Origin: Spizellomyces punctatus DAOM BR117
Taxonomy: Eukaryota
Reading direction: 5' to 3' (one strand)
Assembly (NCBI GenBank): GCA_000182565.2
Contig: KQ257451.1
DNA: 64,000 nucleotides
The notes under the pieces were generated by a model that had not been told where the DNA came from, did no database searches, and was given only the letters and a program-made list of their open reading frames with translations. The translations under genes and the position numbers were made by a program. Positions within the stretch are counted from its first letter, which is position 1; every line of letters starts with the position of its first letter. This document shows positions 1-64,000 of the stretch, piece by piece.

Positions 1-3000
1 ACTGCCACTAAGTTCCTTGTAGAGCTGGCCATGCCGTCGGTACTTATAGATGTGATCGGCTCAGTACTCGTTTCGATCGCCGAAGCGGGTCTTGAATGGC
101 CGCTCACGTTGGTATTGTGGGTGGCTACCGAAAACTTACGTTCCATTACAGCACAAAACTCTCTGCCCCAACAAAGCTGGAGAATGATATTCAAGCTTCA
201 ATAAAGCTTCACTTAAAATATCAGCTGTCAGATGGAAACCTACCAATTCGTCGATATCGATCTTTGGCGGAGTCAGCTCGACAATGCTGGCGGTAACTGT
301 TAATGGTGCGACTTCAGGTCCTCGGGGTCCCTCGGATGAATATTGTCTTTTTCTGAGAAAAGCTAATTCGTCAAGACTTCCCCTCTTACGAGTTGGCTTG
401 GACGAGCTTTGTGCACCATTATCGCGCGGCTGCGAACCCAACATGGCTGCACTGGAGTGAGAATTGACGTTGTGAAGCTGTCTCTTTCTCCTGGCGTCAC
501 GTTGAATCTGCGCTAAATGGCCCGTAGATGAAGCTCGCCGCTCCAGCCGATGGAGGGCCGAGCTCGTGACACTACTCGACACTGCGGAATATGAGGTCCC
601 CGTTTCATCCGTTACCAGCATATCTTCTGTATTAGATTGCGGGTTTGAGCTCACGTCGTCGGCTGATGACTCCAGGCTATGTTGTTGCCCGTCTACTGGA
701 CGCCCAAGGCCAATATACTCTTTGATATCGGGTGCGACACTATCCCCACCAACATCACCAATCCTCATTGCACTTGCCCCCATCGGCAGTCCTGAGCTAT
801 CCGCTTCGATCGTATCTGCGATTCCCATGAAATGATTGATATCCAACGAAGTTAATCGGCGTTGTACGGGAGGCGACAGTGTTTTCATAAGTTTACTGGC
901 ATTTACTTCGGAGCCGCTTCCTCGCTGTGGTTCTGAAAACGCGCGCGGCCGATTTTTGTGCTCAATGTCTTCATGCTTATCGTTTTCTCCTAACCCTAAT
1001 CGTGAGCTAGCTACAAGACTTCGCTCGAGCGAGGTCCGTGATTTCGCCGAAGCCTCCCGTCCCCGCTTCGGCCAAAATGTAGGCCGTTCCCCTGCCACGA
1101 ACTGGTCAATGTCAAGACTTGCTGGGTCAATAGCCATGGCACTTGCTTGGGGGTTGGTAGAGTGACGGGCCTCGATAGCATTATCGATTTCTATGAAACT
1201 AACACGATACGATCTGTCCAAGGCGTTCATGCTCCTTACCAACGCATGTGATGGTGCGGACTTCGCTTGTAGCGGGTGTGTACCTGCAATGGTTGTTCGA
1301 CCTTGTGGCGGAGAAGATGCCCCTATAGTCTCAAGCCCAGTAGACGCCGACGTGGCGTCGCCCGCCCCTAGCAGCATCTCGATATCTCTCTCTGTGTTTT
1401 CGTTTTCCGGAAGTATCTCCGTTGACTGCACAAGAGGGGTGCCGATATCGATGAACGCTCCAATGTCTTCCGCGGCACGGGTGTCATCTCTCAGGCAAAA
1501 AATCGGCGGTGTCTGCTCTCGCTTATGGCGCACGGAATCTGTAGTTAGCACTCTCTCCATACCGCCATCCAACACATTGGTGCGACTGCTGTCTCCGGCG
1601 ACACCCAGTGGATATTTCAGGCTACCAGTCGAGTGCCATACTGATTTCTTCTGCGTATCTGGAGACGTCATGTCCTGCCCCGCTAGCAATGGCAAGGAAT
1701 TGTTCAGTTTGTCTGCTGATTTTCGCTTGGGCATGAGTGGCTCCCCAATGAGGATCTTCGGAATAGGTGGGACTTGGTTCACCAGCAAATAATCATCTGC
1801 GTCAGTGAAAACACGGGGCAAACTTGCCAGAACGGACGCCGCTGGATTGGGATCCATCGACAAAACATCATCAATGTCCCTCGTTTCTTCTTCTGCAGGT
1901 GTAATAGTGGTGCTCGTAACAGGGGACTTCCGGTTAGGGGATACAGGAGAGGTTGCCGGCGAGTCTGGGCCATCCATTGGTGCAGTGCCGGTAATTCTTG
2001 CAGAGTGAAATCCAAGTCGATTCTTAACCCGAGGCTTCTCCATTCGTGTCGACGGTGAATGCTGGGACTGTGGAGGGTTTTCCGATGGCGATGCGCTTCC
2101 CAAGGCCAGCATATTATCGACATCAAAATCGTCAGTAGCTGCAGGAATATCTACTGTAAGCTTCGACCCAGTCCTTTCCCAGTTTTCACCGCTCCCAATC
2201 CCTGTTAATCTGTCAATATCCTCGCTAGCGGTGGTAAGAGTTTGAGGAAAATGGCTTTCGGGCAAAGAATTAGCAGGAGCAAGTGGTACTGGAGCTGCCA
2301 ACCCGAGCGTGCTTCTTCCGATGGTTGGAAAGTTGTCTGCAAATGACATAGACGACCCTCCCAGGCCTGCTGATAGTTGGGCAGAATTCGGTCTTACAGT
2401 ACTCAAGCGGAAGCCACTGGCCAAGCGGGTTGCCAAAGAATGGCGAGGAGTGGTAGATTGTTCCACCTTGCGGGCGTTTGCTGTCGTTAAGTCGTCAATG
2501 TCTCGTACGTTAAGTCGGTCGCCAGGGCCAGGGGAACGGAAACTGGAACTTCTAGTTACGACTCCAGATTTTTTTCCTTTAATTTTTTCCATAGCTGCGT
2601 CTGCCGCCTCCAAAATCGAATCAATGTCCTCGGCCTTGCTGACTATGTAAGGATAGGTGCTGGCGGGAGCGACCTGCTGCACTACCATTCTACCGTCATC
2701 TAGTCCCCAAGTGCTTCCAGAACGAGTTGGTTGAACTATTTCCACTACTGGAGTGACTTGAGTTCCACTTATTGTCGCTCCCCGCGCCCTACCTCGTCTT
2801 TGCCCGTCCGGCTTTGGTCTCTCATTTGTAGAAGCCCTCCCTTGAGATTTGTCTGTATCCGAAGCAGGAGGTTCTTCGGTCAATTTGCCGTCAGCTTCAC
2901 CAGAACGAGCCCGAAGCGCGGCATTCCACAAGCTGTTATGCGATCGGCCCAACGGCTTATCGGACACTGAGCGAGGCCTCAGTGCCGGAGAATTCGACAT
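1..3000 (-). CDS. Large Ser/Pro/Asp-rich protein of unknown function, 3' part outside the window
   Basis: 954-codon ORF from ATG at 3000. A GTAAGT donor near 139 suggests splicing to an open exon that runs off the left edge. No recognisable domain. Confidence 0.75.
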
Positions 3001-3164
3001 GACACTGTATGATGGCTTCCCGGCAAAATGTATATGTTATATGGTTTTTGGATGTAACCAACTCATCTGCCGTTGTTGCAAGAGCGGAGCAAACCAAAGC
3101 AATGTTTTAAAAATGCTAAAAATAGATGCAATTCAAGCGCCAAAGCAATATGTGGAATTTTTGA

Positions 3165-5171
3165 TCAGCTATAACGCGATTTCAATTTTATCAATAAATC
3201 AAGATCACTATCGGAAGGGTCGGTCGCAGTGTTCAGTAGCACATCTAAAATAGTAGAATTGAGAAGGTGTTTTCGTCTTTGCACACAACCACAACAACCA
3301 GCATACCGATGAATGCACTTATCAAATTAAAACCTTCACTGAACCTGGGAAGTTCCTGCGAAAGCGAGGCCACAATCTGCGCAAGTGGGGAACTGAATTC
3401 TTTTGGATATGGCGCTTCTATCGCCGATAGTATCTGTAAAATATACCTTTAGAGCCTCTGTCGCAACTGGCGACACGACCATCTAAAACGCAACTCACTG
3501 AAACAACAAAGTGTGTTCTGAGGGACTCATCTATGCTGCCGGTATGTTCTGAGATGTACTTCACAACCGGAACTGCGTACCCCACTTTCACCAAAAGGAC
3601 CAAGTGATCAAGGATCTTTTGCTTAATTTCTATCTGCAATTACGGGGATGAGTTCTATCTTCAAAGGGAAGACGTTATCTCTCCAACGTACCATCATCAA
3701 GGGATCTTGTGATTCGTATCCGCCCTCAAGTAAGGTAATCCAGAAAGTTGTGGCATGCTCCCAAAGAAACGGATGCCTTATGACCATCTAAAAATCGCGG
3801 TAGAAGTACAGCGTCAGCATGTTGAGTAACGGGCGAAGGATGTATAGGCGCTCTTACTTCATCCACAAGATTGAATGCCGGAGGAACTTCCTCTCGTAGC
3901 ATGGTCCACTCGTAAAAGCTACCATTGCTCAAGCAAGACGAGACCCAATGTAATAGTGCCATGGAGGTAATTTGTCGTCTAAACACAGTCGTGCGCCTTC
4001 AGCGACAGCTTGTCATCGGATGTGTCAAACTCGTATATTTACCTACTCTGTCGCCTGAAGAAATGCAGATATATGATCCTGCATTTGCGCCATGGATGTT
4101 ATACGGTTCGTCAATGCGTCAAGACTCTTTAGTGCTTCCAAAGTGCTCTTGAAATCGTCGTCGTCACCCTGTCAACGGGAATAGAAGTATGTTGAGTCGA
4201 TTATAACGCTTTCTCACGCTTAATAATAGAGTCTACTCACCACAGAGCCTCTTTTGCTGTCTTGATCTACGATGCTGACGGCGTAGGCCAGTAGCCACAG
4301 TGTTTCTTCCACATGTGCATTCGAACGACGAGGAACAAAGGTATCCGCGATCAGAGCATCTACATTACGGTGAGTGGATTGTATCTATAATCGTCTCCAC
4401 TTCAAGTTGTCAAAAGGTACTCACTGAGAATTGCAGCGTCCCGAAGAAAGACAGGTGATGGTGGGTCATTTGAGTTATAATGCTTATATAACTACACTCC
4501 CACATAGCATTAGCAGTGCTACTTAATTTGAATCCGTCCCAAATGTCAAACGCAATTGCTTTCCCTACCTTAACAATATCTCCCCCACTCGGTTTGCTGT
4601 CCCGCTGAATGCCGATCAAAGCCTCGATCACATCAAGGGCCGTTATGCCGCTGAACTTGACACCTTCCGTCAGCATCAATACCCTTCAAATGCATGTCAT
4701 CAGGTTGAGGTACCAAACTACATAATTACGTACAACAGCGTTGCTTACTCTTCTCGTTCTCCCAGACCCGCCGCCAACTCCTGCGATATTCGGTTAAGCA
4801 TTTGCCCCCAATGAATTCCATTTTCCGTCTCTCGTGACAATCCAGTTAGGATCGCTTGCGTTATAAAGTAGTTGTGCACATTGTTGTAACATAGGGGCTG
4901 CCGATCTTGTGATTAGTTAGAGTGCTTTGAGGTGGAAAGAGCTTGTCCTCGAAGCTTCACTCACACCCAGGTTTGTGGCGACCCATTCCTTAATATTCGT
5001 GTCATTGGGATCATGTAGCTTTGACAATACATTCACCAGCTGATTACAATATTCTGTCGTTTCTGTGGCTACTAATGCCATCGCTGCAAACGGTGAAGAA
5101 AGCAGCGTAGAGATCAGTGTAGAGATCAGGACAAAGTTGGGCTCTGGTGGGGTTGCCCAGTTTGTTGGCAT
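3165..5171 (-). CDS. NELFCD: Negative elongation factor C/D (TH1-like) homologue, multi-exon, 5' end uncertain
   Basis: Spliced exons give, in order: LCYNNVHNYFITQAIL..LNRISQEL, GDIVKLYKHYNSNDPPSPVFLR, LWLLAYAVS, SMALLHWV..AFNLVDEV, IEIKQKILDHLVLLVKVGYAVPVVKYI..IDESLRTHFV, ILSAIEAPYPKEF. These are colinear with TH1/NELF-CD blocks as I recall them. Confidence 0.82.
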
Positions 5172-5889
5172 GGTAATCGCTTACCTGAGAGTCGCGCCAA
5201 CAAGATGCCGATGAATATTTGTTCGGTCGTGAACCAGATGTCGCAGGAAAACGGCGCAATATCGAAGCCAAAGTCTCCGGTGTGTCAGTCTTGTTCATGT
5301 ATCGACACAATCTTTGCGCATTTGCGCGGGAATGTGGCATGGAGAACCTCTCCAATGCTTTCAGTTTGATGCACTACTGATGAAGAAGGAGGGCCTTTCA
5401 CCATGCCAGTTTCACAGAAGGGGAGTTTCGACAATCCAAAACTAACTTGTGCAGATTTTGGGACATATTCAAATCTCACACAGCTCAAGTAATGAAGGAT
5501 TAGACAGAATCAGTGAGGAGACTTCCGATGCGCCTATCCATCGCATGAAGGACACTGCTCAAAGAGCAGATTGTGCTTCACAAACTGGTGTGTAGCACTT
5601 TCCGTCTTTCTAGACAATCATTTCAGTTCCATTGTTATCACGTTGTTTACTACGAGAGCTCATTTAAGTATTGCTGGGCGCTTACATCTCATTTGTTATA
5701 GATCACTTATCAGTTAGAAATTTAAGTCCATTTGGTTGACAATCATCATTATTGAGTGATCGCTTTCTTGTCCGTTTATAGTGTAGAGGTGACAGAAAAT
5801 GGCACTAGCTACTACACCAGGGAATAAACTGGCGACAACCAACCCGGAAAAGCCAAGTAATTCCCTCCTTACAACCAACCAACTACTAC

Positions 5890-6167
5890 TAGGCCCAATT
5901 ACACATGCAATACATTACGGTTGTTCTAACCGGGTAACTAAGCCCACCACACGAGAGAAATCCTACTAAGCCCTTGATTCCGAAATTCTTAGTCGGAGGA
6001 TGTTCAGATACTAATTAAACCAGAATTAGACTCGGAATACGCGTGGGAAAATACAAAGATAATGCATACCTGTGATCGTTGCAGCATAGTAGCAGCAGTG
6101 TTTGCAAGGGGTTATGTTGTTATTGTCGGGAGGGCGAGGTCCTCGGCACCAGAGCAGTATTCTCATG
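5890..6167 (-). CDS. Putative small two-exon Cys-rich peptide (~73 aa) or uORF
   Basis: TATAAAA near 6262-6268 (- strand), a pyrimidine-rich leader, ATG at 6167, an intron GTATGC...CTAAT...TAG at ~6011-6070, and a second exon open to TAG. Confidence 0.35.
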
Positions 6168-6707
6168 ATGATGGACTTGAGAGTCGCGATGAGAAGAGTT
6201 GCACAGATGCTTTGAGAGTCGAGGGATAAAGAAACAAGAGGGAAGAGACAAAAGGCCCCCATTTTATAGACCTTTGGCATGCGCCTCACCGCAGTTTAAA
6301 AAAAAACAACATTACATGCATGCCACAACCGCTTTGGGCGATAGATGGGGGTGCTGATTATGCGATATGATTAACCGGATTAATCCGGATAATAATGAGT
6401 CTTAGTGCCATTTTCCATCACCTCCACTATATGATTTGGAAGGGCGATGCTGCGATACTTATGACCCCTGTCGGCAAGGACACTTAAAGTCATTACCCAT
6501 TTAGCATTGTACGGGAAAAACACTTTCCTGCGTTCGTAAATAAAAGAAATAAAAGAAGCGATGCGAAATGGTGTCAAGGCATACCACAGAGGACAAAATG
6601 CGATGGGTATGATATAATTAGAACCGACAGAAGTGTTTGCAACCCAATTTTACTAATCCTCTCGTCTCACTAATCTAAACTGCACACCAGTCAGATTAAT
6701 TCGTCTC

Positions 6708-9700
6708 CTATTTCCTCCTGACAGTTCTGGGTGCCTTAATCTTTCGCCCAGCCGATCCGCCCTGTGTATTCGCCTGTGTTCCCCCAGCACCCATCGAAAA
6801 CAATGCCCCAGGTTGGGAAGCTCCAAAGCTGAATCCGTTCTGGGGAGGGGCCGCAGCTCCAAAGGTAAAAGAGGAGCCCGTTGGTGTTGTCGCTTGTTGT
6901 TGTTGTTGTTGTTGTTGCGGTTGTGGTTGTTGTGCCGGTTGTCCGCCGGCTCCAAAGCTGAACTGGAAACCACCTGCTTGAGGTGTACCCCCGCCAGCAT
7001 TTGAGCCAGGAGTACCTCCAAACGAAAAGCCAAATCCACCTGCTCTACCCGCCTGAGGCGTACCAAAGGAAGGCGTTGACGGTGGTCCGGCAGACGGATT
7101 CTGAGGTGCAGGAGATGCAGCGGGAGCGCCACCACCAAACTTAAAAGTACTTTGTCCGCCAAAGTTTGATTGATTGGCTCCCCCAATGGCTGAGCTGAAT
7201 GGTGCAGAGGGCGTACTCGGAGCCGGTGCAGTGGGATTTGGGGCAGTTTGTCCGGTCGCTCCAAACGCAAAGGATGGTTGTGCACCGCTGCCGACGCCAA
7301 AGGCGGGGGCAGGCGTAGTCGGTGTAGACGCTGCGGTTGAGGAATTGGTGCCGAAGCCGCCAAATGCCGGTGCTGACGACTGCGGTGTGACGGTAGTATT
7401 TGCGCCAAAGCCACCAAAGGCGGGTGTCGTAGGTGCAGGAGTTGGTGCGGCGACTTGCGTTCCGAATCCGCCAAAAGCAGGCGCCGCTGATGTAGGGGCA
7501 GAGGCGGACGTCTGTGGCTTAGCACCAAACCCGCCAAAAGTAGGTGCCGCGGAGGTAGGGGCAGTGGTCGCCGAACCCTCCGGTTTTCCTCCAAACCCTG
7601 CAAAACCCGGTGTGGAAGGGACCGGTGAAGCCGCCGCGGGAATCTGAGACGTCGCTCCAAAGCCGCCGAAGGTAGTGCCCGAAGGGGTAGACGCCGCGGG
7701 GTTAGCCGCAGCAGTAGCGTCGGTTTTACCGCCCAAGTGGCCAAATGACGGTGCACCAGGTGTAGGAGTAGACACCGTTGTTTGTGTGCTCCCTCCAAAG
7801 CCTGCAAATGCCGGCGCACTCGATTTCGCAACTGATGTGCTACTACCCGTAAACGAGAATGAAGGAGTTGAAGTCGTTGTCGTGGTGGGTGCTGTAACGC
7901 CAGCAGAGGGGGCAAAGGAGAGAGTGGGGGCAGTGGTCGTGGGAGGATTTCCTGTACCTCCAAATGAGAAAGGCGTTCCGGCTGGAGTAGACGTTGAGGG
8001 AGCAGAGGTTGCCACAGGAGGTGCACCTCCAAATGAAAACGAGGTTGGGGCGGCAGAGGCCGGAGGAGCTGCTGACGTGACGGCAGGAGCGCCTCCGAAA
8101 GCGGGAATGCTAATAGTCGTCGCCGATGTGGAAGCGGTTGGTGCTTCGGTCGAAGCAGGCGCTGCGGTAAATGAAAACGCCGGAGCGGTCGTTGTCGGGG
8201 CGGAAGTCGCTGTACCAGAAGTGCTTCCAAACAATGAGCTGGCCGCACTCGTGGCTGGTGTGGGACCTGGCAGGCTGCTTCCGCCGAAAGTAAAGGAAGC
8301 CGGTGCAGCAGCGGTTGTCCCAGCCACGGCAGTCGTACCTTGAGCTTGGCCTCCAGTGAAAGGTGCCGCGGCAGGTGCGGACCCGTTTGACTGGATGTCT
8401 CTGGCTGTCTGCTGCACCTCACCACTAGCATTTTTGGCCTCTAACTTCTGATAGCATAGCAAATGTTAAATGGATGACACAAAGGGAAGAAAATCCATAT
8501 TTTGTAACTACCTGTCTCTCGGCTTCCTGTTGACGTTTAAGTTCCTCCGCTTTCCGTTGTTCCTCCATCTTTCGTTGTTCCTCAGCGGCCTTACGTTGCT
8601 GCTCAGCCTTTCTCTCTTCTTCCAACTTTCGTTGTTCCTCAGCGGCCTTACGTTGCTGCTCAGCCTTTCTCTCTTCTTCCAACTTTCGTTGTTCCTCCAA
8701 TTTTTTCTGTTCCTCCAGCCGTCTCTGCTGTTCCTGTCTTTTCCGCTCTTCCTCTTCTCGCTTCTTCCGTTCCTCATCAGCCTTTCGCTGTTCTTCCAAC
8801 CGCCTGGCTTCTTCTGCCAATCTCTCTGCTTCTCGTTTCGCTTCCTCCTGCTCTTTGTATGCTCTCTCCGAATTCTCCATGATCTGCTGCGCCACTTCAT
8901 GTGTTTTGTTGTGATCTACAGGTGGCATGCGGGAAATGAGCCATCTTAGGTTATTGTTTGCATTCGGCCGGCTGGATTTCAGCTTGATACGGGAGCGTGG
9001 TGTCTTTGCACGGGGAGAGCCGTTGCGCGTAACTGGTGATAACTGGACAGATGGGCTGTACTGAACGGTTTCCACCTGACGACGCTTAGCAGGTGTAGGT
9101 GACGATTTTGGATCTTGATGGCGCTCTTCTCGGTCTACATCGTCAATGGCACGTTTAGAACCTGCTACCGTACTCTCATCCCGAGTAAGACTGTCGATGG
9201 GGATACGTTTTGGAGTTCCTGGTTTCATTGTTGGTCGGATACCTAGCCGACGACTGGCACTGGTGATCCAACCGTCTTCTGGCCTCAATTCTTCCATGAC
9301 TTTAAGCTCCCAGGGGGACGGACGGTTAGGTGTTTCTGGGGCGTTATTCGGTGTATGGTGTCGCGAAGCGACCTTTGGTGTTGCTCGAACTGGAGTGTTA
9401 TACACCTGGGTATTGGATCTGGGTTGAGGTGCTGGAGAACCGCTATGCCGATTCCCAAGCTCAAATAGACTTGCATTGCTATTATGTACCACACTAGAGC
9501 CGTAATCGCGGGTTGGACTGCCACTATGATCTGTGCTTTGGTTATGCGGGGGAGATCTTGCCCATCGGGGCGAGGGCGCTCGAACTTGCCGCTCTTGTAG
9601 AGGTGGACTCTCCAGTATAGATGTCTGCAAAAAACGGTGAGCATAGGTACTACCACCCAGAGAGTCTGGCACACCAACCTCCATCGCCACCGTCTCCGTC

Positions 9701-9768
9701 GTAGATTCGGACTTTTCCGTTTCTGTACTTGACCCCGCGACCCAATATCTCACGAGTCTCCTCAACAT
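6708..9768 (-). CDS. FG-repeat nuclear basket nucleoporin, Nup1/Nup153-like
   Basis: ORFs 8425..9789 and 6708..8462 join in frame through a GT-AG intron at ~8448-8511. Dense FxFG/FGGFG repeats and a basic C-terminus GRKIKAPRTVRRK typical of Nup153/Nup1. Start taken at MLRRLVRYW. Confidence 0.85.
6895..6917. repeat. (TTG)n microsatellite encoding poly-Q in the nucleoporin
   Basis: Directly visible ttgttgttg run. Confidence 0.9.
8570..8700 (-). repeat. Near-perfect coding tandem repeat (~57 bp x ~2.3; AEQQRKAAEEQRKLEEERK)
   Basis: The unit ttcgttgttcctcagcggccttacgttgctgctcagcctttctctcttcttccaact occurs twice in tandem. Confidence 0.9.
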
Positions 9769-10071
9769 GATGTTCCTCAACAACTGCAATCAAGAACGAC
9801 CGGGTGATCCACAAAAATGCCTTGGCCACAATAAGCCGATGCCTGAATATCCGCAACCCAATTCCGTGCAGCAAAATCAAGAGAGCGACGACCAAACGAA
9901 CTGCTGCCCGCGCGCGAATTTCATTTCTTTTACGAGGGGTTCGATTCCCGCTGGCTGCAAAACAAAAATTCTTTTTTGCAAATTCGGCCATTTCCGGCAG
10001 AGTCACGAACTGTTTGGATTTGCTTTCCTCCACCAACAAACCATCCGTCGCACATCACCCGATCCATCAAA

Positions 10072-11842
10072 ATGGCCTCCGCTCTCAGGTTCAACGCTGC
10101 AAAGATTGCGCGCGCCGCAAAGCCTGCTCGCATCGCCGGTGTGAGGTGAGCCCTGCGACCATTTTCTAGTGTTTTGTAGTAAAGGATTGACCATGTGGGT
10201 TTTAGGAACTTTTCCCGATCGGCAGTTGCTCTCGAGCGCAGCGTGTCCTCTCTTTACACCTTTACCGAGGAGGAGGAGATGATGCGTGAAGCAGGTTCGT
10301 CACCTGTTTTCCCGTCTTTACCATTCCCATAACTGAAATTTGGCGATTTTATGTTGTGTATAATAGTGGCAAAGTTTGCCCGGGAGCAGGTTAAGCCCAA
10401 AGTTCACGAGATGGACGAGAAGGAGATGATGGACAAGTCTGTCTTCACCGGGCTTTTCGAGCAGGGGGTGAGACATGTTTGCATTGGGTAGGAGAGATCA
10501 TGGCAGAGAGTGACCCTTGTCAATTTTTAGCTGATGGGTGTTGAGACTCCAGCCGAGTTGGGTGGCACTGGCGGTTCCTTCATGTCCGCTATCTTGGTTG
10601 TCGAGGGTAAGGCTCGTCGCTACCACTTGTGTTATTTGACACTGGTCTGATTTGTGATGCAAATCATGTACAGAACTCGCCAAGGTTGATGCCTCAGTTA
10701 GTGTTGCCTGCGACGTGCAAAACACCCTGGTTAACACCTTGGTCAGAACTTATGGTACTGACGCCCAGAAGGAGAACTACCTGACTCGTCTCGCCACCGA
10801 CACGGTAAGTAGTCCGTTCTATTCCCTTTCCACTCGCATCGGTGTCTAATCTCTATCTCACTAGGTCGGATGCTTCTGTCTCTCCGAGGCCGAATCCGGA
10901 AGTGACGCCTTTGCGCTCAAGACCGTCGCGAAAAAGGACGGCAACAAGTACATCCTTAACGGCTCCAAGATGTGGATCACCAACTCGTACGAGGCAGATA
11001 TCTTCTTGGTCTTTGCCAACGTGGCTCCTGAGAAGGGATACAAAGGTATCACCTGCTTCATTGTGGAAAAGAACATGGGTGTGAAGATTGCCAAGAAGGA
11101 GATTAAGGTATTTGATGACTCTCCTTTGAAGGACTCCTGTGCCTATGATTCACCGATATTGATTCTGTATAGCTTGGTATTCGGGCATCTTCTACCTGCG
11201 TCTTGTCTTTTGACGATGTTGAGGTAACCTTGACGCCTTCTTTCTTTAACGTGTTACTAGGTTGCTCATACCGCCTTTAGGTTCCCGCTGAGAATGTGCT
11301 TGGCGAGGTAGGCAAGGGCTACAAATATGCCATCGAGATTCTCAACGAAGGACGTGTGGGTATTGCCGCCCAAATGATCGGTATTGCCCAAGGCGCTGTG
11401 GATGAAGCGCTGCCCTACATGTATCAACGGAAACAGTTCGGCACCCCAATTGCGGAATTCCAAGGTGTTCAGCATCAAGTCGCTCAGATTGCAACCGAGA
11501 TCGAGGCCGCCAGGTTGTTGACGTACAATGCGGCTAGGTTGAAGGAGGAGGGACGGTCGTTTGTCAAGGAGGCTGCTATGGCCAAGCTGTATGCCTCCCA
11601 GATCGCGGAAAAGGCTGCGAGCAAGGCCATTGAATGGGCCGGTGGTGTTGGGTTCACCAGGGGTGAGTTTTGCGAATTCATTGTATATCCACTGGCAGTG
11701 CCCCTCTTATATGTTGGTTACTTTTATAGAATTCCCTCTTGAGAAATTCTACCGTGACGCCAAGATTGGAGCCATCTACGAGGGAACTTCCAACATCCAG
11801 CTCCAGACTATTGCAAAGCTGTTGAAGCAAAACTACGTGTAG
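10072..11842 (+). CDS. ACADSB: Mitochondrial short/branched-chain acyl-CoA dehydrogenase
   Basis: Arg/Ala-rich presequence [14 protein letters not shown]; motifs [49 protein letters not shown]; multiple GT-AG introns. Confidence 0.93.
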
Positions 11843-12131
11843 ATCAGATTGTCACGAATACAGACAATCAGTTTATTTTGAGATGTCGTTAGCAACGTAT
11901 GGGTTCTCATGTTTCTTTTGTTTCTTGTTTGTCTCCTCATTTCACTAGCATGAGACCTATGTAGAATAGACAGTTTGTTTAGCGGGTACAATAGCACATT
12001 GGAAGGGAGTCGAAGTCCACACATGTCGAGTTGACAATTATAATGTTGGTCTGTTTCAGGTATCAAATTGTCACTAGGATCCAAGAAGAACAAAGACGGG
12101 GACCAGCTAACCAGCACAGTAACATTCTCGA

Positions 12132-13688
12132 CTATTCATGACCATGCAATGCCGCAATCAATGCAGCTCCTTCCCCACTTCCATCTCTCGCTTGTTCTAA
12201 CACAATATTCTCCGCCATGATCCCCAACAACTCTCTCAGGGCATCTCTCATCCTATTTGCAAAATGCGGGTAATGCTGAAAGACGCTTCCATCAACAGCA
12301 ACAGTACATGCATCCAACCGATTCATTTTCGTCACAATGGCAGCTACACCAGCTGCACTCAACCTCGCCGCACGAATGCCAACCAGCTCACAAACGTGCT
12401 TGACGATACGACGGTCTTGCACGGTTGTCGCCTGTAGACCTAAAATGTCTTCCAAAACTGCTTTGGTATCCGATAATTCCAGAGAATGGTCGCGCTCAAT
12501 TCGGGACATGTAAGCCGTTTCGAATTGATAGGGTGTCGTCAATGTTTGCGATGAACGGCCTTTAAACAGTTCACCGGTAGAAATGAGGTCCAAAAGGACA
12601 TGCCGCACAATCTCCCCCAAATACATTCCCGAAATCATTTTCTCAAAGATTTGTTTTCGCGGATTCGTGGACGCTCGATCGAGGTCGCGATCAAAAGAGG
12701 TGATGGGTAAAACGGAGGCCTCATCGTATGCCCCCCACTCGGTATTGATTACCATTTCCTTCGTGGGCGGGATGGGACCCGTCCATTTGGGTATTTCTTC
12801 AATACGCTCAACATAGGCGGCATTTGTCCCTGTGCCAAAAATGACGCCAACGTACGTTTGGGGATCGCGGTAGGCGTGGGAAATGAGGGTCCCGACGGTG
12901 TCATTAACGAGCGCGGTAACTTTGATGTTTATATGGGCCTTTTTGAGCGCTTTGTTGAGAAGTTCTACGACGTCGGCTTTGAGAACGCCAGTGGCAGAAA
13001 AGCCCTTGTTCCATTGCATGAGGGTGCCAGAGTTGATGGCATGTTGTTCGATGGGGAAGGAAAAGGTAAATCCGAGACTGCGCGGTTCGCTTGGATTGAG
13101 GCCAAGTTCCTGAAGAAATTTGCCGATGCATTCTGCAAAAAAGTCAAAGAGAGCTTCGCCTGTACCGGTTTTCAGCTCATCAGAGACAATGTGTTTGGTC
13201 TGACGGACGCGGGTCTGGCCCTGTCCTTCAAGAGTTACGAGACAAACTCGGAAATTGGAACCGCCCAGATCGAGGGCAAAGAATGACCCAGTCTCGAACC
13301 CTGTAGGGCGGGAGATGACATAGGAAGGAATCATTTTGAGGGTATGCCCATCTTGTGCAAGACCTTTCTTCATTTCATTGACAAGATGGCGAACCATGGT
13401 TTGCAGACGATGCGAGGAGACTGTGAACTCTCGTTCGAGGCGGGGGAGAGTTCCTTCTGCTGCCACAAACGACGGGACGTTCCATGACTGTCGTCTGATG
13501 GCTGGGAGCGCATCTGGTGAAGTAATTGGGGATGCATCCGGGTGATGTACCGAGTCGCGTGGTGGTGTGGTGTCCTTTGAATGTTGAGTCTTTGCACCCG
13601 TCCACGCGGAGATAAAGTACTGGACGGCAGCCGTGAGCGCGACGCCGGTTGTCAGGCCGAAAATGAAAAGAGGCGTGTCAAGGTCCAT
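12132..13688 (-). CDS. HXK: Hexokinase with N-terminal hydrophobic anchor, intronless
   Basis: Motifs ALDLGGSNFRV, LGFTFSFP, VNDTVGTL, GTGTNAAY, INTEWG, FEKMISGMYLGE, DGSGEGAA. First ATG at 13688 (MDLDTPLFIFG). Confidence 0.96.
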   Translation of the reverse strand: MDLDTPLFIFGLTTGVALTAAVQYFISAWTGAKTQHSKDTTPPRDSVHHPDASPITSPDALPAIRRQSWNVPSFVAAEGTLPRLEREFTVSSHRLQTMVRHLVNEMKKGLAQDGHTLKMIPSYVISRPTGFETGSFFALDLGGSNFRVCLVTLEGQGQTRVRQTKHIVSDELKTGTGEALFDFFAECIGKFLQELGLNPSEPRSLGFTFSFPIEQHAINSGTLMQWNKGFSATGVLKADVVELLNKALKKAHINIKVTALVNDTVGTLISHAYRDPQTYVGVIFGTGTNAAYVERIEEIPKWTGPIPPTKEMVINTEWGAYDEASVLPITSFDRDLDRASTNPRKQIFEKMISGMYLGEIVRHVLLDLISTGELFKGRSSQTLTTPYQFETAYMSRIERDHSLELSDTKAVLEDILGLQATTVQDRRIVKHVCELVGIRAARLSAAGVAAIVTKMNRLDACTVAVDGSVFQHYPHFANRMRDALRELLGIMAENIVLEQARDGSGEGAALIAALHGHE

Positions 13689-14007
13689 TCTTTTGACGAG
13701 AGGATGAGAGTCAACCAACAAGCACGCAAAAGCTACAAGCTCAAAGATGAAGCAGAGCCCAAAGAAAACAAAAGCCGGCGATGACAAGGATGTCCAAAAG
13801 AGCACAAGCGCATCGATAGCCTCAAAGCCCTTGTGACATCACGAGTCACGTGCCTAATTGAACGCTGCGCAACTCTTTTTTGGAACACTTTAAGCACACG
13901 ACTGGCACAAAACGGCCGCGCTTCCACGATCATAAACAAAAGTTTATTTTTTTTTTTATTATCGATTTTGGGGATATGGCTTTTGTGGATTTTGCAAGGA
14001 TGAACAG

Positions 14008-14015
14008 TATATAAA
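14008..14015 (+). promoter_or_regulatory. TATA box upstream of the GH15 gene
   Basis: TATATAAA about 70 bp before ATG 14082, with a poly-T tract just upstream. Confidence 0.55.
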
Positions 14016-14081
14016 GGGATAGGACGGGTTGTGGTAGATCCCCATTCATCGCGACCTTGTCGTTGTCGTCGTCGTCAAAAG

Positions 14082-15485
14082 ATGGCCATTGAACACCCCC
14101 CTCTCAAAGTTCTTGTTCACAACAAGGTCCTCGCTCAGCACATTAAACAATCTTACACTCGCAAAGATATCGAGTCCATTTGGTCTCTGCTCAATGCCAA
14201 AAAGTCGCTTGATTTCCCAACTGTAACAGGGAGAGGTCTCTTCAAGGCCGCCCTCGCCCACTCGGAAGATGAATCTGATTATACCGGCTACGACAATGTG
14301 TGGGTCCGTGATAATATCCACGTTGCCCATGCTCACTGGGTCATAGGGAAAGCCGATGCTGCCGTACGAACCATTGATGATTTGGCGGCCTTTTGGTTAA
14401 ATCCAACGAGTGAAAAGAGATGGAAGGATTGCATTACCCAAAAAGTAGATTACAATGCGGATGTCATGCAGCGACCCCACATTCGCTTTAACGGAACATT
14501 GCTGCAAGAGAATGAGCAAACTTGGGCTCATGCTCAGAATGATGCCATTGGATACTTTGTATGGCTGCTGTGTTCGTTGATCAACGAGGGTCATACTACA
14601 CTCGCCGAATCGCATATCCAGTTGCTGACCTTGATTCCCTTGTACTTTAATACGATCCAATTCCATCAAGATCAAGATAGCGGACATTGGGAAGAGGCTC
14701 GCAAAGTCGAGGCATCCTCCATCGGTCCGGTCACAGCCGGTTTGTCGGCTGTCCTCTCTCTCCTCTCCAAGGACCCGGCAGCCGCCAGCGTACTCCAAAC
14801 GTCCTATACCAAAACCGCTCGCGAACTGTCCCTCACTACTCTCCCTGAAACCTACGTAGAGCTCATCAAGACCCTCCACACAGCCGGCACTCAGATCTTG
14901 GCAAGTCTCCTTCCTTCAGAATCACCCTCCCGGAAAACAGACGCAGCCCTTCTTTTCCTCCTCTACCCTCTTCGTCTCCCCATCCCAAATCAGACCAAGC
15001 ACGAAATTATTACCAACGTTGTCAAGGACCTCGCCGGTGACTATGGTATCAGACGTTACAAGGGCGACTCGTACTGGATGGCGAACTACAAAAAGGTTTT
15101 TTCAGAGGAAAATCGTACGGCAGATTTCTCCAATGATATGTCTGCGCGTGACCAGTTCTTGAAAGAAGGGCAAGAAGCTCAATGGTGTATTTTCGATTCG
15201 ATCCTGTCTTGCATTTACGGTCATCTGTACATGGAGGCCAAGAACGATTCAAACAAGACACCAGACCATCTTCAACAGCTAAAGGAGTCTCAGGTTTTGT
15301 ACTTTAATCGCGCACTCGGACAAATCACCGGCAGCGAGAACTGTCCTTTTGGAGAATTTTGGTGCCCAGAGAGTTATTACATTGAGGATGGAAAGTATGT
15401 GACGAACGATGTGTGTCCCTTGCTTTGGACACAGGCGAATTTGGTATGTGCTATGAGCATGATGCTGAAGACTCTCGAGGCCTAG
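14082..15485 (+). CDS. Glycoside hydrolase family 15 (glucoamylase / phosphorylase-kinase-alpha-beta-like), intronless, no signal peptide
   Basis: Motifs GYDNVWVRDN, DSGHWEE, DAALLFLLYP, GIRRYKGDSY, CPESYY, PLLWTQANL. Confidence 0.88.
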   Translation: MAIEHPPLKVLVHNKVLAQHIKQSYTRKDIESIWSLLNAKKSLDFPTVTGRGLFKAALAHSEDESDYTGYDNVWVRDNIHVAHAHWVIGKADAAVRTIDDLAAFWLNPTSEKRWKDCITQKVDYNADVMQRPHIRFNGTLLQENEQTWAHAQNDAIGYFVWLLCSLINEGHTTLAESHIQLLTLIPLYFNTIQFHQDQDSGHWEEARKVEASSIGPVTAGLSAVLSLLSKDPAAASVLQTSYTKTARELSLTTLPETYVELIKTLHTAGTQILASLLPSESPSRKTDAALLFLLYPLRLPIPNQTKHEIITNVVKDLAGDYGIRRYKGDSYWMANYKKVFSEENRTADFSNDMSARDQFLKEGQEAQWCIFDSILSCIYGHLYMEAKNDSNKTPDHLQQLKESQVLYFNRALGQITGSENCPFGEFWCPESYYIEDGKYVTNDVCPLLWTQANLVCAMSMMLKTLEA

Positions 15486-15648
15486 CATAGAGTGAGTGTA
15501 ATACAGTTAGAAGCATGGGTGGTAAATGATGGTTGTATATTTTGTACAAAAACAATAAGATTCCCGAAGAAATAAATATGATATACATAACCGTCTCCTC
15601 CACAGACGAATCAACATCACCTAGAAACACCTTACCCGAGACTCAGTA

Positions 15649-18600
15649 CTACTCCTTTCTTCGTCCAGGTGAATCCTTGGGTCTCGGCGGTAGCGGATGC
15701 CTCCGTTTCACGGACCGTTCATCTTCCTCCGCAGATCTCTTCATACGTCGCGGCGTCTCAGACTCGGATTTACGCGGTTTCCTAGACGGAGACAATGACT
15801 CTTGGTCATGAGAGTCTTTACGTTTGTCCCTTTCCGAACCAGGTTGGTTCATAGACCTCGAATCTTTGCCTTTGGCCGACAAGTTGTCCGTTTTGGTCTC
15901 ACGGGTACTCGAGGTTTCCCACTTACGCTCCTCCCGTCTAGCGTCGGTGGTCTTGTGGGTATCGCTTTCCAGACTCGTTCGTCGTGACGATCGAGAGGAC
16001 TCCTTTCTCCATACGTCCTTTCCTCTCCTACCTTCATCCTCCAGATGGGTCCGTCTCGACGGCGATGGGTGATGATCCTTCGATTCTTTATCCCTTCTGC
16101 CATCATCCTCCAAGGTATCTCGTCTCGACCGCGACGACCGGTGATCGTTAAATCCTTTCTCCTTCGTGGGATCATCCTCCAAACTAGTTCGTCTCGATCG
16201 TGCCGAGTCGTCATCCTTCGATTCTTTCCTCTGGTTATCATCTTCCTCCAGACCAGTTCTTCTCGTCCGCGAGGGAAAATGGTCCTTCGATTCTCTTTGC
16301 TTGCGGTCATCTCCGAAGCTAGTTCGTCTCGATCGCGACGAGCCGTCGTCCTTTGATTCTCTGATCTTCTTAGCATCATCCTCTAATTTGGTCTCTCTCA
16401 ATCGCGGCGAGGTATCATGCTTCACATCTTTAGCTGACTTTCTGGTTACGGATGGACTTTTCGGATCATCCAAGCGCTTCTCATCCGACCTAGTCCCTGA
16501 TTTTGTCTCCTCTTTTCGCTCTTCACGCTTCCCTATAAGATCCTCGTTATCTAAGCTTCGCCGCTTCGTCGGATGATCAGGTTCATCGTCACGTTTCCGC
16601 TTGTCACTGCCAGACTCTCTTGTTCCCAGTTTGTTCTCAGTGCTTGGGTCACGGGACGATGATTTGGGTTCATCTTTCTTCTCGCTGATGCGAACTTTTG
16701 CAGTTGAGCGGTGAATGTCTGGTTCAGACGCCTCCTCTTTACGGGTGGTTGAACGTTGAGATTCTTCCTCCTTATTTGAGTCCAAAAAATCCGATTTGGT
16801 CTCCATCTTGATACTTTCACGACCACCTCGAGGCTGTTCCCGTGCTGACTGGCGCTTGGCATCGCCGGAGGAAGCGCGATGCAACTTTGGTCGCTCTGAT
16901 ATGGGGAGGTCGGCGTCACCATGTCGATTGTCCCTTCGGTCTCCACGCCCTTGATCCCCCGTCCTCGATTCAGTCCTCTTTACCTCGCGCTCGGAAGTTT
17001 TTTCCGGAGTGCCGTGATTACGCACGTCCCGTCGTTGCCCTCCGCTGTCATCTTCCTTCTGACCTTGTGATGCAGCGACTGATCGACGGTCGGATTTGGA
17101 ATGCCCCTCATCTCCTTTGTACTCAGTCTGGTCTTTATCGCGAGGTTTATGTACACCGGGACTACGACGATCATAAACGACAGAGTCTCGTTGCTTCTCC
17201 TCTGACTTTGCATCCACTTTTCCTGCAGCCTTTTTCTCATCAGATTTTTTGTCCAATACCATGTGATTGTCTCTCTTATCCCTTTTGTGATCGTCGCTCT
17301 TCCTTCTGCTATCATGAATCCTTCTTCCTTCGCGATCATCCCGCTTGTTGTTATGGTGTTCCTTGTCCGTCCGTGTGTGATCGGACTTTTTGTCCACCAG
17401 TGCGCGATCATCTCGCTTATCATGTTTGTGGTCCTCACTCTTTCTGCCGCCATCTGCTTTCGTCCCCTCGCGATCATCCCGCTTGCTGCTTTTGTGATCC
17501 TCGTCCCGTCGTTTGTCATCCGATCTCTTGTCCGTCTCCCTACAATAGTCACGGGTATCATGTTTGTGTTCCTCGCTCTTTCTGCCGATATCTGTTTTGG
17601 TCCCCTCGCGATCGTCCGGCTTGCTGCTTTTGTGATCTTCGTCCCCTCTCTTGTCATCCGGCCTTTTATCTATCGCTCCACGATCTTCTCGCTTATCGTG
17701 TTTGCTACCTTCGCTCTTTCTGTTAGGATCAGATACTTTGTCCCCGTTGCGAGAATTCCCCTTGTCGTGTTTTTGTTCCTCATCCTTTTGTTTCTCGTCG
17801 GACATTTTATCTACCTCGCGGTCCTTTTGATTGTGGCGCTCGTGATACATACCCTTTCTCTTGTCATCAGCCTTCCTATCCAGGTATCGATTATCCAACA
17901 TTCCATGCGATCCATTTACGTCCCTTTCCTTCTCGTCAGCATTCTTCTCCACCGCTCGCTGTTCCGGCGTGTCGCGTGACTCCTCCTCCCTCTTCCGTCC
18001 CTCCCGCGCCCGTTCTCTATGACTCTGTCGATCGGAAGGGGTCCTATGACCTTGAGCAGGTTTCAAAATTGGCTCTTCGTTCTTTGCGTTTCTGTGGCTC
18101 CTTTCCTCCCTGGCCTCATGATTGGGAATGTAGACATCGCGACCTCGTCCTCTGTCATCCTTCGTGCTGCGTTCTCGGTCTCCGCGCCCGCTGGTCTCAC
18201 TAGTAACGCTATAATGATCATGACCGGACCTTCGCCCTCTGTCATCCTTTACTGACGATGCGGCATGACTTTCACGCTCGGTCCGGTCGTCTCGCCCACC
18301 GCTCTCGCCACCAGGGACGTACCGGTCGTGCCCACCTTTTTGCCACCTCTCATCCTTCCCCACCGAATCTGCCCGATTCCCATATCTACTCGAGCGGTCC
18401 CCATTCCAATCGTCCCGCTCATCCCTAATTCCAGAATTATACCGATCCAAGCGATCTCCCCCTCTTCCTGACATCCCGACGTCGGCAAGTCGTCGCCTTC
18501 GAACCACCTTGCCAGATCTCAATCTAAAGGCATCTGAATGAACGGGTAGCGGCGGTGGAAGATGCTCCAGTGGTGCCAGGCCTGGTATCATTCTGGACAA

Positions 18601-20616
18601 GTTGGCTCGCTCATTAAAAGCTCGGGCGGCTTGTTCGTGCCGGAGTCGCATGCCATATTCATGAGATTCTTCCCATGTCGGAAAACTGGAGATGGACCAA
18701 ACGCTCAATATTCCATTCTCGATTGAAAATATAATTTAACATACTCTGAAGTATTGGGTTCCGCGGCCCTAGGCTCTACCAAGAAGTAATCGTGCCGAAG
18801 AGCCTCATCGGCAGTTGGCCGTCGGTCAGGGTCCAGATTTAGAAGATAGTCGATGAACGCAATCGTTTGAAAATCCAACCTGGCGTAGTGATATAACCAA
18901 GTGAGCAAGAATGAGCAAATTTTGATGTCTACACCGCGGGTGAATGCTGCTTACCGTTCACTAGAGTAAGCATCCCAAATCCTTCTCGGCTGTGGCTGAG
19001 GAGTGACAGTTCCATCTTCCAACTTTGGAAACTTCCCCTGACGTTTTCCATTAGAACTTCGATAATCCGCCGGATCAGGTGTCCCGCATATCGAAAAGAT
19101 TTTTTCAATCAATTCCACTTCCGTAGCACCTTTGAATATAGGCCGTCTGTCCCACATTTCAGCAAAGATACAACTGTCGAATGTATGATTAACTCTTCAC
19201 GATTGAAGTATAGTAGCAATTCTGGCAATAACTCACCCTATTCCCCACATATCAACTGCAGCAGTATAATCTTGCTTCCCCAGTAGAAGCTCGGGAGCTC
19301 GATACCACAGCGTCACCACTGTGGGGGTCAGCCTCCGACCCGCGCTTGGATCAAATGAGCGCGCCAATCCAAAGTCTGCGATTCTGAGATTTCCACCGTT
19401 GTCAATGAGGATATTTGCTGATTTCATGTCACGGTGGAGTATATTCCGCTTTATACGAGCGCAGCATGAGTTCACGCCTTATCTGACCAATATGATATCA
19501 TCACTAACTTGGTGGAGATACAGTATGCCATCCAGCATCTGCTTTGTGAATGATTTAATGTGAGATGGGTCGAATGTCACTTGAGGATTGTCTAGTAGTC
19601 CGCTAAGATCGTGCTTCATGTACGGAAAGACCATAAATAATGTCGCCACTTCCTCAGCCCGACGGTCACCTTGAAGATGAAAGCTAACTCAATCGGCCGG
19701 TCGTCTTAAAATTAGAAGAAGACAGAATAGCGCATACCTCTTCGCACAGCAATCTCTTCGAGATTAATGAGGTTGGGGTGACGAAGAGACTTCAAGATTG
19801 CGATTTCTCGTACAGCAGTAATAGGTAGCTAGAATATAAACAGCTTGTTAGGCAACAAGCACCAGACGTGAAAATCAAAATACAAGTACCCACTCCATCT
19901 CTGTCCTTGTGCAGAATGATCTTCTTCAGTGCTACTTTTCTTCCGGTAGATTTATGCTTTGCTATAGTTACCTCCCTTTGAGATGATAATAAGCCGCAAG
20001 TCCACCTTCCGGTAAATTGAACGTACTCAACTCACCCAAATGTCCCTTCCCCGACCTTCTTAGAGCTCTCAAACTCACTTATGTCCGAGGTTCCTGTGTA
20101 GGCACTAAGCGCTTGTGACAGAGGGACGTCAACGTCGTGGAAATTAGGAGATAGATATGGCGTTGGGGGGCTTTTGAAAAGTTCGAGAAACTCGGGCGGT
20201 GGGGAAGGGCGACGAACGTCTGGTGCAGCACGTGATTTGTGATGCGCTGATGGTCGAGGAGACGTGCGATTCGACTCTGGGGGAAGAGATGTATCCCTCG
20301 TTGACGATTCGGACATCTCACCTTCTTCTAGTTCATTTGAAGGACTGCGTTGTTTTGTATCTGGCTTGATTTTTTTTACATCTGGTTTTCCTTCGTCGCC
20401 CACCTCCGAGATTGGCCTCTTGACTCCAGCAGCGGGTTCTGAGGACCTTTCCTTCGGTTGAAGCTTTTCCCCATTACCATCCTCCTGGCTGACCTCTGCG
20501 GGCCGCTTGAATGTGTCTGGTTGCGGTGATGTCGATTCCAGTGACGTTTCCTTATGGTCCGGTGAGTTCGTCTTTGCGGATTTGTCATTGACGGCACTAC
20601 TGGTTTCTTCCGCCAT
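15649..20616 (-). CDS. BUR1: BUR1/CDK9-family CTD kinase with ~1000-aa charged C-terminal tail
   Basis: Exons give [67 protein letters not shown]. The last exon is ORF 15649..18708. Confidence 0.88.
15960..16400 (-). repeat. Degenerate ~66-75 bp coding repeat ([16 protein letters not shown]) in the kinase tail
   Basis: About six recurrences of a (t/c)cgtctcga-like core, visible in both DNA and protein. Confidence 0.75.
17240..17760 (-). repeat. ~138 bp (46 aa) coding tandem repeat, about 4 copies, in the kinase tail
   Basis: A tatcatgtttgtg-like anchor recurs at ~17277, 17418, 17556 and 17694. Confidence 0.85.
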
Positions 20617-20902
20617 TCTGCATGGGCGCGCAGGTAGCTGAAAGAATAATGTCGACGGTGAAGGCCAAAGGGCAAGATGGCTAAATGGAATGGAGTCTTT
20701 GGAAGCACGGATGAAGATCGGAGCCATGAGGGACGACTGTGGCGTTGGTGTGGCTCGTGCTGGCGCGTGGATGACTCACTCAGCGAGTGCTCCAACTTCC
20801 GCTGGTGATCTGTTTGGTGACGATCTGACACGGGCTGTAGATTGGACTAGTGAAGGACGGTCGTAACAAGTAGCAAACGAGTGCCCGTGAGACTTATGCC
20901 TC

Positions 20903-23900
20903 ATGGCTCAAAGTTGGACGGAAGTGCGACGAGTAGGGCTGGGTAAGCGCTCATAAGCAGGAAGGAAGGAAGGAAGGGAGGCATGGCGACGGATTCCAGA
21001 GAAAGAGGGTCGTGCTCACTCTATCGCAGGCGAAGGCAGACTACGACTGAGCGAGCATGGCCCATGGTCCTCAGCCTTGTGCCTCCTCATGGCGATATCA
21101 GTCTTCTTCGTAGCATTGATGCCTGGATGGTAATATTCCCCTAGGCACCGTACTTGCACCTGTTCAGCCGATATCTTGTCTCACTTTCGACCCACTTGAA
21201 GAGCTATTGTGGACAGGCGGGGAAAATGTAAACATTGTGTAAATTCAATTTGATATAGTCATTGCGTCGGATTAGTTTTTTCTTACCCCCTGCCGCTTGT
21301 CCAAATCTTTTTGTTTGCGTCTGCCGATAATATAGGGCCAAATTTCCTCCCTGTTTATTTCCTCCGGCGATCTTGCCAGATACACCAGCTTTCCTGCACA
21401 TGCTACTCGGGCGCATAAGATGTTGTTAAATGACCAAGGCTTGTTTTCCATTGGGGGTAAAAATATTCGTCACACACATCGACGTGGGTTAATGAAATGG
21501 AACATAAGGTATCTTTGAAGCGAAGTTATTCAACCTTGGGGCTTTCGACATGCATTTCGGATGGAGTAATGGCATGATCTCTCTTAACACTACTTGCAAT
21601 AATGGTCGGTTCATCTAGCATCGATCCGGGACACACACCCTTGAGCATGTCTTTCACCAATACAACATCCGAACTGTTGGTCGCGACCTCCAGTCGATCT
21701 CTCATGCTGATAAATTTGTTCCGAGGGAGTATTATTAGGCAGGTGCGTAAAGTCCTGCAAGCCGGATCATCTCATTTGTCGGCGCCGTCTAATCCTTCAG
21801 TTGTGTAATCATCTTAAGTTGGACGTTGATGATAATGTGACAGTCATGAAACAGGCGAGGGTAATTTGCTGCGGGACAGCAACAGGTCGAGTTGGACTCC
21901 GAGATCCGCGCACGTTGAAGGAGGAGCACAGTTTGATGGCGCATACGGGTACCATTGGAGATTTGGACGTTGCAGGAAACATCATGATCACTTGCGGATT
22001 TTCTGCAAGGTTTGTGGTAGAAGTGATATGCAGAAATTGCTGAGTTGATGGCTTAAGTGTGCTTTTATCAGAGGGAACAAGATGATGACGGATCCAATGA
22101 TAAAACTGTTCGATATACGCACAATGAGGGCATTACCACCCATTCCTTTTCCTTCCGGCCCAAACTATCTGCACTTCCACCCCAAAATCTCCTCAATAAT
22201 CCTTGCCGCGTCCCAAAATGGTCAATTTCAGCTCTGTGATGTTTCTAATGCGTCTAATGTCCGATTTTTCCAGGTAAGCCTCAATATCGAAGAGCATTGG
22301 TTGAAAAGGGTTAAGTTGAAAACTCTGTCACAGGCAAATATCAGTGGGTTCCTGAACTCTATCGAATTCTCCAGCTCCGGAGAGATGCTTGCTTGTGGTG
22401 ACTCTTCCGGAGTCGTGTCACTATGGACCGAGAAGCCAGACTGTCGAGTAAATCTGTTTTCTCGGCCAACCGAGTTTGCTGACACTCCCGCACCGCCGCC
22501 AGCAGTGGAAATAGGAGACAAAAGTCCACTTTCCTTGATCGGAATGCCATACTACACCTCCGAATTGCTCTCCTCCTGGCCAGCAAAGCTAACGTTCGAA
22601 GCCGGACAACCGGCACCGAAGATTCCGCCAGAAGTCCTCGCGAACGTGAAGATGATAGACTTTGTCGGATACGCCCCCAACCCTGGAACCTTTAAACGCA
22701 ATCAAAATTTGGCAATGGCCCGTAAGGCCCGAAAAGAAATGCTCGATGTTCCCAAATTCAGATCTGAGCAAGATCGCGAAAAGTACTTTGGCAAGAATAC
22801 CCAGGGTCGCGATGTAAGCTAACAAATGGTGGTTTCATATCTCGAGATAACTTCTTAAACAAGTCCCTAGACACCGCAAGGCGTCGATGAAGAGGTTGTA
22901 AACGCCGTACCGCTCGCGAACGCTATGCCCAAATACTATCGTCGGGTCGAAATCAAGTACAGCAAATTTGGCGTGGAGGACTTTGACTTCGGCTTTTACA
23001 ATAAAACATCGTATGGAGGTCTCGAAACCCATATTGTGAACTCTTACTGTAATGCCATGCTGCAAGTCCTCTTCTTCACAACACCTTTGCGCGAGATCAC
23101 AAAAGCACACATCAATGCGAATTGTCCAAAGGAGTATTGCCTATCGTGTGAGCTCGGATTCTTGTTTAGAATGCTGGAAGATGCCAAAGGCGCAAACTGT
23201 CAAGCTACGAACTTCTTGAGGGCTTTCAAAACAATACCGCAGGGTTAGTTGCCACGACACCTCTATTCTGGCTTTCATATACTAAGGGAAGCCTTCGCTA
23301 TCACACAGCCAATGCCTTGGGGTTGTTTGAGCCGGATCAACCAAATCCGTCGACGTCGTACGCCACCCTCATTCAAAACTTCAATCGCTTTGTTTTGGAA
23401 CAACTGCAGTCCGAGCTCGGCATGCACATGGGAACGGTCATCATCCATCGGGACTATGACAAGGACCAGATGCCTTCGGTTATGCAGCAGATCTATGGGT
23501 TAAAGTTGCAAGCTATTAGCCATTGTCAGTGCAATAGCCAGCAGGCACGAGATACGTATCCTTTTGTAGTGGACTTGACATATAGTTGGAAGGGTTCACA
23601 TGCGAAAAGCACAAAAGATCGGTTCGGAGACGTACTTCAGCATAGTATAAATCGCGCTTCTTCGACCAAGGCCTGGTGCAACAGCTGCAAACGCTACCAG
23701 CCGACAACTCAGTTTCGGCGGTTACAACGTCCTCCAAATGTCATGAGTATCAATGCGGGCGCTACTACCGAAGAGGATCTTGACCTCTACCGTTCAGAAG
23801 GTAAAAGAGTTTGGTCTTCAGGATTGTACTGTTATAGCTCGTGGTATACTAATCCACTGCACAGATAAGCCGTGGCTCCCTCCACGGTAAGGTGCAAACT

Positions 23901-25716
23901 GCGCTTATTTTGCTGTAGACGGACAGACCTAAGGCGTATCTTTGTGGCACAGGATTGCGCTGATCCTGGATGGTTCAAAACTCACAGTTAAAGAACTGGG
24001 TGTGGATGAGACCAGCATCGACATCGCCAGTGAGACGGCGGAGGTGGCGATGTACGATTTGATGGTGCGGGTAGATATGAGACATTGTTAGTCAGTGGTA
24101 TTGCGCTGATTGATGGGCATGTAGGCGACGGTGGTGGAAATTCGAGAAGGAAAAGAAGTGCCACATTTGGTGGCCCATGTGCGAGGTAATGCACCATTGA
24201 CAGTTTCGGGAAACATTGGCTAATCTCGTTGCTTCCATAGTTGATGATGGAGAAAGCGTCCCAAGTTGGTATGTCTTCAACGATTTTCTGGTCCAACCTG
24301 TGCCCGAAATTGAGGCACGACAGTTCAGAAAACGGAAGGTATCACTGAAGTTGGTTATATGAAATGTATTTTATACTTCTTATAATGCGTATTGGTCTTT
24401 TAGATTCCATCTGTCATACAGTACAGACGAACAGATCTTAAGCAAGTGCAGGACCTCAACTCGTTACGGACCAGTCCTGATCCGACGTACCTACGCACCA
24501 TGGTGCTTCTCAAGTATGTCAAAGACTATCTATTGATTGGTTAGGATACGCTTGTGCTGAACACATTTTTATGGAAAGCCGTCGACGAGAAAAAGATCTA
24601 AAGATCAGCTATAAACTGTTAAAGCCGGAGGAACTTCCAACTAAGCCCGGATTCCTCTGTGCTTTAGACGCCGAGTTCGTAGCCTTGAGCAAGGTAGGAA
24701 GCCGCGCCATATGAGTTGTGTTTGAGCAGCCAGCGCTGAACCACTAGCAGGATGAAACGGAGATCCGGAGTGATGGCACACGATCGGTGATCCGCCCGTC
24801 ACGACTAAGTTTGGCACGTGTTAGTGTCCTCCGTGGCGATGGACCGGAAGAAGGCATTCCTTTCATCGATGAGTACATATCGACAACAGAAGACGTAGTG
24901 GATTACTTGACCGAGTTTTCTGGCATCAAAGGTATGGTCTCCAGCAACTCGCGGCAAAAGTAAGCCGCTAAGCAGTTATGCAGCTGGCGATCTGGATATC
25001 GCCCATTCAAGGCACCCGTTGGTTTCTTTGAAGGTATGCCCCAGTGTTGCATTTGGTATGCGGTTGCAGTGTGGTAGTGAACCTTGTCGCAATCCCGTTA
25101 GTCGTCATATAAGAAGCTGCGGTTATTGGTCGACCTGGGATGTGTTTTTGTGGGCCATGGCTTGAAGAAAGATTTCCGGATCATCAGTATGTGCCACTCC
25201 ATCACCTTGCTGCCATTCGTTCGTCTTCGAGGCTGATACAGCTCTTGTCACGTAGATATATTGGTCCCGCCGGAACAGGTTATTGACACAGTTGATATTT
25301 TCTTCATACAGAGTCGGCAAAGGTGAGACCACCTGTCTGATTTACTATTCCTATGGACGCCTGTTTTCTCACCCGACCTCAGGAAACTCTCCCTGCGCTT
25401 CTTGGCGTGGTACGTGTTACGGCAAGATATTCAGACAGATATGCACGACAGTGTGGAAGACTCGCGAACGGTATGCTTTTTTTGAATGGAGCTGCGGTTG
25501 TATCTCTTCATTTACTTCGCTATACCTTAGGCGCTTGCATTGTACAAAAGATATCTGCAGCTGAAGCGAGAAGGACGTTTTGAGCAATATTTGGAAGAAG
25601 TGTACGAAGAAGGTCGGCGAACAAATTTCAAGCCGCCGTCGAAACCCATGGCCCCTTACGAAGGACAGACGTTTACGGTTGCTGGGGTGAATATAACTGA
25701 GCTCCCACCTCAATAG
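20903..25716 (+). CDS. PAN2: PAN2 poly(A) nuclease (WD40 + inactive USP + DEDD exonuclease)
   Basis: [66 protein letters not shown]; many introns. Confidence 0.95.
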
Positions 25717-25814
25717 AATTTTGTGTAGTTTGTTTATATATGAACTCTATCTATTGCCAATACCCGCGATCAAAACGCGGACGCATTCTTTGTCGCACTT
25801 GACTCGAGATCATA

Positions 25815-27443
25815 ATGCCAACCTCCCAGAACCTCGATCCACAAAGCGCACACGATGTACTCTTTCGCCAAGCATGTGCATTGCATGCTCGCTCACAGAG
25901 TCTACTTGCGGATATTGATGAGATAATTTCCCAAGCGGACACCGTCGGAGCAACCGCGAGATCTACGCTCGCAGGAGGACTACACAAACTCAGGTCAGTT
26001 ACCAGAGCTGAGAACAAATTCCTTGAAAAGGTATGATTACCAGATAGTCCTTTTTCCATCTCAAACTCTTGAATAGGTTGCTCACTGGCTTCCTCCTAGC
26101 TAGTCTCCACCCCAACTTCCATTCGACCTGCACACACATCCTGTTCCAACATCCCTTACCTCAGTGCCGTCTTTCGCCTTGTTCGAACTGAACCAGGTGT
26201 GACCCACGTCTTTCATACCTTTAATTATGCGCACGAACCAGGTGGGCCCCGCCGGGAGTCGATAAGAGTAGATATAGTGGCACAGAAAGGACAACAATGG
26301 ATCAAAGTAAAAGCGTCCGCGTTAAAAGGATTCCAGAATGACCTTTGCGACGAGGAGGAAGAAGAAAGTGAAGAAGAGGAAAACTCTACGCCAAGCTCGA
26401 ATGATGATTCGAACAAGACACTTCAGGCGAATGGAAGGACCGTACTTGATGGATTTTCTCCTCCGACTTTACCTATTTATCAACAAGCAAAAAGACTGCT
26501 AATGGCAGCGGAGCAGAACTCTCTCCATTATCAGACGCCGACAGTGGTCATGAAGTTTGTAGGAAAGGAGGAGGTGGACATGCGTGTACAGGATACTCTG
26601 CGCTCAATGGGCATTCTGGTGGAGATACATGGAGATAATGCAAACATCGACCCAAAAGAGCTTGGAAAGACCTACAACGATTCGCAGATCCGCAATGGGC
26701 CACCGGATCCTTCGTCCACAAATAGGGGACCTCCCTCATTTAACAACGAAGCCTCCGTCAGTAGATTACAAACAGATGCCACTCTTCATCCAGGAATCGC
26801 TGACACATTGAATCTCGATGTGACAACCCTCATCGCTCTCGTCACTGACATAACACATCGATTGGACACCATCCCTGTGGCTGCATTCGATATCCCGTCG
26901 CTCCAGCTCCAGGCTTCTCAAGAGACTCGACGACCCCTCTTACCCACTCTGCGCGATATGTTCCACACACGCTACCTTGTAACGACCTCCACTGCACTCC
27001 GCAAATTTGTCGACATTCTCAAGGTTCTAGGTGGCCCAACGGAGCAGCTTCGAGCGAAGAATCTAATAATACCTGGAGAATTAGCAACGGACGTCATGGC
27101 GGAGTTGGAGGATTATGGATCAAATACGGCAGCAGAAGACGACGCATCTGATGTACGCGTTCACGTCATCGAAGACAGTGCCTCAGAGAGATTTGTTCAT
27201 CTTGTTGGTGCTCGCGGAACTACTGGGAAAATTCAGAAGCATCATGTAGCGGTTTTTGGAACTGGTGATCGCTTGAGGGCAACCACCGTCACAGCGAATG
27301 CGTGGGTAGAACGGACGCTATTGGACGCGGGTCTTGGAGAACTAAGTCTATGGATACACGAGCCACGATCCCTCGTAGAACTTAGGGTGAAAAAGTATAG
27401 GGAAACAGAATGTGGTGAAGCTACGGAACCTACTGCTACATAA
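25815..27443 (+). CDS. UPF0415/C7orf25-like protein (DUF1308 family)
   Basis: SNIPYL, VDIVAQKGQQWIKVKA, LNLDVTTLIALVTD, VFGTGD..TVTAN, HEPRSL. One intron after 26030. Confidence 0.85.
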
Positions 27444-27522
27444 ACTATTTGTGATATATCTACAGTCTAGGTTTTGTATAAATAGTGATTGGCTGTTTGC
27501 CGCTTGTTGAGCTCATGCAGGA

Positions 27523-28311
27523 TCATATGTCTGAGATTCTCGGTTTCGCTACCATCCACAGAGTTGTACCAAAATGAAAGGTCTTCATCTCCACAATTTC
27601 CAGCCCCGCCTTCTTCACTAAACCTTCAATATCTCTATTCCACCAACAGCCCCACTTGACGGCATGTTCAGTCGCCGTCTTATCCAGCGCGTCATTGAGA
27701 AAACCGTATCGTCCTCTTCCATGCTCTAACAATAACACTCTCCCATCCGGCTTACAGCATCTCGCCATCTCACGCAGGGCTGCAACGGGGTCTGAACAAG
27801 AACACAGCCCAAATGTATCAATCACCGTATCATATTGACGGTCGTTTACAGGCAAAGCCTGAACATTCATCATTTCAAACGACGTTGGGGGAAAGCTGTG
27901 TTTGGCGCTTGTCATAGATCGGTACCGAGTATATGCCTTATGAAGCATTGGCTCCGAGGTATCCGTTAACGTCAAACGTTTTATCGCCGGGTTTTGGGTG
28001 TAGTATTCCAAATTTCGTCCTGTCCCTGTCGACACCTCCAGCACGGAGCCGGAAGCCCGCTCAACCAGCTCCTTTCGGCGGGATCCAACCCTCATCAACC
28101 ACTCATCCCATCCGATTTTACCGTCATATTCGGGAGCTAGGGCATCAAATACGCCAGGATATGCGTCTTGTTGTGAGGGATCCGCGATGCCTGGCGCTGG
28201 CGGTGGAGCGGAATAGATCCTGTAAGCGTGGTAAGACGCATATGAAGTTGTTGCGTATACCCCCAACCCAGTTGTGAGGAGCATAAAGTGCCGAGGAGTG
28301 AATGGTGGCAT
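27523..28311 (-). CDS. OMS1: OMS1-like mitochondrial SAM-dependent methyltransferase
   Basis: VLEVSTGTGRN, DTVIDTFGLCS, LLLEHG, WGCWWNRDI; N-terminal TM segment. Start may be at 28311 or 28410. Confidence 0.85.
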   Translation of the reverse strand: MPPFTPRHFMLLTTGLGVYATTSYASYHAYRIYSAPPPAPGIADPSQQDAYPGVFDALAPEYDGKIGWDEWLMRVGSRRKELVERASGSVLEVSTGTGRNLEYYTQNPAIKRLTLTDTSEPMLHKAYTRYRSMTSAKHSFPPTSFEMMNVQALPVNDRQYDTVIDTFGLCSCSDPVAALREMARCCKPDGRVLLLEHGRGRYGFLNDALDKTATEHAVKWGCWWNRDIEGLVKKAGLEIVEMKTFHFGTTLWMVAKPRISDI

Positions 28312-28439
28312 GGTGCAGAATTCCTCTACGATCAGGAGGAGCTCCCAAAGATCTGCGTCGTTCAGCAATGCGTAGTCACGTGCTAGATCACCCTGCGCTG
28401 TTTCCTCCATCGGCTTTCACCGAAACATCTTCCTTCGCC

Positions 28440-28787
28440 ATGGCATCTCCCCCCGTTATTTCGTCACCTGCGGGTGATCCCTCTCTTCTCGAGGAAAAGC
28501 GATGTCGCGATCAGGCTGTTCTTGTGGGCGCATCGGCCTCGTTATTCGTAAGTATACAGGCTGTGTACTTTGAGTAACCTTGCCAAACCTACCTACACTA
28601 CTACTTTCCGCGCAAGGCGTTTGTATTTACTGTATTCAGGCGTAGACCTGGCGCTGGTTCAGCGCTGGCGCGATCGCCAAATGGGATGGCCTTGATTGCA
28701 GGTGTGACTTCCGCTGGGGGATACGGCGTATATCGATTATCGTATGCGCGATGCAAGGAGAGAGCTGTTCAGAAAAGCACACCCTGA
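28440..28787 (+). CDS. Small 92-aa two-TM protein (TMEM141/Cox20-like), two exons
   Basis: Exon 28440-28547 (GTAAGT donor) joins exon 28617-28787 in frame, giving C-x-hydrophobic helix-RRRP-hydrophobic helix-GYGVYRLSYARC. Confidence 0.7.
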
Positions 28788-29424
28788 TAGTGCAGATTAC
28801 AGTCCCACTATATTGCCCGTTTTCTAGCTGTTGGGCCTGTAAGGGAAGCTGCCAGCCGGATCATTACCAGTGATGTTTTCACGAAAAGAGTCACTTGAGT
28901 GAGTAGGCGGTCTCGGACGACAGATCTACGACCAGTTTAATTAGAGAAGAGCGTTGGTCTAGTGGGAATGGGGGGGAGACTTAGCATATGTAGAATTGAC
29001 TCTGCGGTTCCATTCGCCGACATAATAAAGTAATCCTCAGCTACAGATTCTCTTGTATTCACCTGGCGAGGAGTCTGTCCACGACAACAAGCTTACGGAA
29101 AGGGCAGGCAGCATATGGAAAATGGAAACATTTCCTAGAAGAGGAGGTCAAGGAGGAATGGAGTAGCGCGCTGAAAACGAAGTGCCGAATGGCGAATGGC
29201 ACTCACAGGGGGAACCAAGTCAACGCCCCAAATCAGGTGTCGGCAAATGCCAGCTGGCAGTTCCATCCGGCGCAATGAATTCTATACAACAAAAGTGAAG
29301 AGATACGTCCATTTATGAAGAGATACAGCCTCATCATGATATACACACAGAAAAATAAACTTAAATACAAATGACATATCCATCAACGTTATCCCAGCAT
29401 TGATACTTCGCACCAACCAAGTCA

Positions 29425-29905
29425 NNNNNNNNNNNNNNNNNNNNNNNNNNNNNNNNNNNNNNNNNNNNNNNNNNNNNNNNNNNNNNNNNNNNNNNNNNNN
29501 NNNNNNNNNNNNNNNNNNNNNNNNNNNNNNNNNNNNNNNNNNNNNNNNNNNNNNNNNNNNNNNNNNNNNNNNNNNNNNNNNNNNNNNNNNNNNNNNNNNN
29601 NNNNNNNNNNNNNNNNNNNNNNNNNNNNNNNNNNNNNNNNNNNNNNNNNNNNNNNNNNNNNNNNNNNNNNNNNNNNNNNNNNNNNNNNNNNNNNNNNNNN
29701 NNNNNNNNNNNNNNNNNNNNNNNNNNNNNNNNNNNNNNNNNNNNNNNNNNNNNNNNNNNNNNNNNNNNNNNNNNNNNNNNNNNNNNNNNNNNNNNNNNNN
29801 NNNNNNNNNNNNNNNNNNNNNNNNNNNNNNNNNNNNNNNNNNNNNNNNNNNNNNNNNNNNNNNNNNNNNNNNNNNNNNNNNNNNNNNNNNNNNNNNNNNN
29901 NNNNN
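29425..29905. other. Assembly gap (N run)
   Basis: Run of n. Confidence 1.
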
Positions 29906-29923
29906 ACCTACTACACTCCTTAG

Positions 29924-32900
29924 TTACATCTTATAGTAGTGCCTACTAGCTTTACTAGTTATGATTGGTACAAGTATCGCAGAACCAATGAATTGATGTA
30001 GAAATCTTCCAGTATAGACTATAAATATACTCTTGTATCTCATCTGCGTATGCTGAGGATGCTCCTTGACATGTCGTAAGAAGTGACGGATTTTCTTGAT
30101 TATCGGCTTCTTCAACGCGAAAGGTGTAGGCGTTGGGCTAATTGAAACTGATCCCAGTGACGCTCCCGATGACATTCTCGACGATACGGTAGGGGAAGAT
30201 GGATATGGAGATCCGGACGTGCTTGAAAAGGTAGTGGATGACGAAGTAGCGAATGCTTCCAGTTGGGACAAATACGTATTTGCCGTATCAAAATTGTTGT
30301 AATATTGTGAATACATCTTCAGGAATGGTGCAATGGCCAAGAAGACAGACCCGATGGGCTGCGATTGTTGATTGCTCTTTTTTATCAAGTCCGGTAAGAG
30401 ATGGCTATTGCACAGAATAAATCGAACGGAGGATCGTCAGTGACAACGCAAGATTCATCTCGCGCGATAATACAGGTGACTTACTCCCGATGGATCATCA
30501 GAATGCTTTTTACGTTGCCGAAGAGCGCATCCATGTCCCTTTGACTCAGCCATTGTTCTTTTTGCATCCTATTCATATACAACTCCACAAGATTTTGTAA
30601 CTCTCGAACATAGGTCTTCTCCGTCGCCACCATTTCACCAATAACTCGGGCTCTTCTCTCCAGGGACGTCGTGGATGGGGGTTTCACAGAAGGCACCTGC
30701 TCGTCAGCCAATGAAGAGAACGACGAGGTATATGGTTGAGTCTCTTGAACTTGATGGTGAGCTGAGTTGGGATCAAGGTCATGGACGTCCCGGAGAAAGG
30801 AAAGCAGCCGCTGAAGTGCCTTCTCCGAGTGACCCTCGCATCGTAGCCGTATCGGTCGTGCAAACTCCTCAATCAAGCTATACGAAAGCTCAGTACTTAG
30901 TCGGGAACCGAAACGGGCCGGGGGAAGGTACTCAGAATACCCTGATGATATGGCTGCAAAAAATCGGTTAGCGCCATGGGGCCAACATGTGTTAACACAG
31001 ACTCAGCAAACGTATGATGGTAATACTTACAGCTGTCTGTAACGCTCCTGATCAGTGGATACGCTTCAGGCGATGCGCTAAGGTCGCCAGTTCGTTTCGC
31101 CCATCCGACTCCGCTATCCGCACTTGGAAGCCTCTTCCTGGTATCAGCATCATCGCCTTCGCGATCCCCCTCTTCGCCTAATTGGCTGGTACTTTTATTT
31201 GATAATAGACTTCCATAGCTTAGACGGTCCCCCTTTTCAGCGTTCATTGCATAAATTCTTCGTAGCATTCTTTCAGCTTCCGCGGCTCGATCAGATGTAT
31301 TTGCCTCCATGACAGCTTTCGCTGCATCAACATCGACATTCAGCAAAGTTTGGACGATACCCCTGGCGAAAGTTGGCTCCAGGGGATTGTCCATCAGAAA
31401 TAGGCCTTTCAAAGTCCTATGCAGAAGTCCTAGAGACGGCGGTAAGAATCGGAGGTGATTATGTGACAAATCGACACATTCCAGAGACTCGGTATGCTTG
31501 AATAGCGAAAAGGGTAGATTTGTGATTCGATTTCTGCTCAAGTCCAAAACCTCCAACTTTCTCAACTTTCCTATGCCATGGCCTACATCGAAAATCGCAT
31601 TCTCTGCTAGGTAGAGCTCTCGAAGTTGACATAGATTCGCTATGTCGTTTGGAATCCGTTCAAGTTGGTTTCCTGTTAGATTCAAGACCAGTAGTTTCGG
31701 CATCTCATTGAAAATAATTGTGGGAAACTCGATCAAGCGGTTTCGATCGAGATAGAGATGCGTCAGATTTGCAAGATTGACTTGGACGGTAGAGGGAAAT
31801 CCAGCCAACTCTTTCCTCGACAGGTCAAGGAAATATGACGTGATATCAAATTCACCTGCAAGAATGGGCAATCGAAGGAACCCAAACTCGCCATCTGTCA
31901 TACTGTCCGTATCCAGATCCGCAAGGATGGTTGGCAGAACGTCCCCGTGCGCTAACCGAATAGTGTCGGCAGATATTCTGGTTCTTAACGGTGGCTTTGC
32001 GTCATCCCCTTCCGGGGGAGGCGCGGAAGTTGATCGCGGAAGGGGCACAAAGGGAGGACGCATTGGTGGATATCGCAGGGGATGGGGACCATTTGGGTAT
32101 CGTTTGAGTAGTAACATGTCGGGTCCGGGTTGAGAATGTCGAGCAGCAGTTCCTCGAATAGGCTTTGGGCTTAAGGGTTGCGAGAAGTAGTCTTCCTCGT
32201 CTGGAGATTGTGAATTTCCAGCCGGAGACTGGACAACATTGATTGCGCTATACTCGCCGCCAGTCACCTCATTTTGAGGCGCTTCAGATGACAAATAAGA
32301 ACTCAACAATGGATTATGAACTGAAGCAGGTACTTCTGGTAGCACCCAACTTGCTCGTCCATTCTGCATCCCAGTACTAGAGGGCACTCGTGTCAAGCCG
32401 GATCCGCCAAGTTTTGGCGACGAACGCTGGTTCTCCTCAAGAACCTGAGATAGCCCGCTGTTATTGCTGGTATCAGACCACCGATTGAGTTGCCTTCAAG
32501 TATGAGGCATTGCCGTCAGACGAGATGTACTTGGCACGGGTATGAACTTTACCTATCACTTACCGCTTTAAATCATGAATGGTTTGATCCTTCTCCACGA
32601 TCGTTGCACCTATCTCAGCCAAGCGCCTTCTTGCGTCTTCCACTTCCTTCTGTAATCCATCGCGGGCAGCGGACAAATCATCGTAGCGGGTACCCATCGT
32701 CGCCAATTCAGTGCGCAATACATTTAACTGCTGCATGTACATCGACCCATCGTTTATCGTCATCGATGTCATACCCTGTTCGGATTGTGGTGACGAATCC
32801 TCTCTGTTTCCGGTACCGGCTTGTTTTGCCACGAGACTTCACAAAATGTCATTGAGAATGCACAATATAGAGAGCGTTCTGTATACACCAATCACCAACC

Positions 32901-34789
32901 TTTCCAGCTCCAAAATACGGTCTTCTAGTTTTACAATCTTTACGGCTCGCTCTTCGCTGATTTGATTGGGTGAAATAGTATCCTCATTGGTCTGTGAATC
33001 CTCCAGCTGCCGCCGAAGTTGTTCCACTTGCTCTGTTTTCAGCGCCATTTCTTCACGCGCGGTTTGTAGTAACCTTTCCAGCTCCAAAATACGTTCTTCT
33101 AGTTTTACAATCTTTACGGCTCTTTCTTCGCTGATTTGATTGAGTGAAATAGTATCCTCATTGGTCTGTGAATCTTCCAGTTGCCGCCGAAGTTGTTCCA
33201 CTTCCTCGGTTTTCAGCGCCGTTTCTTCACGCGCGATTTGTAGTTCCCTTTCCCATTGCTGACGATGAAGTTGTGTTTGCTCCTCAATCTGTTCGATATG
33301 ATGCAAGAACTCGTCCTTTTGCTTTGCTAGAGTGCTACACATAAAATAGCACAATTAGTAAAATAATCACTCTTGCCAGCTTCAATCTCCTGCCATACTT
33401 TTCTAATCTACTAATTTCAGTATCTTTTTGCTCTGCAAGATCTACCGTCCTGGCCGATTCCACCTCCATGCTGGATTTCAATGCCTTCTGCAGCTCCTCA
33501 ACTTGTTGTTCCAATTGCTGGGCTCGTCGGCTGGCCTCTCTTTCCCGACTCTCTACTCGTTTTAATTCCCGTGCGAGTTCCTGTCGATTTCGTTCCTGTC
33601 CGTCTCGTTGGGCGAGTGCACTAACTAGCTCTCCGCGTAGGGTATCAAGCTCCTGCTTTGCAGCATCAAAGCGTTGCGTAGTGTCGCGAAGATTCCGGCT
33701 TAGTGTCTCGAACTCCTCAAACTGCAATGTTGTCTTGCTTGCGTTTCCTGCCATATCCTGAAGTTGCTTCATCAGCTCGTCTCTCACTGACGCTAAAACC
33801 TCCCGTTGAAGGACAGCCTCCGCCAATTCTCCCTCTTGCAACTCGGCATCATGCTTGGTTTTCTCGAGAAGTGCCTCCAGCTGTGCAACACGTTGTCGAA
33901 GAGTTTCGTTGTCATGGCTTATCTCAGTAAGATGATCCTCAATCTTGCCATTTCCTACAGGTGTCGTTGTTATCGGCGACTGTGATGGTGGTTTCCGTAT
34001 CCTTGTTGCCGGTTTCGCAGGAGAGCTTTGACCGGATTCTTGAGGACCAGCAAATATGGCCGCAATTGCCTGAACACGGCCGCGTCCGCTAGGCCGAGTG
34101 GGAGATGTGGATGGAGATATCCTGCGGCCGGGAGGAGGAGTGGACGATGTTACTCTTGTGGATGACGTTTTTGCTCCCGCTTTTCGTCCTATACTAGAAG
34201 CTGGAGCTGCTTTAGATGGGCCTCCATCTACGGAAGCTTTGGAGGCCTCGCTGTCCGCTCGACTTCGGGCTTCTGCCCTCTTATTTACTCCGACACTCGT
34301 CCCGCCATTGGTCGCTTTTTTCTCCTTTGTAGAATTTGGGTTCGGTGTCGAAGGACGTCTCTCCCTCGCACTTGGCGGAGGCGGACTTTTGGTAACCAGA
34401 CCATCACCATTCATAGGTGTCGGCCGCCGAACTGTTCCTCCCGCATCGTTCCCCCGTCTCTTGCCATGCTTTGGCGTACCATGCCTTGATAAATACTCTT
34501 CTACCTCGCGCTGCTTTCGTGGTGACCTACATAGCTCGCTTAAGAACGCATAGTGTCCAGCACAAATCCGCTCTTCGTCTTTGACACCCTTAAGTTCGGC
34601 AAAAATGCGATCTAGCTGACGAGCTTCCGCTTTATCCTTCAACGCTCTCCAGACCCGCCCTTTCGGAACCCCAAGCGCCTGACAAGGTTTGGCACTAAAC
34701 TCCTTAAATGGGGTTGCCGTCACATCTATCCCTTTAAAGGGACAGACAAAGCTAACATTGCTTATTTCGCCAACTGTAGAACACATCAT
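29924..34789 (-). CDS. Large coiled-coil + leucine-rich-repeat + RhoGEF (DH) protein; 3' end in or near the gap, 5' end uncertain
   Basis: LRRs (LxxLxLxxNxL) in 30897..32396. DH motifs EMVATEKTYVRELQNL, ALFGNV, PFLKMYSQY. The coiled-coil exon 32560..32832 splices in frame (CG|G) into the LRR exon. Confidence 0.8.
32897..33245 (-). repeat. Tandem 174-bp (58 aa) internal duplication
   Basis: LQxAREExALKTExVEQLRRQLEDSQTNEDTISxNQISEERAVKIVKLExRILELERL occurs twice with few substitutions. Confidence 0.93.
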
Positions 34790-35084
34790 CAGGGTAATGT
34801 CTCATAGTCACAAATGACCTCATTCAATCCTACCCATTCAGGATCTGCTTCCACCTGCACATTTGGAACGTATGGGTGGTAGAAGGGATCTTCGTGGTAG
34901 CAAGGCGAAAAAGCCAATGCAGAGTGCACTATCCAGCGGCGTCGTGTTCAATGCCAAAAGATACGCTTTGAAGGACTGTCTCAGTCAGATGCTGTGCCAT
35001 TGAATGGAGGCACAGCTGACACAGTCATGTAAAAGTTGCAAACAAAAACCGTTGGGAATCTGCGACCCAAAACTTTTTGCACTC

Positions 35085-35713
35085 ATGGCCCCCACAACAA
35101 CACGAACGTCAAAGCAAAAGAAGCAAGCGCACTCGCTTATCTTCTGTCCGGACTGTGGGTCTCTTTTAGATCCTCCGTCCGGCGCTGAAGACAATGTGGC
35201 ATGCGGCATTTGCGGGGGAGTGGTGGTCTCAGAAGGTAGGAGAATATATGTGCGGGTCAAGGTCCAACTATCATTCTGATCTCTTTGCGACAATCAGCAT
35301 TCGAATCTGTGGAAGTTGTGACCAAAAGTAGACCTGGAGCTTTCCCAGACCGTCCTCAAATTGAAACGACCGAGGATACAGAGACAACCGAAGGAGGACG
35401 AACAAGTCAACATCTCAGGGATGGTGCAACGGTGGGTTTCGCTTCACGGTTTTCAGCAGATTGATAGATTGAAGGCCAATTTATCTAACTCGCTTTTTCT
35501 GTTTCTTCCTCTAGATCAAAGAAAAGTGTCCAAAGTGCGACGCCCCGGAAATGGTCTTCCACACTGCTCAGTTGCGATCTGCTGATGAAGGTCAAACCGT
35601 ATTTTACAGTTGTGTCAAGTGCGGGTAAGTAATCATGTTTTGGCAGTGACCGCTAGTCAAGGGAGTACTTAGAGAGTGTCCGCTGCAGATACAAATACAG
35701 CATCAACTCATAG
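35085..35713 (+). CDS. RPA12: RNA polymerase I subunit RPA12
   Basis: LIFCPDCGSLLD..CGICG and EKCPKC..QLRSADEGQTVFYSCVKCG; four exons. Confidence 0.93.
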
Positions 35714-36103
35714 TCAAGATTCTACCATAATTACTCACCGAACCGATGTTCCGTACCTTACGATGCGAGAGGACGACAGCCCTGCGATCAGCAAGCAGGA
35801 GCCGAAATCGCTAAAACTCATCCCCCACCCACCCACGTACCGATTTATTCGGTCTGTATCATAGGCAACAACATATGCATTTCTCTATACTCTGCAAATA
35901 TAAAATTCTATTTAGAGAAGTCGAGGATGAGGGTCAGCCATGAATTTTAAGCCATTATCGATACCCTATCTGTGCAAACCAGCGTTTCTAAGTATGATCC
36001 CAAGCGGCGCGAGGATTTCCTATATATATGTATCCCCGTAATGATCCATCCACGATCAAGGACACCACCATCTAAGTTGCCAGAGCCACCATGCATGATC
36101 TGT

Positions 36104-38321
36104 CTATGGCTTGACGCCTAGCTTTGCCAGCTGGTAGACGACAGGAAAGTGAGCAAGAAGGAATTTTGACAGACAAAAAATCATCGAAATTCACCTGTTT
36201 CCTTATGACCTCGATTTCCTCCTTCAATGCAGCCTCCCCTCCAGCCTTCTTGATCTGAGTGAGCTCCACTTTCTCTCCTGCTTGAATTTTCGCTTTAATG
36301 TCAGCGATTTGCTTGAGCTTCTTGTTCAAAGTTTTATGTTTCTTTTCCAGATCGGCAGCTTGACCTGGCACTGGTACATATGCCGGAGCTTCGGCTGGGC
36401 TATCCGGAGCTGATGAACTGCCATCTCCTTCCTACATGACCTGCTTTCAGAGGTGTTTATCACAAACTATGAAGACGATGGAACAACCTACCTTCTTCTT
36501 GGCCTCCCGCTTCTTTTTGTTTTTAAGAGCGGCGCGTGACAATGTTTTATCCTCCGCAGTCTGCCCTGGGACTGGTGTATGATTGCGCACAGCACCATCT
36601 GCAATGACATCTCTTTGCTTGAAGATAGATGGCGTCGCAGAACCTCGAGCTCCAGGTGGTCTGTACACTCCAACAGGTTTCGCAGGCGTGGGAGCGGCAA
36701 GATTCGATTGAGGCGGAGGAGACAGAGACCGAATATCTGGCCAGTTTTCTGGGCGACTGGAGCGCCATTTGGCCTATGTAATATATGTATTTTTTAGCAT
36801 GCATAGCGCATAGCGTCATCCAGTGTTGCGATATACTGGCGTACCTGATACATCTCTTTCACCTCGATTGCATGCACGAGAGCCCCAGTGTAATGCCAGA
36901 TCTTGATGCCATTATCAACCTTCAGGCGCTTGTATAACGTGGAAGTCATTATATGTTTGCCATTGGGACACCAGTCGCAGCTTGATGAGTTCGGAGCGTG
37001 GATGGTGGCCAGCTTTTTGAAGGATTTGCGGTCCCAAACGTCCACATCACCAGCAAGATTCCCAAATCCCCCGATGAACAAAAGTCGTCCATGAGCATTG
37101 AAGCGCACAGTATTGCGGGCAGCTGCTCCAAACTCATAGATCGGGCTTGCACGATGATCAAACAGGGTGGCCTTCGCGGGCATCGAACCGTAAACCACGA
37201 CAAACTCTTTTGAGTTCGGGCTCCAAGCGACGTCATGGATGGGTCCAGGTTTATCTGTTTCCATCGAGGGTGTTAAAATTCCGAAAGCCTTAGGTGCAAT
37301 ACAATTATAAGCCTACCTAGTTCTACTCGACAATCAAAATTGCCAGTAATAGATAAATAGTAGAGATTGGTCTCTCCGTAGTACGACTGGCCGGTTTTAT
37401 CTACGTCAGTATGAGTAAATATCAAGACGTTTGTGCCGAGCGAGTTCCAGTGGAATTGAACGCTATCCGCACGATAGAACGACTTTTGCGTTAATGGCGT
37501 GTTCAAGTTCGTCACGTCGTATAATCGAACAGCCGCTGGCTGCCCCTTCTTTTCTGGAACGAACGCAGCGACCGTAACACGCTTGCCCGGAGATAACGAA
37601 AAGTCCGCCACGCCCTCGACCCGCAATCGAGTGCTCACACCCTTTGCAAAGTCTTTTGGATTGAAGAACTGTACTTCATTCGTAACAAGTCGTGCGCAGT
37701 ACGTTTCTTCCTCAGTCCAGTCCACGTTCCAACCAGTTTGATTTTTTTGCGTGAATGCAATCTGCTGCTCTCCTGTTGCAACGTCCCAAATGATAAGGTT
37801 CTTGTGCGGGTTGGAGTCGGAATCGGCTCCTTTTACGAAGCGTTCCCATGTCGAAAGAAAGGTACCACGAGGAGAGAACTCCACTTCGATGACATTTTTT
37901 TGTGGAATCTCTTGAACTTTTTCGTGAGTGGACGCGTCATAGATCTGTACTCTGCACCGCGAAACTGTGAGATTTTCTGATCACCACCGTCTAGGTGGAA
38001 ACAAACGTACCGGTCCTGTAGTACCCACGCAAGGTACCTTCCTTCGGGGCTGTACTCAAACACTCGAATATCTTCCGTGCTAAACGGTTGCAGCGCATCA
38101 AGGGCATGGCCCCATGGTAAACATGTTTCAGTTGCCGACTCACCTTGTGAATCCTTCGACTGTCTTGTTCTCCGGAGGACCATTTGCAATAACAATACCA
38201 TTGTTGCCTCGGTCTGGAAGCACCAAAGAAACCGTCAAGTTACTGTAGTAGCATCAAACTTTGCCTTTGGCCAAATATTTCACTTACATGCAAACTGCGG
38301 AATTGGCGGTGAACTGGTCAT
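36104..38321 (-). CDS. EIF2A: Translation initiation factor eIF2A
   Basis: TDVDKTGQSYYGETNLY, GPIHDVAWSPNSKEFVVVYG, GFGNLAG, YRPPGARG, LNKKLKQI. Confidence 0.95.
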
Positions 38322-38594
38322 GGCTACGAAAATCAGATGCTTCAAACGGACTTGTAAAACGTCTTTGTTGCGCAAAGCTGGGACGACGTGGAACTGGGAC
38401 TGACGTTAACGATCCGGTTGAGGGCGGGCTTATGGACTAATTATTCGGCAGCAAGAGTCCATCCAGCAGCGTCTGCGACTTTTGAACAGAGCGATGTATC
38501 ACGTGATATTAGCTAACTAAACACACCTCTGGTGCAATGCTATCTACAGCAACGTCCTCGAATTCCCGCCAAGCATATATAACATCCCAGTATT

Positions 38595-40276
38595 TCAGAG
38601 TTTCCCTGCAGCTTCCTCAAAGCTTCTCTTAAATATCTCCAATCCTAATCTCATTTCATTCTCCGATATAGTCAACGGAGGAATAAATCTCAACGTCTCG
38701 AATACCGAGGTGGTGAGGATAATCATACCGTTGCGTATGCAGGCTTGCTGTACTTGACTGGCAAAGTTTGCTGGGGCAGCTTCGGAGAACTCGAGGGCAA
38801 TCATTAGACCTAATCCTCTGATATCCCCAATCAATGGTGCAAGCTTTGGGTGCTGTCGTAGCTCTTCTAGGCCGGCAGTGAGCTGGGCGCCTCTGAAATG
38901 TGCAATTATTCGTTATATGTCAGCCTAGAATAAATCCACGAGTACACTATTACCTGGCATTGACATTGTCCAATATCCTCTCTTCTTGCATCACATCTGC
39001 GCATGCAACACCTGCCGCGCATGCGACCGCATTTCCAGAGTATGTGCCTCCCTACGAGACAACTATAGTTAAATCGTTGGAAATTCAATCGATAGCCCCG
39101 CTCATGCTTACCATACTCCCTGGAGTTTGGGTATCCATCAAATCCTTTCGACTAACAATAGCGCTCAAAGGATATCCATTTGCAATTCCCTTTGCCATCA
39201 CCATGATATCGGGACGCACACCGGAATGTTCAACTGCAAAGTATTTTCCAGTTCTACCAAATCCCGATTGGACCTCGTCAGCTATAAGCAGAATCTTATT
39301 CTCCTCGCATATGTCCTGGAGTCGCTCAAAATACGCTATGGTTGGAGGTTATTGAGATGTATAGCATATTTCGATGTAGAGAAGGCATACAAGCGCGGGT
39401 GTTACCTTTAGGCACAGGCACATAGCCTCCTTCACCAAGAACAGGTTCAATGATCAATGCCGCGGTATCTCCAGGTGCTGACTGTTGTTTCAATAGGATC
39501 TTTAACTGTTGGATAGCGTCGTCGCAGCATTCTTCCAACGACATATTGCGATGATGGTAATGGTATGGAAACGGGACTGCAAATACTCCTGGCTACAATC
39601 ACAAAAGTCATCGATAGCCGCCTGTAATTGAACATTCTGCCACTCTTACCATCAACGGACCAAATCCCGCCGAATAAATCGTCTTGCTCCGGGACATGGC
39701 CATGGTCGCAACAGTTCTTCCATGAAATGCTCCCTAAGTCCACACACATTTACAACCCGCATTATGATTCATATCGCGAATGCGGATATCATACCTGCAT
39801 GACAATAATGTTTTGCTTCTTCGTTGCATGCCTAGCAAGCTTGATAGACGCCTCAACCGCTTCCGAACCAGAGTTTACAAAAATAAACGTGTCCAAAGAC
39901 TTATGCGGCATAACAGGTAGAAGCTTCTCCATTAATGTAATTTGTGGATGGTGATAACCCAGGTTGCATTGCGCGTGAACGAGTTGCCCACATTGCTTTT
40001 GAGCCGCTTTCGTCACTGCTGGATGACAATGACCTGATATACAAGCAAGCCATTCTTACCAATGATGCACAGAGAACAATGCACAAGACGACGCAATTTC
40101 ATACCCAGATTCGTTACCCCAATTCCACATGTAAAGTCAAGAAACTTTTGCCCGTCGGTGCTGTAGAGCCAGGAACCTTGACCTCGCTCCCATACCAATT
40201 CAGTTATTCGGGAAACTCCCTTCCCTAGTCGCCGGCGGCCTATAGCTGCCAAATCTGCTGCAGATTTCAGTGACAT
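38595..40276 (-). CDS. Class-III PLP-dependent aminotransferase (GabT/4-aminobutyrate or acetylornithine type)
   Basis: FLDFTCGIGVTNLGH, NSGSEAVE, FHGRT, IEPVLGEGG, DEVQSGFGRTG, MAKGIANGYP, IRGLGLM. Confidence 0.9.
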
Positions 40277-40627
40277 TTCTGTTGAATACTGGCAGTAGGT
40301 CGAAGCTTGCCAGTAGCTGGCCAGATGGCGAGCTGATGCGTCATCAACCACGTCATCTTCCAACGACGCGTCGTGCACTGCACGTATTTGCCAACAGAGC
40401 AGGTTTGCAGCAGGTTGTCAAAAGTAGACAATGGACGTCTTCTATACGAGAATTGCAGAAGCCCTCGAGCATTCCTCACAAAAATAATTACTGGGTAACG
40501 CACCCTCGTATCGTGTCCAGCAAAACAGCAGGTATCTCTTTAAATCTAACTAATGAGCTCCGAGGGCATCATAGTCATATTCCTCACACAACACACAGAA
40601 AGTCTGATAACAAGCTACATCTTCAAA

Positions 40628-42968
40628 TCACCAGTCTTCCCCCATATCCTCGTCATCCCCAATCTCCCCATCCACAATCTCCTTTGCTAATTTCCGCTCT
40701 TCTTCACGAAGGGCTGTCGCATTGGCGAGCTCCTTCCTGTGAATGTCTAGTGGGAAGCGGAGGGCCTAGGGATCACACATTCATAAGTACGGAATAACAA
40801 GCCACTTGAACATGTCAACAAGAATTACCTTCACGCTCTCGTTATGCAGGTTCAGACAGAAGCTAATACGTTGGTGGAACGCATTTTGGGGTTCATTGGT
40901 GGAATAGATATCAACGTTTTCCTAAGCAGCGCATCAGGATTTAGTGCTTTTCACACCGCAAACGGAAATGACACTGTAAATACCTTTGACTTCATGAAGC
41001 CCTTCTCGTGATCAATCGTGGCATCTATGACACCATCTCGAATAGCCTACACTGCGTGCGTTAGTGGATCGTTCATGCCAACATCTGCTGAGAAGTATGC
41101 ACCTTTGCAACAATGTACTCAGCGTCTTCCTCGCTGTCCAACTGCAGCTTGAGGCATATGTCTCGCAAGGAGATACGAGAGTATGACAAGCTAATCATGC
41201 GAACACCAGTTTTGATGACGTTATGGCGGAGACTGCACAGGAGTATATGCCGAAAATTAGATGCACCACAAAACAATGCAATCCAGTATCAGACGTACCG
41301 AAGAATCAAAGTGAAAGTTTTGTCCGCCCTGAAGGTGGCACCGTGCTGAGCTAGAGTCTCTTGGAACTTTGCCAAATCTCCAATTCGCACAGCTGTCGAA
41401 AGCGCGAATGTTTGAGCGCTGCACACTGAGAACCGCAAAAGAAGTTACCCCTACCTTGGGTAATTTGCAAATATGGTACGAGGGACTTCCTCAACATTGG
41501 CTGCCTGAATATTGCCCGGTCGGGGATTTCTCCCATAAGTAGCTGCACAATGATAGCCAGCTTATTCACCTGGAAAAGGAACGACATCGTCAGCCACAGA
41601 CATAGTATGAAAATCGAATGGAGCATTACCGCCTGCTGAAAGCCGGCGCTGGCGACACTTTGTGGCGCTTTCCGAACGGCTTGTAACAGATGTCTGTGGG
41701 AAGCTGTGTAGTCCAGCTGGATCGCTTTGATACGTCCTATTCCGGTACAATTATCAGATTGGTCAAAGAAAAGCACAGTCAATGCCATACTAACCCAAAT
41801 AATACATATGTCGCGCCATCTGGTTGTTGGATGCATTTTCAGGAAATGTAGCCTTTGATACAAGCTTATCCGCTTGATCATAGAGGTTGAACATTAGGTA
41901 GTTGCGAAGCAGGAGGTTCAATATTGTAGCCTGAACAATGCAGGAAAATAAGTCTTGTTGAAGTTGAGGAGATTAGGGGACGGACAATACCTGTGTATCA
42001 TCGTCATGGCGAAGAGTCGCAGTTCGCTGTGCCGCAAGAAGCACACTATAAATGATGTTTAGTCAGCTGGCCACGCAGGAACATTGAATTCTTGACACTC
42101 ACGGCCTTGCTTCGGCAAGCTTGTCAGCCAGCTCATAAAAGCGAGCAAAGTAGAAATATAAGCGTCCGGCTAATTGATCCAAGGTGCGACGGTTGAGAGC
42201 CTGGACTTTATCCACCAATTCTATCACTAGTTGCATGCCCTAAACGAATAGATCCAATATCAACACCAATCATGATGGCATGGTGGGCATGAAGACCACA
42301 CCAACCTGTTGGTAATCTTTCTGATCGTGAAGATAAAGAAGGACTAGATAGCTGAGGTAAACTTCATGTTCAGGAAGAAATCCTCTGCCATCTTTTGCAT
42401 CGCTCTTTTGCTCCCCCTGATCCACATCCATCTCGTCAGACGCCTGATTGAAAGCCTTAAGACATAGGTATCATAAGGATTATTCACAAGATAAAACCAT
42501 ACCTTGCCAACGCGTTTGAGGAGGGCATCTTTTGCCGCGTGATCTTTGGGAAAGTAAATATTGATCGCTTGCGTCAAGATTTCTGGAGTCAGCCTTTTGC
42601 GGATCGATGCTGTTGTGCGGAGAGCGCGGGTAGTAAACCGCGCTTCGAGGGTGGCTACAGCGCGCTCCAGCAAATTGATGTTCTGTTTTATGTCTAAGGC
42701 ACGCATTCATTAGAAATTATCAATACATGATGACCAAGGAGAATATCATCTTCAGTGGAGGCACCGCTCGGCGGGACAGCAATGACATCTCCAAGTTGAA
42801 GCTGCTTAAACACTCACCAGCAAGAACCGCCGCGACATTATCCGCCTTCTTCTCCTCCTCGGTCTTTTCCACATCCATGGGTACAGGAGCCTCCTTGTCC
42901 GTGTCCTGAGGCTTTTTACCCGACTCTGCAGACTCTTTCTTTGCTTTAGACGAACGCGTTTCCACCAT
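40628..42968 (-). CDS. RPN3: 26S proteasome lid subunit RPN3
   Basis: [64 protein letters not shown]. Confidence 0.96.
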
Positions 42969-43402
42969 GATTGCGTTTATGGGTATAGGCTACGTGAATA
43001 CATTACAAGAGTGGTTGCGGAGGAGCCGTCGATTAATACCATGACACGGAGATCCACGATGGGGAGCAACGGCACGTTTACGCTAATGCAAAACTTACGT
43101 CGCGTTCGGAATTGAGTCTTTGGAAAGTGAGGCAAGGTACGTGCCGGATAAAGCGTTCGGAGTCAGCGTGATGTAAAAGCTGCACTTGGAAGTGATGTAT
43201 GGGCACCAGGCGTGTTCTGGGTTATCTGCCCAACGTAAAGGATGCGAGTTGCAAGTAACCACGTCAGACGCTCCAGCAGATCCCGTGATACTCATCTGAT
43301 CCAGTCTTCAAATTTGGAACCAGCTTTGGATATTGGACTTAGGAAAAAGATTTATTTAAAAGACTTCAAAAGCAGGGAAACTAATTACAGTATTTAAAAT
43401 AA

Positions 43403-45647
43403 TTATTGTACAGGATGCGGACGTAGCCAGATTTTAATCGTGCCTTGTTTGTCTGTGGTAACAACAGAATCATCGCGAAACGTTACAGAGTTCAAGGGAT
43501 CATTGTGGATGCTTTTGGACTAGCCATGAAAGTGAGCCACAGGCTACGTTCAGATAATTCGCATGTCAGCACATACCATAAATGGAGGCATGGATACAAC
43601 TTCGCTGCGGGATAGTACAGGGTGTACAGAATCAGGTCGATCAGAGCGTCGTTCCTGCAGATCTTGCCGCGATCGTCTCATGGTCGACGTAGACTATCAA
43701 ACAAAGCAAACAAATAATGACAACCTGGTACATGAATGACCGTCTCAACGTCCCCAAGCTCACTCACCATCTTTGGTCGATGTAGTGTTGGGAGGGCAAA
43801 ATCCCACAAGCATATCCGTGTATCGTCTGGTAGGTGAAACGGTTTCTCAGTCTCAAAGTAGGTGCATTCCAAGCAGATACAAATACATACCTCCGACGCT
43901 AGCAAATCGATAACTTCTGTCAGTGCACAGATGTGGGTCGAATGCAACGCTTGTTACCTGCAAAAAAAGAGAATGAGAAAAAGAGTGACAGTCGGCATGA
44001 CAGAGCTATACGCACCCATGAAGAGTGTCCAAGGCATCGTGCTACAATTCCCTTGCGAAATTGCCAGATGGTGACCAAATCATCTTGTCCTCCGGTAAGA
44101 ATATATTTTCCATCTGGCGAGAAGGCAACGCATGTGAAGCCCCCAAAGTAGCTTTTGTATGTGTCAAGAAGCTTTTCATGGCGATGATCTACTATCCGTA
44201 GGCATCCGTCCATGGAAGTGACTGCCGCATGTTGAATGTCTGGCGAGAATGCTATGGCTGTCGACTCACTGATTAGCAGTGACTGACTATAAGAAACCAG
44301 TAAGCTGATTTACCAGTTATTGCCTTCTTTCCCATTTGCCACCATGAACACGGATTCGTCTTGGGTGCTTTTGGGGGCTTATTTACAGTGAATAGTCTAC
44401 GTATTGAATTTCAGTCGGTCGTTCTTTGGATCATCAAATAGATTGACACTTACGAGTCATCGTCCGTTGCAGTTGGTCCCACTGTACTGCTACTAGGGTC
44501 ATCTTTTTCTCGGTCGAATATTATCACTCTTCAAGTGGGTCAGATATTGCCTTGTTGATCTCATATCCAAACAAAATTCACTTATACCTGCCGTCTTCAA
44601 AACCGGCTATAAAGAAATTCTCGTCGTCTCTTGTGCCACGGGGCTTCAGTGGCGCCACGTGAGCAGTCGAAAGCAGCGGTGAAGTTAAGGATGTACACCT
44701 ACAGGCATCCATTTTATGCAGGTCACAGCCGATTTATTGATGATTCCCTGATATATGTCAGATTCAGGGCATGTACAAAAGATTTTCCGTATCAAGTCTT
44801 TGCCTACCTGTTTGTTTAACCTTGCAAATTTCCCAGATATTGGAGAATACCACAAAATGTCGCCCGTGCTAAATCCTATCCTCAAACATTGAGCATTCTG
44901 ACGAACGTGGATAATCCAGATAGTACACACCAATGACAGTGTCGATGTTATCGCGCGTCAGCATACTAATGTCAAAACAAGTAACATATGCATCTCGAAA
45001 ATGGATGTACGATAAAGGTTCCTGTCGATGACAGTGATGATGAGTGTCACGACAGACTATAAGCTACAATGTGAGCACAACCTTTTGTTTACAGGGATAG
45101 TCTGCCCAAATCAAACTCTTTCCGACATTGAAGAGCATATACGATGATTCCGTCGGCCGATAGGAGAGGATCTTTGCCAACTGCAGGGTGCCTCGATCAA
45201 TTACAATGCGAACTTTCCAAGTTATTCGACAAAATGGAGATCTACCTGCTCATTGGCGACGACTTTGGAAACAAAGCTCGCGGGCTTTGTCACCGATGAT
45301 TTTGCTTTTTTGACCTTCCCCTTGTCCTTGTTAATAAATGAAAAGCTACCTTTATCTAAAAGCGCGCAACGTATATAAGCGGTTGATAACTCTCTTTAGC
45401 TGCAATTTCGGCGCTGCGTACCATCCCCGCTTACAGGAACTTCCACAAATCGGGCAGGTTGTTGGGTGCTGTCCACCGGATCGGTGGGACCTGTTGTCGC
45501 ATTGGTAGTCTTTGTTGTTACAGTGCATACATGTGTACCGATGGAGGGATTAGGCTGGAGATCTAGGCGGAGTTCATTGCATAGTGTAAAGTAACCCTCC
45601 GGACTGCTGAAAAAGGTGACGGGTTCAGGTTGGGGCAATTGCGACAT
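43403..45647 (-). CDS. creC: WD40 protein CreC/WDR20 (deubiquitinase cofactor)
   Basis: SPEG at the N-terminus; [56 protein letters not shown]. Confidence 0.9.
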
Positions 45648-46135
45648 GACGCGGTAGCATTCATGGCCAACGCGAATTTGAAGTTCAAACACACTATTGG
45701 GATTTCAGATATCACTTTGCTCGCCCAATTGATGGTTGAAATGCATGAATTCGGATATAGCCATCATCTAGACGGTTTGTTCAGTTCTTCCCGTTTGTTT
45801 ATCCACAGTTTGCGCATTAATGCATAGCTTAACCCGCGAACGAGGATTGCAGACTTATTAAAAGCAAAGCTTTACTCGCTGCACTTCAGAGCGCCGAGTC
45901 GTAGCGTATTTTTACCTTGTAAGCTACGCGAAGAAGAGTTAAATAAAAAGCCATATCCTGGTTGCGATGTCATTGTTGACCATGGAATCTTTTAAATCTC
46001 TACCAGTCTCTATTTATACAAAAAAAAGTTTGTACGATATCAGTGAGTCTCACTGACAGGTTTCAACAAATTGTACAGACCATCACGCACACCCAAAAAA
46101 CCCCTTTTCTCTATACATTGGCCCTATCCAGTTCC

Positions 46136-47686
46136 TCAAAAGTCATTTCCCTGCAGTAAGAGCTGCCTCAATTGTTCCACGTACATTGTCAACGCCTGCT
46201 TTAGTGGGCTCATATGCTTCATTAAAGCTGGAACAAGTTCCACCCCAAACGCCAGACTTTCCTGCTCGACCATCCGCGTGATATCTTCCGCGGCTTGAGA
46301 TGAGAGTACGTTCCCTTTAGCCCCTCCTAGCAACATTTCCGCCAAAACGCGTAGGTGTCGTGCTGTGGGTGCAGTGCATTGAGGTCGGTCCTCGGCGTAG
46401 TCACCTATAGCAATTAAAACTTCGGCTTTCTCGATTTCTTTATTGTATGTGGTTTGGAGGGTCCGTAGTGCTTGGGTGTGGTTGGAAGGAATTCCTGATG
46501 CCATGTCGTGCATGTCAAGGAATATTAACTTCAGATCTGCAATTTTAGAAATTCAGAAGTGAATAAACAAATGGAAAAAGCCATAATAAAAGTAGATTGA
46601 ACATGATCACACGCACCTTCGATATGAAGAGCAAACTTTTTCAGATTGACCACATCACCCCGAATATGCTTTTGAAGATTCTGAACAGAATCCGGGATAT
46701 CCAAATCATCCTTTTCACCAACATCAAAATCATCATCCCAGCTCTCCAATTTGATTCCCTCATCTTCTTCTTCTTCTTCTGCTCCCACCATTCCACCACG
46801 CCCAAGTCTACGCTCCGCTTTTGCCTTTACGGAAGGTACAAACCACTCATCTGTAGGGTCGTCTTCTAAGAGCATGCTCTCATCATACATTTTTAGCAGG
46901 CCGGTAGGTGCAGATTGGATTCGACGGGGAGATATGTTGCGGTCTGAGGATTTGCGAGTCAATGGATTCTTGCTGTTGTCTTGGGTATTGGCATGTATTG
47001 GACCAGATGTCGGATTTTCATCAGCTAGTATATGCCCCAGGTTGGCCAATGGTGCATGCCGGACATCCGTGAACCCAAACTCTACATCAAAATCCAAATC
47101 CACGTCGTTATCTTCGACTGGAACACCCGAGAATTTGCATTCACCCGTGATGTCCGCCCGTTCTGTACTGCTTACTATTTTATCGGCGCTTGAACGAGTC
47201 TCAACATGTTGGGGACGAAAATTATCACTTGTAGGCGTCGGCTGCTTTACCGGACCCCGCGTAGGTATCCGCCGCTCTATCATAACGGGCGGTTCACGCT
47301 GGGCATTACTTTTCACCGCGGCCAATGCAGCAGTATCTGTACTGAGTACACTCATACTCTGCGCTCGACGTGACGCGGACAATGCTCGCGGCTTCAAAGG
47401 GCCGTCATTTTTCGATCGGGGGCGAAGGTGGACCTGTATTGCGGAGAAGAAGGACGGGACAGAAGGTGTTGCTAGCGTTCCTGATGCAAGAACAAGCTGC
47501 CAAAAGGAGAGGCGAGGGACAACTTTAGTCAGATCGTACAGATTAGAATGAAATATCTCATACACTTTTTGATGGCTTGCAGCGGGTTGACTATACCGAA
47601 CGTCGGATACTTACTGCATTGATGGATTTTTTAGCCTTCTGGCTCTTGGAATTCTTGCCACCATTCTTTTTGCTGCCCAACGCCAT
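46136..47686 (-). CDS. Hypothetical protein (acidic WDDDFD motif, helical C-terminus)
   Basis: ATG at 47686 with a short exon, then ORFs 46531..47565 and 46136..46513 linked by plausible introns. Confidence 0.7.
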
Positions 47687-47862
47687 TTTCTCTATACACT
47701 GATATTGTATGCTAAAATACAGCTTTTGCCCAGTTACTCCGACAAAGGACGCGAAACATTAAATCTTACGTCAGCCGCGACACACATCAAATATGGGGGC
47801 AAGGGAAGCGTAATAGTACAAAAAGTTAACAAACAAAATGAAACTACCTACAGATAACTATC

Positions 47863-50800
47863 CTATGTAACGTTATATCGGAAGACATTGTTTACGATAA
47901 TAGCATCGGCGCCATGCTCCTCTTGTATTCGGACATTAGGAGGACTATCGTTGGCGGATCCACAGGTTGCCAAGATGAGCCCGCTCTCTTTTATCGTATT
48001 GATCAAGATGGGCACTTGGACCTGTAAATGAAGTGGTTGTTAGCAAAATGGCGAGTTGGAATTTTTTGATCAACTGATGCCCACCAATGGCGTTGCCTCG
48101 CAAACGACCCCGAGTAGATTACTGGATTTGGCGAATCGAATAGCCTCTTTTATCGATGTGCAGCGCATGTCCGTTTCTACCGTTTCGGTTCTTTCATCCT
48201 GCGTGCTTCGTAATGGCGAAGATATTCCAGTCTTTGTGTCTTCCAGGTCTATCCCATCCATTCCAAAACCGCACCGAGTTCCAAAGAAGACGCCATAATT
48301 CGGCTGCTTCCAGTTTATGGCCGTGCAAATAGACGGGTTGAACGACATGAAAATGATGGATCGATGGGCAACTTGGTCATACACAATTTGGAGGACAGCG
48401 TCGACGAATGTGTTAATATCGGGAAGGTTTGTCAGATTGCAGACGGATCGCTCGGATGATGTCGGGTACTTTAGGACAATGCTAACTCCAACTGAAGGAG
48501 GCAAGGTCTGAGGATAGCCAATTTAGTTACTCAAGTATTACGTTTTGCGCAAAGAAAAGTTGTTTCCCGGGTACTCACCATAAGAAGTTCGCGAAGGCTA
48601 AAGAACGAATCGTATACCAGCTTTGCCAAATCGCCAGTTGGTAGTCGTTGTGATTGGCTAAGGGCGTACGTTGGGCTCAGCATCGTGTCTATAGAAACAG
48701 TGGACGTTGGGCTGTGTATGTCCGCTGCACCACCAGATCCTTTTGCTCGGTTAAACAGGGCCCGAGCTTGCGAGAATGATACATTGGATACTCCGAGATC
48801 GACATCCTTGAGGGGCAAATGCCATTTCGGATATATAACCGGTACACCGTCTTTTGTTAGCTGAACGATCACCTGTATATACTCTTCCGCCAAGGAGGAG
48901 GCGGTGATGAAGGAATGCACGCCTTCGGTTTTATTCCCGCCAACAACCTGAAAGATGCGAAAATTGGTTAAAAACCTTTTGACACGAAATCGATTGTCGC
49001 AAGGATGCAATGCAAACCTTTGTAGTTTTCCAATAAGTTTCGACTTTTCCGCCAATTGACAGGCTTGGATGCGCAAATGGTTTAACCACAGCAAAGTCAA
49101 ACGATAATTCTCCCACAACCCTTAAATGGGAATCGAAAAGCGGGCATATGCATGGCTCACTTTCTCCAGCGCCATTCCAACTTTTGAGAATCGTCATGGC
49201 TAATTGGGAGGGTAGGACAACACCACGTCCTATGGGCTTTGTTCCAAACGTTGGAAATACATCGAATTGCAAGGAAAAATTGGCAAGGTCCTCAACCAGA
49301 AAGGTGTAGACTTCTAGGTCGTCTTGAAGGGGTAGTATCACACTGTAAGGAATGCCCACCTCTGGCTTGCTACTGATCACCATTTTCAACGACGAAAGAG
49401 GTTGAGATCCGAATAATGAGATGGGCGACTTTTGTGATCCGGCTTGTGTATTTCGAAACGTTACTTGAATATAATGCTTCTTGTCCAGGAACGCGTGGCC
49501 ACTATAGAAACATTCAGATATTAGCCTCCATTTCGGGTCTCTACTTGACGTCGAGTAACACTCACTAGATTCGGAAAGGAATGATAGGGGGTGGTAAGGA
49601 CAAATCAGGGAGCGCGTCGATATCCATGTCTTCGGGATTACTCTCTTCAGAGAACAAACCGCTCGGAGCCATGGGTTTAATCCCTACATCTTGGGCCAGT
49701 ACTAATTCTTGAGATATAGGTGACTCTACACCTTGCAACTCAAGCAATCGGGCTACCCGAATATGACCTCGATATAATGCATACGTCCACGGCAACCAGT
49801 TACTTTCATCTTTGATATTGATCCGACAACCTGCTTTAAGGAGAACTTTTGCGCATTCCAAATGACCTTCTGACGCAGCGTAAAAAATGGGCGTCCAACC
49901 GTTGAGATTGTCTGGCGCATTAACATCTGCGCCATGGTTGATGAGCATTTGCGAAATGTCAAAGTGGCCCTCCCGCGACGTCAAATGCAACGGAAACAGG
50001 CCCTCTGAATTGGCTGTCAACCGTGCACCTTTACTCAGTAGTAGCATCGCAATGTCTTTCTGGCCGTGTTGACACGCGAGATTCAGCGGGATTGGTGCCG
50101 TGGCAGAATGTGGCTCAACTACCGCCCCATGGTCGATTAAAATTTCAACACACTTTGTGTGGCCGCCGGTTATCGAATAAATTAAGGGTGTGCATCCGTC
50201 ATGATCGATCGCGTGGACCTTGGCACCCGATGAAAGAAGATATAGCGCACAATCAGGCCGACCGTACATTGCCGCATAGTGAAGAGCTGTTCGTCCATAT
50301 ACATCCGTTGCCTCCACATTAGCGCCATGGCGGACACATTCCCGCATCACCTCCTGACGTCCGGCAATTGATGTTTCGTGCAAAGATGTGCGACCGCTAA
50401 TATCATCGACAAAATTGCAATCAACCTCGCCCGTTGCAAACAGCACATCCAGACATTCCGTATTGGATTCTACACAGAAACGGAGAAAGCTTCTGCTCAA
50501 AATCTCTCGATCTTCCACTCCCTGCCCCGTAGCACGAACATCCCGAGATCTCTTTGACAGAAATTCTTGTACCCCTAAAACATTATTCGCTTTTAGAGCT
50601 CCTGTGAGCTCGCTTTCTACGTCACCGTGCGTTTCGCCTGTTACCGCCTCCCGAATATTCGCAATGGGATCTACATCCTCTTTGCTAAGCAGGTTTTCAA
50701 GTTCTGCCAAGTGCGTAGTCGCCTGATCTGTAAGTTCTGCGAGTACATCGTTGTTGAAGCAGGGCTGGATTTCAATCTGTCGTGATAGATACAGCTCTTT

Positions 50801-51483
50801 TGTTGACGACTTTGATCGTTTATCCCATTTCTTCAGGATCTTACGAAAACCTGTTGCATTCACCTCGACAAATTTCTTTTTACATCTTGCTGTTAGTGGA
50901 TGAGATATATCAGATGGGAAACATACTAGCGTACCTGCAGTTTAGTGAGATCCCGCTGAAATTGCAAAAATCCTTCCTTGAGCGTCGGGAGGGATGCGCT
51001 GACTTGCCGGCTCTTTCCACTCTGCCATATTCGTTTCTTGTCTATCAGCGAGCGGAGACGAACTTTTAGATCAGCTTCCTTTTGCAAGTAAAAGGCGTTG
51101 ACCTGCAGAGGAAAGTATTGTCAACAGAATTGCCAATGGTTGGCATCACAAGTAGTAGAGTCGAGATACCTTTTCCAACTCTCGTTCAAGCTTGAAGAAG
51201 AAGGCAGTCTTTAGCGCCTGATATTCTTCTGAATGCTTGTCATCCGCTACTCCGAAAGAGACGCCTGGCGGGTTATTCGCCGCTAACGTTGTAAATGTCG
51301 CGTGGGGATCATTGGAGCTTTGGAGAGAGTTGATAATCTTCTTCAAGCCTTTATAGTTCAGGTATTGAGGACCAGCCCAATCCGTCTGTTGGGCTTGAAT
51401 GTACTTTCCGAACTACGTATAGAGGGAATATTTACACTCGGAATATCGACGAAACTCACAACGCACACAAATCAAACCTTCAT
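47863..51483 (-). CDS. PHO81: SPX-ankyrin-(degenerate GDPD) CDK inhibitor PHO81/NUC-2
   Basis: MKFGKY..LNYKGLKKII, NATGFRKILKKWDKRSKS, ankyrin repeats, PPPIIPFRIYGH. The GDPD-like tail has ITASSL in place of the GHRG motif of Gde1. Confidence 0.88.
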
Positions 51484-52463
51484 GCACCGTGTTTATTTCC
51501 CCCAAAACCACCAAGTAGCGTACCAAGACTTGCGTGGCGTCAAGGCCTCCACACTAGAGGCTGCTTGAAGCACTTTCTGGTTCAGATTTTGAAGCAAATG
51601 GTTTTCAGATCCGACCAGGAAAAAGCAAAGGCGAATCTTGGGCAGGTCGAACAGTATCCTCAAAGTGGTGGATCCAGCCGGCTAAGGCTTCAACCATCCA
51701 AATTGATTAATAAATAAATCCACAATATAATGACACTTACTCCATTCGACTGCTTACCCAGTCAGCGTCTCTGCTGAATGCACGCGGTCTCCCAGCCAAT
51801 TTGTCTGCGCAAACGTTTACAACGGCCGAGCAATTCCCTTGTTGAGCCGTTTTATCCCGTGGATGGTCTGACGATCAGTGGTCGTCCAAATGGCCCAACG
51901 ACACCAGACGGCGGACATCTCCAACTGCGAGCGATGGGATGGAATATTCAAAATAGGGCAGGTTCCGATGGCAACTATTATGGAACAAAGAGTTTTCTTG
52001 TTCCTGCTCAATATCGGAACATTGTTAGGCCTGTAAAATGATCTTTCTGCAACGGAGTTGGTTGAGTTCAACTTGCCCGCAAATGCCGATTCCAATGCCA
52101 CGGCAAGGTTTCTTCTAGGGCACGTGACCGTCGCCTGACTAAGCCACACACTTGTTCATCTCCGACTGTTACGTACGTGGGAGTAGAGCGACTACCCGCG
52201 AGAGATGGACAGAAGCGTGATCTGATGTTGCACTGATACTCGCCAAAGTTGCGCTTTATCGCTCTATAAAGGGGCAATATAGTAGGATTCAATGAGTATG
52301 ATAGGACTTAATCCTTCTTACGGAATCGATTGAGCAGCAGCGATTAGTTGTTGCGTTATATTAACATCAAGTAACATTTTTGAGTGCTATTAATGCTGCA
52401 GCTGGGGACGTAGAATTTGTTATCTAACTGCCAATCCTTGCAGGTTACATACAGAGTGCACTG

Positions 52464-52960
52464 TTACGTAATGATATCACGGAGAGGGTGACGGTTTTTT
52501 GGCAGATGAGGAATGGCGGGTAGATCAATTCTTCCATCCTCAAAAGCAGGAACCCTCAAATCATACGGGTTGCGCTGGATATTATATACTATCGTGGACA
52601 AATCCAGATAGCAGACAAGCTCACCAGCAGGTAGGCTCTTTGTGTAGAGCGTGGGCATAAAGCGGGCTCCACATTCTACTTCAGACCTTAAAAATCCCTT
52701 GTCGAAGGATTCGTTGGATGCCGCAGAAAACCCGATTTTGAGCGGATGTTCCGAAAAGTCCTCACAGAGTCCAATATGCCATCTGCCTGATGCATCCATC
52801 TTCGTGTCCTTTGTAATCTTCTTGTAAATGTTTCCGCTGAGAATCCGCTTCTCTATTTCATCGCTCCCTTCACGAAAAGGGAATAGTTCTCAAAAAGTCC
52901 AATATGCCACCTGCCAGATGCATCCATTTTTGTGTCCTTTGTAATCTTCAATGTTTCCGT
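52464..52960 (-). pseudogene. Fragmentary coding-like relic with an internal partial tandem duplication
   Basis: Encodes FPFREGSDEIEKRILSGNIYKKITKDTKMDASGRWHIGL. A second partial copy lies at 52899-52960, and there is no clean start. Confidence 0.5.
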
Positions 52961-53387
52961 CCAATTGCGTATTTGCTAATCATTGGGCGTCCAGACCTGG
53001 GCGTTCCTCTCGTTGTACGAAAGTGAGGTCAATCTGTCATCAGCACGCAAGAGTCCACGGGGAGTGCAGGGAACCCTTTTTGCCAAAACGAGTGAGATGG
53101 AAAGGGGGGGAGATGGAAAGACGTGTTCCGCGTGTCCTGTGTGTTTATAATTGTAATGAAATCATACAAAATTAATAATAAGAAATGCGATTGAGAATAA
53201 CAAATAATCCATAACAATAACATTCTTACCAATATTCATCCCTAGAAGCAATATGTTAGCCATCTTAATAGGAAATGTCATGAATCCATTCCATACTAAC
53301 CAGCAGTCCAAGTCCGTGTGTCACGTCAAAGACAAGACACCCCTCGCAAAGGTTGGACCATCATAGTATAGGTCTTGTAATAACGAG

Positions 53388-53427
53388 TTGTTGTTGTTGT
53401 TGTAATAGAGAAAAAGAAAAGTGCCTC

Positions 53428-53458
<31 letters not shown>
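53388..53458. repeat. (TTG)n and (TTTC)n microsatellites
   Basis: Directly visible. Confidence 0.9.
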
Positions 53459-53724
53459 CCTTGTTGCAGAAAGAAAAAGATGAAAGTATTCCCACGTGCA
53501 AGTAGAGGATTCTTTTATATAAAGCATTGGGTCAAGTTCCCCCCGGTCAGCTTGCTGTAGCCTACATTTGAATTTATTGTTAAAAACAAATCATTCAACC
53601 ATGTACGTAAACAAACGACGCACCTTTGAGAAAGTACCCAACAATGCCGAGTCGGAGGCATACTTTGTGGAAGTTGTTGGGATTAATCCCAACGTTGGCG
53701 GCAAATTCACGTCGCGTGAGTTTG

Positions 53725-54186
53725 AATAGTCAATGCTCTTGGAGTCTACTTGCCTATTCTCACAGCATTCATAGCACGTAGAGGATGGACAACTTGCGAG
53801 GCTTTTGACCCGGACACCGGGGTTAAGTGCTCTGTGGAAGCCCGTAGGCCCTCTACAGAACGCTTTGCCCTTTGTGCGCGGCACATCGTGGAAGAGAGGT
53901 CTCACCACCTCTTGCTCGTGAGGTAGATAATATCAGTAGTCCAATGAATGGATTTTATGTAGCTGACCTTGTCTTTAGGGAGTGGCTCTCCACATACCCG
54001 TTTCCTGAAGGGAGCGATGAAAATGAGAAGCGGATTCTCACCGGAAACATCTACAAGAAGATTACAAAGATGGATGCATCAGACAGGTGGCATACTGGGC
54101 TTCGTAATGACTTGGTGGATGCTTGGCTTGAGATGCACCCTTTGTCTGAGCTCCTTGACCTCATCTCAGCTTATGATAATGAATAG
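53725..54186 (+). pseudogene. Frameshifted relic, paralogous (inverted) to 52771-52880
   Basis: Encodes YPFPEGSDENEKRILTGNIYKKITKMDASDRWHTGL, and the DNA is highly similar to the minus-strand copy. Confidence 0.5.
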
Positions 54187-54407
54187 ACCTCATTTCTAAT
54201 AAATAAATACCTCATATTCGCTTCTTTCTTGTCCAAAAATATATCCGACTCTACTCAATGCAAATGCTTCATGTCCTGTTTTCCCAATAGCTTCCCTCGG
54301 CCGATCCAGTTCAAGTCGCGCTCTGTCGTGTTACATAAGCATTTGTCCGACCAAAGATTCAGTTTGTTGGGAATTTACACCGTCGTCGACCAGCGAACTT
54401 GCAAAAG

Positions 54408-55862
54408 ATGGCAGCAACCGCCCACCCATCCCATATCGTTGCCGACTACTACAAAACCCTCGGAGTCGACAGATCCGTGGATGATGCTGGCATCAAGAAA
54501 GCTTATCGTAAACTTGCGTTAAAGGTGTGTGGAGGAACTGCCTACCAACGGCTATCGTCAACGACTTTCAATTAATTGGCCTGCCCAGTATCATCCCGAA
54601 AAAAACATTTCTCCAGAGGCCATTCAACAGTTTCTGGCGATTGGTGAAGCCTATGATGTTCTACACGATGGTGAGAGATGGTGGTTGGTTGTTAGGAATG
54701 CAGTGCAGTTTCTCATGGGACGCCCTTTAATAGCCAAAAAGCGTGCAATATATGATCAGTATGGACCCAACGGACTGAAAAATGGGGTTCCAGCTAGAGA
54801 AGGTAAGAAAGAATACGATCACTTTGAGTGCCTCGCTTGGGTTGGCCAATCTACGACCGATGCTGATCGTTTCTTTCTCGCAGGTTTCGAGGGATTTCCT
54901 GGAGGATATCAATATCATGGCAACCCAGAGGAAACGTTTGCCCAGTTTTTTGGAGGGAAGAATCCGTTTGCTGGTACGTTGAGAGCTTATATAGTGTACC
55001 ATCACTGTTCATACTAATAGCCATCCAATATTGCCAGATTTCTTTGCAGTCCACACAGGAGTGCCTGGACCATCACAGGATCCCACCGCCTCTACATTCG
55101 GTCCCAGATTTGGTGGCCTTCATGGCATGAACCGTCCCGCAGATCAAGCAAATCCTCTCACTGGCCCAGTACAAGACCCACCTGTCGAGCATGACCTTGA
55201 ACTAACATTGGAAGAGTTATATTTGGGGACAGTGAAAAAAATGAAGATTTCCCGAAAGGTATATATTATTTCTCAACCAATTTCGCTTATCCGCACTGCT
55301 TCTCATTTTACGCATAAACACAGGTCCTAAACGACGACAACACAACCACAAGCTCAGTGGAAAAGCTTCTCACCATAGACGTCCGTAAAGGATGGCGTTC
55401 AGGGACTAGAATTACCTTCCCACGAGAAGGCGATCAAGGACCAAACAAAATCCCTGCAGATATCGTGTTTATCGTCAAAGAGGCCCCTCATGAGCGGTTT
55501 ATTCGACAAGCAAATGATTTGATCTTCAAGGCGGATATTCCATTGTATAAAGCCCTCACTGGATCCATTGTGGAAATCAAAACCCTCGATGGACGGATTT
55601 TGAAAATCCCAGTCAATGATATCGTGCAGTACGTGAATGTGACCTTTTGCTGGCAATGTCTTTATAGTAGCTCATCGACTGACGAAATTTGGGATCCATT
55701 TTTTTTAGCCCGGATTATACAAAGCAAGTTCCAAATGAAGGCATGCCTCTTTCCAAGAACCCCGACAGCCGTGGAAAATTACTGATTAAATTCAACCTTA
55801 AATTTCCTACATATCTCAACGAAGATCAAAAGAAGCTGCTAAGGGAAGCATTAGCCGTATAA
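54408..55862 (+). CDS. DNAJB13: DnaJ/Hsp40 subfamily B member 13 (radial spoke RSP16-like)
   Basis: J-domain with HPE in place of [72 protein letters not shown]. Confidence 0.88.
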
Positions 55863-56045
55863 AGATTCAGTAATTGTGTAAATATAATGTACTCTCCCAT
55901 GAAGCTTCTCGGTTTATTTACTCGTTCATAGCCCTTCCATAGCTCTTAACTACGTCCGTCGCCTAGGACAAGTTCAACTAGAACAAGTACCAAAATCGCA
56001 TATAATACACTCCTTGTCATTTGGCAATCGGCTATTTACAGATAT

Positions 56046-57053
56046 CTAACTGACGAGGATCGGTCGCACCGCCAACGTCGTACACACTATCAAAATGACA
56101 AAATCTATCAGTAAAGCAATGGCACAGCCGTACTCAATGGATGATGGCGTCAAGAGCGTCTAGGTAATGGAAAAAATGATATTAGTCAAGATATCCCGTC
56201 ATCGAACGTTCTCATGTACACACCCCATATGATGCTGCATAGTGAGAGATCATCACGAAACCAAACGGTAGCCATTGCCCACGGTACCAGCCATCGAATG
56301 CAACCATATTCCAGACACTATGAAGAAATATAAATAGGCAGGTCGTCAATGCTGGGATGATAAATGATAAGTACATGCTTTTGAGACGTATGTCGACGAC
56401 AAGTTGAGGTTTACATACCTCCCACAAAAAACACATCCATTCCAGGACATGAATTGCAAGCAAGTATAGCTGGGCCAGCCGATTCAGCCAATTGTGATAA
56501 ATACAACGTCAACCCGCTCATGATTCCAAATCCCAATCCAGTCACTGTTATAGAAAATCAGAATATCGGTATCAAAAGTTATCATGCACAAGTGACATAC
56601 CAAAGGCATTGGCAGGTCGGTTTAATGGAGAGTTTGGAGTCTTTGCAATGATATTTAGACCCTTCTCGGCTTTACTGTAGACAAAAATCAGTTTTCAGAA
56701 ACAATTCAAAATCGTTTTCTACAATGGTTACCATACCTCATGAGTTTGAAGAATAGGAATCTAAACAGCTCTTGTAATGTAACAGCGACAAATATGGTAC
56801 CGACAGGAACATTTTGTAAAGGTTTGATAAGATACCAAAATACAGAAGAAAAAAGGATGGACAAGAGCCAGAAAAATGCACTGTACAAGGTCCCAGTCAG
56901 TTTATCAACATTGTGTGCCCAATATCATGTTTTTACGTACCTTGTCATGAGAAGAATAACAAGCTGAGCATTCCTTGCTACATACAGTAGAAAAACTGCA
57001 AGGGCTGGACCGTAGGCTGTTAACGCATTACCAAAAAAGCTAATAAGCGTCAT
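56046..57053 (-). CDS. APH1: Gamma-secretase subunit APH-1
   Basis: MTLISFFGNALTAYGPALA, SAFFWLLSIL, LQELFRF, KAEKGL, GLGFGIMSG, SAGP, LHSVW, SHYAAS; about seven hydrophobic segments. Confidence 0.93.
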
Positions 57054-57263
57054 GGAGAGAAAATGGTTTGTTGAGATCGCGGCAGAGAGTCTGGTGCTTG
57101 GTCATTTTGTGGTTTTGTAAGCCGCGTACTGTACGGCTTTGTGTTTTCTTGGTTTCTATTTCTTTAATCTGTTTTTCTACATTCTCTGCATTCATGCAAT
57201 AAACATTGACATTCCACCTCCTCCCAACGAACCATTGATGCACCCACCTCTCCCCATTACACC

Positions 57264-58642
57264 ATGCCCCAAGAACCCACACCCCATACCATAAAACGTA
57301 ACTCCATATCNNNNNNNNNNNNNNNNNNNNNNNNNNNNNNNNNNNNNNNNNNNNNNNNNNNNNNNNNNNNNNNNNNNNNNNNNNNNNNNNNNNNNNNNNN
57401 NNNNNNNNNNNNNNNNNNNNNNNNNNNNNNNNNNNNNNNNNNNNNNNNNNNNNNNNNNNNNNNNNNNNNNNNNNNNNNNNNNNNNNNNNNNNNNNNNNNN
57501 NNNNNNNNNNNNNNNNNNNNNNNNNNNNNNNNNNNNNNNNNNNNNNNNNNNNNNNNNNNNNNNNNNNNNNNNNNNNNNNNNNNNNNNNNNNNNNNNNNNN
57601 NNNNNNNNNNNNNNNNNNNNNNNNNNNNNNNNNNNNNNNNNNNNNNNNNNNNNNNNNNNNNNNNNNNNNNNNNNNNNNNNNNNNNNNNNNNNNNNNNNNN
57701 NNNNNNNNNNNNNNNNNNNNNNNNNNNNNNNNNNNNNNNNNNNNNNNNNNNNNNNNNNNNNNNNNNNNNNNNNNNNNNNNNNNNNNNNNNNNNNNNNNNN
57801 NNNNNNNNNNNNNNNNNNNNNNNNNNNNNNNNNNNNNNNNNNNNNNNNNNNNNNNNNNNNNNNNNNNNNNNNNNNNNNNNNNNNNNNNNNNNNNNNNNNN
57901 NNNNNNNNNNNNNNNNNNNNNNNNNNNNNNNNNNNNNNNNNNNNNNNNNNNNNNNNNNNNNNNNNNNNNNNNNNNNNNNNNNNNNNNNNNNNNNNNNNNN
58001 NNNNNNNNNNNNNNNNNNNNNNNNNNNNNNNNNNNNNNNNNNNNNNNNNNNNNNNNNNNNNNNNNNNNNNNNNNNNNNNNNNNNNNNNNNNNNNNNNNNN
58101 NNNNNNNNNNNNNNNNNNNNNNNNNNNNNNNNNNNNNNNNNNNNNNNNNNNNNNNNNNNNNNNNNNNNNNNNNNNNNNNNNNNNNNNNNNNNNNNNNNNN
58201 NNNNNNNNNNNNNNNNNNNNNNNNNNNNNNNNNNNNNNNNNNNNNNNNNAAACTGTTGGATAGTACCGAGTACGTTTTACTGTACTATTTACATCCTTGC
58301 CATATCTTATCCATATTTATGCAGAGTGTATACCCCAGATTTACGTTTCTGACTATTCACGGCCTTGGAGCGGCTATTACCCGAGCTATTGAACTTGCAT
58401 TGTCCTTGCGTGAAAAGAATCCTGATCGGATAGCATGGACGATAACGACTTCTAGTGTGGTCTTGGTAGATGATATTGAACCAGAGGATGTGGTATGTCG
58501 TTTTGGTGTGCGTGTTGGGAGGAGAGGTCTGCGGCTAACGCACGCAAAATGATAGGAAGCCGATATCTATTCCGAACCAAGACAAAATTCGGCGATACAC
58601 ATCCGTGTGGTAAAAGTAGGGACGTCGCCCAAGCTTGAGTAG
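57264..58642 (+). CDS. POP7: RNase P/MRP subunit POP7/RPP20 (Alba fold), interrupted by a gap
   Basis: IHGLGAAITRAIELAL, TSSVVLVDDIEP, RQNSAIHIRV. Start 57264 is tentative. Confidence 0.85.
57311..58249. other. Assembly gap (N run)
   Basis: Run of n. Confidence 1.
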
Positions 58643-58741
58643 GATTAAATGTGCAGTTGCAAATCCGCACTTGTCGCTCATGTAAGGCAAAAAAAGGCAG
58701 CGTATATTGTAATATAGCATGGTCATATGAGAGCAAACAAT

Positions 58742-61700
58742 CTATGTATAAGCAGGGGATTGACCGACAGGCGGCGCCACATTCTTTTGTGAAAGGGTAA
58801 TCTTGTCTCCAAGGCTGAGAGCTATTCCTTGAGTCTTGCTTCGAATGCGAATGTGTCCAGTAATCGCGTCATCCTGCTTCTCTAGGCAGATATTCGCCAA
58901 GGCATCTTCCCCAAATATACTTCGTGCGTACATATTTGCTGCCAAAAATCCGCATTCGCCAGATAATGCGTGTTCTGGCGTTAAGCAATTCATGTTTGTT
59001 GATCTCAAGATGTGGTCGAGGTACTCCCGGAGGTCACTTTTGTATAACAATTAGCCACGGAGCAAACGCAGAAAAAGACATTTATAAACTCACGTTATGT
59101 TCGTATTCACATTGACTTTGTTCTCCCACTCAAACTCGCTCCACATCATTCGGAACTGTGTAATAGCGAGAGTTATGACAATGCATGGCCAAAACCTGAA
59201 TTGTACGCCGTGTTTACCTGTGTTTCAGTGCATGATGCGGGCTTGATATAGTCCATAATATCAATATGCACATCATTCAATATGACACAGTTGGTGTCTG
59301 AAGTGGACGGGCCATCGTAGACAATGTTTCCAAAAATCACACCAGTCTCCGTCGAAGACACCTATAATCCGACCACACCGATGGGTCAACAGCTGGAAAC
59401 ATTTATTGGGTTAACGTGAGGAAGTCTCACCTTGATATTGGCCTTGATACCATGGAATCCATGTGGGCCAATTGTATATGGCGCCGGTCGCTCGACAAGT
59501 TTAAGATCACCAAGAGTCGAAAATTCAACAGTGAGGTTCTGCAGCGTCTCGCTCGTTTGATTTACAATGAGAATATCTGCGTAAATGAACCATCCTAAGC
59601 AAAGTGTGTGTCGGCCACAAAAGAGGCAAATGGTTACATACCGAGCAAAATATCATATTGATGTACATTGACATATGCCTCGGCATACACAGGATCCGAA
59701 AAGCCTATGACAAAAACGTCAGCACAATGCAGAGGTACCGCTAATTCAGGAAACGTTTTCACCTGTCAATTGTACCACCCGACTCAGCTTGGAGGCCAGA
59801 TTATCAGAGCGATCCGCTACACCTGTGGCTCTCGTGATGTCCAGCTCATACTGAAAGGCACCTGGTTTCAGTAACACTCTAATTTTGAATTCAAGCTTCG
59901 TTCCATGATCTACCTCGTCTGTACCGTCAGCGGTGCTTCGCTTCGATTTCAGTTGTCGGAAGAAGATGGCATCGTCGGCGTGTACCTTAACTTCCTTCTT
60001 TTCTGCGGCTTTCTTCTTATTCACTTTCTGTGGGGAGGTACGCGATGTGAACATTCAACGTTCTACATGCAAGCCCCATATCCAAACGACGATAAGACTT
60101 ACATCTTGGGACTGAACCAGCTGACTGAAAGCACGTCTACAATCCGCCAAAAAGATTTCTCGCATCATGTCGTCCTCAGGAATCAAGGAGAGGGTGCGCA
60201 AGCAGGTCGTAATCCGATCGTGAGAGTCCTCGTCAATAGGGGCCGATGGGAAATCTGAACGGCCGACGCGAATTATGCTTGTCATAATCAACATCGCCTT
60301 ATGATAGCAGTTAGAACACAGTATTATACAGTTATATCAGCTTCTCGGAGACGACTTACTTCCGATTTCAGTGTGTTGACTTTGACTTGGTCACCATTGA
60401 TCTCAGCGTACCGCAGAACCAGTTTCGTGAGAGCCGTCGAGAGGACAGCTCCCAGGAAGTAGTCACCGTTCAGGAGAAGAGCTACACAACAGCTCTATTT
60501 AGCAAATGTCGATCAGCACGCGGATATACCATAACTAACCTCGAAGTGGCGGCTTGTAGGCCGCTTTGACCGCATCTAGTTTTGCCTTGTCCGTAGCTTT
60601 CGACGAAAATGCACTCTCCGTAGCGTAGGTGCCATCCGCTAGAACCCGGCGCGCTGTTGAAGTAACCTCTGCGGGCCTGCTTTCCGCGGCGGCTGGTTGA
60701 TCTGAGTGAGCCTCCTCCAATAAACGCTACGGCAGAATATTCTTAAAATTGCGGTAGGAATGAACGCCAAAGATTTCTCCACACACCTGCTCCGATGCCA
60801 AGATTGGAATCTCCCCTAGTGCGCTGCGTACTTGTCTCATGGTTTCCTCAATAGCTAAAAGTTTTTTTGTCACGCACAAAATTCAAAAGTCTACCTAAGT
60901 TTTAAACTCACCAGGTATATCTAGTGCGTATTCACCAATGATCCATAGCGCACCACGGAAGACTCGTCCGGTTTTCATATCCATGAACGTCTGGAGAAGC
61001 TTTTCTATAATGCTCGGCCGCAGATCAGGGAATTTCTCCATCACCTCACTAGTTCTGGGTTAGTCACATCTCCCAAGGCAAACAATTAATCCATTACACG
61101 CACCGAACAAACGCCATTACATCTACGGCTGCTGCATTGTTCGATTCTCCCAAAAACTCCATGAGAACGTGCACAACATCAGCAGCAACCTCTGAAAATT
61201 TGATCGCACAGGAATGGATGGCATTAATAAGTAGCTGTCGGTACTCGTTATTCTAAGCGAAAAGAAGCCGTGCCTCCGCATTAGCAAGAACCAATTTGAG
61301 GAATCTTTGACCTCCCGCTAGTCTACCTTTTCGTACTCTTGGTCATGGGTTTTCACCAAATCTTTCTTCAAGGCTCCAACAACTTCGTTTACATTTCTGC
61401 TGGTTACCATTTCCAGCGCAATCTTCAAGCATTTCCGACGGACTTCAATGTCGGGACTAGACATGTTGTAAGCAAGCGTGCCAAAACTTGCATCAGCGGC
61501 TCGAAACTACCAACCTGCTCAATACGCGGAGTATATCCATAACCAAATCTTCAAGCACGCGGTCGTGCTTTTCCCGCAGTTCATTAATTCGCTCCAAAAC
61601 GATCAATTTCACGTTATTGTCAGACTCTTTCAGCGCGAGTTCGATGTAACATGAGGCCGCGGCGCGAACTGCTGAGGTATGGGATGTCAACGCGATCAAG

Positions 61701-62804
61701 GTGTTTGCTGCTTCATATTTGACTGAGTGGGACGAGGAATGCAGCAGAGAGAAGATACATTGTATGTATTTCGCCTGTAAGATAGTTTAAGTTTATGTCA
61801 TGCTGGCTTGTCTAATGAAAACGCATCACGCACCTTATCAGCAGTGGGGTTTCGGCAGTCCTTGCGAATCAACTCAATCACAGACAGCTGCAGAAGTTCG
61901 TCAAAGGCTGGTATCTGATTGAAAACCGTATTCAAATATTGGACCGCCAATGCTTGTTTTGTGTTCATCAACATCATGAATGCGTTCCTTTTGCAGTTTT
62001 GATCCGTTTCCTATTTGCGAACGTTAATTTTAGAAGCGTTCTGCCGCCTGGAGTCACAAGCCAGGGCGTACATTCGTCAAGTATGTCTGGATCAGCTCTG
62101 GGGCATCTGGGATCAGATATTCAAAATACTTGAAGATGGAGAAGATGGCCAAAACAGCATTTTTTCTGACATAAGGATGACGATGTTCCTACACACTGCA
62201 TGAGCAATCATTGGAGGAATGGTTGATATGTATGGTTCTTACCAAGCAGGTGCGGACAGCTGGGACCAACGGCTCAAGTAACTCTGCTTCGCGAAGCTTG
62301 CATAGAAATCTTAATGTGCTACCCCGCACAAATTCATTTGGATGGAGAATGTCCGTTCGAAGGTTGTTACTATAAGCCGCGGCAGAGACGATTGCTTCAG
62401 TAACTTATCGTGGACCGACACCTCCTTGTTATCGTGAACTCACCAAACGAGCACCATTTCCTGCTTCAATTTTCCGTCAGGGTTCGTCTTGGGACAGATT
62501 TCCCAGTAAATCAGTAGCAGCTTCTTGAGCGCCTTGTTCTTTGACGGCACGACAAATCGGATGACATGCATGAGCAATTGCGAAAGAGGGTCTCCATTCA
62601 GCATGATAAGAAGGATCTTCTTCATGGTCTCAATCTTTTGTTCATCTTTGCCAGTCTCCAGCTGCTTTCGCAGCTCCTGTACGGTGGGCTGCTCCTTATC
62701 ATCTAGCGGTAGTCGTTACCACGACCGCCTTGCAATACCATTCCAGCAGCGCGTCCTTACATACCATCCTGCTGGATTACAGTGTAGGCGTTCTGGTCCG
62801 CCAT
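58742..62804 (-). CDS. SEC26: Coatomer subunit beta
   Basis: [82 protein letters not shown]. Confidence 0.97.
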
Positions 62805-63031
62805 CGTGCGATAGTTTCACGCGAGAAAAACAACACCTCGGATGCCAGGATACGTTCCGCCTTTGTGTGCTTTCTGGGAAGGAATGAAACCCCCACGCGC
62901 GGACGGAATCTAGTCTTGAGAGCGGTTCACGGCGTGTAGTTGCTTGCCTTTGGTGGCACGGGTACATCACGTGGACATGGCCTGCCTTTGCAGTGTCCAA
63001 TTTCTCGCCTGGGTAGAGATCACCAATTGAA

Positions 63032-64000
63032 ATGACCGAGGCGGAGAAAAACGACGCATGTAGCGGAGTCGCGGTCGATGCAGCTCAAGTATCCGACCTC
63101 AAACGACCAGTATCCGAACTATCTGATACTACTCCAGGGGAACATGATGAGCCAATTGGGAAGAAGATAAAGGTGGAGCCAATAGAGACCGCAACCGCCG
63201 ACGCCTGTGACACTGAAGAGCAAGTGACGAAAAGCCACGACGGTACCTTCGAATCAGCAGATCAGCAGGAAATCAAAGACGAAGGATGTAGCTCGCCGGA
63301 CGTGAAAACAAAGCAGCCATCGGCAAAAAAGGGCAGAAAGCAAGGTCGAGTTTGGGTTCCAAGAGAAGATACGGGAGAGCCTAAAGAACCAAAGCTACCT
63401 AAAAGAAAAGTGGCTCTTTTGATGGGTTATTGTGGAACTGGGTATAATGGAATGCAAATGTAAGCTTGCAGATATTGTCAGCCCGTGCAAAGGTCAGAGC
63501 TGACAGAGGGTGAATATGGTCATAGTAACCCTGGAGTAGAGACTATCGAGCTCGAGCTTCACAAGGCGCTGGCTGCCGCCGGAGCTGTTAGCAAAGATAA
63601 TGCGATGGACCCACATAAGGTTTTTGGTGCTTGATTTCACCCTACCATCGGTCGTTTCTTAAGCCGTCGTCAGATCGCATTCATGAGGGCTGCAAGAACG
63701 GACAAGGGAGTACATGCTGCTGGGCAGGTATGCTCTCTCAAAATGATAATCGAAGATCCGGATATTGTTACGAAGATAAACAGTCATTTACCTGAGCAAA
63801 TTCGTATTTGGGGTAAGCTATTGTAAAGCTTCTTGATAGTATACTCGGCTCAATATGAACTTTATGTTATAGGCTTTGTAAGGACAAATCGCTCATTCCA
63901 CGCCAAAAATGCTTGCGATGCACGTATCTACGAATACTTCTTGCCGACATATGTACTTCAGGCGGTAGATCCACGTCTGTATCCGTTGAGCGCGGTTGGA
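63032..64000 (+). CDS. PUS1: tRNA pseudouridine synthase 1, 3' partial
   Basis: [47 protein letters not shown]. Confidence 0.95.

Follow-up and report, generated by a model that had tools for sequence, protein, structure and literature searches.

The window, by which we mean the whole 64,000-nucleotide stretch of DNA analysed here, contains a TH1/NELF-C/D gene that is real, intact and built of 11 exons, and we have next to no doubt that this locus of Spizellomyces punctatus is a true TH1/NELF-C/D orthologue. Taking the data together, the best explanation, which we hold with good confidence, is a chytrid NELF-C/D orthologue that is spliced and transcribed and encodes a short form of the protein, the shorter build being shared across its clade.

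The coding region occupies 3165-5081 on the minus strand, where ten GT-AG introns of 58-77 nt separate 11 short exons, and once joined the exons form an open frame of 1248 nt, with 415 codons and a stop. The original prediction had described scattered short open reading frames (ORFs) that give TH1-like blocks after splicing, and the stop-to-stop ORFs are indeed short from 3165 to about 5200. The exons were placed with tblastn and their boundaries were chosen by a script, which used GT/AG sites, kept the frame open and took the best fit to P0001, a 415-residue GenBank entry ('hypothetical protein SpCBS45565_g01678 [Spizellomyces sp. palustris]') that carries the Pfam TH1 domain, PF04858. Fitted in this way on the minus strand are exon 1 (5081-4965), exon 2 (4897-4749), exon 3 (4683-4569), exon 4 (4491-4425), exon 5 (4359-4241), exon 6 (4168-4047), exon 7 (3978-3858), exon 8 (3787-3692) and exon 10 (3433-3307). 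Exon 9 (3633-3499, minus strand) encodes 45 residues that form the best-conserved block and align with human NELF-C/D at about residues 480-530, and exon 11 (3244-3165, minus strand) closes with the stop codon at 3167-3165, base 3165 being the final base of that codon. The donors read, in order, GTGAGT, GTAAGC, GTAGGG, GTGAGT, GTGAGT, GTAGGT, GTAAGA, GTACGT, GTGAGT and GTATGC. The spliced product is identical to P0001 at 405 of 415 residues (97.6%) and thus differs at ten, with 100% identity in exon 9, which makes the source of the window a close relative of S. 'palustris'; the other chytrid relatives named below are 30-55% identical to P0001.

Support from RNA comes from one run (X7) that carries the same species label, of which about 6 in 100 was read; it comes from a 3'-biased, sense-stranded library. 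The orientation of the library was taken from the highly expressed upstream neighbour, whose 3' end lies at 5731-5800 on the minus strand, because there the T-runs that precede 5731 (46 reads) and 5734 (13 reads), marking a poly(A) site at about 5731-5734, and a sense depth of 214 (5726-5800) are found on the same read orientation. Sense reads cover the 3' end of the TH1 gene (3094-3657), with the depth falling from 12.8 (3094-3187) to 0.68 (3564-3657) and then to zero over 3658-4409; it is 0.2-1.0 in some of the 5' bins, and about one read lies over 5082-5171. In ten reads ending at 3245 there are loose letters, and the first 12 of these are those of the plus strand from 3308; with one ambiguous C, they read as the join 3244|3307 between exon 11 and exon 10. 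These ten reads cross the last intron, intron 10 (3245-3306, minus strand, 62 nt, GTATGC...TTTTAG), and we therefore conclude that the gene is transcribed and that its last intron is spliced as modelled, this being the sole junction (one of the ten) that was checked against RNA. On the other side of the stop codon the sense depth drops from 12.8 (3094-3187) to 0.15 (3000-3093), so the transcript ends near 3100 and the 3' untranslated end is placed at 3094-3164 on the minus strand. Antisense reads lie over exons 1 and 2 (4786-5067, plus strand) at a depth of 10-20, higher than the gene's own sense signal (at most 13) in the same 3'-biased run. The plus strand has no notable ORF at 4786-5067, and the signal may stem either from a library artefact or from an antisense transcript with its end near 5067.

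Beyond the scattered look of the ORFs, nothing speaks for a decaying pseudogene or for a non-fungal contaminant, and we give this explanation almost no weight. The frame is open through all 11 exons with canonical splice sites, the product is nearly identical to the protein of a congener, and the locus is transcribed and spliced. Its neighbours are ordinary eukaryotic housekeeping families, and low-coverage DNA contigs from three runs with the same organism label show 0 differences to the region. The genus Spizellomyces belongs to the Spizellomycetales (Chytridiomycota, Fungi), and the near-identity of the product to a Spizellomyces protein, together with a tree in which named chytrid rows are nearest to it within a starred clade, supports the fungal origin of the contig that had been assumed.

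The assignment to TH1 draws on profile, fold and tree. P0001 matches Pfam TH1 with E 6.5e-45 and 154.3 bits (the cut-off is 24), residues 14-370 corresponding to profile positions 197-551 of 579, and since P0001 is the near-identical congener protein this answers strongly, for the product as well, the profile search that the original prediction had proposed. Single ORFs of the window carry part of this signal. The ORF of exon 9 (3418-3639) alone gives 28 bits and E 1.2e-6 against Pfam TH1 (profile positions 481-529 of 579), and the ORF at 4745-4912 gives a colinear and weak match (E 0.081). A control profile was made from the C-terminal parts of 41 non-chytrid TH1 proteins and run against the 2769 six-frame ORFs of at least 12 residues in the window. 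Its seven best matches, from E 8.7e-13 (the exon-9 ORF) to 0.016, all fall in the TH1 gene and are colinear, the next match in the window having E 0.56; seven of the 11 exons are recovered. The claim of at least six colinear TH1 blocks was therefore correct, because all seven of these matches lie in order within the gene.

Against the chain sequences of the PDB, phmmer with P0001 as query finds seven distinct sequences, every one of them 'Negative elongation factor C/D' of human or mammalian origin (E 1.4e-28 to 6.3e-28), with residues 18-363 aligned to human 208-552. An AlphaFold model built from an alignment of nine sequences is all-helical, with a mean pLDDT of 82.9 and a pTM of 0.75. When this model was compared with the PDB by Foldseek, ranks 1-10 were all NELF-C/D chains (E 4.9e-12 to 2.4e-10, probability 1.00), with TM scores by query of 0.56-0.62, an rmsd of 11-12 Å and about 22-23% identity. 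The superposition is not tight, and the high rmsd fits hinge differences. Next in rank is a ciliary central-pair protein (E 7.4e-3), and armadillo/HEAT and importin proteins come after it. Sequence and predicted fold thus both point to the solved human NELF-C/D, the structural comparison that had been suggested. In a family tree (a quick IQ-TREE maximum likelihood run, LG+G4, 100 rows) the product sits beside P0001 on an end branch of 0.019 and is nested in starred clades of 2, 3, 14 and 26 rows. Profile, fold and tree agree in confirming a NELF-C/D gene, and the proposal that an early-diverging fungus retains at least part of NELF is upheld to that extent.

The product has no counterpart of the N-terminal 150-190 or so residues of animal NELF-C/D (TH1 profile positions 1 to about 196, human residues 1 to about 190). 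The original prediction left it open whether this part is lost or very divergent, and our searches agree with that description. When the N-terminal modules of 41 full-length relatives were turned into a profile, it gave no match among the 2769 six-frame ORFs of the whole window, its best hit having E 1.1 at 30847-30897 with none in 5082-5731; the control profile, made from the C-terminal parts of these same 41 proteins and run in the same way, finds seven exons. The N-terminal profile likewise has no match in P0001-P0007 or P0009. Searching upstream of exon 1 with the full-length relative P0008 by tblastn gave E 9.4, which does not rise above the noise elsewhere in the window. An upstream frame picked out by eye as possible N-terminal TH1 exons, 5285-5509 and 5126-5284, was rejected: a TGA stands at 5287-5285, the tblastn value is the same E 9.4, and the N-terminal profile has no match there. 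We consider it probable that the module is truly absent from the protein.

The evaluation of the 5' end requires some care. The reading frame of exon 1 is open over 5180-4917 and holds a second in-frame ATG at 5171-5169, 30 codons ahead of ATG 5081. The original prediction began at this upstream codon and so carried a 30-codon N-terminal extension (5082-5171, minus strand). In the S. 'palustris', Phlyctochytrium and Geranomyces records, all three from the Spizellomycetales, the start methionine matches ATG 5081. Our 5' end thus follows the gene models of other annotators, and these may share one blind spot. A putative leader intron of 101 nt can be drawn at 5084-5184 on the minus strand (GTAAGC...TTTGCAG), ending 2 nt before ATG 5081; judged from its splice motifs, it is possible that this is an intron in the 5' leader. 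ATG 5171 falls inside it, and 5082-5171 may belong to a leader or an intron and not to the coding sequence.

The gene model could instead have been cut short at its 5' end, with divergent or very short N-terminal TH1 exons hidden in 5082-5730 or with translation starting at ATG 5171. The additional 30 codons that this ATG would provide are in its favour, as is the fact that the donor and acceptor at 5184 and 5084, a good pair, would join the upstream frame 5284-5185 in phase with exon 1. By eye, the stretch around 5300-5370 loosely recalls the 'FDPKKAD' found near residue 125 of full-length relatives, and RNA depth is insufficient to locate the 5' end. However, the upstream frame is closed by the TGA at 5287-5285 with no ATG after it, the tblastn search with P0008 stays at noise level, and the N-terminal profile is silent over 5082-5731 although its C-terminal counterpart detects most of the exons. 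Only 650 nt separate ATG 5081 from the neighbour's poly(A) site, which bounds promoter and leader to 5082-5730. Set beside the shared start methionine and the family-wide pattern described below, these observations make a truncated model very unlikely in our view, and we retain ATG 5081 as the probable start, and with it the short protein.

The short form is not peculiar to this gene. A profile search of 1.84 billion representatives returned 842 family members at E <=0.001, and the tree was made from 100 rows with a near-full C-terminal domain, drawn from the matches listed, earlier finds and the product of the window. The N-terminal module is present in 70 of the 100 rows and absent in 30. 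The product and every named chytrid row fall into one clade of 26 (SH-aLRT 100), to which the name 'chytrids' is given on the strength of six named members; the named relatives are Phlyctochytrium, Batrachochytrium, Geranomyces, Borealophlyctis, Terramyces and Kappamyces. In 25 of the 26 rows the module is missing, which adds to the case for N-terminal loss and against a truncated model. Full-length proteins make up 15 of the 17 rows of the sister clade. Of the other five short rows, which are scattered through the tree, three have a full-length row as their direct partner, the pattern expected of truncated gene models. We conclude that the shorter build is common to the whole chytrid-containing clade of the family.

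The sole member of the clade that keeps part of the module is P0033 (517 residues), in which profile positions 56-158 are matched with 51 bits, and because of this protein the loss is not uniform within the clade. P0033 may represent an intermediate stage of the loss. Its make-up is rich in Asn, Lys and Ile, and this composition suggests that it comes from an AT-rich genome.

Entries in GenBank give the same picture. Chytrid TH1 proteins are deposited as S. 'palustris' SpCBS45565_g01678, Batrachochytrium dendrobatidis BATDEDRAFT_88143 and a 'TH1 protein' of Phlyctochytrium arcticum, and as 'Negative elongation factor C/D' from Geranomyces michiganensis, Borealophlyctis nickersoniae, Terramyces sp. 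and Kappamyces sp. Like the product of the window, these are short (268-480 residues), have no N-terminal module and belong to the same clade. A profile search of named proteins gave seven proteins among the matches listed and no further relatives; in the ESM Atlas all TH1 clusters were from animals, and it gave no taxa for the sister clade.

Human NELF-C/D (NELFCD, TH1L) is known from the NELF-AC core (PDB 5L3X, chain B) and as chain W of 6GML, 7PKS, 8UHA and 9J0N, which are paused Pol II-DSIF-NELF complexes. The chytrid protein shares with it the helical-repeat fold and homology over residues 18-363 (human 208-552); it has 415 residues against 590 in human and no N-terminal module. The TH1 match begins at profile position 197, and the protein is therefore equivalent to the segment of human NELF-C, residues 183-590, that according to the extracts of PMC4940160 was crystallised with NELF-A. 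What is retained is thus the NELF-A-binding core. The same extracts place crosslinks from human NELF-C to NELF-B in helices 12', 13', 18' and 19', a region that is kept and well aligned in the chytrid protein. They also assign crosslinks to NELF-B and NELF-E to K66 and K125, which lie in the uncrystallised N-terminal region and fall in the part that is absent here.

RNA binding by NELF-C has been mapped to patches 1-4 (R291, K315, K371, K372, K374, K384, K388, R419 and R506; PMC9068813). In our hand-read pairwise alignment, whose loops are uncertain, the aligned place is basic in three of the nine (K315, K374 and K384), and at two further places the basic residue is next door.

These comparisons bear on whether the protein works within a NELF complex at all. 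It could be a true TH1 homologue that acts outside one, NELF-B having been lost in chytrids, and that has another role or a non-pausing role at the polymerase. The absence of the module with K66 and K125 would agree with this, as would the low number of basic residues in the RNA patches and the fact that no partner is seen among the scanned ORFs of the window (neither COBRA1 nor any other NELF family was matched by Pfam in 69 of its 109 ORFs of at least 110 residues). On the other hand, the helices through which human NELF-C also crosslinks to NELF-B are kept, and NELF-B and NELF-C/D are reported together as a wide core in the available portions of a preprint by Chivu et al. (bioRxiv 10.1101/2023.02.19.529146). 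Conservation of the retained part throughout a deep chytrid clade points, moreover, to an interaction surface under constraint. We regard a role outside NELF as unlikely.

By analogy with the human complex, action of the chytrid protein in a NELF-like complex on Pol II seems to us an evenly balanced proposition. In human, the passages of PMC11881899 at hand describe a NELF-AC lobe by RPB8 that blocks the secondary channel where TFIIS binds, and a NELF-BE lobe by RPB5. The chytrid protein would, on this analogy, sit with a NELF-B-like and perhaps a NELF-A-like partner on the Pol II-DSIF elongation complex, in a position near the secondary channel where it could slow early elongation. The outcome would be the weak pause of a 'core NELF', as proposed by Chivu et al. 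for unicellular eukaryotes. Its ties to the NELF-B-like partner may be looser or different. We infer a core-NELF-like role with altered NELF-B ties because the 12', 13', 18' and 19' surfaces are kept and the K66/K125 region is absent. We suggest, tentatively and with the balance of probability against it, that in the zoosporic fungi of the chytrid clade NELF-C/D has shed its N-terminal third and been cut down to just the NELF-A-pairing core on the polymerase side, the complex being wired differently from that of animals.

Among the neighbouring ORFs (69 of the 109 were scanned), Pfam matches fall in common families of eukaryotes, namely hexokinase, acyl-CoA dehydrogenase, eIF2A, PSMD3, a PAN2-type UCH protein, DnaJ and Rpp20. 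Downstream, an uninterrupted ORF of 966 residues at 136-3036 on the minus strand is rich in Ser, Pro and Thr and has no Pfam match; it begins about 100 nt downstream of the end of the TH1 transcript, so the gene spacing is very tight. Upstream, long minus-strand ORFs at 6656-8465 also have no Pfam match. The same is true of a 1028-residue ORF at 15652-18735 on the minus strand, where a 138-nt tandem repeat lies at 17330-17704 (2.7 copies, 76% match); another ORF contains a 174-nt repeat at 32897-33253 (2.1 copies, 93% match). Runs of N at 29425-29905 (481 bases) and 57311-58249 (939 bases) account for the low-GC bins and the long multi-frame 'ORFs' of the window. TRF and tRNA scans of the window gave nothing that bears on the TH1 gene.

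Chivu et al. (bioRxiv 10.1101/2023.02.19.529146), in the sections available, describe a wide distribution of NELF-B and NELF-C/D among eukaryotes, with secondary loss in S. cerevisiae and S. pombe, and associate the two subunits with higher pausing indexes. The chytrid gene resembles their 'core NELF' (NELF-B and NELF-C/D) in being a case of a non-animal lineage that keeps NELF-C/D. The words 'chytrid' and 'Spizellomyces' occur 0 times in the main text of that preprint, and chytrids may be in its supplementary tables; a short N-terminus has no mention in those sections. Our literature search found no paper that discusses NELF in chytrids and no pausing data for any chytrid. The novelty that the original prediction implied for such a gene in a fungus is not borne out: chytrid NELF-C/D is already named in GenBank, and a wide and ancestral distribution of NELF-B and NELF-C/D is stated in the accessible text of Chivu et al. 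The finding is therefore known in substance, and the NELF-C/D gene itself is correct but ordinary. The lack of the N-terminal module throughout the clade is possibly a small, unreported detail.

What the present work contributes is a clean and checked gene model, which adds to the published picture of a NELF-B/NELF-C/D core that predates animals and was lost in the model yeasts. Genetic transformation has been published for Spizellomyces (PMC7213984, seen in extract), and the organism therefore offers a fungal system for deleting a non-animal NELF subunit and measuring the effect on pausing. The N-terminal loss across the clade is relevant to the question of which parts of NELF-C/D the ancestral function requires. 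If the cut-down, rewired complex that we tentatively suggest is true, the chytrid NELF is perhaps a minimal or NELF-B-independent form, and these fungi would provide a natural deletion experiment on how a 'core' complex slows the polymerase.
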